Virus record (IMG/VR): IMGVR_UViG_3300020469_000015
Direction: 5' to 3' (one strand)
Origin: an uncultured virus (IMG/VR IMGVR_UViG_3300020469_000015)
Lineage: Duplodnaviria > Heunggongvirae > Uroviricota > Caudoviricetes
DNA: 61,937 nucleotides
The position numbers and the translations under genes were made by a program. Under the pieces are notes generated by a model, which was given only the letters and a program-made list of their open reading frames with translations, was not told the DNA's origin and searched no databases. Each line of letters opens with the position of its first letter. Positions within the stretch are counted from its first letter, which is position 1. Below are positions 1 to 61,937 of this stretch, one piece after another.

Positions 1-249
1 TGTTTCTCTCTTAAACAAGTTTTCATATACAGTTGCTGGGTTCTTTGACCATTGTCTTAGATAACATATATTTTCAAATGCGTAACCACTACGATATATC
101 TCATGGCATATATTATAATCCATTGCAAGTAATATATCAGGTGTAAAATCTCTATACAGTCCGTTAGCACCATATATTTTACCATGTGGTCTTAATGTTT
201 CTAAATCAAAGTCTTTACGACTTTCGCCATTACCAATGCAAAAAATCAT
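1..249 (-). CDS. Partial (5' end) phage protein with IGNGxSR / IYGxNxLYRDF motifs, nucleotide-binding Maf/MptE-like or glycosyltransferase-like fold
   Basis: Read manually: ATG at 249 gives MIFCIGNGESRKDFDLETLRPHGKIYGANGLYRDFTPDILLAMD..., open to the window edge; starts just after the uvsY stop. Confidence 0.6.
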   Translation of the reverse strand, partial: MIFCIGNGESRKDFDLETLRPHGKIYGANGLYRDFTPDILLAMDYNICHEIYRSGYAFENICYLRQWSKNPATVYENLFKRET

Positions 250-250
250 A

Positions 251-679
251 TTATATTCCGCCTTCCGTAAATTTTTTCCAATCTATTGCGTTCTTTATCT
301 GAAAACCACGATTAGATATTTGTTTAAGTATATTCTCTAGGTAACTGTTTACTACGTTTAAGTAATCTACTTTTTGTTTCTGTTTAATAATATCAGTATC
401 AGCGTCAATAAATGTACCTACATCTTGTCGTAATACTTTTAATTCAAAGTTATTATCTTTGTATGCCTCTGGTTCTGCTTTACCTAAGTAAAACAACCAT
501 TTGCTTTTGTATAGTTGTGAGTATTCACTTTTTGCTTTTGTTAACATAAGTGAGTATGTGGAAAAGTGTTTAAGGTATTTGGCGTGTAAGATTGGTGTTG
601 CTAAACTTTCTCTATCTAGTTCAGTATCGTCTATCTTTAAATCTTTTTCTGCTTGTGTTTGTAGTTCTTCTAAGTTCAT
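251..679 (-). CDS. uvsY: UvsY recombination mediator protein
   Basis: 142-aa helical protein with DLKID..LD.ESL.TP.LHAKYL and QISNRGFQIKNAIDWKKF; downstream of gp3 as in T4-like phages. Confidence 0.9.
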   Translation of the reverse strand: MNLEELQTQAEKDLKIDDTELDRESLATPILHAKYLKHFSTYSLMLTKAKSEYSQLYKSKWLFYLGKAEPEAYKDNNFELKVLRQDVGTFIDADTDIIKQKQKVDYLNVVNSYLENILKQISNRGFQIKNAIDWKKFTEGGI

Positions 680-786
680 AGTAAAATTGCTCCAATAATA
701 AAACCTAAACTAAACATAATTTTATGTGGGTGGTCAATCCACAATATTTCTAGTTTAAATCTCAATTCATTTATATATTTCATCAT
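676..786 (-). CDS. Small membrane protein (36 aa)
   Basis: MMKYINELRFKLEILWIDHPHKIMFSLGFIIGAILL; TGA overlaps the uvsY ATG (ATGA); directly follows a sigma70-type promoter. Confidence 0.6.
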   Translation of the reverse strand: MMKYINELRFKLEILWIDHPHKIMFSLGFIIGAILL

Positions 787-789
787 AAT

Positions 790-818
790 ATTATATCACG
801 TTTTTGCCAATTTGGCAA
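790..818 (-). promoter_or_regulatory. Sigma70-type promoter for the small ORF/uvsY operon
   Basis: TTGCCA-17 nt-TATAAT with extended TGn (gTGaTATAAT); the -35 lies inside the palindrome TTGCCAA-A-TTGGCAA. Confidence 0.7.
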
Positions 819-826
819 GTTTTTAA

Positions 827-1429
827 TTAAAATGGTGTAGAATACTCGTGGTACTTATAACCAAATGTTACCTGTGCTGTGATATATTCAACATCTGTAT
901 TGTTTTGATTATATTCTATTGCACTTAAAGCTTTAGGATAACAATCTATAAATGATATCTCTACTTTAGGTATGTTTCTATTTGTTAAGTGTACTAGTTT
1001 TGCGTCTGAGTATATTGCACCATCAGGTGTTGCTAAACCAGATTTACCTGGTTCACTTTGTATGCCTCTTGTTTGAGAGTTTGGCATTCTATCTTGTCCT
1101 TCTGCTAATAGTGCTTGAAATTTCTCATCACTATCAACTTGTGCTAAAGCTGCCATCCACTCATGTACTTTTCTATAGTTTTGTAATTCTTCATCAACTA
1201 AGAAAGTAATTGTTAAATCACTAAACGTCATATCATTACCTGGTATTTTCAGTTGTTGTAAACGAGTAGGTTGATTTAATTCTGATAATGATACATCTGG
1301 TATTTGAGCTGCTACTGTATTAAACTCTACAAGTGGTAATTTTACCATCTGAAATTTAAACTTAGTAGGATCAGCGTAATCTAAACCTGCACCACTTGGT
1401 TGTTTAGTAGTTATTGTACTATCTGTCAT
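827..1429 (-). CDS. gp3: Tail completion / tail tube terminator protein (T4 gp3-like)
   Basis: PTKFKF...LPLVEF...IPG..MTFSDL.ITFLVDEELQNY..VHEWM...YSDAKL...F.DCYP..LSAIEY pattern; position after gp23. Confidence 0.85.
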   Translation of the reverse strand: MTDSTITTKQPSGAGLDYADPTKFKFQMVKLPLVEFNTVAAQIPDVSLSELNQPTRLQQLKIPGNDMTFSDLTITFLVDEELQNYRKVHEWMAALAQVDSDEKFQALLAEGQDRMPNSQTRGIQSEPGKSGLATPDGAIYSDAKLVHLTNRNIPKVEISFIDCYPKALSAIEYNQNNTDVEYITAQVTFGYKYHEYSTPF

Positions 1430-1442
1430 ATTACTATTTAGT

Positions 1443-1700
1443 CTAACCCCTAATGTCTGTCCCTGGTTTAGGTAGTGGTGTTATGATAGTTGTTGTCTCA
1501 TCTACCTCTTCCCACGCTTTATCGTCTGATAATTTCTTTAATTCTTTTTCTGTATCTGTTAATACTTTTTCTTTTTCTCTTATCTCATCCATTTTTTCTT
1601 CTAAAGGTAAAGGATCCTTAGATGTAGGTATCATCATAGCACACACTAATATGATAAGCGATATGATTGTTATCCAGAGATATTGTATTAGTATTTTCAT
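1443..1700 (-). CDS. Hypothetical membrane-anchored protein
   Basis: 85 aa; N-terminal hydrophobic helix followed by a charged coiled coil; late-promoter motif 5 nt upstream. Confidence 0.6.
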   Translation of the reverse strand: MKILIQYLWITIISLIILVCAMMIPTSKDPLPLEEKMDEIREKEKVLTDTEKELKKLSDDKAWEEVDETTTIITPLPKPGTDIRG

Positions 1701-1715
1701 ATGATTATTTATTCC

Positions 1716-1748
1716 AAAAAAAAAGAGGGGAAAATTAATTCCCCTCTC
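1716..1748 (-). terminator. Intrinsic terminator after the major capsid gene
   Basis: Minus strand GAGGGGAA-ttaatt-TTCCCCTC followed by a T9 run. Confidence 0.85.
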
Positions 1749-1775
1749 TTTATAATTTACACCGCAAAGGTAATA

Positions 1776-3038
1776 TTACATTAGGTTAGTAACTTTAACC
1801 ATTCTGTAATAGATGTTTGCTTGGTCAGTACCTGTGTCAGAAGCTTGAGCACTTGCTTCCGCAAATGGATTTCTTACAAGACCGTATCTTGTTTTGAAAC
1901 CAATTTTTGGTTGGAAAGTGTTCTCACCAACTGCTCTAACCATTTGTAGAGGTACATACGGACAATAGAACATACCAGCGTCATAAGGTGAAGTACCTTT
2001 ATAACCTACTGTGTAGTATTGTGCCGCTGTGTTGTTTGACGCATAAGGGTCAATGTACACTTTGTATCTACCGTTTAGAGTACCAGCAAAAGTGTTACCT
2101 GTGTCATCAACATTTAAACTGTTGTTTAACGCAGGAGCGTAATCTAAGATACCCGCCATTTGTAAAGCAGAAGCAACGTCTGAAGAACAAATAACAATGT
2201 TACCTCTTCCTCTTCTCGTTTCTTGTGCAATTACGTTAGCGTCTCTTTCAACTTGGAACATTAGTCCTTTGAATTTTTCAACAGACCATCTACCGTTAGA
2301 GTCCGTATCTAAATCAAAAGTACCAGATGTAGTTGTATTAGTGTTAGCACCTTTTTTAGCTTTTTCGTAAATTGTTCTCACAACTTCTCTATTGATTTCA
2401 GCAAGGATCTCAGCAGAAAGAATGTTAGCAAGTTCAGTTTCAGCGTCTAAGCCGTGAATTGCTTTAAGGTCTTGTGCAAGTTCCATTGTGTACTCAGCTT
2501 TTAACTGTCTAGTCTTAGCTGTTACAGTTGATTTCTCAATTGAGAATGCCATTTCTGCAAATGATGATGAAGCTTCAGCAGTCGCTGTTGCAATACCAGT
2601 ACCAGCAGTAACGGATGTTGTTGTGTCGTTCATTAAACCAGGATTCAATGTTGCTGAATGTGTTCCAGTTCCAGAGAAATCTGAATCCGCTTCATTAAAT
2701 AAAGCTTCAGTTCCTGAGTTAGAAGTAAATCTGCTCTTCATAGCGAAGATAAGACCAGTTGGACCAGTCATTGGTTGTACACCACAGATGTCGTAGGCAA
2801 TAAGATTTGGCATTGCTCTTCTTACAAGTGAAATCAAAATAGGGTCCCAGTTAGCAACTGCGCTACCTGTTACGTTTGCAATTTCACCTAAGAATGCTTT
2901 GTCTTCTTTCGCCGCTTTTTCTTGGTTTTCCAAGATTACTGATGTCACAGCTCTTTTGTACGGATTGTCAATTTTTGGCAAGTCCGCATGATTAAGAACT
3001 GGAGACCATTTCTCTTGTAAGTTTTGCGAATTAAACAT
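1776..3038 (-). CDS. gp23: Major capsid protein
   Basis: LISLVRRAMPNLIAYDICGVQPMTGPTGLIFAM, ELAQDLKAIHGLDAETELANIL, FYCPYVPLQMVRAVGENTFQPKIGFKTRYG. Confidence 0.99.
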   Translation of the reverse strand: MFNSQNLQEKWSPVLNHADLPKIDNPYKRAVTSVILENQEKAAKEDKAFLGEIANVTGSAVANWDPILISLVRRAMPNLIAYDICGVQPMTGPTGLIFAMKSRFTSNSGTEALFNEADSDFSGTGTHSATLNPGLMNDTTTSVTAGTGIATATAEASSSFAEMAFSIEKSTVTAKTRQLKAEYTMELAQDLKAIHGLDAETELANILSAEILAEINREVVRTIYEKAKKGANTNTTTSGTFDLDTDSNGRWSVEKFKGLMFQVERDANVIAQETRRGRGNIVICSSDVASALQMAGILDYAPALNNSLNVDDTGNTFAGTLNGRYKVYIDPYASNNTAAQYYTVGYKGTSPYDAGMFYCPYVPLQMVRAVGENTFQPKIGFKTRYGLVRNPFAEASAQASDTGTDQANIYYRMVKVTNLM

Positions 3039-3064
3039 TTAAGTCTCTCCTTAGTTTTTAATTG

Positions 3065-4339
3065 TTAGTAGATATCTCTACTTTTTACCCTACTGATTGC
3101 ATCCGTATAACGAGACATGCTATCAGACATATCTGTTACTGTGTTACCATCTTCGGAGTTAGATTGTGCGTCAACGTTTACCGTTTCAGCAGGTGCTGAT
3201 TTAGCATTTCCAAAGTAACTTTCTTTAATAGTAGTTAACTTTTTCTTATACTCGTCTGCACCGTCGTAACTAACATCTTCAATTAATGATTTTAGTTTCT
3301 CAACTTCCGTGTCTGCAAGACCTGAAGTTACTTCGTCTAAAATTTCATCTTTTGAAAATTCGTTAATTTGTTTTTTCATTTCCATTGATTTCTCAGTTGT
3401 TTCGTTTAACTTAGCTTTCAGCTCTTCAACTTCGTTTTCTTTAGCTTCAAGTACGTCATACTTTTCATCTGGTATATCAATGTAATGGTCTTCAAATAAT
3501 TGTTTTAAACCACCAATAAAGTCTTCAGCAATTTCTCCCTTGATACCTTTTTCAATAGCAAGTTCGTTTTCTGACATCCATTGTTCAACAACATAGTTTA
3601 AGTAATTGTCAACTTTGTTTGTTAAATCGTTTTTGAATGTTTCAGTTGCTTCAGATAACTCAGCAGAATACTCATCTTCTAATCTGCTAATCTCAGTTTT
3701 CACTTTTGATTTAACAGCAGCTTCAAAGATAGTAGCAGCTTTGTCTTTAAAAGTTTCAGATAAAGTGTCATCACCAGAAACTAGAGCAGCAACATCTTCT
3801 TTTACGTCAATGTCTTTAACTCTTTTTTCCATTTTTTCTTTTTTCTCTTTATCTTCTTCATCAGAATGTTTAGCTTCGTCCATGTCTTTTTCATCTTCGT
3901 CGCCATTCATAGCTGCCATCATTTTTCCGTATGAAGCGGCTAAGTCTGATTTTTTCTTTTTGCCCATTGCGTCATACATAGCTTGAATTATACCAGCTTT
4001 TGTTTTCGGCATTTCAGACATTTCTTTTTCTTTATCGTCTTCTTTTTCATCAGCGTCATCATGTGCCGCTTCTTTTTTTACTTTATCGTTTTCTTTTTCA
4101 TCTTCAGCATTCAATTTTTGCATTGGTTCTGCTGTAGCTGCGCCTTTCGTAGGAGCGGACGTATCTTTTTTAGCTTTTTTTGCATGGTCAGTTGAACTTG
4201 TGTCTGTTGGAGAAGTCACTGCTTTTCCGCCATCTTCAAAATCACCCATTTTCTGCATTGGCTCAGCTTTACCTGCGCCTGCTTTTGGAGCGTCTGCACC
4301 CTTAGGAGCTTCAGAAACGATTGTTTTATTTTCTTCCAT
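3065..4339 (-). CDS. gp22: Prohead core scaffold protein
   Basis: LSETFKDKAATIFEAAV, VDNYLNYVVEQWM.ENELAIE.GIK.EIAEDFIGGLK.LFEDHYIDIPDEKYDV; lies between gp21 and gp23. Confidence 0.95.
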   Translation of the reverse strand: MEENKTIVSEAPKGADAPKAGAGKAEPMQKMGDFEDGGKAVTSPTDTSSTDHAKKAKKDTSAPTKGAATAEPMQKLNAEDEKENDKVKKEAAHDDADEKEDDKEKEMSEMPKTKAGIIQAMYDAMGKKKKSDLAASYGKMMAAMNGDEDEKDMDEAKHSDEEDKEKKEKMEKRVKDIDVKEDVAALVSGDDTLSETFKDKAATIFEAAVKSKVKTEISRLEDEYSAELSEATETFKNDLTNKVDNYLNYVVEQWMSENELAIEKGIKGEIAEDFIGGLKQLFEDHYIDIPDEKYDVLEAKENEVEELKAKLNETTEKSMEMKKQINEFSKDEILDEVTSGLADTEVEKLKSLIEDVSYDGADEYKKKLTTIKESYFGNAKSAPAETVNVDAQSNSEDGNTVTDMSDSMSRYTDAISRVKSRDIY

Positions 4340-4393
4340 TTTTAACTCTCCTATAAGTCAAAATTAATTAATTAATTTGCGTACTACTATTTA

Positions 4394-5050
4394 TTATTTT
4401 GCAACTTTTCGCATAAATTTTTCAAAAGCAGCAGTTTGTTTTTCAGCTAACTCAAAACTACGAGCAGCTTCAATCTCTTGTTGTATCTCAGAAATATCTT
4501 TTTCTTTAACGATACCATTGTCCCATACCCACTCTTTACCTTCCATAACACCTTGTACAAATGCTGATGGAGCAGATGGGTCTGCTACAATGTCGGCAGC
4601 AGTTGCTAAGTAAAAGTCTGATTTTACATAGTTAGTACCGCCTTTATTCTCCAAAGAACCCATGCCCCTTGATGAAACTCCTAGTTGTGCGCCTTCGTCT
4701 ATCAAAGACTTCACAATCTTACCATAAGGTGTATCAGTCACTTTTGCTTCGCCAATGTAGTTACCTTTGCCGTCGCCTTCTAATGATGTAATTAAGTGTG
4801 ACACTCTCTCTAAGTTTACAGTTGGTCCGTCAGGATGTCCTAACTCACCAAATGCTCTCTTTTTATTGATAAATTCTTTTCTATATCTGTTTACTTCGTT
4901 TTCTAAAACTTCCATAGGATAAACACGACCATTACGGTTCTTAATATTCGCCTGCATGAATATCCCCTTTATTTTGTGTGACTTTTTGCCGTTTTCATCT
5001 GCTTCTGCAAGCAATTTAACGTCAGTAAGTTCCTCTGTAATTAGTTTCAT
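4394..5050 (-). CDS. gp21: Prohead core protease
   Basis: GIFMQANIKNRNGRVYP, AFGELGHP, LGVSSRGMGSL, DIVADPSAPSAFV. Confidence 0.97.
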   Translation of the reverse strand: MKLITEELTDVKLLAEADENGKKSHKIKGIFMQANIKNRNGRVYPMEVLENEVNRYRKEFINKKRAFGELGHPDGPTVNLERVSHLITSLEGDGKGNYIGEAKVTDTPYGKIVKSLIDEGAQLGVSSRGMGSLENKGGTNYVKSDFYLATAADIVADPSAPSAFVQGVMEGKEWVWDNGIVKEKDISEIQQEIEAARSFELAEKQTAAFEKFMRKVAK

Positions 5051-5077
5051 ATGTTTATTCCTTTAGTCCTATTTATG

Positions 5078-5464
5078 TTATCGTACCTCTAAAATGATAG
5101 AATAACTGTCTCCGTTTACGAAATTGTGCGTAGAGAACAGAATATCACCTGTAGGAGTACCTGCATTGTTAGCTATTTGTATTGCCGGCGTCTGTAAATC
5201 TATCGTGCCTTGACCAGATAAAAACAGCGCCGTTGCGTTAGTAGTTCCTTCAAATAGGATTTCTACGGACCCCTTAGGGTCCGTAGTGTTTACACTATAA
5301 ATCACTCTAGCAATTTTAGTAGAAGTTGACAAGTGATTTAAATTTGCACTCGTCATCTTCTCTACTAAACTCTCTCCTGTACCATCAGATTTGTTCGTAA
5401 ACTTCATTACAGTTTTAGAACCTGCAACGTCTGTTATAGTTTGAGTTGATACTGTATCAGCCAT
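5078..5464 (-). CDS. Hypothetical beta-rich virion protein (paralogue of 5464..5868)
   Basis: 128 aa; shares S.I, VEI.F.G.T, L.G.G, GDI...T and IILEV with the adjacent ORF; stop/start overlap. Confidence 0.7.
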   Translation of the reverse strand: MADTVSTQTITDVAGSKTVMKFTNKSDGTGESLVEKMTSANLNHLSTSTKIARVIYSVNTTDPKGSVEILFEGTTNATALFLSGQGTIDLQTPAIQIANNAGTPTGDILFSTHNFVNGDSYSIILEVR

Positions 5465-5868
5465 TATCTAGTCTGTCCTGAGGCAGTATAACCTTTAGTC
5501 TTTTTAACTTCTAAAATAAAAGTACCTGTTACAGCACTCGCATTTGTAATAACAATATCACCAGTTACACCTGTTGCTTCTGGGTTTGATATGTTTGGTT
5601 GTTTACCATGATACCCATACTCGCCACTACCATGTAGTGATATAGCATGACTATCTGTGCCTGCGTCAAATTCTATTGCAACGTCGCTTGTCGCAGCTGT
5701 TGTATTCCATTTAATAGAACTAATGTCTAGTGTAGGGTTTGAAACATGTCCTGTCAATGCTGAAGCGTCAATTACTTGTACTGCGTCATTTGTTGCATTG
5801 TTAATTTCAAACATTACTACATGTCTAGTACCACTATCCACTAATGTTCTTTTGTTTACTACCGCCAT
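5464..5868 (-). CDS. Hypothetical beta-rich virion protein (paralogue of 5078..5464)
   Basis: 134 aa; AGGAG SD; within the head operon. Confidence 0.7.
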   Translation of the reverse strand: MAVVNKRTLVDSGTRHVVMFEINNATNDAVQVIDASALTGHVSNPTLDISSIKWNTTAATSDVAIEFDAGTDSHAISLHGSGEYGYHGKQPNISNPEATGVTGDIVITNASAVTGTFILEVKKTKGYTASGQTR

Positions 5869-5884
5869 TTCTACTCCTTTTTGT

Positions 5885-6133
5885 TTATATGGTTATGCCA
5901 GTTTCTTTTTTAAAATAGGCTTCGATATCTTTTCTTTGTACTTTATACTTCTTAGTAACGTCATTCATAACTTTACTAAAATTCATTAACACTTGTCCCG
6001 GTTTCTTTTCAAGCTGAGTATATACGTCATCTACCGCCTCTTTTGATTTTGGCGCTAATTTCTTATAGACTAGTGAACGTTTATGTTCGTTTTTTTCAGT
6101 CGTCAATTTCCGTAGATTGTTCAGCGTTATCAT
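5885..6133 (-). CDS. Small basic hypothetical protein in the head operon (possible prohead core component)
   Basis: ATG at 6133 (MITLNNLRKL...), 82 aa; lies between the gp67-like gene and gp21. Confidence 0.6.
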   Translation of the reverse strand: MITLNNLRKLTTEKNEHKRSLVYKKLAPKSKEAVDDVYTQLEKKPGQVLMNFSKVMNDVTKKYKVQRKDIEAYFKKETGITI

Positions 6134-6314
6134 TGTTTGTTTCCGGTTCTTTTGCCATAATTGTTGACGCAACGTCTTTACGTTTGTCATCTAACTCAGT
6201 ACCTACTTTATTTGATAAAGCAGATTTAAATGCCGTTTCAGCACCTAAGTTATCGCCTTTTTGCAAAGCGTCAATCATATCTCTTGTTGGGTTAGAATTG
6301 TCCTGTGTCATCAT
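6096..6314 (-). CDS. Prohead core protein, gp67-like
   Basis: MIDALQKGDNLGAETAFKSALSNKVGTELDDKRKDVA with acidic tail; directly after the portal gene; AAGGAG SD. Confidence 0.65.
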   Translation of the reverse strand: MMTQDNSNPTRDMIDALQKGDNLGAETAFKSALSNKVGTELDDKRKDVASTIMAKEPETNNDNAEQSTEIDD

Positions 6315-7821
6315 CTTCTCCTTCTGGTGGCGCTTCCGCCTCCTTTTCTTTTTCTATTTTAGATTTTTCTTCGTCAATGTCAATGTCAGTCATTTTTAAA
6401 ACATTCTTCATTGCCCACTCTTTAGAATAAACGTTACCTATCAATTCACTATCTTTCAAGTTACGATAAATTTCCATTCTTTCTTTTAACATTTCTGCTT
6501 CTTTTATTTCAGCATAGTAACCGTCATTTACATAGTTGTATCTGATTGTTCTTGCTAAACTGTTTTCCCAATCTTCTATTGATATAATACCTTTTAGTAT
6601 TAATTGTGTTTTCAATAAATCATGGAACAAAGCATTAAATCTTGTTCTTAGTCTATCAACAAATTTACTAAACTTTAACTCGTCTCTATTAATCTCAGTT
6701 GCTCTACCCATATTAAAACTACCTTCAGCTTCTAATCTGGATACAGGAACGTTTAATGACTTGTAAAGTTTCTTTTGAAAGTATTTGATATCTTCTACTT
6801 CACCTAAGTTAGAACCACCTGGTAGTGTAGTAATTTCTGTACCTCTACCACCTTCTCGTCTTGGTAACCAAAAGTCTTCTAACATAGACATGTATTGTCT
6901 ATCGTCTCTTATTTCACCTGTACTTGCGTCATAGACAAGTTTGTTTCTATATCTGTTCATTACATCTTTTAGATATTGCTCTGCTTTTGCTTTTGGTAAG
7001 TTACCTACATCAATGTAAAATATTCTTCTTTCAGGCGCTCTGGATATTCTGTATATAACAATACTATCTTCAATCATTCTTAATTGATTGACAGGTTTAA
7101 TTGCCTTATGTAAATGTGATAGTATCATGTTTCTTTGTTGGTCAATCATTCCTGACGGACAGAAAGCAATACTATCTTTACTAATTGCTAAACCTTGTGT
7201 TGAACTTGCTCCCGGTTGTACACCTTTCTCATTGTAAATATAAAATTCTTCAAAATCTACAACTGGTGGTGCGTTTTGGTCTTTAGGTTTAAAACTTTGT
7301 TCGCCCTCAGTCTTCTTAGGTTTACGAACTTTCTTAATTTTTCTAGGATCAATATATCTTAATTCAGTAATACCACCTTTTATATTTTTAGGGTCTATTA
7401 TCTTATGATATACTATTCTACCATCAACATACCATCTACGAAATATGTCATGTCCTTTTTGTTCAAATTCCAATAACGAAATAATATTATTAAATTCTTC
7501 TTCTATCTTCTTTTTTATACCTGTTGAGAAAGGTACTGTATGCATGTTCAGTCTGATTGTTTCTCTATTGTCATCAATTACTATACCTTCATTGATAACA
7601 TCTTCAATCGCTTGGTCACACTCAGGTTGCATAGCAACCTCTCTATACCTTCTAATTAAATCTGCTTCGTTGTTTACTTTTCCTTCAATATCTAAGTAAG
7701 TACCATAATGTCCACCACCCATAATCGTTTGAACGCCATCATCAGCTGATGGTGCTGTAAACGTTTGACTAGTTGTTTTGGTGCTTGCTCTTTTGATTTC
7801 AAAGCCAAAAAATTCTGCCAC
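6292..7821 (-). CDS. gp20: Portal vertex protein
   Basis: FRRWYVDGRI, LRYIDPRKI, YRISRAPERRIFYIDVGNLPK.KAEQYL, EDFWLPRREGGRGTEITTLPGG; GTG start. Confidence 0.99.
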   Translation of the reverse strand: MAEFFGFEIKRASTKTTSQTFTAPSADDGVQTIMGGGHYGTYLDIEGKVNNEADLIRRYREVAMQPECDQAIEDVINEGIVIDDNRETIRLNMHTVPFSTGIKKKIEEEFNNIISLLEFEQKGHDIFRRWYVDGRIVYHKIIDPKNIKGGITELRYIDPRKIKKVRKPKKTEGEQSFKPKDQNAPPVVDFEEFYIYNEKGVQPGASSTQGLAISKDSIAFCPSGMIDQQRNMILSHLHKAIKPVNQLRMIEDSIVIYRISRAPERRIFYIDVGNLPKAKAEQYLKDVMNRYRNKLVYDASTGEIRDDRQYMSMLEDFWLPRREGGRGTEITTLPGGSNLGEVEDIKYFQKKLYKSLNVPVSRLEAEGSFNMGRATEINRDELKFSKFVDRLRTRFNALFHDLLKTQLILKGIISIEDWENSLARTIRYNYVNDGYYAEIKEAEMLKERMEIYRNLKDSELIGNVYSKEWAMKNVLKMTDIDIDEEKSKIEKEKEAEAPPEGEDDDTGQF

Positions 7822-7851
7822 TACATTCTCCTTTTCATTATCTTTTATTTC

Positions 7852-7881
7852 TATTTATAGCGGCCCGGAGACCGCTATAAA
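7852..7881 (-). promoter_or_regulatory. GC-rich hairpin after gp19 whose 3' arm contains the TATAAATA late promoter of gp20
   Basis: Minus strand TTTATAGCGGTC-TCCG-GGCCGCTATAAA(TA); TATAAATA at 7852-7859. Confidence 0.7.
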
Positions 7882-7890
7882 TTCACAACA

Positions 7891-8418
7891 TTACGTTGTA
7901 GTGTTACTTTCCCAGTATTGGTATCTCCATGTACATTCAAAAGTCTCTAACGCACTTACTGGATCATAGTTCAAATCAACTGTACCTATTGTTAAAGGAA
8001 ATAATCCTCTAAATGTGTACGATTTGATTGTATTACCATTTCTATCTAAGTGGTCGATAAATGCGTCCACTTGATAATCAGTAGGGTTGTTTAAACCTTC
8101 GTTGTCACTATGGTTGTTAATACCATTTGACCATCTTTCAATAGCATTTCTGATATCAAAAGAAGTATCGTTGATAATAGTTGTACTCCAAGTTTGGAAT
8201 GTTCTATCACCAGCCATATGTATTGGTCTACCTCTAAAGTTTACAGTTAATTCTCCTAACTCAGAACTTGGAAGTTGAGTAGCAGAACATAAGAACGACA
8301 TGTTCTCAGTTTCGCCACCAACAGCAGCAAAACCAGGGAAAGGCATTGTAACCTTAAACTGATTTTGTCTAGCTCCGCCGCCTTTAAGTTTGGAGATAAA
8401 GTCTGATACGTTTGCCAT
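7891..8418 (-). CDS. gp19: Tail tube protein
   Basis: GGGARQNQFKV, FLCSATQLP, FRGR....AGDRTF..W..TIIND..F.IR.A.E.W, LDRNG...KSY.F.G.FP. Confidence 0.97.
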   Translation of the reverse strand: MANVSDFISKLKGGGARQNQFKVTMPFPGFAAVGGETENMSFLCSATQLPSSELGELTVNFRGRPIHMAGDRTFQTWSTTIINDTSFDIRNAIERWSNGINNHSDNEGLNNPTDYQVDAFIDHLDRNGNTIKSYTFRGLFPLTIGTVDLNYDPVSALETFECTWRYQYWESNTTT

Positions 8419-8432
8419 TTTTTATTTCCTCT

Positions 8433-10418
8433 CTATGCGCCTGCTACTTCAGAAAAGGCAACGCCTGTTCTTGTAGCTACGAAGTTAAGTTTGATGAAGT
8501 TAATAGAACGATTTGGTTTGACAAATATGTCTGCAACAAATTCGTTTCTATCTATAACTGCACTTACATTGTTTGTTTCATCACACACTACTTTAAAGTC
8601 TGTGATACCACGTCTACCTTGTACGTCTCTAAGGAATGGTTCTATCAAGTTTCTGAAATTCGCTCTTGTAAATTCATCATTGAACTCAAAGAGTTGGAAT
8701 TTAGCAGCAGTTGATATTGCCTTTTCCATAGTTATGAACAATCTTCTAACATTTATTCTGTCAAAAGCACTAGGTTTCGCTTGAGCTGTCTTATCACCAA
8801 ACAATACAGTACCTTGTCCTGGGAATGTTACCACAGGATTTACTCTTGCTTTGTATAAGTCGTCTCTTTGCGCTTGGTTAGGATCAAAGGCAAGTTTAAC
8901 TGCACCTCTAATCTGACCTCTTGTAAACCCAGCCGGTGAGAACCAACTATCAGCAACTGCGTCTGTTCTAGCACAAAGTCCAGCAATGTCACCGTTTAAT
9001 GGAACATATCTATATACGCCGTTGTATTTGTCGTACATGTATTTGTATCCACTATCAATAACTGCATATGAACTTGAAGCAAGACCGTCTGCAAAAGCTT
9101 TAACATTAACAGTTTGTGCAATAGGATCGCTTACGTTTACAACGTCTGCTCTAGCAGGCGAAATAAATGCTACACAATCTTTTCTTGCTTCAACTATGTC
9201 AATAACTTTAGTTGCTTTGGTATCTCCAGTTGCGTCAGCACCTGTATGTGAAGGACCAGTCATAAGTAAGTTAACGTCAACGCTTGCACTATCAGCAAAT
9301 TTATCATAACCTAATGCTAATTCACCGTTAGTTGGTGCGTTATCGTCTGTACCACCTGTAAGACTAGAACTAAAGACTGTTATGCCTTGAGTACCAGTAT
9401 TATCAAATGTTTGACCTACTTTTGAACTACCTGCATTTGCTAATGTAGTCTCATGGTCCATCCAGTATATAAATTGACTTCTATTGTATAGAGCGTCAAC
9501 ATAATAATTGGAATCACCTTGAGCGTCTTTAGCGTCTGAAGCTTGTGATAATCCTTCGTGTGTTTCTAATATAGTACCTGCTGTGCCCGAAATGCCGCCA
9601 TCCTCGTCTGCAACTACGATATGTAACTCATCATTAGAACCACCTGCGTTAACAACATCATCTGTTGATGTTGGTGCAGCTGAGAAATTGAAATAATATT
9701 CCCAAAATCTTCTAAAGTATGCGTTATCAGCAACAGCGTGTCTTAGTCCGCCAGTTTCAGTTTTACCAGAAGCAGGATTAAATCTTGCAATGGTTAGAAC
9801 TGCACCTGAAGTGCCTGTTACTTTGTAGTATTGACCAGAAGGAGCTGCATTGAAGTTACCAGAGATATCTCCAAACTCAACAATGTCGCCTGTTTGGATC
9901 TTGTCTCCACCACCATCATCAATTGTGATAGTAGTATCGCCAATAGCCGCACTTGCGTCATTAACTAAGTTTGAGGCACCGCCAGCACTTGCATATGCAT
10001 TGCTATTTGTACACATAGATACTTTTAGGTTGTTACCTTGAGTTCCTGCTTCTCTTGCAAGCCATGAGCCTACTGAAGCAGAACCGTCGCTATAATTGTC
10101 TAAGTAGTCAGTCGTATTTTTAACTTGTAAACCTGAACTTGAACCTGCGTTCAGATTACCAGTGACTGCTCTTACTACCCTTAGGGCATTTCCGTATTGT
10201 AAAAAGTTGGCTGCCGTAAAAAAATATTCAAAAGTGTTAGCGTCTGGTTTACCAAACGTACTAACGTATTCATCTTCGCTTGAGATTAAAGTAATCTCAT
10301 CCATTGGACCTTTCTCACTAACTACAACTAAACCACCAATAGATGATGATACAGCTGGTACTACGTTAGTAAGGTCTTTTTCTGTTACGAGAACACCAGG
10401 TGAAACTAAAAAAGCCAT
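8433..10418 (-). CDS. gp18: Contractile tail sheath protein
   Basis: SPGV.V.EKDLT, WFSPAG..RG, LFGDKT, SAFDRINVRRLF, FEFNDEFTR, IFVKPNRSINFI.LNFVATRTGV.F.E. Confidence 0.99.
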   Translation of the reverse strand: MAFLVSPGVLVTEKDLTNVVPAVSSSIGGLVVVSEKGPMDEITLISSEDEYVSTFGKPDANTFEYFFTAANFLQYGNALRVVRAVTGNLNAGSSSGLQVKNTTDYLDNYSDGSASVGSWLAREAGTQGNNLKVSMCTNSNAYASAGGASNLVNDASAAIGDTTITIDDGGGDKIQTGDIVEFGDISGNFNAAPSGQYYKVTGTSGAVLTIARFNPASGKTETGGLRHAVADNAYFRRFWEYYFNFSAAPTSTDDVVNAGGSNDELHIVVADEDGGISGTAGTILETHEGLSQASDAKDAQGDSNYYVDALYNRSQFIYWMDHETTLANAGSSKVGQTFDNTGTQGITVFSSSLTGGTDDNAPTNGELALGYDKFADSASVDVNLLMTGPSHTGADATGDTKATKVIDIVEARKDCVAFISPARADVVNVSDPIAQTVNVKAFADGLASSSYAVIDSGYKYMYDKYNGVYRYVPLNGDIAGLCARTDAVADSWFSPAGFTRGQIRGAVKLAFDPNQAQRDDLYKARVNPVVTFPGQGTVLFGDKTAQAKPSAFDRINVRRLFITMEKAISTAAKFQLFEFNDEFTRANFRNLIEPFLRDVQGRRGITDFKVVCDETNNVSAVIDRNEFVADIFVKPNRSINFIKLNFVATRTGVAFSEVAGA

Positions 10419-10499
10419 CTTGTTTTCTCCTCTTAATTAAATTAATATATTAATTTGTAATTATTGTTAATTACAGAAACTATTTATAATATGCAAGAT

Positions 10500-12137
10500 T
10501 TACCAACCTCTCTTGTATTTGACAGGACTCCAACTAGTCCCATGTGGGTCCTTATATGTTTCTCCTTCAGGACTTTCTATTCCGTCATCTACAAATCCAA
10601 ATGGTGCCATGTCTTGGTCCATTTGATTTTGTTGTTCATCTACAAGTCTTGCTCGTATATCTTGGTCTGTTAACTCTTTAAAATACATTTGGTTTGACAA
10701 CCAGGCAAACATAACAAGGCAAGTCACTAAGTCGTCTGAACTACCTTCCTCTGCTTCGTATTTTTCTTTACCTTTTAATACATAAGTTGATAATTCTGCG
10801 ATTACATCAAAATCTTGGATTATATACTTATCTAATTCTATCATTGCTTTTAAATTTGAACAACCTATTTTCTTTGTCGCCTTAGTTGTACGCAATCCTA
10901 GTTGTGATTTCTTACCACTAAATCCTGTACCTGCAATCTGACCAGAACGACCTCTTTGATTAACCATAATAAGATTGTCGTATTCTAAATCAAACTGTAA
11001 AGTGTCTGCAACTTGACCACCAATATCATTTACTTCAACTAATATTTCTGCATTGTTATATGACTTTGCAATCTTATGAATTACTTGAGGAAAGATTAAA
11101 GGTTTAATTTCATTGTTCTTATACTTCGCAACTACTTTGTAAGGTATTTGACTTGCGTCTGTAACTATAAAGGCAGAATAGTCATTGACTGTACCTCTTG
11201 CAACATCAACTGTAACAACATATCTATGACCATTAATAGGCATTTCGTGTATATCTAAACCTGCGTTAGACTGTATTGGTGTGTTATGTGATAACGTTCT
11301 TAACTTAGCACTATTAATTAATGTATCTACACTACCTAAAAACTCACATTCAAACTCCGTTCTAAACTGTTGTTCACTTGTGTTCTTTATTGTTTCATCT
11401 TTCCACTTTTCGTCTCTACCAGGTACCTCTGACCAATGCACTTCAATAGGTACATAACTATTTCGTTTGTTTGTTGCGTCATTCCACATTTTATAAAACA
11501 TATTCATACCATGTGGTGTAGATACAATCATTACTTTAGAACTTTTACCAGAAGATATTGTAGGATAAACTGAACTAAAAAATTGTTCTGCAATATTATT
11601 TGGTACATAAGCAAACTCATCTAAGAATATTACATTATAAGAACCACCCCGTACGGCACTTGATGATGTAGCAGCTGCAAGTATTCTACTACCATTTTCT
11701 AATTCTAAACTACCTTTGTTCCAGTTTATAACACCTTGTTGTAACCACTTAGGTAAATTCTCATATGCAAGTTGTAAACGACCTAATAGGTCTCTTGCAA
11801 TCGCAGCTTTGTTTGCAAGTATGGCAATATTTGTGTTTGCGTTAAAGATAGCATAATGTAATAGATAAGATATAATTGTTGTTGACTTACCAGTCTGTCT
11901 TGGTAGTTTACAAATACTAAAACGATTATCATGGAAAGTATCTACCATTTCTTTTTGAAAGTTATACATTTTGAATTGTTGTAGACCGTGGTCTAGTGTA
12001 ACAATTTTAATGTAGTTTTCTATAAAGTAAACAGGATTCTCCTGACAAGCAAGAAACTCTCTTACTTGTTTTTTTGTAAAACGTATCTTTTGATTAGCCG
12101 CTTTTAAATTAGGATTACCTAGGTAAGTGTCTGCCAT
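10500..12137 (-). CDS. gp17: Terminase large subunit
   Basis: YLGNPNLK, Walker A KLPRQTGKSTT, Walker B IFLDEFAYV, VSTPHG, nuclease VDVARG...DYSAF and DDLV. Confidence 0.99.
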   Translation of the reverse strand: MADTYLGNPNLKAANQKIRFTKKQVREFLACQENPVYFIENYIKIVTLDHGLQQFKMYNFQKEMVDTFHDNRFSICKLPRQTGKSTTIISYLLHYAIFNANTNIAILANKAAIARDLLGRLQLAYENLPKWLQQGVINWNKGSLELENGSRILAAATSSSAVRGGSYNVIFLDEFAYVPNNIAEQFFSSVYPTISSGKSSKVMIVSTPHGMNMFYKMWNDATNKRNSYVPIEVHWSEVPGRDEKWKDETIKNTSEQQFRTEFECEFLGSVDTLINSAKLRTLSHNTPIQSNAGLDIHEMPINGHRYVVTVDVARGTVNDYSAFIVTDASQIPYKVVAKYKNNEIKPLIFPQVIHKIAKSYNNAEILVEVNDIGGQVADTLQFDLEYDNLIMVNQRGRSGQIAGTGFSGKKSQLGLRTTKATKKIGCSNLKAMIELDKYIIQDFDVIAELSTYVLKGKEKYEAEEGSSDDLVTCLVMFAWLSNQMYFKELTDQDIRARLVDEQQNQMDQDMAPFGFVDDGIESPEGETYKDPHGTSWSPVKYKRGW

Positions 12138-13506
12138 ATTCTTCTACTGTTGGGTTTAAGTTTTCATATCCTTCAATACTTATATCTTTAATAAGACCTT
12201 GACCTTCGCCTACATGTAACCATGACATAAGATTAAATGTTGATGTAAGTTTTCCGCCTGTTGTATGATACCATCTTAGATTACCTTTTTGTATTTGTTC
12301 TAACTTAGCATTAAACTTAGCTAAAACATTTTTCTTTCTAAACTCTTTCCAAAAAGGACTATCGTCTCTTTTAGTCATATAGTGATAGTGTAAAAACTCC
12401 ATAACCATATCGTTATTATTTGCAATTACTTCGTTATAATCTTTTTTAGTATCTTCATCATTTGTAAACATAACGTCAATAAATGTTTCAAGTAATTTTA
12501 ATTGTTCAGTTGCCATCCAAATAGATGTTGCTTCAAGTGGTTCTGTAAAACCAGAAGATAAACCTACTGCAATACAATTTTTTATCCATGTTTGTTTAAA
12601 TCTACCTGCGTCAAACTTTATTGTTCTTGTATATTCTATATTAGGAAACATTTCTTTTGCTTCAGCAAATGCTTCTTCGTCTGTTATATAATCACTATCA
12701 AATATATAACCTGCACCACATCTATGTTGTAAAGGTATCTTCCACACCCAACCATATTTCATTGCAATTGCTTGTGTGTAAGGTTTATCTTCAGGTGGTA
12801 GAAAGAAAGGTATTGCTCTCTTAATTGGTAAACAATCCTGATAACTTTTCCATTCTGACTTATATAACTTACCAATTAACTCTCTACGAAAACCTGTGCA
12901 ATCAAAAACTAAATCACATTCTATATCATTTATTTTAGTTATATTACCATGTTCATCTTGTTTCGTAGTTTTAATTTCATCATAGATATGTTTATCAACT
13001 TTGGTAATTTTTTTAAGATAATCTGCTAAAAGATGTGCGTCAAAGTGTATAGAGGTATCTATATTATTTGTATCAACAACATTCTTATATGATTGTATAG
13101 ACGCATAAGTATGGTCTTTCAAAGGCATTTTTTTGTGAATTAAATGTTTTAAATAATAATCATAACTATCATAACTAAACAAATTGTCTATACTAAAATG
13201 TTTATATTCATTATGTACTGCAAAAGGATGAAAATATTTTTGACCATCTCCATTCCAGTTTTCAAAAGATATACCTTGTTTGATTGTACCTTTACATTCT
13301 TTTAACAACTCTTGTAAATCTACATCTAACATATGTAAAAAAGAAGTTAGATGTGGTGTGCTACCTTCACCTGCACCTAAGATACCAATAGGTTTACTTT
13401 CCATTAATGTAATATGATGTTGAGGAAAAGTTTTAGTTAGATATAAGGCAGTCAACCAACCAGCAGTACCACCACCAATTATTAATATTTTTTTATCCGT
13501 CTTCAT
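12115..13506 (-). CDS. Flavin-dependent (tryptophan-halogenase-family) halogenase
   Basis: GGGTAGW FAD motif, GAGEGST, lysine motif GTIKQGI, WxWxIP (GWVWKIP), FTEPLEATSI. Confidence 0.9.
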   Translation of the reverse strand: MKTDKKILIIGGGTAGWLTALYLTKTFPQHHITLMESKPIGILGAGEGSTPHLTSFLHMLDVDLQELLKECKGTIKQGISFENWNGDGQKYFHPFAVHNEYKHFSIDNLFSYDSYDYYLKHLIHKKMPLKDHTYASIQSYKNVVDTNNIDTSIHFDAHLLADYLKKITKVDKHIYDEIKTTKQDEHGNITKINDIECDLVFDCTGFRRELIGKLYKSEWKSYQDCLPIKRAIPFFLPPEDKPYTQAIAMKYGWVWKIPLQHRCGAGYIFDSDYITDEEAFAEAKEMFPNIEYTRTIKFDAGRFKQTWIKNCIAVGLSSGFTEPLEATSIWMATEQLKLLETFIDVMFTNDEDTKKDYNEVIANNNDMVMEFLHYHYMTKRDDSPFWKEFRKKNVLAKFNAKLEQIQKGNLRWYHTTGGKLTSTFNLMSWLHVGEGQGLIKDISIEGYENLNPTVEEYGRHLPR

Positions 13507-13906
13507 TCTTATTATCTTTTATTAGTTTCTGCAATTCTGCTGTACTCCCAACAAAGAGATTATTTTCAACTTTGCTAGGTCCTTTTTTTGTTTCTTCCCC
13601 TAACTTTTTCATCTTCTCTTGTAACTGTAGTAACTTTTCAGTTACTTCTCCCACGTTCTTAATTAATTGACCTGCAACTTCGTATGTTCTAGGATGGTCT
13701 GTTTCTTTTGCAAGTGTCAATATGCCATCTATTGCGTCTTGTCCTCTTTCTACTAAGTTATATAGGTTTTCCCTACTGTACTTATAATCACTAGTGATAT
13801 CTTCTTTTTCATTAGGTCTAGGTACAGCAGGTGTAGATTGAACAATCTCTTGTTTAGTTTCAGTTATATCCAATAACTCATTGAGTTTATCCTCAACTTT
13901 TTTCAT
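13493..13906 (-). CDS. gp16: Terminase small subunit
   Basis: DYKYSRENLYNLVERGQDAI, HPRTYEVAGQLIK, NNLFVGSTAELQKL. Confidence 0.95.
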   Translation of the reverse strand: MKKVEDKLNELLDITETKQEIVQSTPAVPRPNEKEDITSDYKYSRENLYNLVERGQDAIDGILTLAKETDHPRTYEVAGQLIKNVGEVTEKLLQLQEKMKKLGEETKKGPSKVENNLFVGSTAELQKLIKDNKNEDG

Positions 13907-13924
13907 AATTTATCTTTCTAATAG

Positions 13925-14740
13925 TTATTGTTTATCAGTACCACTTTCAGGATCATATTCGTCAGCATCCTGGAAGAAAGAACGTGTTTCACTAAAACCA
14001 AAATCATCATCAGCGTCAGCAGTTGTAGGATTAGGAGTAACAACATATCGTTGTTCTCTTTTTGCCGTTGCTGTGCTTGTGTTTGTATATTGGTCTACTT
14101 GTACTTGTTTAATAACTTTCGTACTTGAAACAGGTCCATATAAATACATCTTCGCTGTAAACGATAGAGTGTACATTAAAACTCGTCTGTCTGTAAAAGT
14201 TCCGTCATAACTGTCTTCATATGTTACATCATTAAGAATAATTGGAACGTCTCTTACGATATCTAAACTTGGCATTACATTTAATGATACTGTATAGTCA
14301 GGTTGAAACATTGGTAATATTTGTTCTACAATTTGTAAAGCGTCTTCACTATTTTTTGCCATAGTAAACAATGTAAATGAAACGTTGTAAGGTACAGGCA
14401 TATAAACATTAGTCATTGACTTAGTATCTGCGCCTTTTACTTTCTTAAACTTTTGAATACGATTTAGTTTTCTGCTAGGGTCATATGTAAGACCTGTTAA
14501 TTCAAAACCAATTCGTGGTAAAGTAAGTGCCGTTGTTTTTACATCATCAGCACCTCTTGTACTATCTTGGTCAATTCTAGCTAAGAACTTTTGTTTTGGT
14601 CCGTATGCAAGTGGAACTTTCATCTTTTGATTTATTTTTCCTGTACTCGCTCTACGATATATGTACAAATCATTAAACAATGTACCAAACGCTACTATCG
14701 TTTTTCTAATTAGTTCATGGTATTGTGCGTCTTTAAACAT
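13925..14740 (-). CDS. gp15: Tail sheath stabiliser / tail terminator
   Basis: RKTIVAFGTLFN, KVPLAYGPKQKFLAR, LPRIGFE, PVPYN, LQIVEQILP.FQP. Confidence 0.95.
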   Translation of the reverse strand: MFKDAQYHELIRKTIVAFGTLFNDLYIYRRASTGKINQKMKVPLAYGPKQKFLARIDQDSTRGADDVKTTALTLPRIGFELTGLTYDPSRKLNRIQKFKKVKGADTKSMTNVYMPVPYNVSFTLFTMAKNSEDALQIVEQILPMFQPDYTVSLNVMPSLDIVRDVPIILNDVTYEDSYDGTFTDRRVLMYTLSFTAKMYLYGPVSSTKVIKQVQVDQYTNTSTATAKREQRYVVTPNPTTADADDDFGFSETRSFFQDADEYDPESGTDKQ

Positions 14741-14750
14741 TATTTACTCC

Positions 14751-15623
14751 TTATAAGTCACTTGGGTCACCAAATGGATTCTTTTCTGTGAAGTCAAAGA
14801 TATCGTTACTTGCGTCTGTATCGTTTAATCCTGCTTCATCATCAAAAGATATATTGTCAGCGCCTGGTCTATCAGCCGCCATGTTTGTTGTGTTGCTATC
14901 TTCTAACACTATATAGTCAACATATTGAGGGTCATCCTCAAGGATAATATTGTCACCGTCAACTTCATCAACAATTAAATCACCTGTTTCTGCTAACAAT
15001 GCCTCAACATTACCATCAGTTACTTCAGCAAGTAAAGCACCTGAAGATGTTGTACCAATCTCTAGTGTTATTTGATTTTGTAATAAATCTAAATTCTCGT
15101 CTTCTAATTTTTCATCAATCTCAGTAATACCTGTATCAACTAATTCATGTGAGTAATCCCAAACAGATGATTTAAGTTTGAAGATAGGTAAATCATTAAT
15201 CTGATACATTGGATCCTCATCTTCAACAAAATCTACTTGAAAGAATTTCTTAAAGGTTGGCATGTAAATAATGTCACCTTCTCTAGGTCTGTTTATTGAA
15301 ATTGTATTTGATGGTTGGTCAACTAATAACTCAAATGAACGTCTGCTAACAACGAAAGTTATTTCGTCTTTCATATCTAAACCAAACTTACCAATCAAGT
15401 CACCTTGACCGGCAAAACCGTTCACGTCTTCTATGTACATTTCTATTTGATATGCTTCTGTGTACTTACTATCAGGCGTTTCACCTAATATTTTATCTTC
15501 CGTTACAGTTGTTCTAGGAAGATAGTGTACTTCATGCCCAAATATTTTTAACTGCTCTATGATTAAATCTTCATAGAGAGTTTTTTCTGAGTGTGTACCG
15601 TGTGAGAAATATGTATTTTTCAC
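14751..15623 (-). CDS. gp14: Neck protein with acidic C-terminal insertion
   Basis: LYEDLIIEQLKIFG..V.YLPR, IEMYIE...GF.G.GD...KFG, RPREGDIIY.P, C-terminal FDFTEKNPFG; GTG start. Confidence 0.93.
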   Translation of the reverse strand: MKNTYFSHGTHSEKTLYEDLIIEQLKIFGHEVHYLPRTTVTEDKILGETPDSKYTEAYQIEMYIEDVNGFAGQGDLIGKFGLDMKDEITFVVSRRSFELLVDQPSNTISINRPREGDIIYMPTFKKFFQVDFVEDEDPMYQINDLPIFKLKSSVWDYSHELVDTGITEIDEKLEDENLDLLQNQITLEIGTTSSGALLAEVTDGNVEALLAETGDLIVDEVDGDNIILEDDPQYVDYIVLEDSNTTNMAADRPGADNISFDDEAGLNDTDASNDIFDFTEKNPFGDPSDL

Positions 15624-15626
15624 TTA

Positions 15627-16454
15627 TTAACCTACCATATAATTTGGTGGTAATTCAAAACTTAACTGTATTTGTTCTTCTAGTTTGTTGATTTCATCTT
15701 GTGCTTGAGAGTAAATTTGTTCACCATTCATTTGAACACCACCCAGCATTGCAACTCCCTGGAATTTAGATAAGTTTGTACCCCATTGTTTTTTGATTAA
15801 TTGAATTAAATATTTTTTTAAGAATATATCATCAAACAAATCAGTAAATGTTGAACCGTCTAATTTACGATAGCATTCTATAATCATAAAGTCACCTGCT
15901 TTAACATCATGTGCCCAATCCATATCTATATACAATCTGTTTTTGTGTTGATTGTATCTAACTGGTCTTTCACCTGTTAGAATATGGTCTAACATATCTA
16001 AATGTCTTAATGTCATATCGTAGTGTATAATACTTGTAGATGAAAAATCATACAAGTCATTTAATCTTAATTGATATCTGACATCAAATAAATTTAATGC
16101 CGCTTTGTCTGTAAAAGGAAATACTTGTAATACTGACATTACATTTGAAGGCATAGGTATATAATTCTTACCTTCTTTAAAACTTGCTGTTACTGTGGAA
16201 TCTGCTGTATCTGTGACTGTAGTTAATGTTTCATTTGCTCTTGCTCTATCAATATCATCTTGTGTAACTTGATATTTTAAATACATTCTTTCAGAACCGT
16301 CATAATGATACTGAGCAAAGTATTGTACTGCTTCGTCTATTCTATCTTCTACTTGGTCATCTTCTACATTGATTTCAATAACAGGTTTACCTAATGCTCT
16401 TAGGCAGTATTGTTTAAGTGTTTCTCTACTAGTTATTGGATTATTTTGTGCCAT
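15627..16454 (-). CDS. gp13: Neck protein
   Basis: LKQYCLRALGKPVIEINV..DQVEDRIDEA.Q.F..YHYDG, KQWG.NL.KF.GV...GGV..NG. Confidence 0.97.
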   Translation of the reverse strand: MAQNNPITSRETLKQYCLRALGKPVIEINVEDDQVEDRIDEAVQYFAQYHYDGSERMYLKYQVTQDDIDRARANETLTTVTDTADSTVTASFKEGKNYIPMPSNVMSVLQVFPFTDKAALNLFDVRYQLRLNDLYDFSSTSIIHYDMTLRHLDMLDHILTGERPVRYNQHKNRLYIDMDWAHDVKAGDFMIIECYRKLDGSTFTDLFDDIFLKKYLIQLIKKQWGTNLSKFQGVAMLGGVQMNGEQIYSQAQDEINKLEEQIQLSFELPPNYMVG

Positions 16455-16462
16455 AATAATAC

Positions 16463-16481
16463 TATTTATGCATTATATATA
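16463..16481. promoter_or_regulatory. Back-to-back late-type promoters for gp13 (minus) and the oxygenase cluster (plus)
   Basis: CATAAATA (minus, 16463-16470) 8 nt before the gp13 ATG; TATATATA (plus, 16474-16481) 5 nt before ATG 16487. Confidence 0.55.
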
Positions 16482-16486
16482 CCTAT

Positions 16487-17095
16487 ATGATATTAAAGAA
16501 TTACTATTATTATTATTCTAGTGTGATACCTGAGTATTTGTGTGATGATATTATACGCTTTGCTAACAATCAACAAGAACTTATTGCTTCCACTGGTGGT
16601 CTGAATACTGAGGAACTACAAGTAAACAAAGAGTTACAAAAAGAAAACGAACAGCATAGAAGCAGTCATATATCTTGGTTAGAAGAACCTTGGATTTATA
16701 ATGAAATACAACCATATGTCCACGAAGCAAATAGACTAGCTGGTTGGAACTTTGATTGGGACTTTTCTGAGACTATACAATTTACAAGATACAAATTAAA
16801 TCAATATTATAATTGGCATGCTGACCAACAAGCTGAACCTTATAACAACGGACACCCTCAACATGAAGGTAAGATAAGAAAATTATCATGTACAATACAA
16901 CTAAATCACCCACACGAATATGAGGGTGGTGATTTACAGTTTAGAACACCACATGGTGAGTTTACTTGTAATGAAATAAAACCAAAAGGGTCTATATGTA
17001 TCTTTCCGTCTTTTGTTACTCATAGAGTTACAACTGTTACATCTGGTACAAGAAATAGTTTAGTAATGTGGAATTTAGGATACCCATATAAATGA
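16487..17095 (+). CDS. 2OG-Fe(II) oxygenase (PKHD/prolyl-hydroxylase type)
   Basis: QFTRY...YNWHAD, RKLS.TIQL....EYEGGDL.F, FPSFVTHRV..V.SG.RNSLV.W. Confidence 0.9.
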   Translation: MILKNYYYYYSSVIPEYLCDDIIRFANNQQELIASTGGLNTEELQVNKELQKENEQHRSSHISWLEEPWIYNEIQPYVHEANRLAGWNFDWDFSETIQFTRYKLNQYYNWHADQQAEPYNNGHPQHEGKIRKLSCTIQLNHPHEYEGGDLQFRTPHGEFTCNEIKPKGSICIFPSFVTHRVTTVTSGTRNSLVMWNLGYPYK

Positions 17096-17123
17096 TTTTT
17101 TACGGTAAAATAAGAGATTAGTC

Positions 17124-17690
17124 ATGCTTGATGAAATAAAAATACAACCACTTTTTGCTAAACCTCTTGCATTTACTAAAATTTCTATACACGAAAGTGA
17201 TATACAGATAATAAAAGATTTAGAATATAAACAAATAGAACCTGATGGTTTTCAATCTGTAGATGATATGATATGGGATAGACTACCTGATTTAACTAGA
17301 GATATAGAACATCAAGTAAAAGCATTTAATGATAATGTAATGTTCTTTCAAACACCTATCAAAATGACTAGAATGTGGGGAACTAAATTTTTACCTGGTC
17401 AACAAGGCGAAGTACACTATCATAAAAACTCAACGTATAGTTTTGTATTATACTTAGATAAAGGTATGAGTTGTCAGTTTCAATCATTTGGGCAAGAAGA
17501 ATTGTTTGACCCAAAGTATGATAAATATAATATATTTAATATGAAAAGTTTTGACATGCCAGTAGAAAGAGGTACACTACTAATATTTAAATCTAGTTTA
17601 CCTCATAAAGTTATGAAAACTAATAACGAAAGATATAGTGTTGCTGGTAATTTTGTAGTTACTGATTTAAAGGATTTTAATATTGTATGA
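17124..17690 (+). CDS. 2OG-Fe(II) oxygenase-like protein (HxH type)
   Basis: W......GQ....HYH.NS..S.V.Y, G.LLIF.S.L.H.V......RYSVA.N. Confidence 0.8.
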   Translation: MLDEIKIQPLFAKPLAFTKISIHESDIQIIKDLEYKQIEPDGFQSVDDMIWDRLPDLTRDIEHQVKAFNDNVMFFQTPIKMTRMWGTKFLPGQQGEVHYHKNSTYSFVLYLDKGMSCQFQSFGQEELFDPKYDKYNIFNMKSFDMPVERGTLLIFKSSLPHKVMKTNNERYSVAGNFVVTDLKDFNIV

Positions 17691-18262
17691 CAACGTTTAT
17701 AGGTGAATATAAGATAGACGATAGTATTTGTGATAGACTTATTGAACATCACAAAAACGGAAAGAAAAAACAAGGTCTTTCTGGTTATGATATGATTGAT
17801 AAAGACACTAAAGATAGTATAGATGTTGCTGGCAAAGATATACCTTATTATTATGATTATTTAAATGTATGTATTGAAAAATATAAACAAACTTATATAT
17901 TTTCAGACAAAGACCAATATTATTATGATGTTTTAGAATGTCCAAACATACAATATTACCCACCAGGTGGTGGTTTTAAAATTTGGCACTATGAAAATAC
18001 TTGGCAAAGAGATGTTAATAATCCAAATGATTTAACAATGGCAAAAAGACACTTAGTCTTTATGACTTATTTAAATGATGTAACAGATGAAGGTGAAACT
18101 GAATTTTTTTATCAAAAAAGAATTATACAACCTCGTAAAGGTCTTACACTTATTTGGCCAGCAAGTTGGACTCATACTCATAAAGGTGTACCATCATTAA
18201 CACAAGAAAAATATATTATAACAGGTTGGATTTCTTTTAGAGATTATGTGGATCAAAAATAA
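17687..18262 (+). CDS. 2OG-Fe(II) oxygenase (HxE type)
   Basis: NIQYYPPGGGFKIWHYE, RHLVFMTYLNDV...GETEF, LIWPA.WTHTHKG, KYIITGW. Confidence 0.88.
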   Translation: MTTFIGEYKIDDSICDRLIEHHKNGKKKQGLSGYDMIDKDTKDSIDVAGKDIPYYYDYLNVCIEKYKQTYIFSDKDQYYYDVLECPNIQYYPPGGGFKIWHYENTWQRDVNNPNDLTMAKRHLVFMTYLNDVTDEGETEFFYQKRIIQPRKGLTLIWPASWTHTHKGVPSLTQEKYIITGWISFRDYVDQK

Positions 18263-18719
18263 CTTTTTAAAAAATGTTAATGATGTAAGGCAAGTTGCAC
18301 TTAACTCAACATATAGAACAAATGAACACAACACTTTTTATAGAGGGTTTAGAGCAGATGTACCAGAAGAATATTATCACACTATTGCAAATGATATATT
18401 AGAGGTACTTAATTTAGAACGTGCTAAAGTAGAAATGTATTTTTCATATCAAACAAGCGATATAATTACTAAAGATAAATATAGTAAACATACAGATAAA
18501 TCTGATTGGGCAGGTGTAATATATCTTACACCTAATCCTAAACCTAATTCTGGTACAATACTATATAATAAAGAAAATATACAAACTATTATTGAAAACA
18601 AATACAATAAATTAGTAGCATATAATTCAAAAATTACACATTCACCAGATTATACGTTTGGTGATAATATAACAAATGCAAGAATGACTTTGACGTTTTT
18701 TGTCTATAGAGAAAGGTAA
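18246..18719 (+). CDS. 2OG-Fe(II) oxygenase-like protein (DUF6445-like)
   Basis: NNF......VR..AL, Y.G.R, HTD..WAGVIYLTP......GT, N.YN.LV.Y.....H, R.TL.FF. Confidence 0.8.
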   Translation: MWIKNNFLKNVNDVRQVALNSTYRTNEHNTFYRGFRADVPEEYYHTIANDILEVLNLERAKVEMYFSYQTSDIITKDKYSKHTDKSDWAGVIYLTPNPKPNSGTILYNKENIQTIIENKYNKLVAYNSKITHSPDYTFGDNITNARMTLTFFVYRER

Positions 18720-18720
18720 T

Positions 18721-19347
18721 ATGTTTAGAGAAAAACACTATCAAGTAATAAAAAATTTAATTAGTCCTGAAATGGCAGAATTAGGATATCGTTACTTATT
18801 AAACAAAAGGAGAGTATTTAATATCTTACATGAAAATAAACAAATATCTCCGTTTAGTGAAGATTATGGTTATATGAATGACCTTACTGTAAAGAATACA
18901 TGGGCAAATTATGGTGATGTTTTATTTGACACAATACTTACAGAAAAAAAAGAAACTATAGAAAAAGAAATAGACTATAAACTTGTTGAAACATATACTT
19001 ATGCAAGATTATATAAACATGGTGATATACTTAGAAGACATAAAGACAGACCATCATGTCAAATATCTGCTACAATGTTTTTAGGTGGTGAACCTTGGTC
19101 TATCTATGTTGATAATACAGGTGGTACAAATAATCCAGGTACTAAAGTTGATTTAGAACCAGGTGATTGTTTAATGTATCGTGGTTGTGAATTAGAACAT
19201 TGGCGTGATGAATTTAAAGGCGAAATCTGTGGTCAAGTATTCTTTCATTATAATGACGCTAGTGATCCTCAATCAAAAAAATTAAAATTTGATAGAAGAC
19301 CTGTATTAGGTTTACCGGGTCATATTGCTAAATATTATTTAGATTAA
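18721..19347 (+). CDS. 2OG-Fe(II) oxygenase (marine phage type)
   Basis: TYTYARLYKHGDILRRHKDRPSCQIS.T, L.PGD...YRGC.LEHWR, QVFFHY; ATG 18721 has an AAAGG SD. Confidence 0.85.
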   Translation: MFREKHYQVIKNLISPEMAELGYRYLLNKRRVFNILHENKQISPFSEDYGYMNDLTVKNTWANYGDVLFDTILTEKKETIEKEIDYKLVETYTYARLYKHGDILRRHKDRPSCQISATMFLGGEPWSIYVDNTGGTNNPGTKVDLEPGDCLMYRGCELEHWRDEFKGEICGQVFFHYNDASDPQSKKLKFDRRPVLGLPGHIAKYYLD

Positions 19348-19907
19348 GACCAACTTTTGTCGTCTGGGTTCCAAATTCTTACTACTGTTTGATCCGTTGT
19401 TGGAGAAGTAATTACTTCTGGCGTATCTGCGTCTGAACCTAATGCACTTCTTATCCACCCACCGTGATGAGAACTTTCCCTAAGTTTTTGACATATCCAT
19501 CTTGTATTGTCTTGGTCCCAACTCAAATTATACTCATAAGTTTTACCACCATCTTCATAAGTTGTTACAGTTGGTTGTGCGACTGGTTCATAATAAGCAC
19601 CATCAACTGAACTTAATACCCAATTAGAATGTGGTTTAATTGCTGTAAAGTATCCATTACCACCATCATCAATAAAATAACCATCAATACATGCAAATCT
19701 TTTTCTAAAGTTATGATTGTATGACGTTTGTTTCCATGCGACACCTGGATAAGCACCATCTACATATGCAATTGAAGGATCCTCAGAAATATTATTAGCA
19801 CACCAAGTTTCTCCGTCAACTGCCATATCAGCAGATACATTACTGTCATCTACTACGTTTACTCTTAAAACTTTTTTGTTACTATCTAATTCCGCAAAAT
19901 GTGCCAT
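19344..19907 (-). CDS. Tail-associated hypothetical protein (MAHFAEL... family; partner of the Gly-rich protein)
   Basis: MAHFAELD...VLRV.VV, WKQTSYN.NFRKRFA..., F....PH..W; AAGGAG SD. Confidence 0.7.
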   Translation of the reverse strand: MAHFAELDSNKKVLRVNVVDDSNVSADMAVDGETWCANNISEDPSIAYVDGAYPGVAWKQTSYNHNFRKRFACIDGYFIDDGGNGYFTAIKPHSNWVLSSVDGAYYEPVAQPTVTTYEDGGKTYEYNLSWDQDNTRWICQKLRESSHHGGWIRSALGSDADTPEVITSPTTDQTVVRIWNPDDKSWS

Positions 19908-19920
19908 TATTTCTCCTTAA

Positions 19921-20817
19921 TTAACTTGTATATGTTCCTGGACTATTAAAACTGTGAACTCTATTACTACCTACAATAGATTGTGTACCACCTGAACCTT
20001 TTGGAGCAGTACCTGGATAAGCAATAACAACTCTACCAGAACCACCTGAACCGGCAGCACCATTCCAATGACGCATGCCTCCGCCACCACCACCTCTGTT
20101 AGAAGTACCTGACACTGCTGATGCATTTTCTGGGTGTTGTTGTTGACCTCGACCACCTCCGCCTGATCCACCAGGACCATTACCAGGGCTGTGACCTCCG
20201 CCGCCGCCTGCATAAGTGATACCGTCACCTGGGAAAGATGCTCCGTTACCACCACTTGTACCTGAAGCAGAGTTTGATTTACCACCTCCAGCACCACCGC
20301 CGCCGCCGCCGGGACCTGTACTACCACTATTACCTTGTCCTGAAATACCTGAACCACCACCAGTACCATTACTACCACCGCCGCCTGATCCACCAGGATT
20401 ACCGGATCTGGAGTTTTCTGCACCACCAGAACCACCACCAGTTGATGGTATACTGTTGAATGATGAAGCTGAACCATTATTACCTCTATTTGTAAAACCT
20501 GTGTTTGGTCCGCCGCCACCACCTATTGAAGCAGGGAAGTTACTACCTGGTGCCGTTTCTATTGATCCTGTTCTCATACCACCTGCACCACCTCCAGCAC
20601 CTTGGTTTTCGCCGCCGCCTCCGCCGCCTGCAACAACTAGATATGTGAATGTGTAAGTGTTTGTTTTATTTTGTAAGTCTGACATAGCAACAGCACCACT
20701 AGGTTGACCTGCTAAACTTCTCACAGGTGTTGAACCCATGTTTATTTGTGCCGTTGAACTTTCACCTAATTCATCATTTACGTCTGATAAACCTATCTGT
20801 CCATTTGGTGTTGCCAT
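19921..20817 (-). CDS. Glycine-rich putative receptor-binding adhesin (gp38-like architecture)
   Basis: N-terminal P.G.I.LSDVN.ELG segment, then YLVVAGGGGGG...GGSGGGG...YAGGGGG...GSGGSGRVVIAYP; directly downstream of an S74-tipped fibre. Confidence 0.75.
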   Translation of the reverse strand: MATPNGQIGLSDVNDELGESSTAQINMGSTPVRSLAGQPSGAVAMSDLQNKTNTYTFTYLVVAGGGGGGENQGAGGGAGGMRTGSIETAPGSNFPASIGGGGGPNTGFTNRGNNGSASSFNSIPSTGGGSGGAENSRSGNPGGSGGGGSNGTGGGSGISGQGNSGSTGPGGGGGGAGGGKSNSASGTSGGNGASFPGDGITYAGGGGGHSPGNGPGGSGGGGRGQQQHPENASAVSGTSNRGGGGGGMRHWNGAAGSGGSGRVVIAYPGTAPKGSGGTQSIVGSNRVHSFNSPGTYTS

Positions 20818-20834
20818 CTTAATTTCTCCTCAAA

Positions 20835-23800
20835 TTATTTATTCTTTTTTAAAGTATTAACTTCGTCTGTTAATTCTTTGACAGCTTCAATCAATACTGA
20901 TACTAGTCTGTCATACTTAACTGCTTTGATACCGTCAGGTCTTGTACCAACGATTTCTGGCATAACTTTTTCAACATCTTGTGCGATAACACCAACGTCT
21001 CTTTTTCTTACAAAGTATCCGTCTTCGCCACCTTTACTCTCAATGAAACTATCTTTCCAATCAAAGAATACACCGTTGATTTTCTTAATCATTTCAAGTG
21101 GAGAAGGAATGTTGATAATGTTTTCCTTAAGCGCTACGTCTGAACTGTAGAAGGCAGTAATATCGTTTGTTGCTCTTAACTCACCAGCAGTACCTGAAGC
21201 GGCAGTATTAAGACCTAAACTGTCTAACTGTACGTCATTACCGTCTGTTGTGTTTGATACAACAACTGTACCTGCTTGAGTTGGTAAAGTGATTGTTATA
21301 TCACCTGTTGAAGCAGGACCTATTAAAGTTACTGCGTTAGTACCGTTATCACTATCTTCAAAGAACTTAACAAAACCAGCACTAGTAGCCGCATTTTTTG
21401 TTTCTAGTCCAGTTGAGAATGTACCTGTTGTACCTGCAATTGTAGTTGCCGTTAAGGCACCTGTATCTAATGTAGATGAACCGTTATCTATGTTACCAAA
21501 ACCTGATGTAATTGTACCAGAGTTTAAGGCACCAGTAGTAACTATGTTTGCACCACCAACACTATGACCTGCAAAATATGTTGATACTGTATCAACGTTT
21601 GTCATTCTCATAGTACCGCCATCATTAATTAATATACCATCACCTGAAGCGACAGCAGTAGTACCTCTAGCAGTACCACCATCTATTAAATTAATTTCTG
21701 CCGGTGTTGCACTAATAGCGTCTGTACTAGCAGCGGCAAAAGGTTGTAAAGTACCTGCTACGTTTGCAAGATTAATTGCTCTATCAGCAGTTGGGTCAAC
21801 TACACCTAATGTTGTTTCAAAACTATCATTTGAAGAACCTTCAAAGATAACTGAATAACTTTGTCCTAGTGATAAATTACCACCCGCTGTGATTGCACCT
21901 GCACTCAAAGCACCTGTAGTTGTGATTGTTGATGAACCATTGTTTATAGTACCAAAACCTGATGTAATTGTACCAGAGTCCAAAGCACCTGTTGACACAA
22001 GATTTGGCATTGCTGTAATTTCGTCATCAAGGTAGGCAGCAAGAGTTTGAACTGTAGTCATTCTCATTGTACCGCCGTCATTGATTAGTACACCATCACC
22101 GTCTGCAATTGCTGTAGTACCTCTAGCAGTACCACCGTCAATTAAGTTTAATTCTGCCGGTGTTGCCGTAATTTGGTCTGTTGAAGCAGCAGCAAATGGT
22201 TGTATTGTACCTGCAACGTTAGCGATGTTGACTGCTCTGTCAGCAGTTGGATCAACTACACCTAATGTTGTTTCAAAACTATCTGCACTTGCACCTTCAA
22301 ATACTACAGAACCACTTAATACTGCGCCTGTTGCTGTTACTGTACTTGATGATGTGATTGCACCTGAACCTACTGTCCCTGCTAATGTTACGTTTGCACC
22401 ATCAAATGTTGCCGCCGTAGTTGTGCCTGATTTAATGATTAAGTTACCAGAGTTATTAGTTGCACTACCATAAGTAGTACCTGCGTCTAGGAAGAAAATA
22501 TCTCCGCCATCAGCGTCTATCTTAATATCACCTGGAGCGTCTAATGTAATATCAGTTGCACCATTTAAAACAAAATCTAAGGCAGTTGTACCACCCGCTT
22601 TCAAAGTGATGTTATCACCATCAGCGTCTAAGATAATGTCTGTAGTTGCGTCAAGTGTGATTGTTGAACCACTATCTATTTCTGCAATTACGGGAGTTGT
22701 AAGTGTTTTATTTGTTAATGTTTCTGTAGCAGTTATTAAAGAAACTGTACCAGTTAAATCTGGTATAGTTACTGTTCTATCTGCTGTTGGGTCAGTAGCA
22801 ACTAGTGTTGTTTCAAAACTGTCTGCTGTTGAACCTTCAAAAACGAAACCTGTTTGTAAGTTAACTGTTGAACTATCAACTGTAGTTGTAGAACCTGATA
22901 CTGTTAAGTTACCTGCGATTGTTACGTTTGCACCTGACATGGTCATAGCAGTAGTTGTACCTGATTTAATAATCAAGTTACCGCCTGTGTTCGTTAATGA
23001 ACCGTAAGTAGTACCAGCGTCTTTTAAGAAAACATCTCCGCCATCTGCGTCTAATATGATATCTGTAGCTGCGTCAACTGTAAAGTTGCCAGCACTATCT
23101 ATTTCAGCAATAACTGGAGTAGTTAGTGTTTTGTTAGTCAACGTATCTGTTGTTGCTCTTCCCACTAATGTGTCTGTTGCGTCTGGTAATGTAAGTGTTC
23201 TATCTGCTGTTGGGTCTGTAACTGCAATAGTTGTTTCAAAACTATCTGCTGTTGCACCTTCAAATACTAATGGACTTGCATTTGATAATATTGCTTGAGT
23301 ACCAGTAAGTGAACCAGATGATGTAATTGCACCTGAAGCAACTGTACCTGCCAATGTTACGTTTGCACCACTAAATGTTGCAGCTGTTGTAGTTCCTGAT
23401 TTGATAATCAAGTTACCTGAATTGTTTGTTGCACTACCATAGACAGCACCACCATCCATAAAGATTATGTCTCCGCCATCAGCGTCTATTTTAACATCGC
23501 CTGGAGCGTCTAGTGTAATATCTGTTGCACCGTTACTAACAAAATCTAGTGTTGTTGTACCACCGTCTTTTATAGTTACATTAGCACCATCAGCGTCTAA
23601 TATAATATCTGCTGAAGCGTCTAATGTGATAGTAGAACCATCAATCTCGTTGATAACTGGTGTTGTTAAAGTTTTGTTTGTTAAAGTATCAGTTGTATCT
23701 CTTCCTACTAGTGTAGTAGTAGCGTTAGGGATAGTTACTGTTCTATCTGCTGTTGGGTCTGTAACAGTTAGAGTTGTTTCAAAACTGTCGTCTGAAGCAC

Positions 23801-24038
23801 CTTCAAAAGTGAAACTTGCACCTGTAAAAGAAGCGCCTGAAATATTTGGACTCGTTAAGGTTTTGTTTGTGAGTGTTTGTGTAGCGGTTGTTGTTACTAC
23901 TTCAAAACCACCTGCTGTCGAGCCGTCATGGACTCTAAGAGTATCTTTATCAGTATCTACACTTACCTCACCTACAGCACCTGTAAAACTATTATTTTGA
24001 GACGTGTTACCTCGTCTTAATTGTAATGCTGTTGGCAT
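20835..24038 (-). CDS. Tail fibre with Mtd-N-like N-terminus and C-terminal peptidase S74 intramolecular chaperone
   Basis: LQLRRG......FTGA.GE..VDT....LRVHDG.T.GG; five FEG..A.SFETT modules; FYSSD..LKENI...GVIAQDVE.V.PE.V...V.YDRL. Confidence 0.9.
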   Translation of the reverse strand: MPTALQLRRGNTSQNNSFTGAVGEVSVDTDKDTLRVHDGSTAGGFEVVTTTATQTLTNKTLTSPNISGASFTGASFTFEGASDDSFETTLTVTDPTADRTVTIPNATTTLVGRDTTDTLTNKTLTTPVINEIDGSTITLDASADIILDADGANVTIKDGGTTTLDFVSNGATDITLDAPGDVKIDADGGDIIFMDGGAVYGSATNNSGNLIIKSGTTTAATFSGANVTLAGTVASGAITSSGSLTGTQAILSNASPLVFEGATADSFETTIAVTDPTADRTLTLPDATDTLVGRATTDTLTNKTLTTPVIAEIDSAGNFTVDAATDIILDADGGDVFLKDAGTTYGSLTNTGGNLIIKSGTTTAMTMSGANVTIAGNLTVSGSTTTVDSSTVNLQTGFVFEGSTADSFETTLVATDPTADRTVTIPDLTGTVSLITATETLTNKTLTTPVIAEIDSGSTITLDATTDIILDADGDNITLKAGGTTALDFVLNGATDITLDAPGDIKIDADGGDIFFLDAGTTYGSATNNSGNLIIKSGTTTAATFDGANVTLAGTVGSGAITSSSTVTATGAVLSGSVVFEGASADSFETTLGVVDPTADRAVNIANVAGTIQPFAAASTDQITATPAELNLIDGGTARGTTAIADGDGVLINDGGTMRMTTVQTLAAYLDDEITAMPNLVSTGALDSGTITSGFGTINNGSSTITTTGALSAGAITAGGNLSLGQSYSVIFEGSSNDSFETTLGVVDPTADRAINLANVAGTLQPFAAASTDAISATPAEINLIDGGTARGTTAVASGDGILINDGGTMRMTNVDTVSTYFAGHSVGGANIVTTGALNSGTITSGFGNIDNGSSTLDTGALTATTIAGTTGTFSTGLETKNAATSAGFVKFFEDSDNGTNAVTLIGPASTGDITITLPTQAGTVVVSNTTDGNDVQLDSLGLNTAASGTAGELRATNDITAFYSSDVALKENIINIPSPLEMIKKINGVFFDWKDSFIESKGGEDGYFVRKRDVGVIAQDVEKVMPEIVGTRPDGIKAVKYDRLVSVLIEAVKELTDEVNTLKKNK

Positions 24039-24065
24039 ATTTTTCTCCTAGTTAATTCTATGCTA

Positions 24066-24082
24066 TATTTATACTATTTATA
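24066..24082 (-). promoter_or_regulatory. Two tandem TATAAATA late promoters
   Basis: TATAAATA at 24075-24082 and 24066-24073, upstream of the fibre gene starting at 24038. Confidence 0.7.
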
Positions 24083-24087
24083 ATCTA

Positions 24088-25989
24088 TTATGCTACACTT
24101 CCTAAATCAACTGTAACTACAGAACCTCTAGGTTCCATGTGGTCATACAAATCAGATGTAATAACTTGGAATGCGTCAACGATTGCTTGAAAAGGTGTCT
24201 CACCTCCTGCTAAGTCAGCATTTCCTTGCGCCGCTGGGTGTTCTGTTAGTGTTGATTGTGGGAATGATGTATCAATTGTCATTGCCACAGTACCTGTTTT
24301 ATTAGGTATTGTGATTGTTCTATCAGCGGTTGGGTCTGTTACTGCTAAAGTAGTCTCAAAACTGTCTGCTGTTGAACCTTCAAATACAATGTTACCACCA
24401 ACTGTTAAGTTGGTAACGCTTGGACTTGCGTCTAAAGCGATTGAGATATCATTGTTTGAAACTGTTGTAGTGATATTACTACCACCTGAAAAATCTAATG
24501 TATCACTTGCTAATGATATTGTATCGTTTGACCCACTATCTGCACCTACTGTTAAAGTAGTTGTGATTGAGGCAGTTGATACTGCTGTTACAAGTCCTTT
24601 TGCGTTAACTGTTACTACTGGTATTGCTGTAGCACTACCTGCTTGACCTACGTTTGAATTAACTGTTGCTAATGTCAATGCACCGTTTGTTGCTACTGTA
24701 GCGTCACCACTAAACATTCCATGAGATATAAGAGTACCAGTTGCGTTTGGTAATGTAATTGTTCTATCTGCTGTAGGGTCTGTTACAGTTAAAGAAGTTT
24801 CAAATGAGTTAGCAGTAGAACCTTCAAAACTGATTGCACTATCTGATAATGTTAAACCTGAAACTGTTGGACTTGTTAAAGTTTTATTTGTTAATGTGTC
24901 TGTGGTGTTTCTTGCAACTAATTGGTCTGAAGCTGCACTTGGTAATGTTAATGTAATATCTGAACTTGGATTACCTGGTGTTAAAGTAGTTTCAAAACTA
25001 TCTACTGTTGAACCTTCAAAGACAATACTTCCTGATATAAGACCATTGAAGACAACTGTATCTGAAGCACTATCACCAAGATTAATTGTACCACCGTTAA
25101 ATGTAGATGTACCTGTAACTGTTAAGTCACCACCAACTGATAAATCATTTGCAGCTGTTACGTTTGCACCACTCATTGTTAATGCTGTTGTAGTACCTGA
25201 TTTGATTATTAAGTTACCAGATGTATTTGTTAATGACCCATAAGTTGTACCTGCGTCTTTTAAGAATACATCACCACCATCAGCGTCTAATACGATATCT
25301 GTGGTTGCGTCTAATGTAATTGTAGAACCACTATCTATTTCAGCAATAACAGGTGTCGTTAATGTTTTATTTGTAAGTGTTTGTGTTGAAGCAATACCTG
25401 CTAATGTATCACTAGCAGTAGCGGGTAATGTTAAACTAATATCAGCACTTGGATTACCTGGTACTAAAGTAGTTTCAAAACTATCAGCACTTGAACCTTC
25501 AAATACTAAACTACCTGCAATAGTACCACCAAAGGTTACTGTATCTGTAGCAGCGTCACCTAAAGTAATATTACTATCACCCTCAGTTGTACCTGTGACT
25601 GTTAAGTTACCTGCAATGGTAACATTTGCACCTGACATTGAAATAGCAGTAGTAGCACTACCACTTGATTTAATGACAAGTTGTCCTGATGAGTTACTAA
25701 ATCTACCAAATTCAGTACCGTCATCTTTTAAAATAATATCTGCGCCACCAGCGTCTAATGTAATGTCTGTAGCTGCGTCTAATGTGATTGCGTTAGCAGA
25801 AAAACCGTCACCGTATTCTAAACCGTTTGCACCTGCATTTACTCTTAATACCTGACCGGCAGTTCCTACAGCGGCTAAACCTGTACCACCGTGTACGAAA
25901 CCTACTGTTTCTCCTGATTGATATTCTGCTAGTCCAGTAGCGTTTCCACTACTGTCGAAGACCGTCCTTATTGGTACTTTATCTGCCAT
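24088..25989 (-). CDS. Tail fibre / fibre-segment protein
   Basis: 633 aa, Thr/Gly/Ser-rich; four FEG...SFET modules and TLTNKTLT.P motifs. Confidence 0.85.
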   Translation of the reverse strand: MADKVPIRTVFDSSGNATGLAEYQSGETVGFVHGGTGLAAVGTAGQVLRVNAGANGLEYGDGFSANAITLDAATDITLDAGGADIILKDDGTEFGRFSNSSGQLVIKSSGSATTAISMSGANVTIAGNLTVTGTTEGDSNITLGDAATDTVTFGGTIAGSLVFEGSSADSFETTLVPGNPSADISLTLPATASDTLAGIASTQTLTNKTLTTPVIAEIDSGSTITLDATTDIVLDADGGDVFLKDAGTTYGSLTNTSGNLIIKSGTTTALTMSGANVTAANDLSVGGDLTVTGTSTFNGGTINLGDSASDTVVFNGLISGSIVFEGSTVDSFETTLTPGNPSSDITLTLPSAASDQLVARNTTDTLTNKTLTSPTVSGLTLSDSAISFEGSTANSFETSLTVTDPTADRTITLPNATGTLISHGMFSGDATVATNGALTLATVNSNVGQAGSATAIPVVTVNAKGLVTAVSTASITTTLTVGADSGSNDTISLASDTLDFSGGSNITTTVSNNDISIALDASPSVTNLTVGGNIVFEGSTADSFETTLAVTDPTADRTITIPNKTGTVAMTIDTSFPQSTLTEHPAAQGNADLAGGETPFQAIVDAFQVITSDLYDHMEPRGSVVTVDLGSVA

Positions 25990-26013
25990 AATACTATTTA
26001 TATCCTTTTAGTG

Positions 26014-29000
26014 TTAAAATGAAAATAATGCTCTCTCTTGTGTTGTTATTGATGTACCATCTGCCTTAGTAAATCCTTCAAATACAAAGTCTGAACGACC
26101 AGACGCTTTAAAGTTCAAAGTGGCTGCAGCTGAAGCTAAACCACCAGTTTTTGTAAATAGTGGCACACCTCTTGTTACAATACCTGTAATAGGGTCAGCG
26201 TCTGGAATCGCTCTATCACCTACCTTACTATTCGCCGGTAATACTACTGTTGTTCCAGTAGAGGATAATTGTGCGTTACCTAAGAAGATTGTACTTCCTG
26301 ATACATGCAATGCTGCCCATTTTAAAGAAGCAGAACCTAAACTATGAGTATCATTAGCACTAGGTACAAAATCTGACGCCACTCTAGCGTTAAATGTTAC
26401 TGTATCACCAGTTGCATTACCAACTACAGTATTACCTGAAGATGTTAAATTTGTAAATGAACCTGCTTGACCACCACCAGTAATATCGCTTGTTAACGCA
26501 ACTGTACCTGTTGAGTTAGGGAAAGTTATTGTTCTATCTGCTGTAGGGTCTGTAACTGCAAGTGTTGTCTCAAAACTATCTGCTGTACTACCTTCAAATA
26601 CAATGCTACCACCAACGTTTACATTAGCACTTGTTGTTAATGCTGTTACTGATGGAGAAGCGTCTAAGGCAATCGCTATATTGTTATTAGAAACCGTTGT
26701 TGTAATGTTTGCACCACCCTCATAATTAAGTGTGTCTGTCGCCAAAGAAACAGCGTCATTTGAACCACTATCTGCACCTACAGTTAATGTTGTTACAATT
26801 GTTGCTGTTGATAAGGCAGTAACAAGACCTTTTGCGTTAACTGTTACTACTGGTATTGATGTTGTACTACCAAACTGACCTACGTTACTATTGACTGTTG
26901 TTAATGTTAATGCACCAGATGTTGCCATTGTAGCGTCACCAGATACATCAGCAGTTACAACTAAAGTACCTGTAGAGTTAGGTAAACTAATTGTTCTATC
27001 TGCTGTTGGGTCTGTAACTGCTAAAGTTGTTTCAAAACTATTATTTGTTGAACCTTCAAAAACAAGAGGACTTGCACCTGAAAGAACTAGTCCTGTTAAG
27101 TCTGCCGTTCCAGTAAATGCACCACTTAATGTTCCTGCATTGATTGTTGGACTTGTTAAAGTTTTGTTTGTTAATGTGTCTGTAGTGTTTCTTGCAACTA
27201 TAGTATCAGTAGCACTTGACGGTAATGTAAGAGTAATATCTCCACTAGGATTACCTGGTGTTAAAGTTGTTTCAAAACTGTCTGCTGTACTACCCTCAAA
27301 GACTAAACTACCTTGAATAGTACCACCAAAAGTAATAGTATCTGTAGCAGCGTCACCAATTGTTATATTGCCATCATTTTCTGTTGCACCAGTTACTACT
27401 AAATTACCTGCAATTGTAACATTGGCACCTGACATTGAGATTGCCGTTGTAGAACTTGAACCTGATTTAATTACTAACTCACCTGAACTATTAGTAAATC
27501 TACCAAACTCAGTACCGTCATCTTTTAAAATTATGTCTTGTTCACCTGCGTCTAATATAATATCAGTAGCAGCGTCTAAAGTTATAGAAGCATTGGAATC
27601 TATTTCTGCAATTACAGGAGTTGTTAAAGTTTTATTTGTTAATGTATCAGTAGTTGCTTTACCTATTAATGTGTCTGTTGCATTTGGTAATGATACTGTT
27701 CTATCTGCTGTAGGGTCAACTGTAGTTAATGTTGTTTCAAAACTATCTGCTGTTGCACCTTCAAAGACTAAAGCATTCTGAACATTTATAGATGAACTGT
27801 CAACCGTAGTTGTAGTACCTTGAACTGTTAAGTTACCTGCAACTGTAGCATTACCTGCCATAGTTACATTAGCACCACTAAATGTCATAGCAGTTGTAGT
27901 ACCAGATTTAATTATTAAGTTACCTGAACTATTTGTTAACGCACCAAAAGCAGCTGTATCATCTTTTAAAAATATATCTCCGCCACCTGCGTCTAAAGTA
28001 ATATCTTGTACTGCGTCTAATTCTATACCACCAGTACCGTCTATATGTGCTATAACTGGATTTGTAAACTGTTTGTTTGATAAAGTTTCTGAACCTGTAA
28101 GTGTAACGAAACTATCACTTTGTAATGCACTATTAAATTCTGCAACTGAACCTGTTATAGTATTGTTTGCTAAATCTATTGATTTGTTTGTAAGTGTATC
28201 AGTAGTTGCTTTACCTACAAGTGTATCACTAGCGCTTGATGGTAATGTAAGTGTAATATCAGCAGTTGGATTACCTGGCGTTAATGTAGTTTCAAAACTA
28301 TCACTTGTACTACCTTCAAATACTAAACTGCCAGTAATTGTACCATTGAAAGCAATTGTATCTGTAGCTGCGTCACCAAGATTAATTGTACCACCATTGA
28401 ATGTAGATGTACCTGTAACTGTTAAGTTACCTGCTAACGTGGCACTTGAACCACTAAATGTTAATGCTGTTGTAGAACTTGAACTTGATTTAATTACTAA
28501 TTCACCAGATGAGTTTGTAAATCTACCAAACTCAGTACCACCGTCTTTTAAAATTATATCTGCACCATCAGCGTCTAATGTAATATCAGCATCAGCGTCT
28601 AGTACAATACCACCACTTGATAAGGAATCTATTTCAGCAATCTTTGGTTGTGTTATAGTTTTATTTGTAAATGTTTCTGTATTTGCTAAAGTAGCAAAGT
28701 CAGCACTTTGTAATGCACTATTAAATTCTGTTATTGTACCTGTTAAGGAGTTGGCGTCTAAATCTATTGTCTTGTTAGTAAGTGTTGCTGTGCCATCTAA
28801 AATAAAATTTCTAATACTTTCACCAGAGTGAATACTTTTAGCAGTTGCCGTTACGGCAGGAAATGTATCATCATCAATTGGCGCACCTGATACGAATTGA
28901 CCTGAGGCAGTTGCATATTGTAAAATAGCACCGTCAGGTAATGATGAAGCAGTAACGTTTGTTAAATCACCTATAGCAGTAACAGATGTAACAGCACCGC

Positions 29001-29076
29001 CACCTGCGGGAACTGTAACAGAAACTTTTTGAGGACCTGCGCTATTGGTTGATGTTATCTTTGCTTTAATTGCCAT
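26014..29076 (-). CDS. Tail fibre / fibre-segment protein
   Basis: 1020 aa; five FEG...SFETT modules, LDA..DI.LDA.G.DI.LKD repeats, C-terminal PSAND.HSLGSAS.KW. Confidence 0.88.
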   Translation of the reverse strand: MAIKAKITSTNSAGPQKVSVTVPAGGGAVTSVTAIGDLTNVTASSLPDGAILQYATASGQFVSGAPIDDDTFPAVTATAKSIHSGESIRNFILDGTATLTNKTIDLDANSLTGTITEFNSALQSADFATLANTETFTNKTITQPKIAEIDSLSSGGIVLDADADITLDADGADIILKDGGTEFGRFTNSSGELVIKSSSSSTTALTFSGSSATLAGNLTVTGTSTFNGGTINLGDAATDTIAFNGTITGSLVFEGSTSDSFETTLTPGNPTADITLTLPSSASDTLVGKATTDTLTNKSIDLANNTITGSVAEFNSALQSDSFVTLTGSETLSNKQFTNPVIAHIDGTGGIELDAVQDITLDAGGGDIFLKDDTAAFGALTNSSGNLIIKSGTTTAMTFSGANVTMAGNATVAGNLTVQGTTTTVDSSSINVQNALVFEGATADSFETTLTTVDPTADRTVSLPNATDTLIGKATTDTLTNKTLTTPVIAEIDSNASITLDAATDIILDAGEQDIILKDDGTEFGRFTNSSGELVIKSGSSSTTAISMSGANVTIAGNLVVTGATENDGNITIGDAATDTITFGGTIQGSLVFEGSTADSFETTLTPGNPSGDITLTLPSSATDTIVARNTTDTLTNKTLTSPTINAGTLSGAFTGTADLTGLVLSGASPLVFEGSTNNSFETTLAVTDPTADRTISLPNSTGTLVVTADVSGDATMATSGALTLTTVNSNVGQFGSTTSIPVVTVNAKGLVTALSTATIVTTLTVGADSGSNDAVSLATDTLNYEGGANITTTVSNNNIAIALDASPSVTALTTSANVNVGGSIVFEGSTADSFETTLAVTDPTADRTITFPNSTGTVALTSDITGGGQAGSFTNLTSSGNTVVGNATGDTVTFNARVASDFVPSANDTHSLGSASLKWAALHVSGSTIFLGNAQLSSTGTTVVLPANSKVGDRAIPDADPITGIVTRGVPLFTKTGGLASAAATLNFKASGRSDFVFEGFTKADGTSITTQERALFSF

Positions 29077-29100
29077 AATACCCCTTTATGACATAATATA

Positions 29101-29439
29101 TTAACGTGTGACATTTGGACTCACCGTTACGGTTCCTTGCAATACTCTTGTTACCACACTATCGCTTGATGTTACTTCAATATCATACACATATCTTCCT
29201 TCTTCAACGGCAGCCGTTTGAGTAGAAGTTAGAGAAAGTGTTATTTGTCCTTCTGACCTATCAGCAGAAAACGATATTGTAAATGTAGCTGACGCTGAAC
29301 TTGATGAGTATGACTTTCGTATTTGACCTGCAGCTGTGTATCCAGTTAGGTTAAATACTGTGTCATCATCATTGAAAAGCGTTATTGTACTTGAAAAGTT
29401 TGCACCTTGTTCAATTAGTAGATTAGTAATAGCTGCCAT
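29101..29439 (-). CDS. Small Ig-like virion structural protein (fibre/baseplate associated)
   Basis: NL.IEQGA.F......FNLTGYT...QIRKSY...G.ITLSLT..QT.....GRYVYDIE....VTRVLQG.VTVSP. Confidence 0.75.
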   Translation of the reverse strand: MAAITNLLIEQGANFSSTITLFNDDDTVFNLTGYTAAGQIRKSYSSSSASATFTISFSADRSEGQITLSLTSTQTAAVEEGRYVYDIEVTSSDSVVTRVLQGTVTVSPNVTR

Positions 29440-29466
29440 AATTTCTCCTTATGGGACTATTTATAA

Positions 29467-29703
29467 TTACTTATCTTTCTTTTCAGTTTCTTTTTTTGGT
29501 CTTTGGTCTTCAGGTAACACCTCAGTTGGAATAACTTTAGTATAGTATGCCAATAGGACATCTATCTTTTCTATTTCAACTTGATGTTGGATTTTTTGTG
29601 CTCTAAGATTGTTATATTGTTCAGCATGTATCTTACCTTTTACTGTAAGGTGTTCCATATCTAAATTAATATCTTTAGGTTGTTCTTTTGCTTTCTCAGC
29701 CAT
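29467..29703 (-). CDS. Hypothetical coiled-coil protein (possible fibre chaperone)
   Basis: 78 aa; GGAG SD; directly follows the S74 fibre gene. Confidence 0.6.
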   Translation of the reverse strand: MAEKAKEQPKDINLDMEHLTVKGKIHAEQYNNLRAQKIQHQVEIEKIDVLLAYYTKVIPTEVLPEDQRPKKETEKKDK

Positions 29704-29723
29704 GATTTATTCTCCGTTAGTTA

Positions 29724-31610
29724 TTATTTAATTTTCGCTTGCAATTCTTTAATCGCTTGCAATAGTAAAGCAGTTAATCTGTCATACTTGATTGCTTTAA
29801 TACCGTCTTGTCTAGTACCTACAATCTCAGGTAAAACTGCCTCAACTTCTTGTGCAATTAAACCTACATCACGTTTTCTCATAAAGTATCCGTCTTCGCC
29901 GCCTTTACTTTCTATATAGTCATCTTTCCAATCAAAGAAAACTCCTCTTATTTTATCTACCATATCTAAGGCAGATGGTATTTCTACAATATTTTCCTTC
30001 AATGATACATCTGAACTATAAAAGGCAGTTATATCATTTGTTGCTCTCAACTCTCCAGCAGTACCAGAGGCAGCAGTATTCAGTCCTAAACTATCTAGTT
30101 GAACATCATTACCATCAGTTGTATTAGAAACAACAACTGTACCTGCTTGAGTTGGTAATGTAATATCAATATCACCTGTTGAAGCAGGACCTAAAAGTGT
30201 TACAGCGTTTGAACCGTTATCACTATCCTCAAAGAACTTAACAAAACCGGCACCAGTAGCACCATTTTTTGTTTCTAGTCCAGTAGAAGCAGTAATTGTT
30301 GTTGCACTTAATGTACCTGCACCTGCAACGTTAGCACCACTAAATGTTAATGCTGTTGTAGTACCTGATTTAAGTATTAAGTTGCCTGAAGTATTTGTAG
30401 CACTACCAAAAGTAGTACCATCATCTTTAAAGAACACATCACCGCCATCAGCGTCTAATACAATATCAGTTGTAGCGTTAAGTGTTATAGTTGAACCTGA
30501 AGTAGCTTCAACGATTACTGGAGTTGTAAGTGTTTTGTTCGTTAATGTTTCAGTTGCTGTAATCAAAGAAACTGTACCAGTTAAATCTGGTAATGTAATT
30601 GTTCTATCAGCAGTAGCGTCTGTTACTGCAATTGTAGTTTCAAAACTGTTTGCTGTGTTACCTTCAAATACAAGTGGACTTGCACCTGTTAATGTACCTA
30701 CTGTTGTAATATCAGAAAAATTACCTGTTGTTAAAACAGTACCAGAAACATTTGGAAAGTTTATTGTTCTATCTGCTGTTGGGTCAACAACACTTACAGT
30801 TGTTTCAAAACTGTCTGCTGTACTACCTTCAAATACAAATGAACCTCTTTGGTCAGTTGCACCTGTAAATATAGGTGTTGTAAGAACTGGTGATGTTAAA
30901 GTTTTATTTGTTAAAGTTTCTGTTGCACTCGTTAATGATACTGTACCTGTTAAGTTTGGTAAAGTAATTGTTCTATCTGCTGTTGGGTCAGTTGCTGTTA
31001 ATGTTGTTTCAAAACTATCAGCACTTGAACCTTCAAATATAAATCCAGTTTGTAAATTAACAGTAGATGAATCCACAGTTGTTGTAGTACCTGATACAGT
31101 TAAGTTACCTGCAACAGTAACATTGGCACCATTTAATGATAATGCTGTTGTAGCACTTGAACTTGATTTAATTAATAATTGACCTGCATTGTTTGTTAAT
31201 CTACCAAATTCAGTACCGTCATCTTTTAAAATTATATCTCCGCCACCAGCGTCTATATTAATATCTGCTGAAGCGTCTAATGTAAATGTACCGGCAGTAA
31301 TTGTATCTATTGCTGGACTAGTAAATAAATTAGCAATAGTCATTTCTTTTAATGCACTTGCTGAAGTATCTCTAATAACTATACTATCACCAGTTGCTGG
31401 AGCGGCACCTAAATCTGTTTGTGTTGCAACAAATGAAGCATTAAAAGGTGATACTTCACTCTCTAACTCGTTCATCGCCGCTACAAGATTACTTGCACTT
31501 ATAGATGAACTAAGTTGGTCTATATCTCCAAAGTCTGTCGCTGATAGAGTATTAAAAGTTGTTCTTAATTGTTCTATCGTTGCCGTTGCTGCTACTTGTC
31601 TTGCTGCCAT
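29724..31610 (-). CDS. Tail fibre with C-terminal peptidase S74 chaperone
   Basis: N-terminal T.EQLRTTFN anchor; three FEG...SFETT modules; FYSSDVSLKENI...GLIAQEVEAVLPEIV. Confidence 0.9.
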   Translation of the reverse strand: MAARQVAATATIEQLRTTFNTLSATDFGDIDQLSSSISASNLVAAMNELESEVSPFNASFVATQTDLGAAPATGDSIVIRDTSASALKEMTIANLFTSPAIDTITAGTFTLDASADINIDAGGGDIILKDDGTEFGRLTNNAGQLLIKSSSSATTALSLNGANVTVAGNLTVSGTTTTVDSSTVNLQTGFIFEGSSADSFETTLTATDPTADRTITLPNLTGTVSLTSATETLTNKTLTSPVLTTPIFTGATDQRGSFVFEGSTADSFETTVSVVDPTADRTINFPNVSGTVLTTGNFSDITTVGTLTGASPLVFEGNTANSFETTIAVTDATADRTITLPDLTGTVSLITATETLTNKTLTTPVIVEATSGSTITLNATTDIVLDADGGDVFFKDDGTTFGSATNTSGNLILKSGTTTALTFSGANVAGAGTLSATTITASTGLETKNGATGAGFVKFFEDSDNGSNAVTLLGPASTGDIDITLPTQAGTVVVSNTTDGNDVQLDSLGLNTAASGTAGELRATNDITAFYSSDVSLKENIVEIPSALDMVDKIRGVFFDWKDDYIESKGGEDGYFMRKRDVGLIAQEVEAVLPEIVGTRQDGIKAIKYDRLTALLLQAIKELQAKIK

Positions 31611-31611
31611 A

Positions 31612-31830
31612 TTATTTTACCAGTTTTAATAAAAGTCCTTTTATTTCAGACATTTCTTGTTTTAAATTATTTATATCTCTTACCGCATTTCTTAAATCAT
31701 TACTAGATTGTCTTGCTTCTCTAATACGTCTTACATGTATTTGATAAGCATTCTTATCAGTATTTATTATACCATTAGAACTTGTATCTCTTACAATATG
31801 TTGATGACCTTCTACTTTTAAATATGTCAT
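31612..31830 (-). CDS. Small coiled-coil protein following the VrlC-like gene
   Basis: YLKVEGH..IVRD..S.GIINTD...Y...IN.LKQEMSEIK.LL. Confidence 0.75.
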   Translation of the reverse strand: MTYLKVEGHQHIVRDTSSNGIINTDKNAYQIHVRRIREARQSSNDLRNAVRDINNLKQEMSEIKGLLLKLVK

Positions 31831-31831
31831 A

Positions 31832-34800
31832 TTATACTGCTAAAGCAATCGCTCTCATATCTGTTAGACGAGGAGGATATGCTGGGTTAGTTCCTTTCAT
31901 AACTATTTTAATTTTAAATGTTGCAAACTCATTAATACCTTCTTCACTAAACTCAAAGTCAGAAAAATCTTCTTTGAAGTTTGCATTGTATGGTGATTGA
32001 CTTCTACCTTCAGCACTTACTGCTGTATTAGATTGTGTCATTTGTACATAAGGTATATCTTTCATTTCTCTATCATCACCTTCAAACTTAACTTTTCTAA
32101 AAACTTCAATTGAAGATGTTGGGAAAACACTAGCAGCTATTCTAATATCTAATGCTGTTGCTGGGTTTTCTAAAGAAATTTCTCTTGTAATATATTTAGC
32201 AGCCGCACTACCACCAGTTGGGTCTGTTTCTGCAACAAATCCTGTTCTATTACTAGAAGTTGGATTATCTAATCTGTTATGTGTACAGAAAATATTTGTT
32301 CTTGCTAAGTCAATCACAGGAGATATATTAGCATTTGAAGTATTTAATACAATATCATAGAATAAAGATTTTGTACTTGATAAGTGAGTTGTTTCGTTTA
32401 TAGAACTAGCAACTGCTCTTGCACTTGTAAAGTAAAAGTTTTCATTTGGTACAATATTTGTAAATGCACTATCAGTTGAATATGACGCTTCTGTACCATC
32501 TATTGATGTTGCTGAAGTAGTTTTAATTTTGTGTTCAGTAGTAGTATCTGGGAAATTCATCATACCAATTTTAGGCATAACACTTTCAAATGTTCTATCT
32601 TGTGTTGCAACTATAGTTGAACCACCAACACTACCAGTTGATGTTGCTGTATCACCAGTTAATGTAATTGTATAACTGTCCTCAGTTGCATTAGCAATAT
32701 CATGTGTACCATTAATTACACTACCTTGAATACCATTATAGTCAGTTGAACCACCAAGACCAGAGATTGTAACCTTACTTGGTTTATTATCATTCATGCC
32801 GTGATGTTGATGATTGATTTTAATTATCGCTGGGTTGCCACCAAATGTTGTACCTGAACCGGCAGTAGCATTTGTTTCAATAGCATTGTTATCAAGTGTC
32901 TTAGTTTCAATATCATCATTCGTTAGTGACAATGTACCGTTTGTAGTTGTATCAAATGCAGCTTTGTATAAAGTAATTTTTAAATCTTCCATTTGGTCTT
33001 CTGTCCACAGTTTTGCATTTTGAGAACGGAATAAAGAACCAAATAAAGGTTGTTGTGTTACTCGTCTTGTACCACCAACGTCTGTATCACCTAATCTACT
33101 TACCCATGCTTTATACTTTTGACTGTTAGGTTTTAATATGATTGCATATTCTTTACCACCTTGTAAAAATACAGGAGATGGGAATGTTACTGTAGTTGCT
33201 GTCGAAGCAGTTGCACTTGTAAGAACTTGACTTGATTGAAGCGTAACCTCTGAGAAAGGAAGTATTCTTTGACCAGGTCTACTATTAATAGTTTCTACTA
33301 GATAAACTTTAATTGGAACTGTATCATCTTTTTCTTCAAAATATACATCAACTTTAGATAAGAATACACCACTAGGTTCTTCAACACTAAATGTTTGTGC
33401 TAATGGATCTGGATTTTCACTAACTGACGTTTGTGTTATACCAAAAGTATCTGTTGTTCTTCTTGTATCTTGTTCACTTACAGTTTGTCTACCAATAATT
33501 GGTACTCTAGTTGACTGTACTGTTTCTTGTGTCGTTGTTTGTAAACCACGAGCAGTATATGTACCTTGAGCAAAAGTATCAACAGAATCCTCATCTGTTG
33601 CATTTGTTGACGAACTTGTTAATCTGAATATTCTATCACCTGTTCTAAATCTTTCACTTGCTGTATTTGGTATTGTAAATGTTCCTTCAATTGTACCTGT
33701 CGTACCAGTAACTAAGTTACCACCTAATACACCACCAGATGGTGTTACATGTGTTGATACATTTACATTATCAAAGAAAGGATAAACTCTTGTGTTTGGT
33801 TTTAATCTTGTACCTGTGAATGTAATTGTTTGAGAACGAATAAAAGGTATGAACGCAACATCAACAATTCTTTCACCAAAAGATTGTCTTACAACATTTG
33901 AACCTGAAATTTCTCTAGTAATACCTGTTCTACTTCTTGTTGTAATATCTCCACCTACTGTAGTAGTAGTTGTATTAATATTTCCACCTTCTCGTCTTGC
34001 TATTGAAGTTGTATTTGCCCAACGACCAGACCAGTTAGTTTGCCAGTTATTCCAAACTGTACCTAAATTGTTATTTGTTCCTGCAAGATTAGTCATTGTA
34101 TCAAATAAGTTATTATCGTTTACAATTAAATCAGGTCTTCTAGTTGTATCGTACCATTCATCAACATCTGGTGTTAATGCGACATCACCTTGATATTGAA
34201 ATACTAAGAATGGATTACAGTTAACTGATTTAGTTGCATAAGGATTTTCAGTTAACTTAGAATGTGTATATGGTAAAGTTATTAAGTCACCTGTTTTTTG
34301 ATAACCAGCAGTTGTTCTTTCTGCGTCTGTATCATTTGCGGCTAACTCAACAAGTTTTACAATGTTTGTATTATGTTCTGGTCTTAACTCACCTTCTGAC
34401 ATATCAACTGAACATCTGTATTCACTTGATAAAGTGTCACCAACATTATGACCTTTGAAACTATCTACTACAATACCATTTTTAAATCTATCTAAACCTG
34501 TAGCTGCGTCTTGTATTTGTGTATTAACTGCTTGTTGTTCTAGTAGAGATAACTGAGTATAGTATTCTATATTTTTAATTCTTTGTTCTAACTTACCAAT
34601 GTCTCTCATTGTATATCTTCTATTATCAACTACTGTTATTGCTACATCATCTGTAGAGAAAGTGTATGGTGGTAAAGTTAGATAATATAAAGGCATTGCG
34701 TCATCAATAGGTTCTGCTCTTTGAGGATCAATTGCTGAAGTACCTTTTGCTTGTTTAAATAGACCGTCTGTAGTTACAAAGATACCATCTATTCTACTTA

Positions 34801-37800
34801 AATAAAATTCAAAGTCTAGTGTTGCGTCTGAACTAGGTTTTGGCATATCAACTGTTGAAGCACCGCCTCCAGTATAATTTTTTGCACCAATACTATCTAC
34901 ATTACCATAACCTACAACTTCACTATTGTCCGCTACTCTAGGTCTAAAGTCTAATGCGTCTCTTAATTGTATTTTACCTTTTGTTGGACTTTCAAAAGAA
35001 GGAATGTTTTCATAATCTACAACACCAGCATAACTATCTACTGAGAAGTAGTTACCTGTACCGTGTGTAAAGAAACTAAATGTAATTAGTAATCTACCAG
35101 TTGGTAATTGAGCACCGTCTTTTCTTACTATTCTAGCAATGTCATAGAAACTATCTCTTTGTCCTGTGTCTAGTGTAAATCTATCTGTAATATCTGTATG
35201 ACTTGTTGTTGCTGCCGTACTAAAGTCTGGTGCCATGAATACACTTGTTAAAGCAAATGCGTCTGCTTTACCTAAACTGATTGTTCTTTCTTCAGCTAAT
35301 GCTTGTGTAGAAACTGTTTGTGTTTGGTCTGAAACTAATGCTTTTGTTTTTTCACCTGCAACTGATTTAGTTATTGTTGCAATTAATTTAACTTTAGCAG
35401 TTGCATAGTTAGCACCTAAATCTATTTGTACTTGACGACCTGATGGACTACCAGTTAATGAGAATACGGCGTCACCTTCATGGTTGTTGCCTGATAAACT
35501 CACTATATCACCTATAGCACCTGCACTTGCACCGGCAGTCATTATTGATAATGTGTAATCTGCTTCTGAGTGTGCGTCAAATGTTTCGTTTGCACCAGCA
35601 GAGAATGTAGCAACACCAGATGATGATAAAGTTTCAACAAATTGTCTTCTAACTTTATGACTTGTATCTGTGATACCTGCATTGTCTGTAGTCTTTAATG
35701 TTTTGATAACATTCTCAGGTAATTTATATACTAGAGAACTAGTATTAATGTTTTGTAATTTTGTTCTTCTTCTTTGTGTTGACGCTGATGTTACAGCAAC
35801 TGTTACTGTCGCCGTTAATGTTAATGATTTATTATTTGCAATCGCACCAACAAATCTACTTTGTTGATTACCATTGTTATCTTCAAACACAATGTTGTCG
35901 CCAACTTTTAAGTCTGAATTAAATTCTGTGTTGTTACCTTTTACTACATTTGAGTTTGCGTCTATATTAATTAGTCCGCCTATAGTTACATTACTTTCAT
36001 CTTTTTCATTTGCAGCTGTAGTTGTTAATACTGTATCAGCAGTAAAGTTTGGCGAACCAGTCATACCAACTGACTTAACTTGTGCAAAATCAAATTCAGT
36101 TACACCTTTTCTTTCTGGTGTGTTTGATATTACTACGCCACTATTTGAACTTTCGTCTGTTATAGTTTCACCAGTTGCAAAAGAACCTGATACATTACTT
36201 AATACAACTGTTGTAAATACAGATTGTTCTAAAATTAAATCGTCACCATCTGTTTCATCAACAAGGTTAAATCCGTCCTCAGTTATAAACTGGTCAGGAT
36301 CCGTTGATGTATTAGATGATATTGCCTCTACAACACCAGTTGCACCTGAAGTAGAACCTGTTAGAGTTTCACCTGTATCAAACTCAACTGAACTTGTAAC
36401 ACCAATGTGTGTAAACATATCAACATTAAATAAACCTAATTTATAAATTGAAGATGTGTTTGTTAATGTTGCACCAGCAGTACCTGATTTGTATTCAAAG
36501 TATCTAGGTTTTGCTCTACCAATTTGTTCTACATCAACATTGGTTGTAGATAGGTTTGTGCCTCTGGTAGCATTTGCATTTTTAAATAATTGTAATTCTT
36601 TAAACGCTTCTGTTTCTCCTGAAACTGTCCCTATATCTGGCGTACCATGTACATTTGTTACATCAACAAAATTACCTATTGCTAATCTTGTAGTAGAGTT
36701 TTGTATTGTATCAAAGTCTCTTGCTTTTTCTACTGTAACAAATTTTTGTCCTGTTGTTTCTATTTCGTAACCTTGAACATATGCTTTACCAGGAGATAAA
36801 CCAATTGCTAATCTAGCTTCTGAGTTAGCTGTGCTTAATCCATTATATAAACTTGAACCATCAGCAGAATATATACCACGATTTGATCCGTCATTTTTAT
36901 GTTCTCTTACATCTATGTCAAATGATTTAGTAACATAATCACCACTTTCATCTGCCGTTCTTCTTGCTAATGTTTCTTCTAGTATATTGTAATCTGTTCT
37001 TTGTACAATTGTTTCAATGTTACCTGATCCTGTTCTTAGTAACTCTACAAAGTTTTCATCATCTGTTTCAGTTGTAAGTTTTTTAACTAATGTTAATGAT
37101 GTTTTAAATCTGTGAGCACCTGGAGCATTTACATTTGATGAACCGGCTGCGTTATCATTTAACGAACTATCGTCTGACGGTGTAACAAAACTTTCTGTTA
37201 CATTGAAACCAACTCTATATGTTGGTGTGTTTGAATATGGGTCTAGTATTAAAGTCTGTTCAGTATTTGCAACAAAGAAACCATTAATGAAATATACACC
37301 TGCTTGAACATTTACTGAACTAGCAAAACCAGTTGCGTTACTATCTGTTGGTAACGAAGTACCTGAGGTACCTACAACTGCTGTTGAAGATATGCTATTG
37401 TATGTAAATGTTAAAGTTTCTCCCTCAGTAAATCTTTTCGTTGCATTGTCTGTACCTGAGGCAGTATATAAAACATAGACTGTTGCAGCTGCTGTTGATG
37501 TTGCTTCAGTTGTGTTTACAACTGTTGCTGTAATACCTGAAGTAGAACCTGTTACAATTAAATCTTGTAAGTTAGAAACTGTTGAAGTAGAATGACTTGC
37601 TAATTTAACATATTCGTATTTTGTGTTAAGTGCTATCTCACCTGGTATTACCATACTACCATCTTTGAACATATGTTCACCAAATCTTTCAATTTGGTTT
37701 TGTAAGATAGTTTGTAGTTGTGTTAACTCTCTTGCTTGAACTGCAAAAGCAGGACGAAATAATATTCTATGAAAATTCTTTGCTTCTGAAAAGTCATCAA

Positions 37801-37831
37801 AGTAAGGAGAGACGTTAAAATTTGTTGCCAT
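31832..37831 (-). CDS. Large baseplate/virion structural protein (VrlC-like, DUF4815-like)
   Basis: NFNVSPYFDDF...KNFHRILFRP...VQARELTQLQTILQNQIE.FG, APGAHR, RRYTMRDIG.LE.RI..IEYYT.LSLLE, DPLAQTF; follows gp8. Confidence 0.9.
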   Translation of the reverse strand: MATNFNVSPYFDDFSEAKNFHRILFRPAFAVQARELTQLQTILQNQIERFGEHMFKDGSMVIPGEIALNTKYEYVKLASHSTSTVSNLQDLIVTGSTSGITATVVNTTEATSTAAATVYVLYTASGTDNATKRFTEGETLTFTYNSISSTAVVGTSGTSLPTDSNATGFASSVNVQAGVYFINGFFVANTEQTLILDPYSNTPTYRVGFNVTESFVTPSDDSSLNDNAAGSSNVNAPGAHRFKTSLTLVKKLTTETDDENFVELLRTGSGNIETIVQRTDYNILEETLARRTADESGDYVTKSFDIDVREHKNDGSNRGIYSADGSSLYNGLSTANSEARLAIGLSPGKAYVQGYEIETTGQKFVTVEKARDFDTIQNSTTRLAIGNFVDVTNVHGTPDIGTVSGETEAFKELQLFKNANATRGTNLSTTNVDVEQIGRAKPRYFEYKSGTAGATLTNTSSIYKLGLFNVDMFTHIGVTSSVEFDTGETLTGSTSGATGVVEAISSNTSTDPDQFITEDGFNLVDETDGDDLILEQSVFTTVVLSNVSGSFATGETITDESSNSGVVISNTPERKGVTEFDFAQVKSVGMTGSPNFTADTVLTTTAANEKDESNVTIGGLINIDANSNVVKGNNTEFNSDLKVGDNIVFEDNNGNQQSRFVGAIANNKSLTLTATVTVAVTSASTQRRRTKLQNINTSSLVYKLPENVIKTLKTTDNAGITDTSHKVRRQFVETLSSSGVATFSAGANETFDAHSEADYTLSIMTAGASAGAIGDIVSLSGNNHEGDAVFSLTGSPSGRQVQIDLGANYATAKVKLIATITKSVAGEKTKALVSDQTQTVSTQALAEERTISLGKADAFALTSVFMAPDFSTAATTSHTDITDRFTLDTGQRDSFYDIARIVRKDGAQLPTGRLLITFSFFTHGTGNYFSVDSYAGVVDYENIPSFESPTKGKIQLRDALDFRPRVADNSEVVGYGNVDSIGAKNYTGGGASTVDMPKPSSDATLDFEFYLSRIDGIFVTTDGLFKQAKGTSAIDPQRAEPIDDAMPLYYLTLPPYTFSTDDVAITVVDNRRYTMRDIGKLEQRIKNIEYYTQLSLLEQQAVNTQIQDAATGLDRFKNGIVVDSFKGHNVGDTLSSEYRCSVDMSEGELRPEHNTNIVKLVELAANDTDAERTTAGYQKTGDLITLPYTHSKLTENPYATKSVNCNPFLVFQYQGDVALTPDVDEWYDTTRRPDLIVNDNNLFDTMTNLAGTNNNLGTVWNNWQTNWSGRWANTTSIARREGGNINTTTTTVGGDITTRSRTGITREISGSNVVRQSFGERIVDVAFIPFIRSQTITFTGTRLKPNTRVYPFFDNVNVSTHVTPSGGVLGGNLVTGTTGTIEGTFTIPNTASERFRTGDRIFRLTSSSTNATDEDSVDTFAQGTYTARGLQTTTQETVQSTRVPIIGRQTVSEQDTRRTTDTFGITQTSVSENPDPLAQTFSVEEPSGVFLSKVDVYFEEKDDTVPIKVYLVETINSRPGQRILPFSEVTLQSSQVLTSATASTATTVTFPSPVFLQGGKEYAIILKPNSQKYKAWVSRLGDTDVGGTRRVTQQPLFGSLFRSQNAKLWTEDQMEDLKITLYKAAFDTTTNGTLSLTNDDIETKTLDNNAIETNATAGSGTTFGGNPAIIKINHQHHGMNDNKPSKVTISGLGGSTDYNGIQGSVINGTHDIANATEDSYTITLTGDTATSTGSVGGSTIVATQDRTFESVMPKIGMMNFPDTTTEHKIKTTSATSIDGTEASYSTDSAFTNIVPNENFYFTSARAVASSINETTHLSSTKSLFYDIVLNTSNANISPVIDLARTNIFCTHNRLDNPTSSNRTGFVAETDPTGGSAAAKYITREISLENPATALDIRIAASVFPTSSIEVFRKVKFEGDDREMKDIPYVQMTQSNTAVSAEGRSQSPYNANFKEDFSDFEFSEEGINEFATFKIKIVMKGTNPAYPPRLTDMRAIALAV

Positions 37832-37840
37832 TTAAATCTC

Positions 37841-39229
37841 CTAAAACTCTACTATTAACTTTACATTCTCCGTTTGGTCTGAAGCACGACTAATAGGTTT
37901 TCTGTTTTCTATGTACAGAATATCACCTGTATCTGCCGTTAATTCAGGAGTAACGTCATGTGAACTTGGCGTACCTGTTGCACTTGAAGTACCGCCTGTT
38001 ACTGTATTCGTTCCAGAGAAAGCCGTTGCGTTTTGGTTTGTATCAATACCTTGGTTTGCAAACTGTGGTTGTATGTATCTTAAAACTTTTGTTGTAGAAT
38101 TAAAGTCAACTACAAACCCTACAGCACCTGTACTTGCTTGTGTAATCTTTTCATCTGCTTGAAAACTACCTGGCGTGCCAGAGAAAGTAATTGATTTAGT
38201 TGCGTCAAGTGTTGAAGCAGTTGCTGTTGCACCTGTTGTACTATCAGTTGGGTTTCTTAATAATGCAATTCTTCTAAAATCATTTGATGTATTGAACTCG
38301 CCACTTTCACTAGTTGCAAAGTCAACATTCATCATTACAAAGAATCCACCTAACTCAGCAATAATATCTGTTGCATGTCCGCCTGGAGGTGAAATTATAA
38401 AATCTAAATCTGCACCTGATACGTTACCAATATCACTTGCTTTAACAGAAGCGTATGTATAACCAGACCCAGCAGTTGTAATTGTTACACTTGTTACAGC
38501 ATTTGATCCTACAACTACTGTACATTTACCACTTGAACCATCACCACGAATATCAACGTTAGTATATGTACCATTAGTACCTGATGACCCACCTGCCGTT
38601 ACTTTAGCATGTTCTATTGCACCAGCAGTAGTTGAGTAGTCTGTACTTTCAGTTGAACAATGAATAAAATCTGTTGACATGAAGTTTGCTTGCTCAGAAG
38701 CAGTTAGTGTGTACATGTATTTCCATTTGTAACTATCTCCAGTTGAGAACACACTAGTTGTTTTATTACCAGATGGTTCTACTGTAGAAGCACTATCACC
38801 ATTATTGTCTATAACTTTGTAAACATCAAAGGTACTATTCATTACATAAAAAGTTGCGTCATGTAAAGTTGTTGCACCTGAATTAGCAGCAATTGCTGAA
38901 CCAGCGGAGTTTATTTCTCCATAATCATGTCTGTAATAGTCGTAAGTTGTACCAGTTGTCCAGTTTCTTCTTGGTATTACTGCTGATACATTTGAACTTG
39001 TAATCTTCTTTGCACTCATTAAATCATCATAAACATAGTAATCTACACTACCTACACTATCAACTGGTGTTGGAGGTGATGTATCTGTACCATCATTGAA
39101 TGCTTGGTCATTGGCAAACGCTTGTGGTCTACCTATTGCAAGATAATAAGTATCTGCACTCTCGCCAAAACTCTCGCTAAACTGGTTAGCATTTTGTATT
39201 CTGAAATCTTTTGTTATTATTGCTGGCAT
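37841..39229 (-). CDS. gp8: Baseplate wedge subunit
   Basis: MPAIIT..FRI.NA, YLAIGRPQ, IPRRNW..G..YD.Y, FYVMN..F.VYK.I.N, YKWKYMY, GDILYIENR.PI.R..DQ.E.VKLIVEF. Confidence 0.93.
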   Translation of the reverse strand: MPAIITKDFRIQNANQFSESFGESADTYYLAIGRPQAFANDQAFNDGTDTSPPTPVDSVGSVDYYVYDDLMSAKKITSSNVSAVIPRRNWTTGTTYDYYRHDYGEINSAGSAIAANSGATTLHDATFYVMNSTFDVYKVIDNNGDSASTVEPSGNKTTSVFSTGDSYKWKYMYTLTASEQANFMSTDFIHCSTESTDYSTTAGAIEHAKVTAGGSSGTNGTYTNVDIRGDGSSGKCTVVVGSNAVTSVTITTAGSGYTYASVKASDIGNVSGADLDFIISPPGGHATDIIAELGGFFVMMNVDFATSESGEFNTSNDFRRIALLRNPTDSTTGATATASTLDATKSITFSGTPGSFQADEKITQASTGAVGFVVDFNSTTKVLRYIQPQFANQGIDTNQNATAFSGTNTVTGGTSSATGTPSSHDVTPELTADTGDILYIENRKPISRASDQTENVKLIVEF

Positions 39230-39263
39230 TTTTTCTCCGTCATAAACTATTTATACGCTCAGT

Positions 39264-42200
39264 TTAACCAAGCGAGGTTTTTATTTGAGCAGGTATAGTA
39301 AAGTTGGTTTTAAGACCTGTATTGAAGTCACTTATATTATTTGCCTCACCATCAAATGATGTACTACCTGTTCCTGTTAATTTAATACTATTTATAGTGG
39401 CAATTGTGATACCACTATCCATATCTCGTAGACCTAATTCTTGTTTCATATCTCCACCGTCCTCTAATAACAATCCGTCATTCTCATCTGCTGATGTATC
39501 TAATAACATTCTATCTGGTGTATGGTCAAATGCACCTGAGACTAAATTGCCTATAGTTTTCATACGAGGACCTGCATATACTAGACCTTGTTTAATATCT
39601 GTAGACCTAAATTGTTGTTGTCTTTGTTGATTTGTTTTAAGTGTAATTTCCTGATTAAGTGTAACGTCTCTTGTAGTACCAAATGAGGCACTACCCTCTA
39701 TACCTAATTCAGGTGTACTTCTTAAACTTGTACCATCAGTTGTCGTACCAAGTCTTCTACCAATCTTCTCACTAAAGATAACAGATAGTATTTCAACAAC
39801 TTCATCTGTTTCAGTAAGACCGGATATTCTAGTATATCCAGTTTTCATTTTAGCATTCAATTGTGTTTTGATTGCAACTTCTCCTTGGAAATAAAAACCG
39901 GCAGGGTGTATGGCAGATTTAAGATAATCTCTCCATTCAGTAATACTTTCTCCAACTTTAATAATGTATGAATAATCTTGGTAGTATAAACTGTCTTGTA
40001 CTTTCTTTGTACTTTCTGATAACTGTCCATCAACACCTGTATTAGAACCATCTGTTTCTATGGCAGTGCCTACTGTGGCAGTCATACTTGCCTTTGTATC
40101 TTGTGGATTATAGTTTCTTACTCTTGCCGTTTCACCTGATGTAGAACCTGTGATTGTAACTTTGTCATCAAAAGTACCTGTAACTTCTTTTAGTGTAAGA
40201 ATGTTTGTAGCTGCGTCAAAAGTTTCAAAACTACCTGACGCTGATACTTGGTCGTCTCTTTGTATTTTACCACCTGCATTTGTAGATGAACCATCAGTAC
40301 CATTCAACACAATATAATCTGTATTATCTTTTAATACATATTCGTTATATACAATTCTGTCGTTATCTGTTTCGTCTCGTAAGAAATCTGGACTTGCACT
40401 TTCTGGTACGGCGTCTGTTACAAATTCTTCTAATGCAAATTGTTCGCCATCTTCCGTAACTAAGTCACCTCTTTCAAAATCTTCTAATCTAATTACTGCC
40501 TGTCTAAAGTCTTCTAATAATATTGGGAAATCTATTTGTTCATATGCCTCTAACGCAATATAATCCTCAGACGAAGCTGTGATTGTTTCGCTAGATGTAA
40601 AGTTACTTGATACTGTATCTATTTGTATGTGAACTTTTGGCGATACTTCAGGTGATGTCTCATATCTAAATCCATGGTCAATAACTTTAGCAGATAATGC
40701 TTTACCTACACTTGAAGATACAGGATATACAAGAGCACTTGAACCACCAGTTGAAGTTACTGCTACTGTAGGTAATGATAGATAACCACCACCTTTATTT
40801 GACAATCTAATTTTTGTTATATCATTTGAAGAACTGTTTGTCGCTGCTTCCATAACAAGTTGAAAATCTGTACCTTGTTCTAGTAAAAGAATACCGTCAT
40901 CATGTGTATCACCTTCTAAAGTAAAACCACCATTAACAACTGCAACTGTACCTGCAAGACCAGAACCACTTGTGGGATTTGTAACTGATAATGCGTCACC
41001 TACTGTATAACCTGAACCACCACTTTCTACTTGTACACTATCAATAACACCATATGTAACTTGTTCTATTTGTGCAATGGCACCTGTACCACCTTTTTCT
41101 TTTGTAAAGTTTATATTTTCACCTACAGAATAATATTGACCACCAGTATTTACTGTAACGTTATCTAATATACTTTCAACATTACATTCTATAGTAACAT
41201 CACTATCTGTATTATCTGTACCAGAAAATATTGATTTAGTATTTTGTATTAATCTATCACCTGCATTTGTAGATGAACTATCTGTACCATTTAAAATTAT
41301 ATTATCATTTTCATCAGCAGCTGTATCTAAAACTAATCCGTCACCTCCACTACTTGAAAATGAACCAGATGTACTATCTTTATTTAAAACAAATGTAGCA
41401 ACGTCATGTGTTACACCATTTAACGATATTGTAGATATTGTTGCCTTCTCAACAACTGAACTGGCAAGGTCTACTGTATCATTACCTACTATATCTGATT
41501 GTGTAATTGTTTTACCTACTAGATTGTTCATATTACCATCAGACGGTGCTGATAGTGTTGCTTTAAGTATTTGTTCAGTATCAAAGTTACCGTCTGATAC
41601 TCTCATCATATCTACTGTAGGGTAATATAATTCTGGAGTTTCATTAAACAAGGCACGGAAAAATATTTCATTTGCCGCTTTTGTACCTTTTGCTTTGTAT
41701 AATGATATAATATTTTTTGTTAGTTGTCTTTTATCTAAACCATTTGTAAGTGTGTTTGGTAAAGTTTGTAAAAATGTATTTCTAAATTGTTTAAAGAAAT
41801 CATCTATGGTATCGTTAACGTCTGCATACTCTAATAGTTGTGTTAAGTGTGCGTTAGGGTTTGGTCTATACCTTGATATAATACCTTGAGCACCAGATGT
41901 ACTACCTGTTAAAGTTTCACCTGTTACGAATAAACTATTTTCTGTAACGTATAATTTTAATGCGTCTGTATCTTCAGCAAGTATAGTTGCCGTTTGACCT
42001 GAAGTGGCACCAGTAATAGTTTCACCTTTTGTAAACTCACCTACACTTGTTTGTTCACTAAGAATATAATCACCTTCGTCTTTACCAAATTCGTTAGTTG
42101 CATTTAAGGCAACAAACCCACCAGTTGCAGCTTCTAGTATTATTTGGTCACTAGCAGTTACACTTGATAAAGTGATTTGTGCTGAGTCCATAAAAACATA

Positions 42201-42302
42201 ATACTGTTTTACGAACTCTACTAATAGTGGGTGATTTGCCTGTATATGGGCAGGTAACTGACGTGAAACTAAGTTACTTATTTTTTTGTCAAATTTTGCC
42301 AT
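39264..42302 (-). CDS. gp7: Baseplate wedge initiator
   Basis: QLP.HI....P.LVEF.KQYY, LYKAKGT......FFR.LF, QDS.YYQDYSY.IK......WR.......HPAG; lies between gp6 and gp8. Confidence 0.85.
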   Translation of the reverse strand: MAKFDKKISNLVSRQLPAHIQANHPLLVEFVKQYYVFMDSAQITLSSVTASDQIILEAATGGFVALNATNEFGKDEGDYILSEQTSVGEFTKGETITGATSGQTATILAEDTDALKLYVTENSLFVTGETLTGSTSGAQGIISRYRPNPNAHLTQLLEYADVNDTIDDFFKQFRNTFLQTLPNTLTNGLDKRQLTKNIISLYKAKGTKAANEIFFRALFNETPELYYPTVDMMRVSDGNFDTEQILKATLSAPSDGNMNNLVGKTITQSDIVGNDTVDLASSVVEKATISTISLNGVTHDVATFVLNKDSTSGSFSSSGGDGLVLDTAADENDNIILNGTDSSSTNAGDRLIQNTKSIFSGTDNTDSDVTIECNVESILDNVTVNTGGQYYSVGENINFTKEKGGTGAIAQIEQVTYGVIDSVQVESGGSGYTVGDALSVTNPTSGSGLAGTVAVVNGGFTLEGDTHDDGILLLEQGTDFQLVMEAATNSSSNDITKIRLSNKGGGYLSLPTVAVTSTGGSSALVYPVSSSVGKALSAKVIDHGFRYETSPEVSPKVHIQIDTVSSNFTSSETITASSEDYIALEAYEQIDFPILLEDFRQAVIRLEDFERGDLVTEDGEQFALEEFVTDAVPESASPDFLRDETDNDRIVYNEYVLKDNTDYIVLNGTDGSSTNAGGKIQRDDQVSASGSFETFDAATNILTLKEVTGTFDDKVTITGSTSGETARVRNYNPQDTKASMTATVGTAIETDGSNTGVDGQLSESTKKVQDSLYYQDYSYIIKVGESITEWRDYLKSAIHPAGFYFQGEVAIKTQLNAKMKTGYTRISGLTETDEVVEILSVIFSEKIGRRLGTTTDGTSLRSTPELGIEGSASFGTTRDVTLNQEITLKTNQQRQQQFRSTDIKQGLVYAGPRMKTIGNLVSGAFDHTPDRMLLDTSADENDGLLLEDGGDMKQELGLRDMDSGITIATINSIKLTGTGSTSFDGEANNISDFNTGLKTNFTIPAQIKTSLG

Positions 42303-42305
42303 TTA

Positions 42306-44162
42306 CTAACTCGCATAGTTTGTCGCTGTTGTGTATCCTATACCTGATGTTGTATCGTAATCATCAGCAGTTACAACCACAGTAGTATTTGTTTCATCTA
42401 TTTCTATAACTTGATTACGAACTGGAACTACATCAACTGAATTAGGTACTACTGTTAGTCTAATGGTAGTAGAAGTGGCACCGTCAACATTACCAACCTC
42501 AGAAATATGTAAACTATTTAAAGTTATTTTTCCTGTTGTATAGTCTATTGTACCTTGTGTATTGTTTATGTAAACATTAACACCACCTGCGACATAATAC
42601 AATCTTATATTACCTTGTCCGTCATCATTTAAAAAATAATCATTTGTAGTATCACCAGATACTTTAAATGAAGAAGAAGATAATATACCACCCATGTCTG
42701 AATTATGACCAGAGTGTGGATTATATAATGCGTTATTAAAACTAATTGTATATGTTGTTGAACTTGTTAGTGTAGCAGTAAATGATTTGTGTAATTTAAG
42801 TGTTGTGATGTTTGATAAAATACTATCGTCTGCTTTGTTTACAGTTTCAATAAATTTAGAGTGTCTAAACACTTGGTCAAATTCTTGTAAACTATCTGTA
42901 TTGAAATTTGTTATTGCTGTTTGTACCAATGACTTAATACTTTCAGCTGTGTTAGTAGTTGACTTAGCGTCATACCTTATAGTTACAGTTGGTTGTATAA
43001 ATGTTGTTTCTGGATCCTCAATTACAGGTGTGATACTTGCAACATTAAAATCTTTTAGTTGAGTTATAATATCTGACTTAGTTGCTTCTGTAAGTGTAGC
43101 ACCAGCAACAGGATTGATAGAGATATATACTCTACCATAAACGGGTGTTTCATTATCTTCACCACCCCATACTTGAACTGATTTAGCATTTGAATAAATT
43201 GATTTAACTTTACTTTCATAGTCTTTCGCCGTTACTGCCCTATTTTGTGTGGCAAATTGTTTTGGTGCATTGAAACGAATACTTGCCGGACTTTCCGGGT
43301 CTGCACCGTTAACGCTGTTTGTGTTTACAGTTAAACTGACATCAGTAAAACCACCTACATTGCCAGATAATGCAAACGAACTAGCACCATTACTATCTGA
43401 ACCATTAGTAACTATGTATATAAGTGAAACAATATTACCTGTTGATAATGCTTTACCTAAAACACCATCACCAAATACAACTTCATACTGTTCGTCTTCA
43501 GCACCTTCTAAAAAATAAATTGCTGATGTACTTGATACATCTGCTAAGTCTGTTGACAATGCATATGTTGTTGTAGTAGTATCAGTTGAACTGTTTTGAA
43601 CTTTAACTAATAAAGTTGTTGTATCTGCCATATCATTCTTAATTAAGAAACGCTGATTGGCGTCTGTTGTGTTAACTGTATATTTGTTTGTAACTAAAGT
43701 ACCTTCGTATAATTCTAAATTCTTAAATGTATAAACACCATCAACTGGTGTAGTTGTAGTATCTTCTTTTACAATATAATTGTAAGACACACCTTCAACT
43801 GTAGATGTAAATGTTGTACCTTGAGAAGCAGTTAAAGTTGCACCAGTAGCGTTATTGACAACTAAGTTAACATCAGCATAAGGTGCTGTTGCACTTCTTG
43901 GTGTGTAACCTACATGTTTAGCATGTGAGACAATACTGTTTCTCATATCAGCACTATCTAAAAACATTTCATTGGCAAGAACATTGGCATAAACGCCGTT
44001 GTAGTGTGTGTTATATGCTAGAACATCAAGCAATGTATTGATTGTAGAACCGTCAAAGTCATAATCAGTAAATTGGTCTTGTTGTCTTAAAAATTTTTTA
44101 AGATTAGTTTTGATACTATCAAAATCTAAATCTGTTACTTCTAGTTTTTTGTTCGTTGCCAT
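42306..44162 (-). CDS. gp6: Baseplate wedge subunit
   Basis: LDFD.IK.NLK.FL..Q..FTDYDF.GS....LLDVLAYNTHY, NEMFLDSA..R.S.VSHAK..GY.P.S, QNRAVT..DY, VWGGE. Confidence 0.97.
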   Translation of the reverse strand: MATNKKLEVTDLDFDSIKTNLKKFLRQQDQFTDYDFDGSTINTLLDVLAYNTHYNGVYANVLANEMFLDSADMRNSIVSHAKHVGYTPRSATAPYADVNLVVNNATGATLTASQGTTFTSTVEGVSYNYIVKEDTTTTPVDGVYTFKNLELYEGTLVTNKYTVNTTDANQRFLIKNDMADTTTLLVKVQNSSTDTTTTTYALSTDLADVSSTSAIYFLEGAEDEQYEVVFGDGVLGKALSTGNIVSLIYIVTNGSDSNGASSFALSGNVGGFTDVSLTVNTNSVNGADPESPASIRFNAPKQFATQNRAVTAKDYESKVKSIYSNAKSVQVWGGEDNETPVYGRVYISINPVAGATLTEATKSDIITQLKDFNVASITPVIEDPETTFIQPTVTIRYDAKSTTNTAESIKSLVQTAITNFNTDSLQEFDQVFRHSKFIETVNKADDSILSNITTLKLHKSFTATLTSSTTYTISFNNALYNPHSGHNSDMGGILSSSSFKVSGDTTNDYFLNDDGQGNIRLYYVAGGVNVYINNTQGTIDYTTGKITLNSLHISEVGNVDGATSTTIRLTVVPNSVDVVPVRNQVIEIDETNTTVVVTADDYDTTSGIGYTTATNYAS

Positions 44163-44605
44163 TATCTACTTCTTTCTAGTAGTGTAGTTAACTCTACCAA
44201 CTCGCCTGGTATGTTGACTACATAAAAACTTATTGTTACATTGTAAGCATTTTGTGCCAGATTAGGAATTGCATTAACAGATACTAGTCTTGCTCTTGGT
44301 TCAAAGTTTACAATTGTTTCTTCTATTACTCTTGTTAAACTATTCGCTGTGATAGGATTCATTGGTTCAAATAATACTGCATTAACATTTGATCCTATCT
44401 CAGGATGAAAAGGTCTCTCAAAATGATTAGTTAATATAAGATTTCTGACAGATTGTTTCACTGCCTCTATGTCTTTCTTAACTATTATATCTTTAGTATT
44501 ATCATTTCTCTCAAAAGATAATGCTAAATCCTTATATAATCTAACACTTCTATTTGAAGCATTAGTAGTTTGAGCGTCTCTATAACCTGATTGTGTAATA
44601 GCCAT
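44162..44605 (-). CDS. gp25: Baseplate wedge subunit
   Basis: YKDL.LSF, AVKQSVRNLILT...ERPF.P.IGS.....LFE, I.NFEPR. Confidence 0.95.
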   Translation of the reverse strand: MAITQSGYRDAQTTNASNRSVRLYKDLALSFERNDNTKDIIVKKDIEAVKQSVRNLILTNHFERPFHPEIGSNVNAVLFEPMNPITANSLTRVIEETIVNFEPRARLVSVNAIPNLAQNAYNVTISFYVVNIPGELVELTTLLERSR

Positions 44606-44622
44606 ACGACTATTTATAAAGA

Positions 44623-44919
44623 TTATCCAGCGTTTACGTTAGAACTTCCACCTGTTGCACTATTTGGCACCCAACTACCATGACCACCTGTTGCGTCACC
44701 ACTCCTGTGAATACCCTTACCATTAACAAATACTGTAGAACTCGCACCTACGGCAGGGTCTCCACAAGAAGTGGCGTCACCTTTACGAATAGTTTTTGCA
44801 CCATTAGTGTTGACATTAGGTGACCCACCTGTGTATGCTGTTTTGTGAAAAGGGTTAGGAGTAGGACTGGCATGACCAACATGACTATCTAAACCTGAAC
44901 GTATAACTGGTTGACCCAT
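44623..44919 (-). CDS. PAAR-repeat spike tip protein (T4 gp5.4-like)
   Basis: D.H.GH, GSPNV..NG....R.GD...CG......S.TVFVNG....R.GD...GH.......GS.NV. Confidence 0.9.
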   Translation of the reverse strand: MGQPVIRSGLDSHVGHASPTPNPFHKTAYTGGSPNVNTNGAKTIRKGDATSCGDPAVGASSTVFVNGKGIHRSGDATGGHGSWVPNSATGGSSNVNAG

Positions 44920-44922
44920 TTA

Positions 44923-45066
44923 TTATTTACCTTGTCCTTTGTATGCTTTAAAATCTCTTTTCTTACCCTTATTCATTGTACTAAAAGATACACCTTTGCG
45001 TTTACCTTGACTAGTCTTCTTAGGTGTTGAAACATGAGCTACAAATGATTTTGCTAATTTAGCCAT
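44923..45066 (-). CDS. Small Lys-rich protein (47 aa)
   Basis: MAKLAKSFVAHVSTPKKTSQGKRKGVSFSTMNKGKKRDFKAYKGQGK; ATG overlaps the upstream TAA. Confidence 0.75.
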   Translation of the reverse strand: MAKLAKSFVAHVSTPKKTSQGKRKGVSFSTMNKGKKRDFKAYKGQGK

Positions 45067-45332
45067 TATCTACCTGCCTCTTTAGCCGCTTTAAGTGCCG
45101 CCTTCTTTGCCTCAATTATCTCCGCCTGCCTAACTTTTCTACCTAAAGGTAATTTTTGTACTAGACTTTCTTCTTTACCTTTTTTACTTAACCAGTAAAC
45201 GTTAACTGTATCGCCGTCTTCTTTTCTATTTGCACTTGACTGATAAGACTTCACGGCTTTCTTATAAGACATTGCTTCTATTATTTTATCTTCTTTTCCA
45301 TTATTAAAGGTAAACTCCCTCATTCTTGGCAT
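45066..45332 (-). CDS. Basic hypothetical protein (88 aa)
   Basis: ORF track; AAGGA SD; tightly coupled to its neighbours. Confidence 0.7.
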   Translation of the reverse strand: MPRMREFTFNNGKEDKIIEAMSYKKAVKSYQSSANRKEDGDTVNVYWLSKKGKEESLVQKLPLGRKVRQAEIIEAKKAALKAAKEAGR

Positions 45333-45335
45333 AAT

Positions 45336-45458
45336 TTATTCCTTTGGAGTACACTCCTCACATCTACAATGTTTACAAACTTCATACTCACTACCCTCAT
45401 TGGTCTTCATTAAGGGTGTTCCACAATGAGAAGGATGACCACAGTTGTCGCAATTCAT
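45336..45458 (-). CDS. Cys/His-rich metal-binding miniprotein (40 aa)
   Basis: MNCDNCGHPSHCGTPLMKTNEGSEYEVCKHCRCEECTPKE; AAGGAG SD. Confidence 0.75.
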   Translation of the reverse strand: MNCDNCGHPSHCGTPLMKTNEGSEYEVCKHCRCEECTPKE

Positions 45459-45459
45459 A

Positions 45460-45600
45460 TTAACTCCTTTTTTTAGTTGATTTTTTTTTAGTTGATTTCT
45501 TTTTCTTCTTTGGTTTGACTTCCATGTCTTTCGTTAATACTAACGGTTTAGGTTTCCATAGACTATCTGTCATAGTCCATAATTTAGTTAAAAATCCCAT
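45460..45600 (-). CDS. Small protein with Lys-rich tail (46 aa)
   Basis: MGFLTKLWTMTDSLWKPKPLVLTKDMEVKPKKKKKSTKKKSTKKRS; AAAGGAG SD. Confidence 0.65.
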   Translation of the reverse strand: MGFLTKLWTMTDSLWKPKPLVLTKDMEVKPKKKKKSTKKKSTKKRS

Positions 45601-45619
45601 AATATTCTCCTTTCAAAAA

Positions 45620-45634
45620 GAACAAATAGTGAAC
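45620..45634. promoter_or_regulatory. Alphaproteobacterial-type LexA box (GAAC-N7-GAAC)
   Basis: GAAC-aaatagt-GAAC in the intergenic region between divergent operons. Confidence 0.45.
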
Positions 45635-45681
45635 AAACCTGTGTCAGGATGTCGCACCTTGAAATAAAGTCAAAATAATGC

Positions 45682-45710
45682 TTGACTTTAAAGTATTTAT
45701 GTGATAGGAT
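45682..45710 (+). promoter_or_regulatory. Sigma70-type early promoter with an opposite-strand late motif in its spacer
   Basis: TTGACT-17 nt-TAGGAT with extended TGn; minus-strand CATAAATA at 45694-45701. Confidence 0.65.
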
Positions 45711-45740
45711 ATATCTATATTAAAAACGAAAGGTTATATT

Positions 45741-45995
45741 ATGAACAAAATCCAACTAATCAAGGCTGGCATCCAACAACTGTCTTTAACTGAACTGAAT
45801 GAACTTTCTAGTTTTATTAGTGATGTTAAAGTTATGAATGCTAAATCTTCTCTATCTGTAGGACAAAAAGTGTTTGTTGTACAAAAGACTAAAAAAACTC
45901 CTGGTGTAATTACTAAGATTAATCAATCTAGGTGTGTAGTAGATATGCTTGGTAGAAGTTATAGAGTACCAATGTCAATGTTGGAGGCGGCATAA
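45741..45995 (+). CDS. Hypothetical protein with C-terminal SH3/KOW/Tudor-like barrel
   Basis: LSVGQKVFVV......GVITKINQSRCVV......YRVP..ML; AAAGG SD. Confidence 0.75.
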   Translation: MNKIQLIKAGIQQLSLTELNELSSFISDVKVMNAKSSLSVGQKVFVVQKTKKTPGVITKINQSRCVVDMLGRSYRVPMSMLEAA

Positions 45996-46258
45996 TGATA
46001 ATTAAGATAGGTGATAAAGTTGAAATCTCTAAGAGAGGTATCAATAGAGACGGAATTATTACAGACATTTCTATAGGACTTACTACGTCAGACCCTGCTG
46101 GTGAGTTAGGTATCAAACTAAAAGAGTATGATACTGATATGGGTTACTTAGGTTCTATAGGTTATAAAGATGTAACATTTGGTGAAAGTGAAGGCGAATA
46201 TTGGGCGTACTTTGACCAAGTGATAACACCAACGAAAGGAGTTGTTGCTGATATGTGA
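45995..46258 (+). CDS. Hypothetical protein, SH3-like N-terminus
   Basis: IKIGDKVEI......DG.ITDI; GGAGG SD; TAATG coupling to the upstream gene. Confidence 0.7.
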   Translation: MIIKIGDKVEISKRGINRDGIITDISIGLTTSDPAGELGIKLKEYDTDMGYLGSIGYKDVTFGESEGEYWAYFDQVITPTKGVVADM

Positions 46259-46283
46259 TAGATATAAGACCTAACGGTTTTTA

Positions 46284-46464
46284 TCCTGTGGGGCGTTGTA
46301 CAGACGTATAGGTGAAACCTCAAGTATCTTTGAAATAAAAGTGAGAGTGAGTAATCTGTCTAGCACTATGGGACAGGCAACATAGAACATTTAAATGTTC
46401 ATACAAAATACAAAAAGGACATCCAAGTACCTTTGAAACAAAAGTGAGGATGTCCTTTTTTTTT
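46284..46464 (+). ncRNA. Candidate structured non-coding RNA / 3' UTR with a duplicated 25-nt motif
   Basis: No convincing ORF; stems 46284-46294/46363-46373 and 46300-46304/46355-46359; CAAGTAYCTTTGAAAYAAAAGTGAG at 46321-46345 and 46424-46448; 16-bp palindrome at 46385-46400. Confidence 0.5.
46412..46464 (+). terminator. Intrinsic (probably bidirectional) terminator with a large structured loop
   Basis: AAAAAGGACATCC...GGATGTCC followed by T9; lies between convergent genes. Confidence 0.75.
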
Positions 46465-46472
46465 ATTTTAAT

Positions 46473-46625
46473 CTATTCAACTACAGCAGGTGTTGTCGCT
46501 GGCATTTCAATTGTAACTTTTGGTAAAGGTACATTATCTACTAACCTAGCGGCGTCTTCGCCATAGTGGTGACCAAGAGTAAACGCTACTATAACTATAA
46601 CAACGTATATTAATTTCTTAATCAT
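46473..46625 (-). CDS. Small membrane-anchored protein (50 aa)
   Basis: MIKKLIYVVIVIVAFTLGHHYGEDAARLVDNVPLPKVTIEMPATTPAVVE; AAGGA SD. Confidence 0.7.
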   Translation of the reverse strand: MIKKLIYVVIVIVAFTLGHHYGEDAARLVDNVPLPKVTIEMPATTPAVVE

Positions 46626-46641
46626 TTAATTTTCCTTTTTG

Positions 46642-46800
46642 TTATGCTTTGTATCTCGCCCAAAAATTGGAAGCGACCCAAGCAATTAAACCCCACTTAA
46701 CTACTGTAAGTGGTGCCATAACGCCTGTAAAAAGCACTACAGCTAATAAAAGCAAACCGTAATCTTTCCATGCGTCAATATTATTAATCCATTTTTTCAT
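46642..46800 (-). CDS. Small two-helix membrane protein (52 aa)
   Basis: MKKWINNIDAWKDYGLLLLAVVLFTGVMAPLTVVKWGLIAWVASNFWARYKA; AAAGGAG SD. Confidence 0.7.
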   Translation of the reverse strand: MKKWINNIDAWKDYGLLLLAVVLFTGVMAPLTVVKWGLIAWVASNFWARYKA

Positions 46801-46831
46801 TAGATTTCTCCTTTGTACAATGTGATTGATT

Positions 46832-46915
46832 TTAGATGGATGATAGTCCTGTGGACTGTATTATTAATCCACCTATTATTGTTATGGCGTATGCCATTAG
46901 TACGACTTCTAACAT
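46832..46915 (-). CDS. Hydrophobic peptide (27 aa)
   Basis: MLEVVLMAYAITIIGGLIIQSTGLSSI; GAGG SD; TATAAATA at 46936-46943. Confidence 0.55.
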   Translation of the reverse strand: MLEVVLMAYAITIIGGLIIQSTGLSSI

Positions 46916-46934
46916 ATGTTTTTTCCTCGTAGTA

Positions 46935-47288
46935 TTATTTATAACTTTCATCATATTGAGCCGTATATATTTCATCAACTTGTTCTTGTGTTTTTAAAAC
47001 ATATGCTCCTATATGGGTGTAACCATTTAACTTTGCCCATATAATTCTTCTACCACCTGCCTGCCATTTACGATATACTTCATTCATTTTTCGTACCATT
47101 ACAGGATGTTTCATACCATTTTCTGCCATGTCATCAAATAATTTTTTATAATTAATACCTTGACTATCTGCATAAACAGTCCAACTGCCTTGTACTTTGT
47201 CCCATTTAAAAGTTACTTCTTTCAAATCTAATATTTGATACAAGTCTGGGTGGGTAATTTCTTTTGCGTGTAATATTTTTTTAGTCAT
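46935..47288 (-). CDS. ParB/sulfiredoxin N-terminal-like domain protein
   Basis: YKKLFDDMAENGMKHPVMV...GGRRIIWAKLNGYTHI. Confidence 0.7.
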   Translation of the reverse strand: MTKKILHAKEITHPDLYQILDLKEVTFKWDKVQGSWTVYADSQGINYKKLFDDMAENGMKHPVMVRKMNEVYRKWQAGGRRIIWAKLNGYTHIGAYVLKTQEQVDEIYTAQYDESYK

Positions 47289-47856
47289 TAAAACAAAATG
47301 CGATATGATTATACTCCTCGCTTGAGAGTTTAGGTTTATATTGTTCGTGTACTCTATTGTACAAAGTATTGAGTTCAGTTATATAACTTACATAAGTGTC
47401 CTTATTGACCAAACTATTATAGACAATACACTTACCTTGTTTCTTTAACCAACGATTGTCTAACATCACTTGACCATCTGCGTCATACACATCAACAATC
47501 ACTACATCATAGTTATGTACTTCATGTATATAGTCATGGACATCACCTTGTATAATACGAAGGCGTTTTGACTTTGGTAAATTAAATTCTTTGTGTGCAA
47601 CTTCTATGACTTCAGGATTTATTTCAACGGTGTCTATGTGTACATCTGGAAAAGAATTGTATATTTCTGTATGTAAATTACCTGCACCAAGACCCAATAA
47701 ACAAACATGTTGTATATTCTCTACATGCGAAAACACTTTCATTATTTCTTTCATATACAATAAAGATATTTTTCCAGACGCATTAACACGACCTTGTATA
47801 AACTTATTATTAAAGAGCATAGACTTATAGTCTTTTGTTTTTCTTACTTCAATCAT
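47281..47856 (-). CDS. Class I SAM-dependent methyltransferase, spermidine-synthase-like
   Basis: CLLGLGAG, IDTVEINPEVIEVA...F, LRIIQGD...YI, YDVVIVDVYD. Confidence 0.85.
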   Translation of the reverse strand: MIEVRKTKDYKSMLFNNKFIQGRVNASGKISLLYMKEIMKVFSHVENIQHVCLLGLGAGNLHTEIYNSFPDVHIDTVEINPEVIEVAHKEFNLPKSKRLRIIQGDVHDYIHEVHNYDVVIVDVYDADGQVMLDNRWLKKQGKCIVYNSLVNKDTYVSYITELNTLYNRVHEQYKPKLSSEEYNHIAFCFND

Positions 47857-48179
47857 TTTAAATATTCCTCATTCGCTGTAAAGTTAAAAACTTTTTCCCA
47901 TTGTGTTTGATTTTCTACATGGTAACAATCTATGTGTGTGTACCCTTTTGATTTAGCATACCATACTCGTTGATGTCCGACAGATACTTGGTATGCGTTC
48001 CAAGATATGATGATAGGGTGTGTCATACCATGTTCGTCTAAACTTTCAAATAACTTTGATAGATTGTGTTTTTGTTTATCGTTTGGATTATCGTAATCTG
48101 TTTTGTTGCCGAGCATACTCAGATTGTAGACCTTGTGTATTTCTGGAAACTCTATGTGTTTGGCCGAAAGGTACTTCAT
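47853..48179 (-). CDS. ParB/sulfiredoxin N-terminal-like domain protein (paralogue of 46935..47288)
   Basis: LSKLFESLDEHGMTHPIII...VGHQRVWYAKSKGYTHI. Confidence 0.7.
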   Translation of the reverse strand: MKYLSAKHIEFPEIHKVYNLSMLGNKTDYDNPNDKQKHNLSKLFESLDEHGMTHPIIISWNAYQVSVGHQRVWYAKSKGYTHIDCYHVENQTQWEKVFNFTANEEYLK

Positions 48180-48278
48180 AGGTGGTTAAGGTTGGTGGTC
48201 TGAAATGCAAGCATGCTATATATAAGAGTTATGTTCATATTCTGTTGCATATGTGTAAATAAATTTATACTACTATAT

Positions 48279-48956
48279 CTAGTCCCGAGACATTATATTA
48301 GAACGAATACGTTGAAGTGGAAAAGAACCACAATTGATTTGTTGAAAGAACGTTATCAAGGTTAAACGATCCTGTGTACCAGTATCAAAGTTTTTTACAC
48401 CATGCCATAGACTACTATCAAAACCTATACAACGATTGTACTTATTACCAAAAGTAACATCAACAGAAAACTGGTCGTTAGACTTCTCTCGCCATACCTT
48501 ACCTTCGCTTGGTGGTATCTCACCGAGATAAACTGCTTTTTTAATCTTACTAAAATTAGGACTTGCAAATGCATCCTTCTCCGTATATAAAGATGTACCT
48601 GCTTGTTCGCTTGCACCAGGTGTCAAATAGATGATAAACGTATGAACGTCTGGATAATCTGTATGTACCCAACCTTCTTGCCAATGTTCTTCTTGGCGTA
48701 CCGGTATTTTTTGAAAGACTGACGTTGAACGCCATGACACATATTGTTTATCTTGCTCACTAAAGAACGCCGACAAATACTTATTCATTATCCATGTATA
48801 AATGTCATTATCAAGTTCATGTAGAGGTTGAGAACGAACACCAGGCCAACTACCATCGTCACTAGGTTGCCATATTGCCTTATTCTTGGCGAGTTCTACA
48901 ATTGAATCCGGGTCTTCAAAGAATCCATCTATACAAGTAGTAGGAAAGTATTGCAT
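48279..48956 (-). CDS. 2OG-Fe(II) oxygenase-like protein (DUF6445-like)
   Basis: IDGFFEDPD, WPGVRS, GWVHTD, IIYLTP.....GTSLY, NKYNR...FD...WHG, RLTLITF. Confidence 0.85.
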   Translation of the reverse strand: MQYFPTTCIDGFFEDPDSIVELAKNKAIWQPSDDGSWPGVRSQPLHELDNDIYTWIMNKYLSAFFSEQDKQYVSWRSTSVFQKIPVRQEEHWQEGWVHTDYPDVHTFIIYLTPGASEQAGTSLYTEKDAFASPNFSKIKKAVYLGEIPPSEGKVWREKSNDQFSVDVTFGNKYNRCIGFDSSLWHGVKNFDTGTQDRLTLITFFQQINCGSFPLQRIRSNIMSRD

Positions 48957-48972
48957 AATATAACGAGTTATC

Positions 48973-49119
48973 CTATTTGGATTGTTTTTCTAATTCTGCA
49001 ACTCTTGCTTTTAATTTTTCTATTTCTTCCATAATTTCTTTAATTGACATATTATTCTCCTGTTCATTAGTTTCACATTCGCCACAACAATCTGGCGTAC
49101 CACAATGATTATGTTCCAT
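48973..49119 (-). CDS. Miniprotein (48 aa) with a Cys cluster and a coiled coil
   Basis: MEHNHCGTPDCCGECETNEQENNMSIKKIMEEIEKLKARVAELEKQSK; ACTAAATA 6 nt upstream; internal AGGAG before M24. Confidence 0.65.
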   Translation of the reverse strand: MEHNHCGTPDCCGECETNEQENNMSIKEIMEEIEKLKARVAELEKQSK

Positions 49120-49296
49120 TTCTACTATTTAGTGTGCCTTCCACTCTCGCTTTCAGCACACCATGTATATACAATATTACTTATGTAACTGAATTAAACT
49201 TGCTCCAGTATTGACGTAGTGGGCTCCTGTATCTCTTAGTATCTTTATTACATTTATAGATTACCAGCAGCAGCTCAGTATAACATGCCCTATGCC

Positions 49297-50349
49297 TTAG
49301 TTTAAGTCTATAGGGTTACCATCTATGTTTACAGAACCACCGTCTATGTGTATCTGACCACCTGCACTCATTGTAATTTTGTTTGAAGCGTCTAGTCGTA
49401 AGTTGTCCATAGAGGCGTTCATGTCACCATCTATGAATTGATTGACATTACCTTTGACGTTCATGTTTAAGTCACCACCTCGTACCATAATGTTAATGTT
49501 GGCGCCACTACCTACTTCTATGTCATAGTGATTGCCTGTCGTGTCACTCTTATTGACCTTGACCTTTAAACTTCCGTCTATCGTCTGTACTTCGTTACCA
49601 CCTGTAAAGGCAAAAAGATTGCTGTTGACAATATCGTATTTATCTGATATAATAGAATTGACAAGGGTACCGTCATTACTGTATTCCATATAGGACCCTG
49701 AAGCATGGGATAGGTGTACCCTTCTCTTGTCAGTTGTATCGTCAAACTCTAGGACGTGACCTGTTTCTGTTGCAAAGACATGATTAAAAGGGTAGACAGG
49801 TGCATATGTACCTGCTAGTATTGCCGGCATGTCAAAAGAACTACCTGCTGACTGCACTACGTTGAGGTTACCGCTTACTGTGGGTATCTCAAATCCATCA
49901 AAGTCCGCTGTCGCCAGCGATGTTCGCCTTTTGTTCTCTCTCGCCGTAGGGTTTGCCGCCTCTGCTACTCCACGTGCTAATTCGTTTACATCACTCTCAC
50001 CTGACTTCACAGGATACACACCATGTGGGTCACGCATACCTTCATTGGCATTCTCATACTCAGGTCCTGCCTTAGAGGGTTGACCTGGTAATGCACCATG
50101 GATTAAAGGTTCTTGTTTATCTTCGTCTCTATACGTTACATAGACCCACGTGCCTTCTACAAAGAAAGGCGGCGTCATGCCTAGACCAGAGTTACCACCA
50201 GAGGGTACTACTACAGTTGCCCATGGCAAGTCACTCGTTGGTAAGATGTTTTGTTCTATAGGGTGTAGACCTAATACACGACAACGAAAACGCCCAAGTA
50301 AATCAGGATCGTTACGGTCTTCTACCACACCAATGTAATAATTTTTCAT
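49297..50349 (-). CDS. gp5: Baseplate hub / central spike protein lacking the lysozyme domain
   Basis: OB-fold GVVEDRNDP..LGR.RCRV.G.H...LPWA...GTWV; YPFNHV..TETGH..EFDDT...R.H..H.SG; C-terminal beta-helix; only 350 aa. Confidence 0.92.
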   Translation of the reverse strand: MKNYYIGVVEDRNDPDLLGRFRCRVLGLHPIEQNILPTSDLPWATVVVPSGGNSGLGMTPPFFVEGTWVYVTYRDEDKQEPLIHGALPGQPSKAGPEYENANEGMRDPHGVYPVKSGESDVNELARGVAEAANPTARENKRRTSLATADFDGFEIPTVSGNLNVVQSAGSSFDMPAILAGTYAPVYPFNHVFATETGHVLEFDDTTDKRRVHLSHASGSYMEYSNDGTLVNSIISDKYDIVNSNLFAFTGGNEVQTIDGSLKVKVNKSDTTGNHYDIEVGSGANINIMVRGGDLNMNVKGNVNQFIDGDMNASMDNLRLDASNKITMSAGGQIHIDGGSVNIDGNPIDLN

Positions 50350-50507
50350 CTAAAATTTTTCCTGTGTCGATAAGTTGTTTGTTTTAAAGGACTAGCATCC
50401 ATATTCTTTACAGCATTTGCGTACAGTAAAGTATTTACAAGATTTTGTAAACTTTGTAAACTTTTGCTCATGTAACATAAAGGTTTTAGTGGTCCTCTCT
50501 TATACAT
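50346..50507 (-). CDS. Possible small hypothetical protein (53 aa)
   Basis: MYKRGPLKPLCYMSKSLQ...RKNFR; overlaps the upstream stop and the gp5 start (ATGA). Confidence 0.4.
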   Translation of the reverse strand: MYKRGPLKPLCYMSKSLQSLQNLVNTLLYANAVKNMDASPLKQTTYRHRKNFR

Positions 50508-50778
50508 TCTTTTGTCTACCTTTCTTTATCACTATCTCGTTTTGGACCTGTTTACTCACTGGTCCTACCATACCTTTCGTGTATATGTATTGTTTTGTAT
50601 TTGTACTATTTCTCAATATTGTATCCTCTTGTATGTCTATATCATGTCGTACAGGACGAGGGTCATATGTTGTTAAGCATAGTTGTCCTTCACTTATCTC
50701 TATTGCAACATTTGGTTCTATACAGTAATCTGTATTGTCTCTTATCGTTACACCTTCAATATTACTTTGTCTATACAT
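50500..50778 (-). CDS. Hypothetical protein (92 aa)
   Basis: ORF track; overlaps the upstream stop codon; no recognisable motif. Confidence 0.5.
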   Translation of the reverse strand: MYRQSNIEGVTIRDNTDYCIEPNVAIEISEGQLCLTTYDPRPVRHDIDIQEDTILRNSTNTKQYIYTKGMVGPVSKQVQNEIVIKKGRQKNV

Positions 50779-51265
50779 TATAATTAATCACTATACTATA
50801 TCGTTTGTTAATTTCTGCGACTTCTTTTGGCATATTCACAATACTATGTGGTATTTGACCATTCATTATCATACATGTATTTTCTATTGCCGGTAATATG
50901 CATTGATTGTCTATGTTTGTACCATACTCAGGATATTTATTTTGTAGATAATAAACAAGTGTATATGGCGTTGTGTGTTTATGCATACCATAATCATTGT
51001 TTACAGTTGATACGTTTGCCCAACATTTATCTATGATTGCATGTGGATTGATACTATGCATGTATTTTTCCATACGTTCTAAAAAAAACTTCCAGTCTGT
51101 CATATAGGTAATATGTAAATCAGCATATGTTTGATATAATGATACTGTTTTGTCGTGGTTATTGAGAATTTCATCATCAATCATTGAAATTAACGTACCT
51201 CGTTGTTCGTCTGATAAAGCGACATCAAATGTATGGTAATCTTCGTTGTTTATTGTAAGTATCAT
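50771..51265 (-). CDS. 2OG-Fe(II) oxygenase-like protein (HxH type)
   Basis: CWANV.......MHKH.....LVYYL......GT, IPHSI, RYSIVIN. Confidence 0.75.
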   Translation of the reverse strand: MILTINNEDYHTFDVALSDEQRGTLISMIDDEILNNHDKTVSLYQTYADLHITYMTDWKFFLERMEKYMHSINPHAIIDKCWANVSTVNNDYGMHKHTTPYTLVYYLQNKYPEYGTNIDNQCILPAIENTCMIMNGQIPHSIVNMPKEVAEINKRYSIVINYNV

Positions 51266-52599
51266 TCGTTATCCACATTTTGTAATATACTTTGGTCTGT
51301 ACTTGTATAAGGTTGTTCTACGGAATCCCTCACACAATCAAATGTCGTTGTATATCTGGTACTATTTAGCGTATGCACTACGTTGGTCAGTAGCCAACGA
51401 CCTGAGAGGAAAGCGTCGTGTATTCTTGTGCTAGTCTTGTCGAGTGGTTCGTAGGAAGGAACTCGTAGGTGTATAATGTCTCCTGCGGCTAGATTAGAAT
51501 TTCCAAAGACTGTGCATTTTGCGGCTATCTGGTCATGTTGTAATCTATCGTGGTTACGTTGTTGTGTTTTACCTGTGTGATTATCGTATTTACCATCACC
51601 TTTCTTTTGACTATGTAATGCGACATCTTTTGTTGTAATCATTATCTTACTGTCATTTTTATCAAACAATGTGTCGCCATTATTTGTTTCTGGTGTCATG
51701 GTAAACAATGACCCTATATTCTTACCTACTGTTGTATGTACTTCTTGTGTGAAGTTTTCCATGTAGTTATTGAATAGAACAGAAAAGGATTTGTTCGTAA
51801 AGTCGTAATTGTAATTTGTACTCGCTGTTAATCCTGTATTAATCGCTGCCATCACATCTTGGTTTTTCATTATACGATATTCTAATACGGACTTCATGTC
51901 TTCCGCTATACTACTATTACGTTCACTAGGTTGTACAATGTATTCTTCTTGTACGGTTCTTTCTACACCTGGCGTTCTATGTGTATGATTTTTATAAGAA
52001 CGGAAGTTATATCCACGATGATTTTCATAGAATAGATAACCTTGTGCGTCAAATTGTGCGCTACAAGAACGTTTTGTTAACATCTTGGTAATGAAATCAA
52101 ATGGTGTTGAGTGATTACCTAATAACTTACCACCTTGTGATGAATTTTCTGTCGCAATACTTTTCTTTGTCTTTAATACATTGAGTAATATATTTGCAAC
52201 TATCTCGTCTGTTGTACCCTCGTATGCTTGTTTACACGCTGTCTGTTGATTTTGTATTGCTTCTTGCGTTGTAAAATGTAATGTATAGACCTGTTGTCTC
52301 TCAGCGGTACGCACTTGGTCTGATACCTTGTATATTCTTGCCTTATGTCTTGTAAAATCTATGCTTTCGTTATCTGGATTATCGTCTGTACCAAACTTAA
52401 ACTCTAATAACTCTTGCCCTATAATAGGCATATTCTGTATATGATTGTTTGTATCAGCAATGACTATGTTGCCATACATTGCGTTAGTGTGGATACTTTC
52501 GTACACATTCAATTCTACCATCAATGTTTTGATATCAATTGTGCCTGTTGGCGCATGTAATAGTATGCTATCTAGTTTATAATCACCTGCTTGGTTCAT
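51262..52599 (-). CDS. Baseplate hub protein (gp27-like / late-control D fold)
   Basis: ELNVYESI....MYG.I.I.D.......PIIGQE.L, YLFYEN..GYNF.S, FGNS.L.AGDII.L, LSGRWL.T.V.H; lies between gp53 and gp5. Confidence 0.75.
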   Translation of the reverse strand: MNQAGDYKLDSILLHAPTGTIDIKTLMVELNVYESIHTNAMYGNIVIADTNNHIQNMPIIGQELLEFKFGTDDNPDNESIDFTRHKARIYKVSDQVRTAERQQVYTLHFTTQEAIQNQQTACKQAYEGTTDEIVANILLNVLKTKKSIATENSSQGGKLLGNHSTPFDFITKMLTKRSCSAQFDAQGYLFYENHRGYNFRSYKNHTHRTPGVERTVQEEYIVQPSERNSSIAEDMKSVLEYRIMKNQDVMAAINTGLTASTNYNYDFTNKSFSVLFNNYMENFTQEVHTTVGKNIGSLFTMTPETNNGDTLFDKNDSKIMITTKDVALHSQKKGDGKYDNHTGKTQQRNHDRLQHDQIAAKCTVFGNSNLAAGDIIHLRVPSYEPLDKTSTRIHDAFLSGRWLLTNVVHTLNSTRYTTTFDCVRDSVEQPYTSTDQSILQNVDNE

Positions 52600-52604
52600 T
52601 CAGG

Positions 52605-53111
52605 TTACCTTTGTATTAGTTTCTCAAACTCTTCCTTAAATTGTAAGACGTAACCTCTATCTAAAAGACGTATTTTACGTTTATCATCATTAAGAGTTTG
52701 TTCATATTCGTAATTAGTCACGGCTACTGCGCCTGCTGTGTCGCTTGATACTGTAAGTTTTCGTGTTGTATCACCTGAAGACGCATTTACTTCATGGTGG
52801 TGCGTACCGTCTGGATTATCGTACTTGTCAATGACATATTGAGACAATGCAACTTGGTCAAGCGGCCAGTCATAATGCGACTTCACATTGTTTACTGTGA
52901 CCACAACCCAATGATACATGCTGTTACCATAATACTTAGACGCAACAATGTCAGGACTTTCGCCATCAGCAACATTATACTCATCAAAAACAAGTGTATT
53001 AGCTGCGACATTACTTCTCAGGTTGACACGTCTTAATAAATCTGTTATAAGTGTACGCTTATCTGTGTTCTTTAGGTCGTATTCGTATGTAGGAAACTTT
53101 TCAAAGTACAT
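52605..53111 (-). CDS. gp53: Baseplate wedge subunit
   Basis: MYF..FP...Y, Y.V.DGE.PD.VA.KYYG....HWVV...N......DWP, VTNYEYE...ND.KR.I.LL. Confidence 0.93.
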   Translation of the reverse strand: MYFEKFPTYEYDLKNTDKRTLITDLLRRVNLRSNVAANTLVFDEYNVADGESPDIVASKYYGNSMYHWVVVTVNNVKSHYDWPLDQVALSQYVIDKYDNPDGTHHHEVNASSGDTTRKLTVSSDTAGAVAVTNYEYEQTLNDDKRKIRLLDRGYVLQFKEEFEKLIQR

Positions 53112-53112
53112 C

Positions 53113-54264
53113 TTAATATCCTTCTACTATTTTTTCTTTTGTCATTATTTCTGTTTCAGTAAATGTCAATGACATATTAATTTCTGTAGGTGGTGGACTT
53201 CCGTCAACTGGTCTAAAGTGTTGACTTTCACCACCAGGACCGTATGTTACGCTCATGTCTGTAAGTACACATTGACCTGTAAATGGGTACCATTGATTTT
53301 CTACGCCTTGAAACATATAATAGATTTCAAACTCACTAGGGAATATCAAGTGTCTACCAACTGCTTCGTTTTGTACTCTCTCAGGTAACATATGAAACTT
53401 AAATAGTTTGATAATGTTATCTACTGTACGCACTTCGCTTTCACTTCTTGGTGTAAATCTAAAACTGTATTGAAATGAACGTAAATCAACTGATTGGAAT
53501 ATTGCTTCTATTGCCGGGTTCAATGCTTTCTGTTGACCTTTTCTTAATACACCTTGTAAATCACCACCACCAATTAAGTCAGCACCACCAGCAGCTAATT
53601 TCATAGTCAACGTATCTGTTAACGCACTCATAATTGTATTGAATGTACCTGTATTACCAAGTTGTTTTAACATACCGTCAACACTTGTTGCTTCTGCAAG
53701 TTGTTGACCAAGTACACCTGCAAGACCTGTTTCTGAATTTTTATAATTTGCTTTGTAATCTGATTTAAAGTTAGGTGGCATGTACAATGATATAACATCA
53801 CTAGTACGTTTTAATCTACCACTTCTTTTTAATGCGCCAGACATAGAGATAGTTTTATCTCTTTGTGCAAGTTCAGCACCTTTTAAAGGTTGACTTGTTT
53901 TAGCAGATGATGTAATACCATCTTGCTTTTTATGTTTTTTTGTAATCTGTTGTTTTGTTTGAACACCATGTACATTTTCTCTTGTGACTTCGCTTGTTTC
54001 TGTTTGTGGTCCTGCATATTTACTCTTTGCAACTTCGTAAATGTAAAACATGATATAGTGACCAAATTCTGCTGTACCTAAATCATCTGGATATTGTACT
54101 GTACCAAATGAGTATGGATTCTTTTCTGTATCTAAGTGTGCCGTAGAACTATTTGGTTTTGTTTTTCTGGACAGGTCTACACCTGCAGCTGCTGTCGCTT
54201 TAGATGAACCACCTAATACGCCGCCAAATAACCTACTTCTTAATTGTTGTGCAAAGCTTGTCAT
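53113..54264 (-). CDS. gp48: Baseplate tail tube cap
   Basis: YP.DL, ISLYMP, NP..E.IF....LRSF...F.FTP.S..E......II..FK..MLP, P.EF.I.Y, CVLTDMSV.Y, F.ETE..TK. Confidence 0.9.
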   Translation of the reverse strand: MTSFAQQLRSRLFGGVLGGSSKATAAAGVDLSRKTKPNSSTAHLDTEKNPYSFGTVQYPDDLGTAEFGHYIMFYIYEVAKSKYAGPQTETSEVTRENVHGVQTKQQITKKHKKQDGITSSAKTSQPLKGAELAQRDKTISMSGALKRSGRLKRTSDVISLYMPPNFKSDYKANYKNSETGLAGVLGQQLAEATSVDGMLKQLGNTGTFNTIMSALTDTLTMKLAAGGADLIGGGDLQGVLRKGQQKALNPAIEAIFQSVDLRSFQYSFRFTPRSESEVRTVDNIIKLFKFHMLPERVQNEAVGRHLIFPSEFEIYYMFQGVENQWYPFTGQCVLTDMSVTYGPGGESQHFRPVDGSPPPTEINMSLTFTETEIMTKEKIVEGY

Positions 54265-54279
54265 AATACTATTTATCTG

Positions 54280-54777
54280 TTATAATGGCGAAACTGTTGA
54301 CCAATGTTTTAAAACATCTTCCGTAATAATCACAAACTTATAACCTTTCTTTTTACAGTATATCTCAGCACTATCCCACTTCGCCTTGTTAAGTATGTAC
54401 TGCTCAGTTGTATATTTCCAGTCTTTTGTTACACGTTTAGGTTTCTTAGGTGCTTGTGTGTACTTTTTAGGCTTGATTTCTAACACGGATTCTGATATAA
54501 TACCTTCTTTGTTCTTATATTTGATATAAACATCAGGAAAGTACCTGTGTATTCTTCTATCAAAAGGACTACGATAAGGTATGAAAAACTCCTCACTTGA
54601 CCATTTAAGTATTGCTGGATTTAAGTCACAATACTTGAATACCGTCTTTTCCCAACTACTTCTAAAGATAATATTTGTAGGGTCACCTTTGTATTTCTCT
54701 GGATTATATGGTCTATACTTGTTCTTTACTGCCATCTTATGGACATACTTACCTATCTTCTTCTTTCGCTTAATCAT
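54280..54777 (-). CDS. gp4: Head completion protein (TnsA-like nuclease fold)
   Basis: YRP.NP.KY.GD...I.FRSSWE.....YCD.N..I..WSSEE..IPY.SP.D...HRYFPD, EIKP, N.AKW..A; start 54777 chosen from the promoter 5 nt upstream. Confidence 0.93.
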   Translation of the reverse strand: MIKRKKKIGKYVHKMAVKNKYRPYNPEKYKGDPTNIIFRSSWEKTVFKYCDLNPAILKWSSEEFFIPYRSPFDRRIHRYFPDVYIKYKNKEGIISESVLEIKPKKYTQAPKKPKRVTKDWKYTTEQYILNKAKWDSAEIYCKKKGYKFVIITEDVLKHWSTVSPL

Positions 54778-54782
54778 ATCCT

Positions 54783-54798
54783 TATTTAGATATAAATA
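54783..54798. promoter_or_regulatory. Abutting divergent late promoters for gp4 and gp2
   Basis: TATTTAGA|TATAAATA: TCTAAATA on minus and TATAAATA on plus, each 5 nt from an ATG. Confidence 0.75.
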
Positions 54799-54803
54799 GT
54801 AAC

Positions 54804-55328
54804 ATGGCAACAAAAGTATTTGAACCTATAAGAAATCTGGCAGGTGATAGAGATAAATCACTTCAATGGTATCGTGGTAAAGTTAAGTCTCTTATGGACA
54901 CAATAACAAAGAATAAACTTATGAAAGGTAGACTATATGCAAGTCCACAATTCAGAGGTCTAAACTTCTTTCGTTACAATCCAAAGTACAAAGAAATATT
55001 ACCTTACTATGATATGTTTCCTCTTGTGTTACCTATACAACCAGCGTCAGGTGGATTTCTAGGTATTAATTTTCATTACTTACCAATACCGTTAAGAATG
55101 AAATTATTTGAAACATTAGAAAAGAAAGACTTTAAAGGTGATTATAGAGCACTTAAAAATGTAAGAGAGATTAAACCTACAATCAAACATTATTTAAGAG
55201 GTCAACTTGCTAGTAAATTTTTAAGACTAGATGAAGATGAATACGCACCATCTATATTTTTACCTGTACAAGACTTTAGAAAAGCAGGCGTAAGTACGGT
55301 ACATAGCGCTTCAAGGAGAATGATATAA
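54804..55328 (+). CDS. gp2: DNA end protector protein
   Basis: WY, FF.Y.PK.K..LPYYD.FPLV.......GF.GINFHYLP...R..L, P.IKHYL, .FLPVQ.F. Confidence 0.9.
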   Translation: MATKVFEPIRNLAGDRDKSLQWYRGKVKSLMDTITKNKLMKGRLYASPQFRGLNFFRYNPKYKEILPYYDMFPLVLPIQPASGGFLGINFHYLPIPLRMKLFETLEKKDFKGDYRALKNVREIKPTIKHYLRGQLASKFLRLDEDEYAPSIFLPVQDFRKAGVSTVHSASRRMI

Positions 55329-55501
55329 TGGATAGAGATAGAACAAAACAATTAACTGCTCACAGACTAGAAATGAGTAGAAAGAAACAAGAATTAAATT
55401 TAACAAAAAATCTACGAAACGAAGTAGAGATTGGTGCTAATGGTACACAAAAATATGTTATCAAAGAAGGTATCAATAAAGGGAAAGTATTAGGGAAATA
55501 A
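55328..55501 (+). CDS. Small basic hypothetical protein (57 aa)
   Basis: MDRDRTKQLTAHRLEMSRKKQELNLTKNLRNEVEIGANGTQKYVIKEGINKGKVLGK; TAATG coupling at both ends; AAGGAG SD. Confidence 0.7.
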   Translation: MDRDRTKQLTAHRLEMSRKKQELNLTKNLRNEVEIGANGTQKYVIKEGINKGKVLGK

Positions 55502-56442
55502 TGGCAATTTTCAGACAAGGTAAAAGAGTAGGACCTTTTGATATAAGATTAGGTCTGCCACGTGGTAGAGAATACGATAACATACCTGGTGATCCTAGAT
55601 TAAAGAGTAGAGCAAATCCTGAAACTACAATTAATCGTTTCAGAGGTGCATTATCTAAAGGTGAGGGTGTTGCTCGTAATACTAGATTTTTAATCAATGT
55701 TACATTACCGTCTGGAGATATTATACAAGGTCTAATTAATGAGGCAAGTAACCAAGAAAAAGAAAATGTTATTTCAGAAACAGCACAAGGTCCTGGTGGT
55801 AGATACGGTACTAACGTTGACATGGCAAAAGAAGTTGCGTTAATGTGTGAAACTGTTACTATGCCTGCTAGAACATTTACTACTAACCCATATCGTATTG
55901 CAGGAGCACCTTATAAGTATCCTGTGCAAGTGTTATATGGTGATGTACAAATGACATTTATAGGCGACAAATTTTTAAGATTAAGAAACTTCTTTGAAAT
56001 GTGGCAACAACAAGTGTATGATAATCAAACAGGAATGTTTAATTTTTATAAAGAGTACACAGGTAATGTTGACATATTCCAACTAGGTTCTTTTGATGAA
56101 GCAAATGATAGAGATATGGCAACATACGGTGTAAGATTAAGAGAAGCATTCCCTGCTCAGATTGGTGAGATACAATATGATAGTGGTGCAATGAACCAAT
56201 ATGTTAAGATTAATGTTACATTTGCATATAGAGATTGGTTAAACTTTGATTTAGATGTGGACTCAACTGGTAAAGTTGGTGGTCTATCATCTGGTGAGGT
56301 GAAACCTGGTCAAGGTGGGTTCTTACAAGGACTTCCACCTGAATTAAGACGAACAGGTAGAGACGTTATCAACGGATTAAAACGTTCTATCCCAATTGGT
56401 AAAGTATTTGGTGGTAAAATATTCCCGCCACTTACTTTTTAA
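55501..56442 (+). CDS. Tail-tube-fold baseplate protein (gp54-like tail tube initiator)
   Basis: G.AR..RF.I, LMCE.V.MP.R, Y.DV..TF, FFE.WQ.......Y..EY...V.I.QL, L.EAFP..I, V.FAYR.W. Confidence 0.8.
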   Translation: MAIFRQGKRVGPFDIRLGLPRGREYDNIPGDPRLKSRANPETTINRFRGALSKGEGVARNTRFLINVTLPSGDIIQGLINEASNQEKENVISETAQGPGGRYGTNVDMAKEVALMCETVTMPARTFTTNPYRIAGAPYKYPVQVLYGDVQMTFIGDKFLRLRNFFEMWQQQVYDNQTGMFNFYKEYTGNVDIFQLGSFDEANDRDMATYGVRLREAFPAQIGEIQYDSGAMNQYVKINVTFAYRDWLNFDLDVDSTGKVGGLSSGEVKPGQGGFLQGLPPELRRTGRDVINGLKRSIPIGKVFGGKIFPPLTF

Positions 56443-56465
56443 TTATTATATAAAGGAGATATATT

Positions 56466-57167
56466 ATGGCTTTACCAAAGCTGAATACACAACAATATGA
56501 GTTGACTATACCAAGCTCAGATGAAAAGATAAAGTTTAGACCTTTTCTTGTCAAGGAGGAAAAAATTCTTCTACAAGGACAAGAAGGTGGTGATGACGAA
56601 ATGATTAATGCATTGAAACAAATAGTTTCTAACTGTACATTCAATAAAGTTGATATAAACAAACTTCCATCATTTGATATAGAATACATTTTCTTACAGA
56701 TAAGAGCAAAGTCTGTAGGTGAAAAAATAAAACTAAATGTACCTTTTCCAGGTGACGTAGAAACAAAAGTTCCTGCTACGGTAGATTTAACAACGATACA
56801 AGTTGAAATGGATAAAGAACATATCAACAAAGTACAACTAAACGAAAATGTGTCTGTGATAATGAGTTACCCAACTCTATCAACATATGCAGGTAAAAAT
56901 TTAAAAGATATATCTGCTGATGACGCTATTGGTTTAGTAAGTGATTGTGTCTACCAAATTATAGACGGTGTTGAAACACATGAAGCGGTAGATTTAAAGA
57001 AAGAAGAAATAGATGATTTTGTAAACAATCTTACACAAGAACAGTTTTCTAAAATACAAAACTTCTTTGTCACAATGCCAAGATTAAAACATACTGTCAA
57101 TCTAACACACCCTAAAACAAAGAAAAAAGGTAAAGTTGTGTTAGAGGGTTTACAAAGTTTTTTTTAA
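56466..57167 (+). CDS. gp26: Baseplate hub assembly protein (gp26 of marine T4-like phages)
   Basis: MALPK.....YEL.IPS....IKFRPFLVKEEKILL, L..FDIEYIFLQIRAKSVGE, FF.TMP.L.H, LEGLQSFF. Confidence 0.92.
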   Translation: MALPKLNTQQYELTIPSSDEKIKFRPFLVKEEKILLQGQEGGDDEMINALKQIVSNCTFNKVDINKLPSFDIEYIFLQIRAKSVGEKIKLNVPFPGDVETKVPATVDLTTIQVEMDKEHINKVQLNENVSVIMSYPTLSTYAGKNLKDISADDAIGLVSDCVYQIIDGVETHEAVDLKKEEIDDFVNNLTQEQFSKIQNFFVTMPRLKHTVNLTHPKTKKKGKVVLEGLQSFF

Positions 57168-57217
57168 TATGCCTCTCTCATATTGACTTAGAGACTTATT
57201 ATGATTTAATATTTAAG

Positions 57218-57355
57218 ATGACAATATATAAAAGTTTTGTCACACTTACTGAACTTGAAAATATGTTGCCTTATGAGCGTGAAATCTATCTTTCTTTATT
57301 GAACGAACACATAAAGGAAGAAAACAAAAAGATGAAAGAGGCGAAACTAAAATAA
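57218..57355 (+). CDS. gp51: Baseplate hub assembly catalyst (gp51-like); frame is open from at least 57164, possibly reached by -1 frameshift from gp26
   Basis: LTELENMLPYEREIYLSLL.EHIKEEN; upstream in-frame ICLSHIDLETYYDLIFK has no start codon. Confidence 0.8.
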   Translation: MTIYKSFVTLTELENMLPYEREIYLSLLNEHIKEENKKMKEAKLK

Positions 57356-57367
57356 GGAGAAAAGAAA

Positions 57368-57700
57368 ATGGCTGAAGAAAAAGTAATAGTACAACAATCA
57401 CACCCAGCAGATAGTAACGGTGATGGTAAAGTATCTAAAAAAGAACATGATATGTATTTAGAGTTTAAGCGTAAAGAATTAGAAGACGCTGACGCTATGA
57501 GAGACGCTCAAAGAACTATGGCATGGTACTCACTATATGGTATGTTAATGTACCCTGTAGCAGTAATACTCGCTAATTGGGTTGGATTAGACCAAGGTGC
57601 AAAAATACTAGGTGATATGGCAGGTGTATATTTCATCGCTGTTGCAGGTATTGTTGCAGCTTTTTTTGGTGCTCAAGCGTTTACAAATAAGAAGAAATAA
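57368..57700 (+). CDS. Two-TM membrane protein with an EF-hand-like motif (holin-like topology)
   Basis: DSNGDGKVSKKE; hydrophobic MAWYSLYGMLMYPVAVILA and VYFIAVAGIVAAFFGA; basic C-terminus. Confidence 0.7.
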   Translation: MAEEKVIVQQSHPADSNGDGKVSKKEHDMYLEFKRKELEDADAMRDAQRTMAWYSLYGMLMYPVAVILANWVGLDQGAKILGDMAGVYFIAVAGIVAAFFGAQAFTNKKK

Positions 57701-57713
57701 GATAAATAGTTAA

Positions 57714-59777
57714 ATGGCAGACGATACTACAATCAATAAACTAGACGGAACTCTTAAAGAATTGACAGGAATGTCACAGGAAGAGTTGATTGCTAGACGT
57801 GAACAGAAAGCACAACTTGTCGCTCAACGAGAAGAATTAGCGTCAGTTAAAAAAGAACTAGAAGGATTAGGCAAAGAAAGTGTCAAATCTAGTAAATTTT
57901 TAAAGTTGCAAAACAAACTTGCTGAAGATGAGAAACAGTTTGAACGTAAAAAGTTTACTGACATGCTTAAAGAAAGAGCAAGAGGTGCCAGAGCCGCATT
58001 AGTACAAGGTCCAGGTAATGCAATGGCAGCTGCTGGTGCTGGTATTAAAGCAGGTGCTGGTAAAGCACTTGGTGGTATTGGTGGTATGATTAAAGGTCTT
58101 TTAGGTCCTGCAGGTATCTTTGGTCTTATGTTATTGTTCTTCAAAGCATTACAAAATCCTAAATTTAGAGAAGTTGTATCAGGTCTTATAACATTCGTAA
58201 AAGGTGTATTCACAAATACTTTTGATTTTTTAAAAGACGCTTTCAATGGTATCGTAGATTTAGTAACAGGTGTTACTGATAAACTAGGTACTATCTTTAG
58301 TGGTGACGCAACTGTATTAGAAAGAATAAAAGCATTAGCAGGTATCTTTACTGACTTTGGTAGTTTCATACTAAACATAGGTGATAGTTTAATTACAAAT
58401 GTATTAGAAATGTTTGGCGTTAACTTTGCACCTTATGATAGTGCTGGTGCATGGTTATTAGGTAAACTGAATGACATGTGGACAGGTATTAAAAACTTCT
58501 TCACAGGTGCTGTAGAGTTCGTACAAGATGGTTATACAAATATTAAAGAATGGGTAACTGCAAAAGTTTCATCAGCATGGCAAAGTATAAAAGACTGGTT
58601 CTTTGGTTCAGTTGATTTTGTTGTAGATGGTGCAGGAAATATTAAAGATTGGTTAGTATCTAAAGTTACAGGTGCATGGTCAAGTATTAAAGAATGGTTT
58701 AGTGGCACAGCAGACTTTGTTGTTGAAGGTGCAACTGGTCTTAAAGACTTCATATCAAATAGTGTATCAAATGGTTGGACAAATGTTAAAAACTGGTTCT
58801 CTGGTACTGCTGATATGGCAGCAGAAAAATTTACTGACTTCTCTGCCTTTGTAGGTGATAAAATGAAAAACACTATGGGTTTTGCTGAAGATTTATTCTC
58901 GTTTAGTAAAGAAGATATGACAGCAGCAGGTGTTACATCTAAATTAATTGATATTGGTGGTGCAGGTATTAACTTAGCAACTAACTTTGCAAAAGATGTA
59001 TTTGGTTTTGGTAATCCTGAAGAACCATTTAAACTATCTGAGTTTCTAATAGGTGATGAAGGTGTAATCAATAAATTAGGTAAAGGTCTTGTAGGTTTAG
59101 GTAAAAAAATATATGATCCTGAAACAGGAGAAATCTTTGGTTTTGTTGCTGATATACCAAGTCTAAGTGATATGTTTACAGGTATCAAAAACTTAGCAAA
59201 GAAAATATATGATCCTGAAACTGGTGCAATCTTTGGTTTTCAACCAGGTAATATGTTTGACTTTCAATTACCAAACTTTGGTGATTTGTTTATGAATTTA
59301 GCAGGTAGTATGTTACCTAGTTCTAATAGTCTTGTAGGTAAAATGTTATATGCATTACCAGGTACAGACACATTAAAACAAGCTGCTGACATGTTTGGTC
59401 AAGGTGGTCAAATAGTAGGTGGTAAAATGGAAATGCCAGCGTCAAGTGGTGTTAAAAAATTAAATACTGGTGCTTCTATCACTACAAATATGAGTTTAGA
59501 TGAAGTTAATGCTCGTATTGCTCAACTAGAAGATATGGCAATTAATGCTGATTTAGCAGGTGATATACAAGGTGAAAGTGCTATCTTAAATAGAATAGAT
59601 GAATTGTCTGCTGCTTATGATAGTGCAATTATGGAAGGTGCGAAGCAAGTGCCTGTAACAATTGTCAAAGGTGGTGATAATACAGTTTCAAGTCAATCTA
59701 ATAGTACATTCTCAATTCAAAAAGGCACTTCTTCGCCTGATACTACGTTTAGTACGTTATCTACTGAGACGCCTTAA
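57714..59777 (+). CDS. Tape-measure-like baseplate hub protein (gp29 equivalent)
   Basis: 687 aa; N-terminal coiled coil, Gly/Ala hydrophobic segment, 33-aa Trp/Phe-periodic repeats; lies downstream of gp26/gp51. Confidence 0.7.
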   Translation: MADDTTINKLDGTLKELTGMSQEELIARREQKAQLVAQREELASVKKELEGLGKESVKSSKFLKLQNKLAEDEKQFERKKFTDMLKERARGARAALVQGPGNAMAAAGAGIKAGAGKALGGIGGMIKGLLGPAGIFGLMLLFFKALQNPKFREVVSGLITFVKGVFTNTFDFLKDAFNGIVDLVTGVTDKLGTIFSGDATVLERIKALAGIFTDFGSFILNIGDSLITNVLEMFGVNFAPYDSAGAWLLGKLNDMWTGIKNFFTGAVEFVQDGYTNIKEWVTAKVSSAWQSIKDWFFGSVDFVVDGAGNIKDWLVSKVTGAWSSIKEWFSGTADFVVEGATGLKDFISNSVSNGWTNVKNWFSGTADMAAEKFTDFSAFVGDKMKNTMGFAEDLFSFSKEDMTAAGVTSKLIDIGGAGINLATNFAKDVFGFGNPEEPFKLSEFLIGDEGVINKLGKGLVGLGKKIYDPETGEIFGFVADIPSLSDMFTGIKNLAKKIYDPETGAIFGFQPGNMFDFQLPNFGDLFMNLAGSMLPSSNSLVGKMLYALPGTDTLKQAADMFGQGGQIVGGKMEMPASSGVKKLNTGASITTNMSLDEVNARIAQLEDMAINADLAGDIQGESAILNRIDELSAAYDSAIMEGAKQVPVTIVKGGDNTVSSQSNSTFSIQKGTSSPDTTFSTLSTETP
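58479..58815 (+). repeat. About 3.4 tandem 99-bp (33-aa) repeats in the tape-measure-like gene
   Basis: WTGIKNFFTGAVEFVQDG..., WQSIKDWFFGSVDFVVDG..., WSSIKEWFSGTADFVVEG..., WTNVKNWFSGTAD. Confidence 0.85.
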
Positions 59778-59905
59778 GCCGCTACACTCCTAGGCTTTAC
59801 TTGCATATTTTTAAGGTTTACAAATTTCTTACTTCTAATCATCTTCTTTAAGTTTTTCATTTTTTTCTCCCTTTTGTATGTGTTAATCATAGTTTGCCTA
59901 GTCAT
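59774..59905 (-). CDS. Small basic protein (43 aa)
   Basis: MTRQTMINTYKREKKMKNLKKMIRSKKFVNLKNMQVKPRSVAA; AGGAG SD; directly follows the cyclase. Confidence 0.55.
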   Translation of the reverse strand: MTRQTMINTYKREKKMKNLKKMIRSKKFVNLKNMQVKPRSVAA

Positions 59906-59916
59906 AGTGTCTCCTA

Positions 59917-61749
59917 TCATTGAGGTTTAAATATGGTTATGAGTTCTTCTTTACCCTTAACCTTTATCTTATCTACTTCAACTGATTTAATATCAACCAA
60001 TTGTTCTTTCGTATAAGATGAATACAATGTCGGTGTAACTTTTCCATTTTTATCTTTATAGTTTCTTGTAGTTGCCTCTAATCGTGCAGCTAAGTTCACA
60101 GCGTCACCAATAACTGAGTAGTCTAGTCTTGCTTCACTACCCATGTTACCAACGATACATGTTCCTGTATTAACACCTGAACCTATGTTAATATCAGGTA
60201 ATCCTTTTTGTTTAAATTCTTCTTTGATTTTATCTGTTTCTTCAGCACACTCTATACTTGTTCTAACTGCCATCTCCGCATGATTAGGACAGTCAAGGGG
60301 TGCGTTCCAGAACGCCATTATGCAATCACCCATGTACTTATCAATTGTACCACCGTTCTTTAATACTATATTACTCATTCTGTTTAGATAGTCATTAATG
60401 ACTTCTACTAATCCCTCTGGATCATCTTTGTTCTTATAGTATTCTGAGATAGGTGTAAATCCTACTATGTCCATGAATAAGAAGGACATTTCTTTTCTTT
60501 CGCCACCTAGTTTTAACTTACTAGGGTCTTTTACTAGTATCGCCACTTGACGTGGATCCAGATACTTCTCAAACTGTTTTCTAATTTGTTGTTTTGCCTT
60601 AAACTCTAATATAAATCTTAAAAATGTACTATGGAATGCTACTACAAAAGCAGTCACTAATATCCAAGAAATATCAAATAACAGCTGACTTTTGAAAGCA
60701 AATGTGATATAATAACCAGCAGAAAACGTGATTGCTACTAGAGCAATGGCAATTGCCCAATATGGTAGAAATCTACATACTAATACTATAACACATCCTA
60801 GGAAAAATGCAACAGCTAATTCTATTAACCAGTCTGCTCTTTGTATTGTTTCTCCGTCAAGTATTGTCTGTAACGTATTAGCACTTACAACATAATCATA
60901 TTGTTCACCTAGTGGTGTTGCAATCACACCTCCTAATCCTTCTGCCGTCATGGCAATAATTACTGTGGTGCCTGCTGCTGATGAAAAGTCATCACTTGCA
61001 ACTGACATTGTTTTAAATTCTTTATTCCATCTTACCCATATTCTAGCATTAGCGTCTGTATTAATTGTAGCATATGCCGGTACTCGCATTGCAACAACAC
61101 CATTCATGTCTGCTTTAACTTGATAACTAGGATCACCTACTGCAACTCGTATTGTTTCAATTGCCATGTTAGGATAAACTTCATCACCTATTTTCATTAT
61201 TAAAGGTACTCGTCTTGTAACACCATCTATCTCTGGTGCTGTATTAATGACACCTACACCACTAGCACATTCTGCTAATTCAGGTAGAGGACCTACCATA
61301 CCATCCCATTCAAATAAAAAGTTTAATGGGTCACCTATCTTTGCAACACCTCGTGGCACAGGATTTGATTTACGTTTTTGTGATGTACCTACTTGAGCAA
61401 TAACTGTACCATATGTAAGTGTCTCACAAAAATCCATATCACCATCAAATCTATCTCGTTCACTAAACAATATTGGCATGACAATGATACCAGTATCGTT
61501 TTGTCTTAATTTAATTATAATGTCTGCTAAGACTTTTCTCGGCCACGGCCATTGACCATACTTTTCTATTGCTTGTTCATCTATGGTTAAGATTGTTATG
61601 TCTTGTGAGGGTGTTCTTTCTTCGTTTGCTAATAGATAGTCAAAAGATTTAAGTCGTAGTGTTTCTTTAAAACCTGGATCCTGTAAACCTACATAAGTCA
61701 ATAAGACTACAGTTACAAAGGCAGTTAGCCAATGGGTCAAATACTTCAT
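59917..61749 (-). CDS. CHASE2-domain membrane adenylate cyclase (class III)
   Basis: N-terminal TM; CHASE2 (IDEQAIEKYGQWPWPR, DGVTRRVPL, TPLG); 3 TM; catalytic FMDIVGFT, IDKYMGDCIMAFWNAP, GNMGS..RLDYSVIGDAVNLAARLE; start 61749 follows ACTAAATA by 5 nt. Confidence 0.95.
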   Translation of the reverse strand: MKYLTHWLTAFVTVVLLTYVGLQDPGFKETLRLKSFDYLLANEERTPSQDITILTIDEQAIEKYGQWPWPRKVLADIIIKLRQNDTGIIVMPILFSERDRFDGDMDFCETLTYGTVIAQVGTSQKRKSNPVPRGVAKIGDPLNFLFEWDGMVGPLPELAECASGVGVINTAPEIDGVTRRVPLIMKIGDEVYPNMAIETIRVAVGDPSYQVKADMNGVVAMRVPAYATINTDANARIWVRWNKEFKTMSVASDDFSSAAGTTVIIAMTAEGLGGVIATPLGEQYDYVVSANTLQTILDGETIQRADWLIELAVAFFLGCVIVLVCRFLPYWAIAIALVAITFSAGYYITFAFKSQLLFDISWILVTAFVVAFHSTFLRFILEFKAKQQIRKQFEKYLDPRQVAILVKDPSKLKLGGERKEMSFLFMDIVGFTPISEYYKNKDDPEGLVEVINDYLNRMSNIVLKNGGTIDKYMGDCIMAFWNAPLDCPNHAEMAVRTSIECAEETDKIKEEFKQKGLPDINIGSGVNTGTCIVGNMGSEARLDYSVIGDAVNLAARLEATTRNYKDKNGKVTPTLYSSYTKEQLVDIKSVEVDKIKVKGKEELITIFKPQ

Positions 61750-61757
61750 ATTACTAT

Positions 61758-61937
61758 TTAGTTTTGTGTAACTGTCGCTGAGCAACTTGCTTGTGTGCAA
61801 TTTTGATATAAGTAATAATTTTGTGAGGTACTACTGTCCTGTGTCAATGTTATACTAGAAGTATTACCACTTAAATTAATTGTGGCATTGTGGTCACCAC
61901 TTCCGTCTTGTGTTACATCTACATTATGACTATCAGT
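61758..61937 (-). CDS. 3' end of a curlin-like beta-repeat protein (partial)
   Basis: Read manually: TDSHNVDVTQDGSGDHNATINLSGNTSSITLTQDSSTSQNYYLYQNCTQASCSATVTQN*; repeated V/L-x-Q-x-G and N-x-A-x-I pattern. Confidence 0.6.
   Translation of the reverse strand, partial: TDSHNVDVTQDGSGDHNATINLSGNTSSITLTQDSSTSQNYYLYQNCTQASCSATVTQN

Follow-up and report, generated by a model that had tools for sequence, protein, structure and literature searches.

The window, the whole 61,937-nt stretch of uncultured-virus DNA analysed here (IMG/VR record IMGVR_UViG_3300020469_000015), encodes at 46259-46464, probably on its plus strand, a real, lineage-restricted structured RNA of a cultured SAR11 phage, which is apparently undescribed and a member of no family tested. 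The element is very probably a functional RNA of some kind, and the reading that fits it best is an early phage RNA that acts as a two-site protein-binding decoy, with a probability of about 0.4. The window is a T4-like pelagiphage segment (35% GC) in which minus-strand genes surround a plus-strand island of two genes, with the element at the end of this island. Among 50,697 phage records, region 46240-46480 has 95.9% identity to Pelagibacter phage HTVC008M, and no other record matches it across its full length. As originally predicted, the approximately 200 nt contain no convincing open reading frame. HTVC008M (NC_020484.1, 29311-29463) carries an annotated 50-aa hypothetical protein, gp045, antisense over the element; this minus-strand frame is interrupted by three stops in L012, the most divergent member, and is probably not a gene. 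Its ratio of synonymous to non-synonymous changes (5:16) resembles that of the real gene (6:14) and does not discriminate. The description as a structured non-coding RNA outside the known Rfam families is likewise supported, by covarying stems, conserved cores and the Rfam comparison (Rfam 15 gathering thresholds), which gave 0 matches in the window; the best of seven hits across 45300-46700 had an E-value of 1.7, and all seven were far below threshold.

The central feature is a 25-nt motif found at both predicted sites, copy 1 at the tip of a rod (46321-46345) and copy 2 at the tip of a terminator (46424-46448), where 100 shuffles gave an expectation of 0 matches. The copies are identical at 23 of 25 positions, whereas 300 shuffles of the element gave no 25-nt direct repeat better than 20 of 25. 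Both copies are held by 15 IMG/VR contigs and by 11 of 13 metagenome matches, two sets that may overlap; the other two metagenome matches (L250 and L254) were rejected as single matches antisense to degraded coding DNA, which is presumably reverse-transcriptase-like. In four divergent members tested, copy 1 is identical at 24 or 25 of 25 positions, copy 2 at all 25, and all 13 junction bases are invariant. L012 retains 15/16 bases of the P0 hairpin, 13/13 of the junction loop, 24/25 of copy 1 and 25/25 of copy 2, and its flanking genes are only 47/68 and 16/38 identical. The motif is intact in all 15 true loci retrieved through another part of the RNA and in the 13 closest loci retrieved through the upstream protein; therefore, its invariance is not just an artefact of the query. 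Furthermore, a T/C loop difference between the copies is fixed in all ten variants of the alignment, which suggests selection on each copy rather than continual conversion. The copies are separated by 86-104 nt, and the spacing in L012 differs by 17 nt, unlike that of a phased DNA site.

The two copies have the same surroundings: a stem closes with C-G, after which AAG lies opposite A. The module fits two registers, either UAY/GUG plus UUUG/YAAA, or CUUU/AAAG with a 6-nt loop. The claim that both T/C changes keep the pairing holds in the first register but not in the second, which also suits all variants, is favoured by ViennaRNA in copy 1 and leaves both changes unpaired; a pairing-conserving character of the differences is therefore possible. 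The motif itself contains no two-sided change.

The secondary structure was modelled on an alignment of 10 distinct variants with 90% mean identity. The folding z-score is -2.99, with 2 of 200 shuffles equally good, and 99.6% of 498 cells in the model are paired, compared with 45-63% in slid controls. Five of the 50 pairs are changed on both sides, two in P1 and one each in P2, P3 and the terminator stem. Cells with two-sided changes number 12, versus 3.4 in shuffles, and none of 500 shuffles reaches 12, in a comparison that draws on about three lineages among 10 close sequences, takes its model from the same sequences and uses a shuffle control that ignores relatedness. The tolerance of G-U changes and the upstream promoter point to the plus strand as the RNA strand.

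At the 5' end, the P0 hairpin AGACC-UAAC-GGUUU (46267-46280) has 5/5 pairs invariant in the 10 variants. The long-range stem P1 (46284-94/46363-73) closes the 5' domain; as predicted, it is kept in 10/10 variants, apart from one constant G.A mismatch, and it carries two two-sided changes. It is followed by the invariant loop GUUGUAC (46295-46301), opposite one A, and by P2, whose originally proposed register (46300-04/46355-59) is broken in 5/50 cells; the shifted helix 46302-06/46357-61 is intact in 50/50 cells and includes one two-sided change. P2b (46311-13/46354-56) and P3 (46319-21/46345-47, one two-sided change) complete the model around copy 1. The hairpin AGG-UGAAA-CCU loses its inner pair in 6/10 variants, and the multi-stem junction proposed around copy 1 is not conserved; in its place, the model has one long irregular rod. 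A tRNA-like sequence of an unrelated virus (L040, 1201-1290) starts with 16 bases of the invariant loop region, a resemblance treated as chance.

The alternative hairpin at 46356-46376 does exist, with 57/60 cells paired and no two-sided change; it is exclusive with P1 and P2, and it is predicted to be energetically favoured in several variants. A conserved YAAC (46378-46381) is complementary to the invariant GUUG (46295-98), pairing in 10/10 variants with one one-sided and no two-sided change. Downstream, a linker hairpin (46385-46400) of variable sequence is present in 9/10 variants and deleted in L012, and is thus dispensable. By nearest-neighbour energies, the rod of P1 and P2 lies 0.9-7 kcal/mol above the best fold in 10/10 variants, and P1 is predicted to be dominant in L012 and L255 only. 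Either the rod may be stabilized by protein or tertiary contacts, or the 5' domain may adopt two states.

As predicted, the GGACATCC/GGATGTCC stem, which precedes T9, is capped by copy 2 and has a pair probability of 1.0 in 10/10 variants. Together, A5, stem and T9 form a bidirectional intrinsic terminator (46412-46464), in which an 8-bp GC-rich stem precedes the T-run, the arrangement of an intrinsic terminator; a simple terminator scan misses this hairpin, its loop being longer than 8 nt. The pair 46422/46450 changes from U-A to C-G in 3/10 variants, with loss of one whole pair.

Upstream, an early sigma-70-type promoter (45682-45710, TTGACT-17-TAGGAT with an extended -10 TG) is retained in all six readable loci (L002, L003, L007, L014, L255 and L256), including those in which the first gene of the operon is swapped. 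A promoter scan found no promoter-like site immediately upstream of the element, and the simplest reading is therefore that the early transcript has the element as its 3' end. The first gene of the operon, an 84-aa ORF (45741-45995, plus strand), has a weak Pfam match below the cut-off (PF24203, Phage_ProQ_C_like, E 0.035) and is replaced in 5 of 13 RNA-bearing loci; unrelated small ORFs occupy its place in L007-L009, L014, L015 and L256, where the promoter and the second gene are unchanged. This second gene, an 87-aa ORF (45995-46258, plus strand), is the constant upstream neighbour and is modelled by AlphaFold2 as a small SH3/Tudor/KOW-like β-barrel (mean pLDDT 78), whose best structural match has a Z-score of 7.4, a generic level. 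The protein has no Pfam or PHROG match and no Foldseek match at E 0.001, and atlas searches returned hypothetical clusters only, or nothing. Directly before the RNA, a conserved Shine-Dalgarno-like AAGGAG is followed by ATG TGA (46236-46258), a putative start-stop site present in every variant read (the window, L002, L003, L007, L014, L253, L255 and L256). In L012 and L253, these words lie outside the 87-aa ORF and form a separate 7-codon mini-ORF, and the element may thus have brought along the tail of the 87-aa protein.

On the 3' side, a convergent 50-aa membrane-type ORF on the minus strand (46473-46625) bounds the slot; the genes beyond the element are convergent, and the next plus-strand ORF of at least 60 aa lies at 54804. 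Further downstream, HTVC008M, L010 and L012 have a 285-aa porin gene (L002 256-1113), and the window only a short membrane-type ORF (46832-46978); a porin query gave no host genome among 401. A minus-strand ORF of 40 aa (45335-45459), rich in cysteine with two CxxC-like pairs and below the ORF cut-off used for the window, is present in close relatives. The 610-aa gene at 59917-61749, presumably a sensor-domain adenylate cyclase, has many cellular homologues at 30-45% identity.

The distribution of the element was read from relatives of the 87-aa gene, 80 loci being kept of 150, of which 77 are scorable and 3 are cut. The RNA is present in 13 loci, 15 have the same convergent neighbour without the RNA, and 49 run into another gene, such that 64 of the 77 scorable loci have the 87-aa gene but no RNA. 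Among the 15 RNA-less relatives whose flanking genes are the same, eight have an almost empty slot, five a plain terminator and two an ORF-like insert; in L065 and L067, the slot after the 87-aa homologue is a short open frame without an obvious start. The RNA-bearing rows form one side of a 100/99 branch in a 44-row, 77-column tree, midpoint-rooted for drawing only, and the simplest reading is one gain of the RNA. The plain terminator of L072 contains 16 motif-core bases in order, split by a 7-nt insert, and its alignment score, with the T-run included, is reached by 0-1 of 500 shuffles; L064 and L070 are weaker. Terminators of this kind lie just past the 87-aa homologue in L072 and L073, and also in L064, L070 and L071, and the insert is complementary to the bases following it. 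By sequence likeness, the module and the L072-type terminator may be of shared ancestry, with the latter a relic or precursor of copy 2.

Wider searches stayed within the same lineage. Four relaxed viral patterns returned the same 15 contigs only, together with unrelated matches (15/32, 15/35, 15/23 and 15/25); for another relaxed pattern with at least 118 matching stretches, BLAST of the matches listed gave known members only. The covariance search with model R1 over 76 chosen loci gave none better than E 0.058, no second copy of the element was found in HTVC008M, the window or three other records, and GTDB genomes contain 0 exact motif matches.

Public sequencing runs offer hints of expression. 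Of 20 runs holding part of 45600-46700, 13 are recorded as RNA, and RNA libraries of four studies yield operon contigs at 45738-46376, 46022-46291, 46226-46376 and 45864-46407, with a depth of 3-5; such contigs reveal neither level, strand nor ends, and RNA libraries can hold DNA. The contigs of two studies end at 46376, 3 nt past P1 and with no loose end, and that of a third reaches 46407; the shared end is a weak hint of processing. Among the contig pieces listed for four RNA runs, none bridges 46408-46456 or ends at the terminator, and gaps in contigs prove nothing; none of the RNA-library contigs is a separate contig of the RNA alone. The flanking late genes are mostly uncovered in the same four runs, where holes in contigs are not evidence.

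The proposed decoy would work as follows. The plus-strand RNA would be the 3' end of a short early operon, consisting of the promoter at 45682, two small genes, the RNA and its terminator, and the 25-nt module would be displayed twice at stem tips, one belonging to the 5' rod and the other to the terminator hairpin. The stems would serve as scaffolding that is free to vary, and the module, read by sequence and shape, would be fixed. Early in infection, the module would bind and titrate a host RNA-binding protein, and the terminator hairpin, perhaps together with a ribosome at the upstream start-stop site, would shield the RNA from decay. Variable stems, an invariant duplicated tip, a cargo slot and a terminator of its own are best fitted by an RNA binding protein at two sites, and from these features we infer a stable RNA, protein binding, a host target and a decoy function. 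The original idea of a protein-binding module or decoy thus stands as the best reading of a sequence-invariant motif kept twice on variable stems. Neither upstream protein is an obligate partner, the 84-aa gene being swapped in some RNA-bearing loci and the 87-aa gene being mostly without the RNA, which makes a host target likelier than a dedicated phage partner.

Several observations weigh against the decoy. The invariant P0 hairpin and GUUGUAC loop are not explained by a decoy alone, the rod is energetically disfavoured, the covariation comes from few lineages, and no target was found in 301 SAR11-type genomes. In these incomplete genomes, the 25-mer within 3 mismatches has 0/301 matches, with 2 matches in the control. 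The host-comparison genomes (0.6-1.6 Mb) were taken as Pelagibacteraceae from a sub-threshold SAR11_0636 match and the appearance of the 16S. Model R1 gave five weak matches in 121 SAR11-type genomes, all in terminators or coding DNA (L541 being coding DNA), and 30 rRNA loci contained nothing beyond chance as a motif copy or complement. A host look-alike search gave 0/25, and model R1 0/42 genomes. Matches with 3 mismatches in 2/42 genomes of another small-genome alphaproteobacterial family lie antisense to one orthologous gene and were judged chance. The loop of copy 1 presumably equals a cleavage motif of one ToxN nuclease, from which copy 2 differs.

A rather unlikely variant of the decoy is a two-state early RNA that would disable a core host RNA-binding factor in transcription, decay or RNA-based defence, or else a self-processing 5' domain that would release the 50-nt terminator hairpin as the decoy. 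Action in cis is unlikely: the structure and a bound protein, of host or phage and possibly the 87-aa product, would set the stability or processing of the early mRNA with no trans action. In favour of this reading, the promoter scan gave no separate promoter for the RNA, the 87-aa gene, with its SH3/Tudor/KOW-like barrel, lies upstream in all 13 RNA-bearing loci, and the contigs that stop at 46376 look as if trimmed to the helix, which is a weak hint. However, 64 of the 77 scorable loci of this gene are RNA-less, the structural match of its product is of a generic kind (Z at most 7.4), relatives have a plain terminator or none, and the third study's contig continues to 46407.

Decidedly unlikely is a new two-state RNA in the 5' domain, catalytic or ligand-sensing, that would cleave itself or switch between the rod and the 46356-76 hairpin with GUUG/YAAC pairing and would use the 25-mers as docking or tertiary modules. 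The junction bases, 13/13 invariant in four divergent members, resemble those of aptamer and ribozyme cores, two exclusive folds are both largely kept, GUUG/YAAC pairs in 10/10 variants, and the two RNA contigs ending at 46376 would weakly agree. Nevertheless, no Rfam ribozyme or riboswitch matches even at E 10, the HDV-like fold fits 0/10 variants on the plus strand, and the alternative state has no two-sided change. A 3-nt linker cannot span the 11-bp P1, and hence the GUUG/YAAC pseudoknot would exclude the full P1. A riboswitch was rejected because the downstream genes are convergent, leaving no same-strand gene to regulate, and the terminator is constitutive in folding.

The original suggestion of a protein-controlled terminator, in which binding at copy 2 would switch termination and let antisense RNA enter the convergent genes, is very unlikely. 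Copy 2 does cap the terminator stem, and the terminator is bidirectional between convergent units; against this, inspection of the 10-variant alignment found no conserved antiterminator helix, the candidate antiterminator pairings of the window are lost in L012, L014 and L255, the stem has a predicted pairing probability of 1.0 throughout the variants, and copy 1 is left unexplained.

More improbable still is a specific form of the decoy in which the two copies would imitate rRNA boxA, titrating NusB-NusE and lowering the synthesis of host rRNA. Copy 1 resembles the SAR11-type boxA core and has 10 consecutive bases in common with the leader boxA of another marine alphaproteobacterial order; looping out one base would rescue this copy, which then takes rank 47 among 123,844 window positions. 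The rrn boxA consensus is given as GYTCTTTAANA, a NusB-NusE site (bioRxiv 10.1101/091223), and NusB-NusE is described as reading 8 bases specifically on single-stranded RNA (PMC3177189). The element shares the CTTT-purine-AA core, and in both copies the C at position 4, the critical one, precedes TTT; the conserved G-Y start is shifted by one base, such that the G at position 1 and the pyrimidine at position 2 before TCTTT are absent and the phage copies read T-A. Scored in the boxA register with a matrix built on leader and spacer regions of SAR11 type (57 in all), the copies reach 0.6 and -5.5 bits, compared with 6-17 for host sites. The mimic was rejected against the published definition on its two wrong first positions and its score far below host sites, and the other half of the motif would be unexplained. 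The SAR11-type boxA (L462-L491) is itself degenerate, with the critical C changed to T in 21/57 sites and several spacer copies without the G. Least probable of all is a non-RNA role, as a DNA-level direct repeat (a protein site or recombination scar) or a minus-strand peptide, for which the annotated HTVC008M hypothetical and a motif free of two-sided changes could speak, against the stops in that frame of L012, the compensatory stems, the G-U tolerant changes and the variable spacing of the copies.

SAR11 is thought to depend on RNA-level regulation. No description of this RNA was found in the literature, judged by titles and the starts of abstracts, and a pelagimyophage survey reports no riboswitch-type RNA in these phages (PMC7029224). 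Fremin et al. 2023 (PMC10690425) mined IMG/VR intergenic DNA for viral candidate structured RNAs; the tables seen from that work contain no match for the motif or the ids tried, and the element may be among its unnamed candidates. HTVC008M is a cultured phage with a cultured host, which makes a conserved early-operon RNA directly testable, and a binding partner would indicate a host factor that these phages must neutralize. If the two-state or self-processing variant of the decoy is true, the element would represent a new class of RNA weapon, and no earlier regulatory RNA would be known from a SAR11 phage.

Among known RNAs, the HDV-like ribozyme has a nested double pseudoknot with a catalytic C in J4/2; it was rejected, with 0/10 fits on the plus strand and 10/10 on the minus strand, where 51/100 shuffles also match and L3 is purine-led. 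Hammerhead, twister and pistol ribozymes have conserved core words, which occur in 0/10 variants on either strand, and these too were rejected, with no Rfam match. A kink-turn contains tandem G.A and A.G pairs after a 3-nt bulge. In its second register, the module resembles a kink-turn or bulged-G (loop E) motif in its 3-nt purine bulge, A.G pair, pyrimidine-pyrimidine pair, C-G pair and closing C-G stem; however, the first G.A pair of the kink-turn is U.A in the module (U.A then A.G), and the A.A pair of loop E is absent. The NAD+-II riboswitch, as described (PMC10085692), resembles the element in that the internal loop of a stem can pair with a 3' tail. The element differs in lacking both an A5 strand behind P1 and a ribosome site further downstream that could be masked, and its P1 is 11 bp long and followed by a linker of 3 nt.

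Two phage RNA decoys provide precedents. Pseudo-ToxI, which mimics a type III ToxIN antitoxin (PMC3475682), is likewise encoded by a phage, consists of a repeated RNA unit and has a host protein as its proposed target. It is reported as tandem pseudoknot repeats, whereas the two copies of the element are parted by a structured spacer and each is predicted to be a simple hairpin. As for a cognate host antitoxin, the motif gave no match in 301 incomplete SAR11-type genomes. Racr RNA anti-CRISPRs (PMC10651486) are small viral non-coding RNAs among small genes, as is the element, and are described as working by mimicry. Unlike a Racr, the element is not a solitary repeat unit; it gave no Rfam CRISPR-DR match, and none of the 301 genomes contains a corresponding repeat. 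None of the families compared has a terminator hairpin that carries at its tip a functional module also present upstream. Intrinsic bidirectional terminators commonly combine an A-run, a GC stem and a U-run between convergent genes, and to this plan the element adds a 23-nt invariant tip that is repeated upstream.
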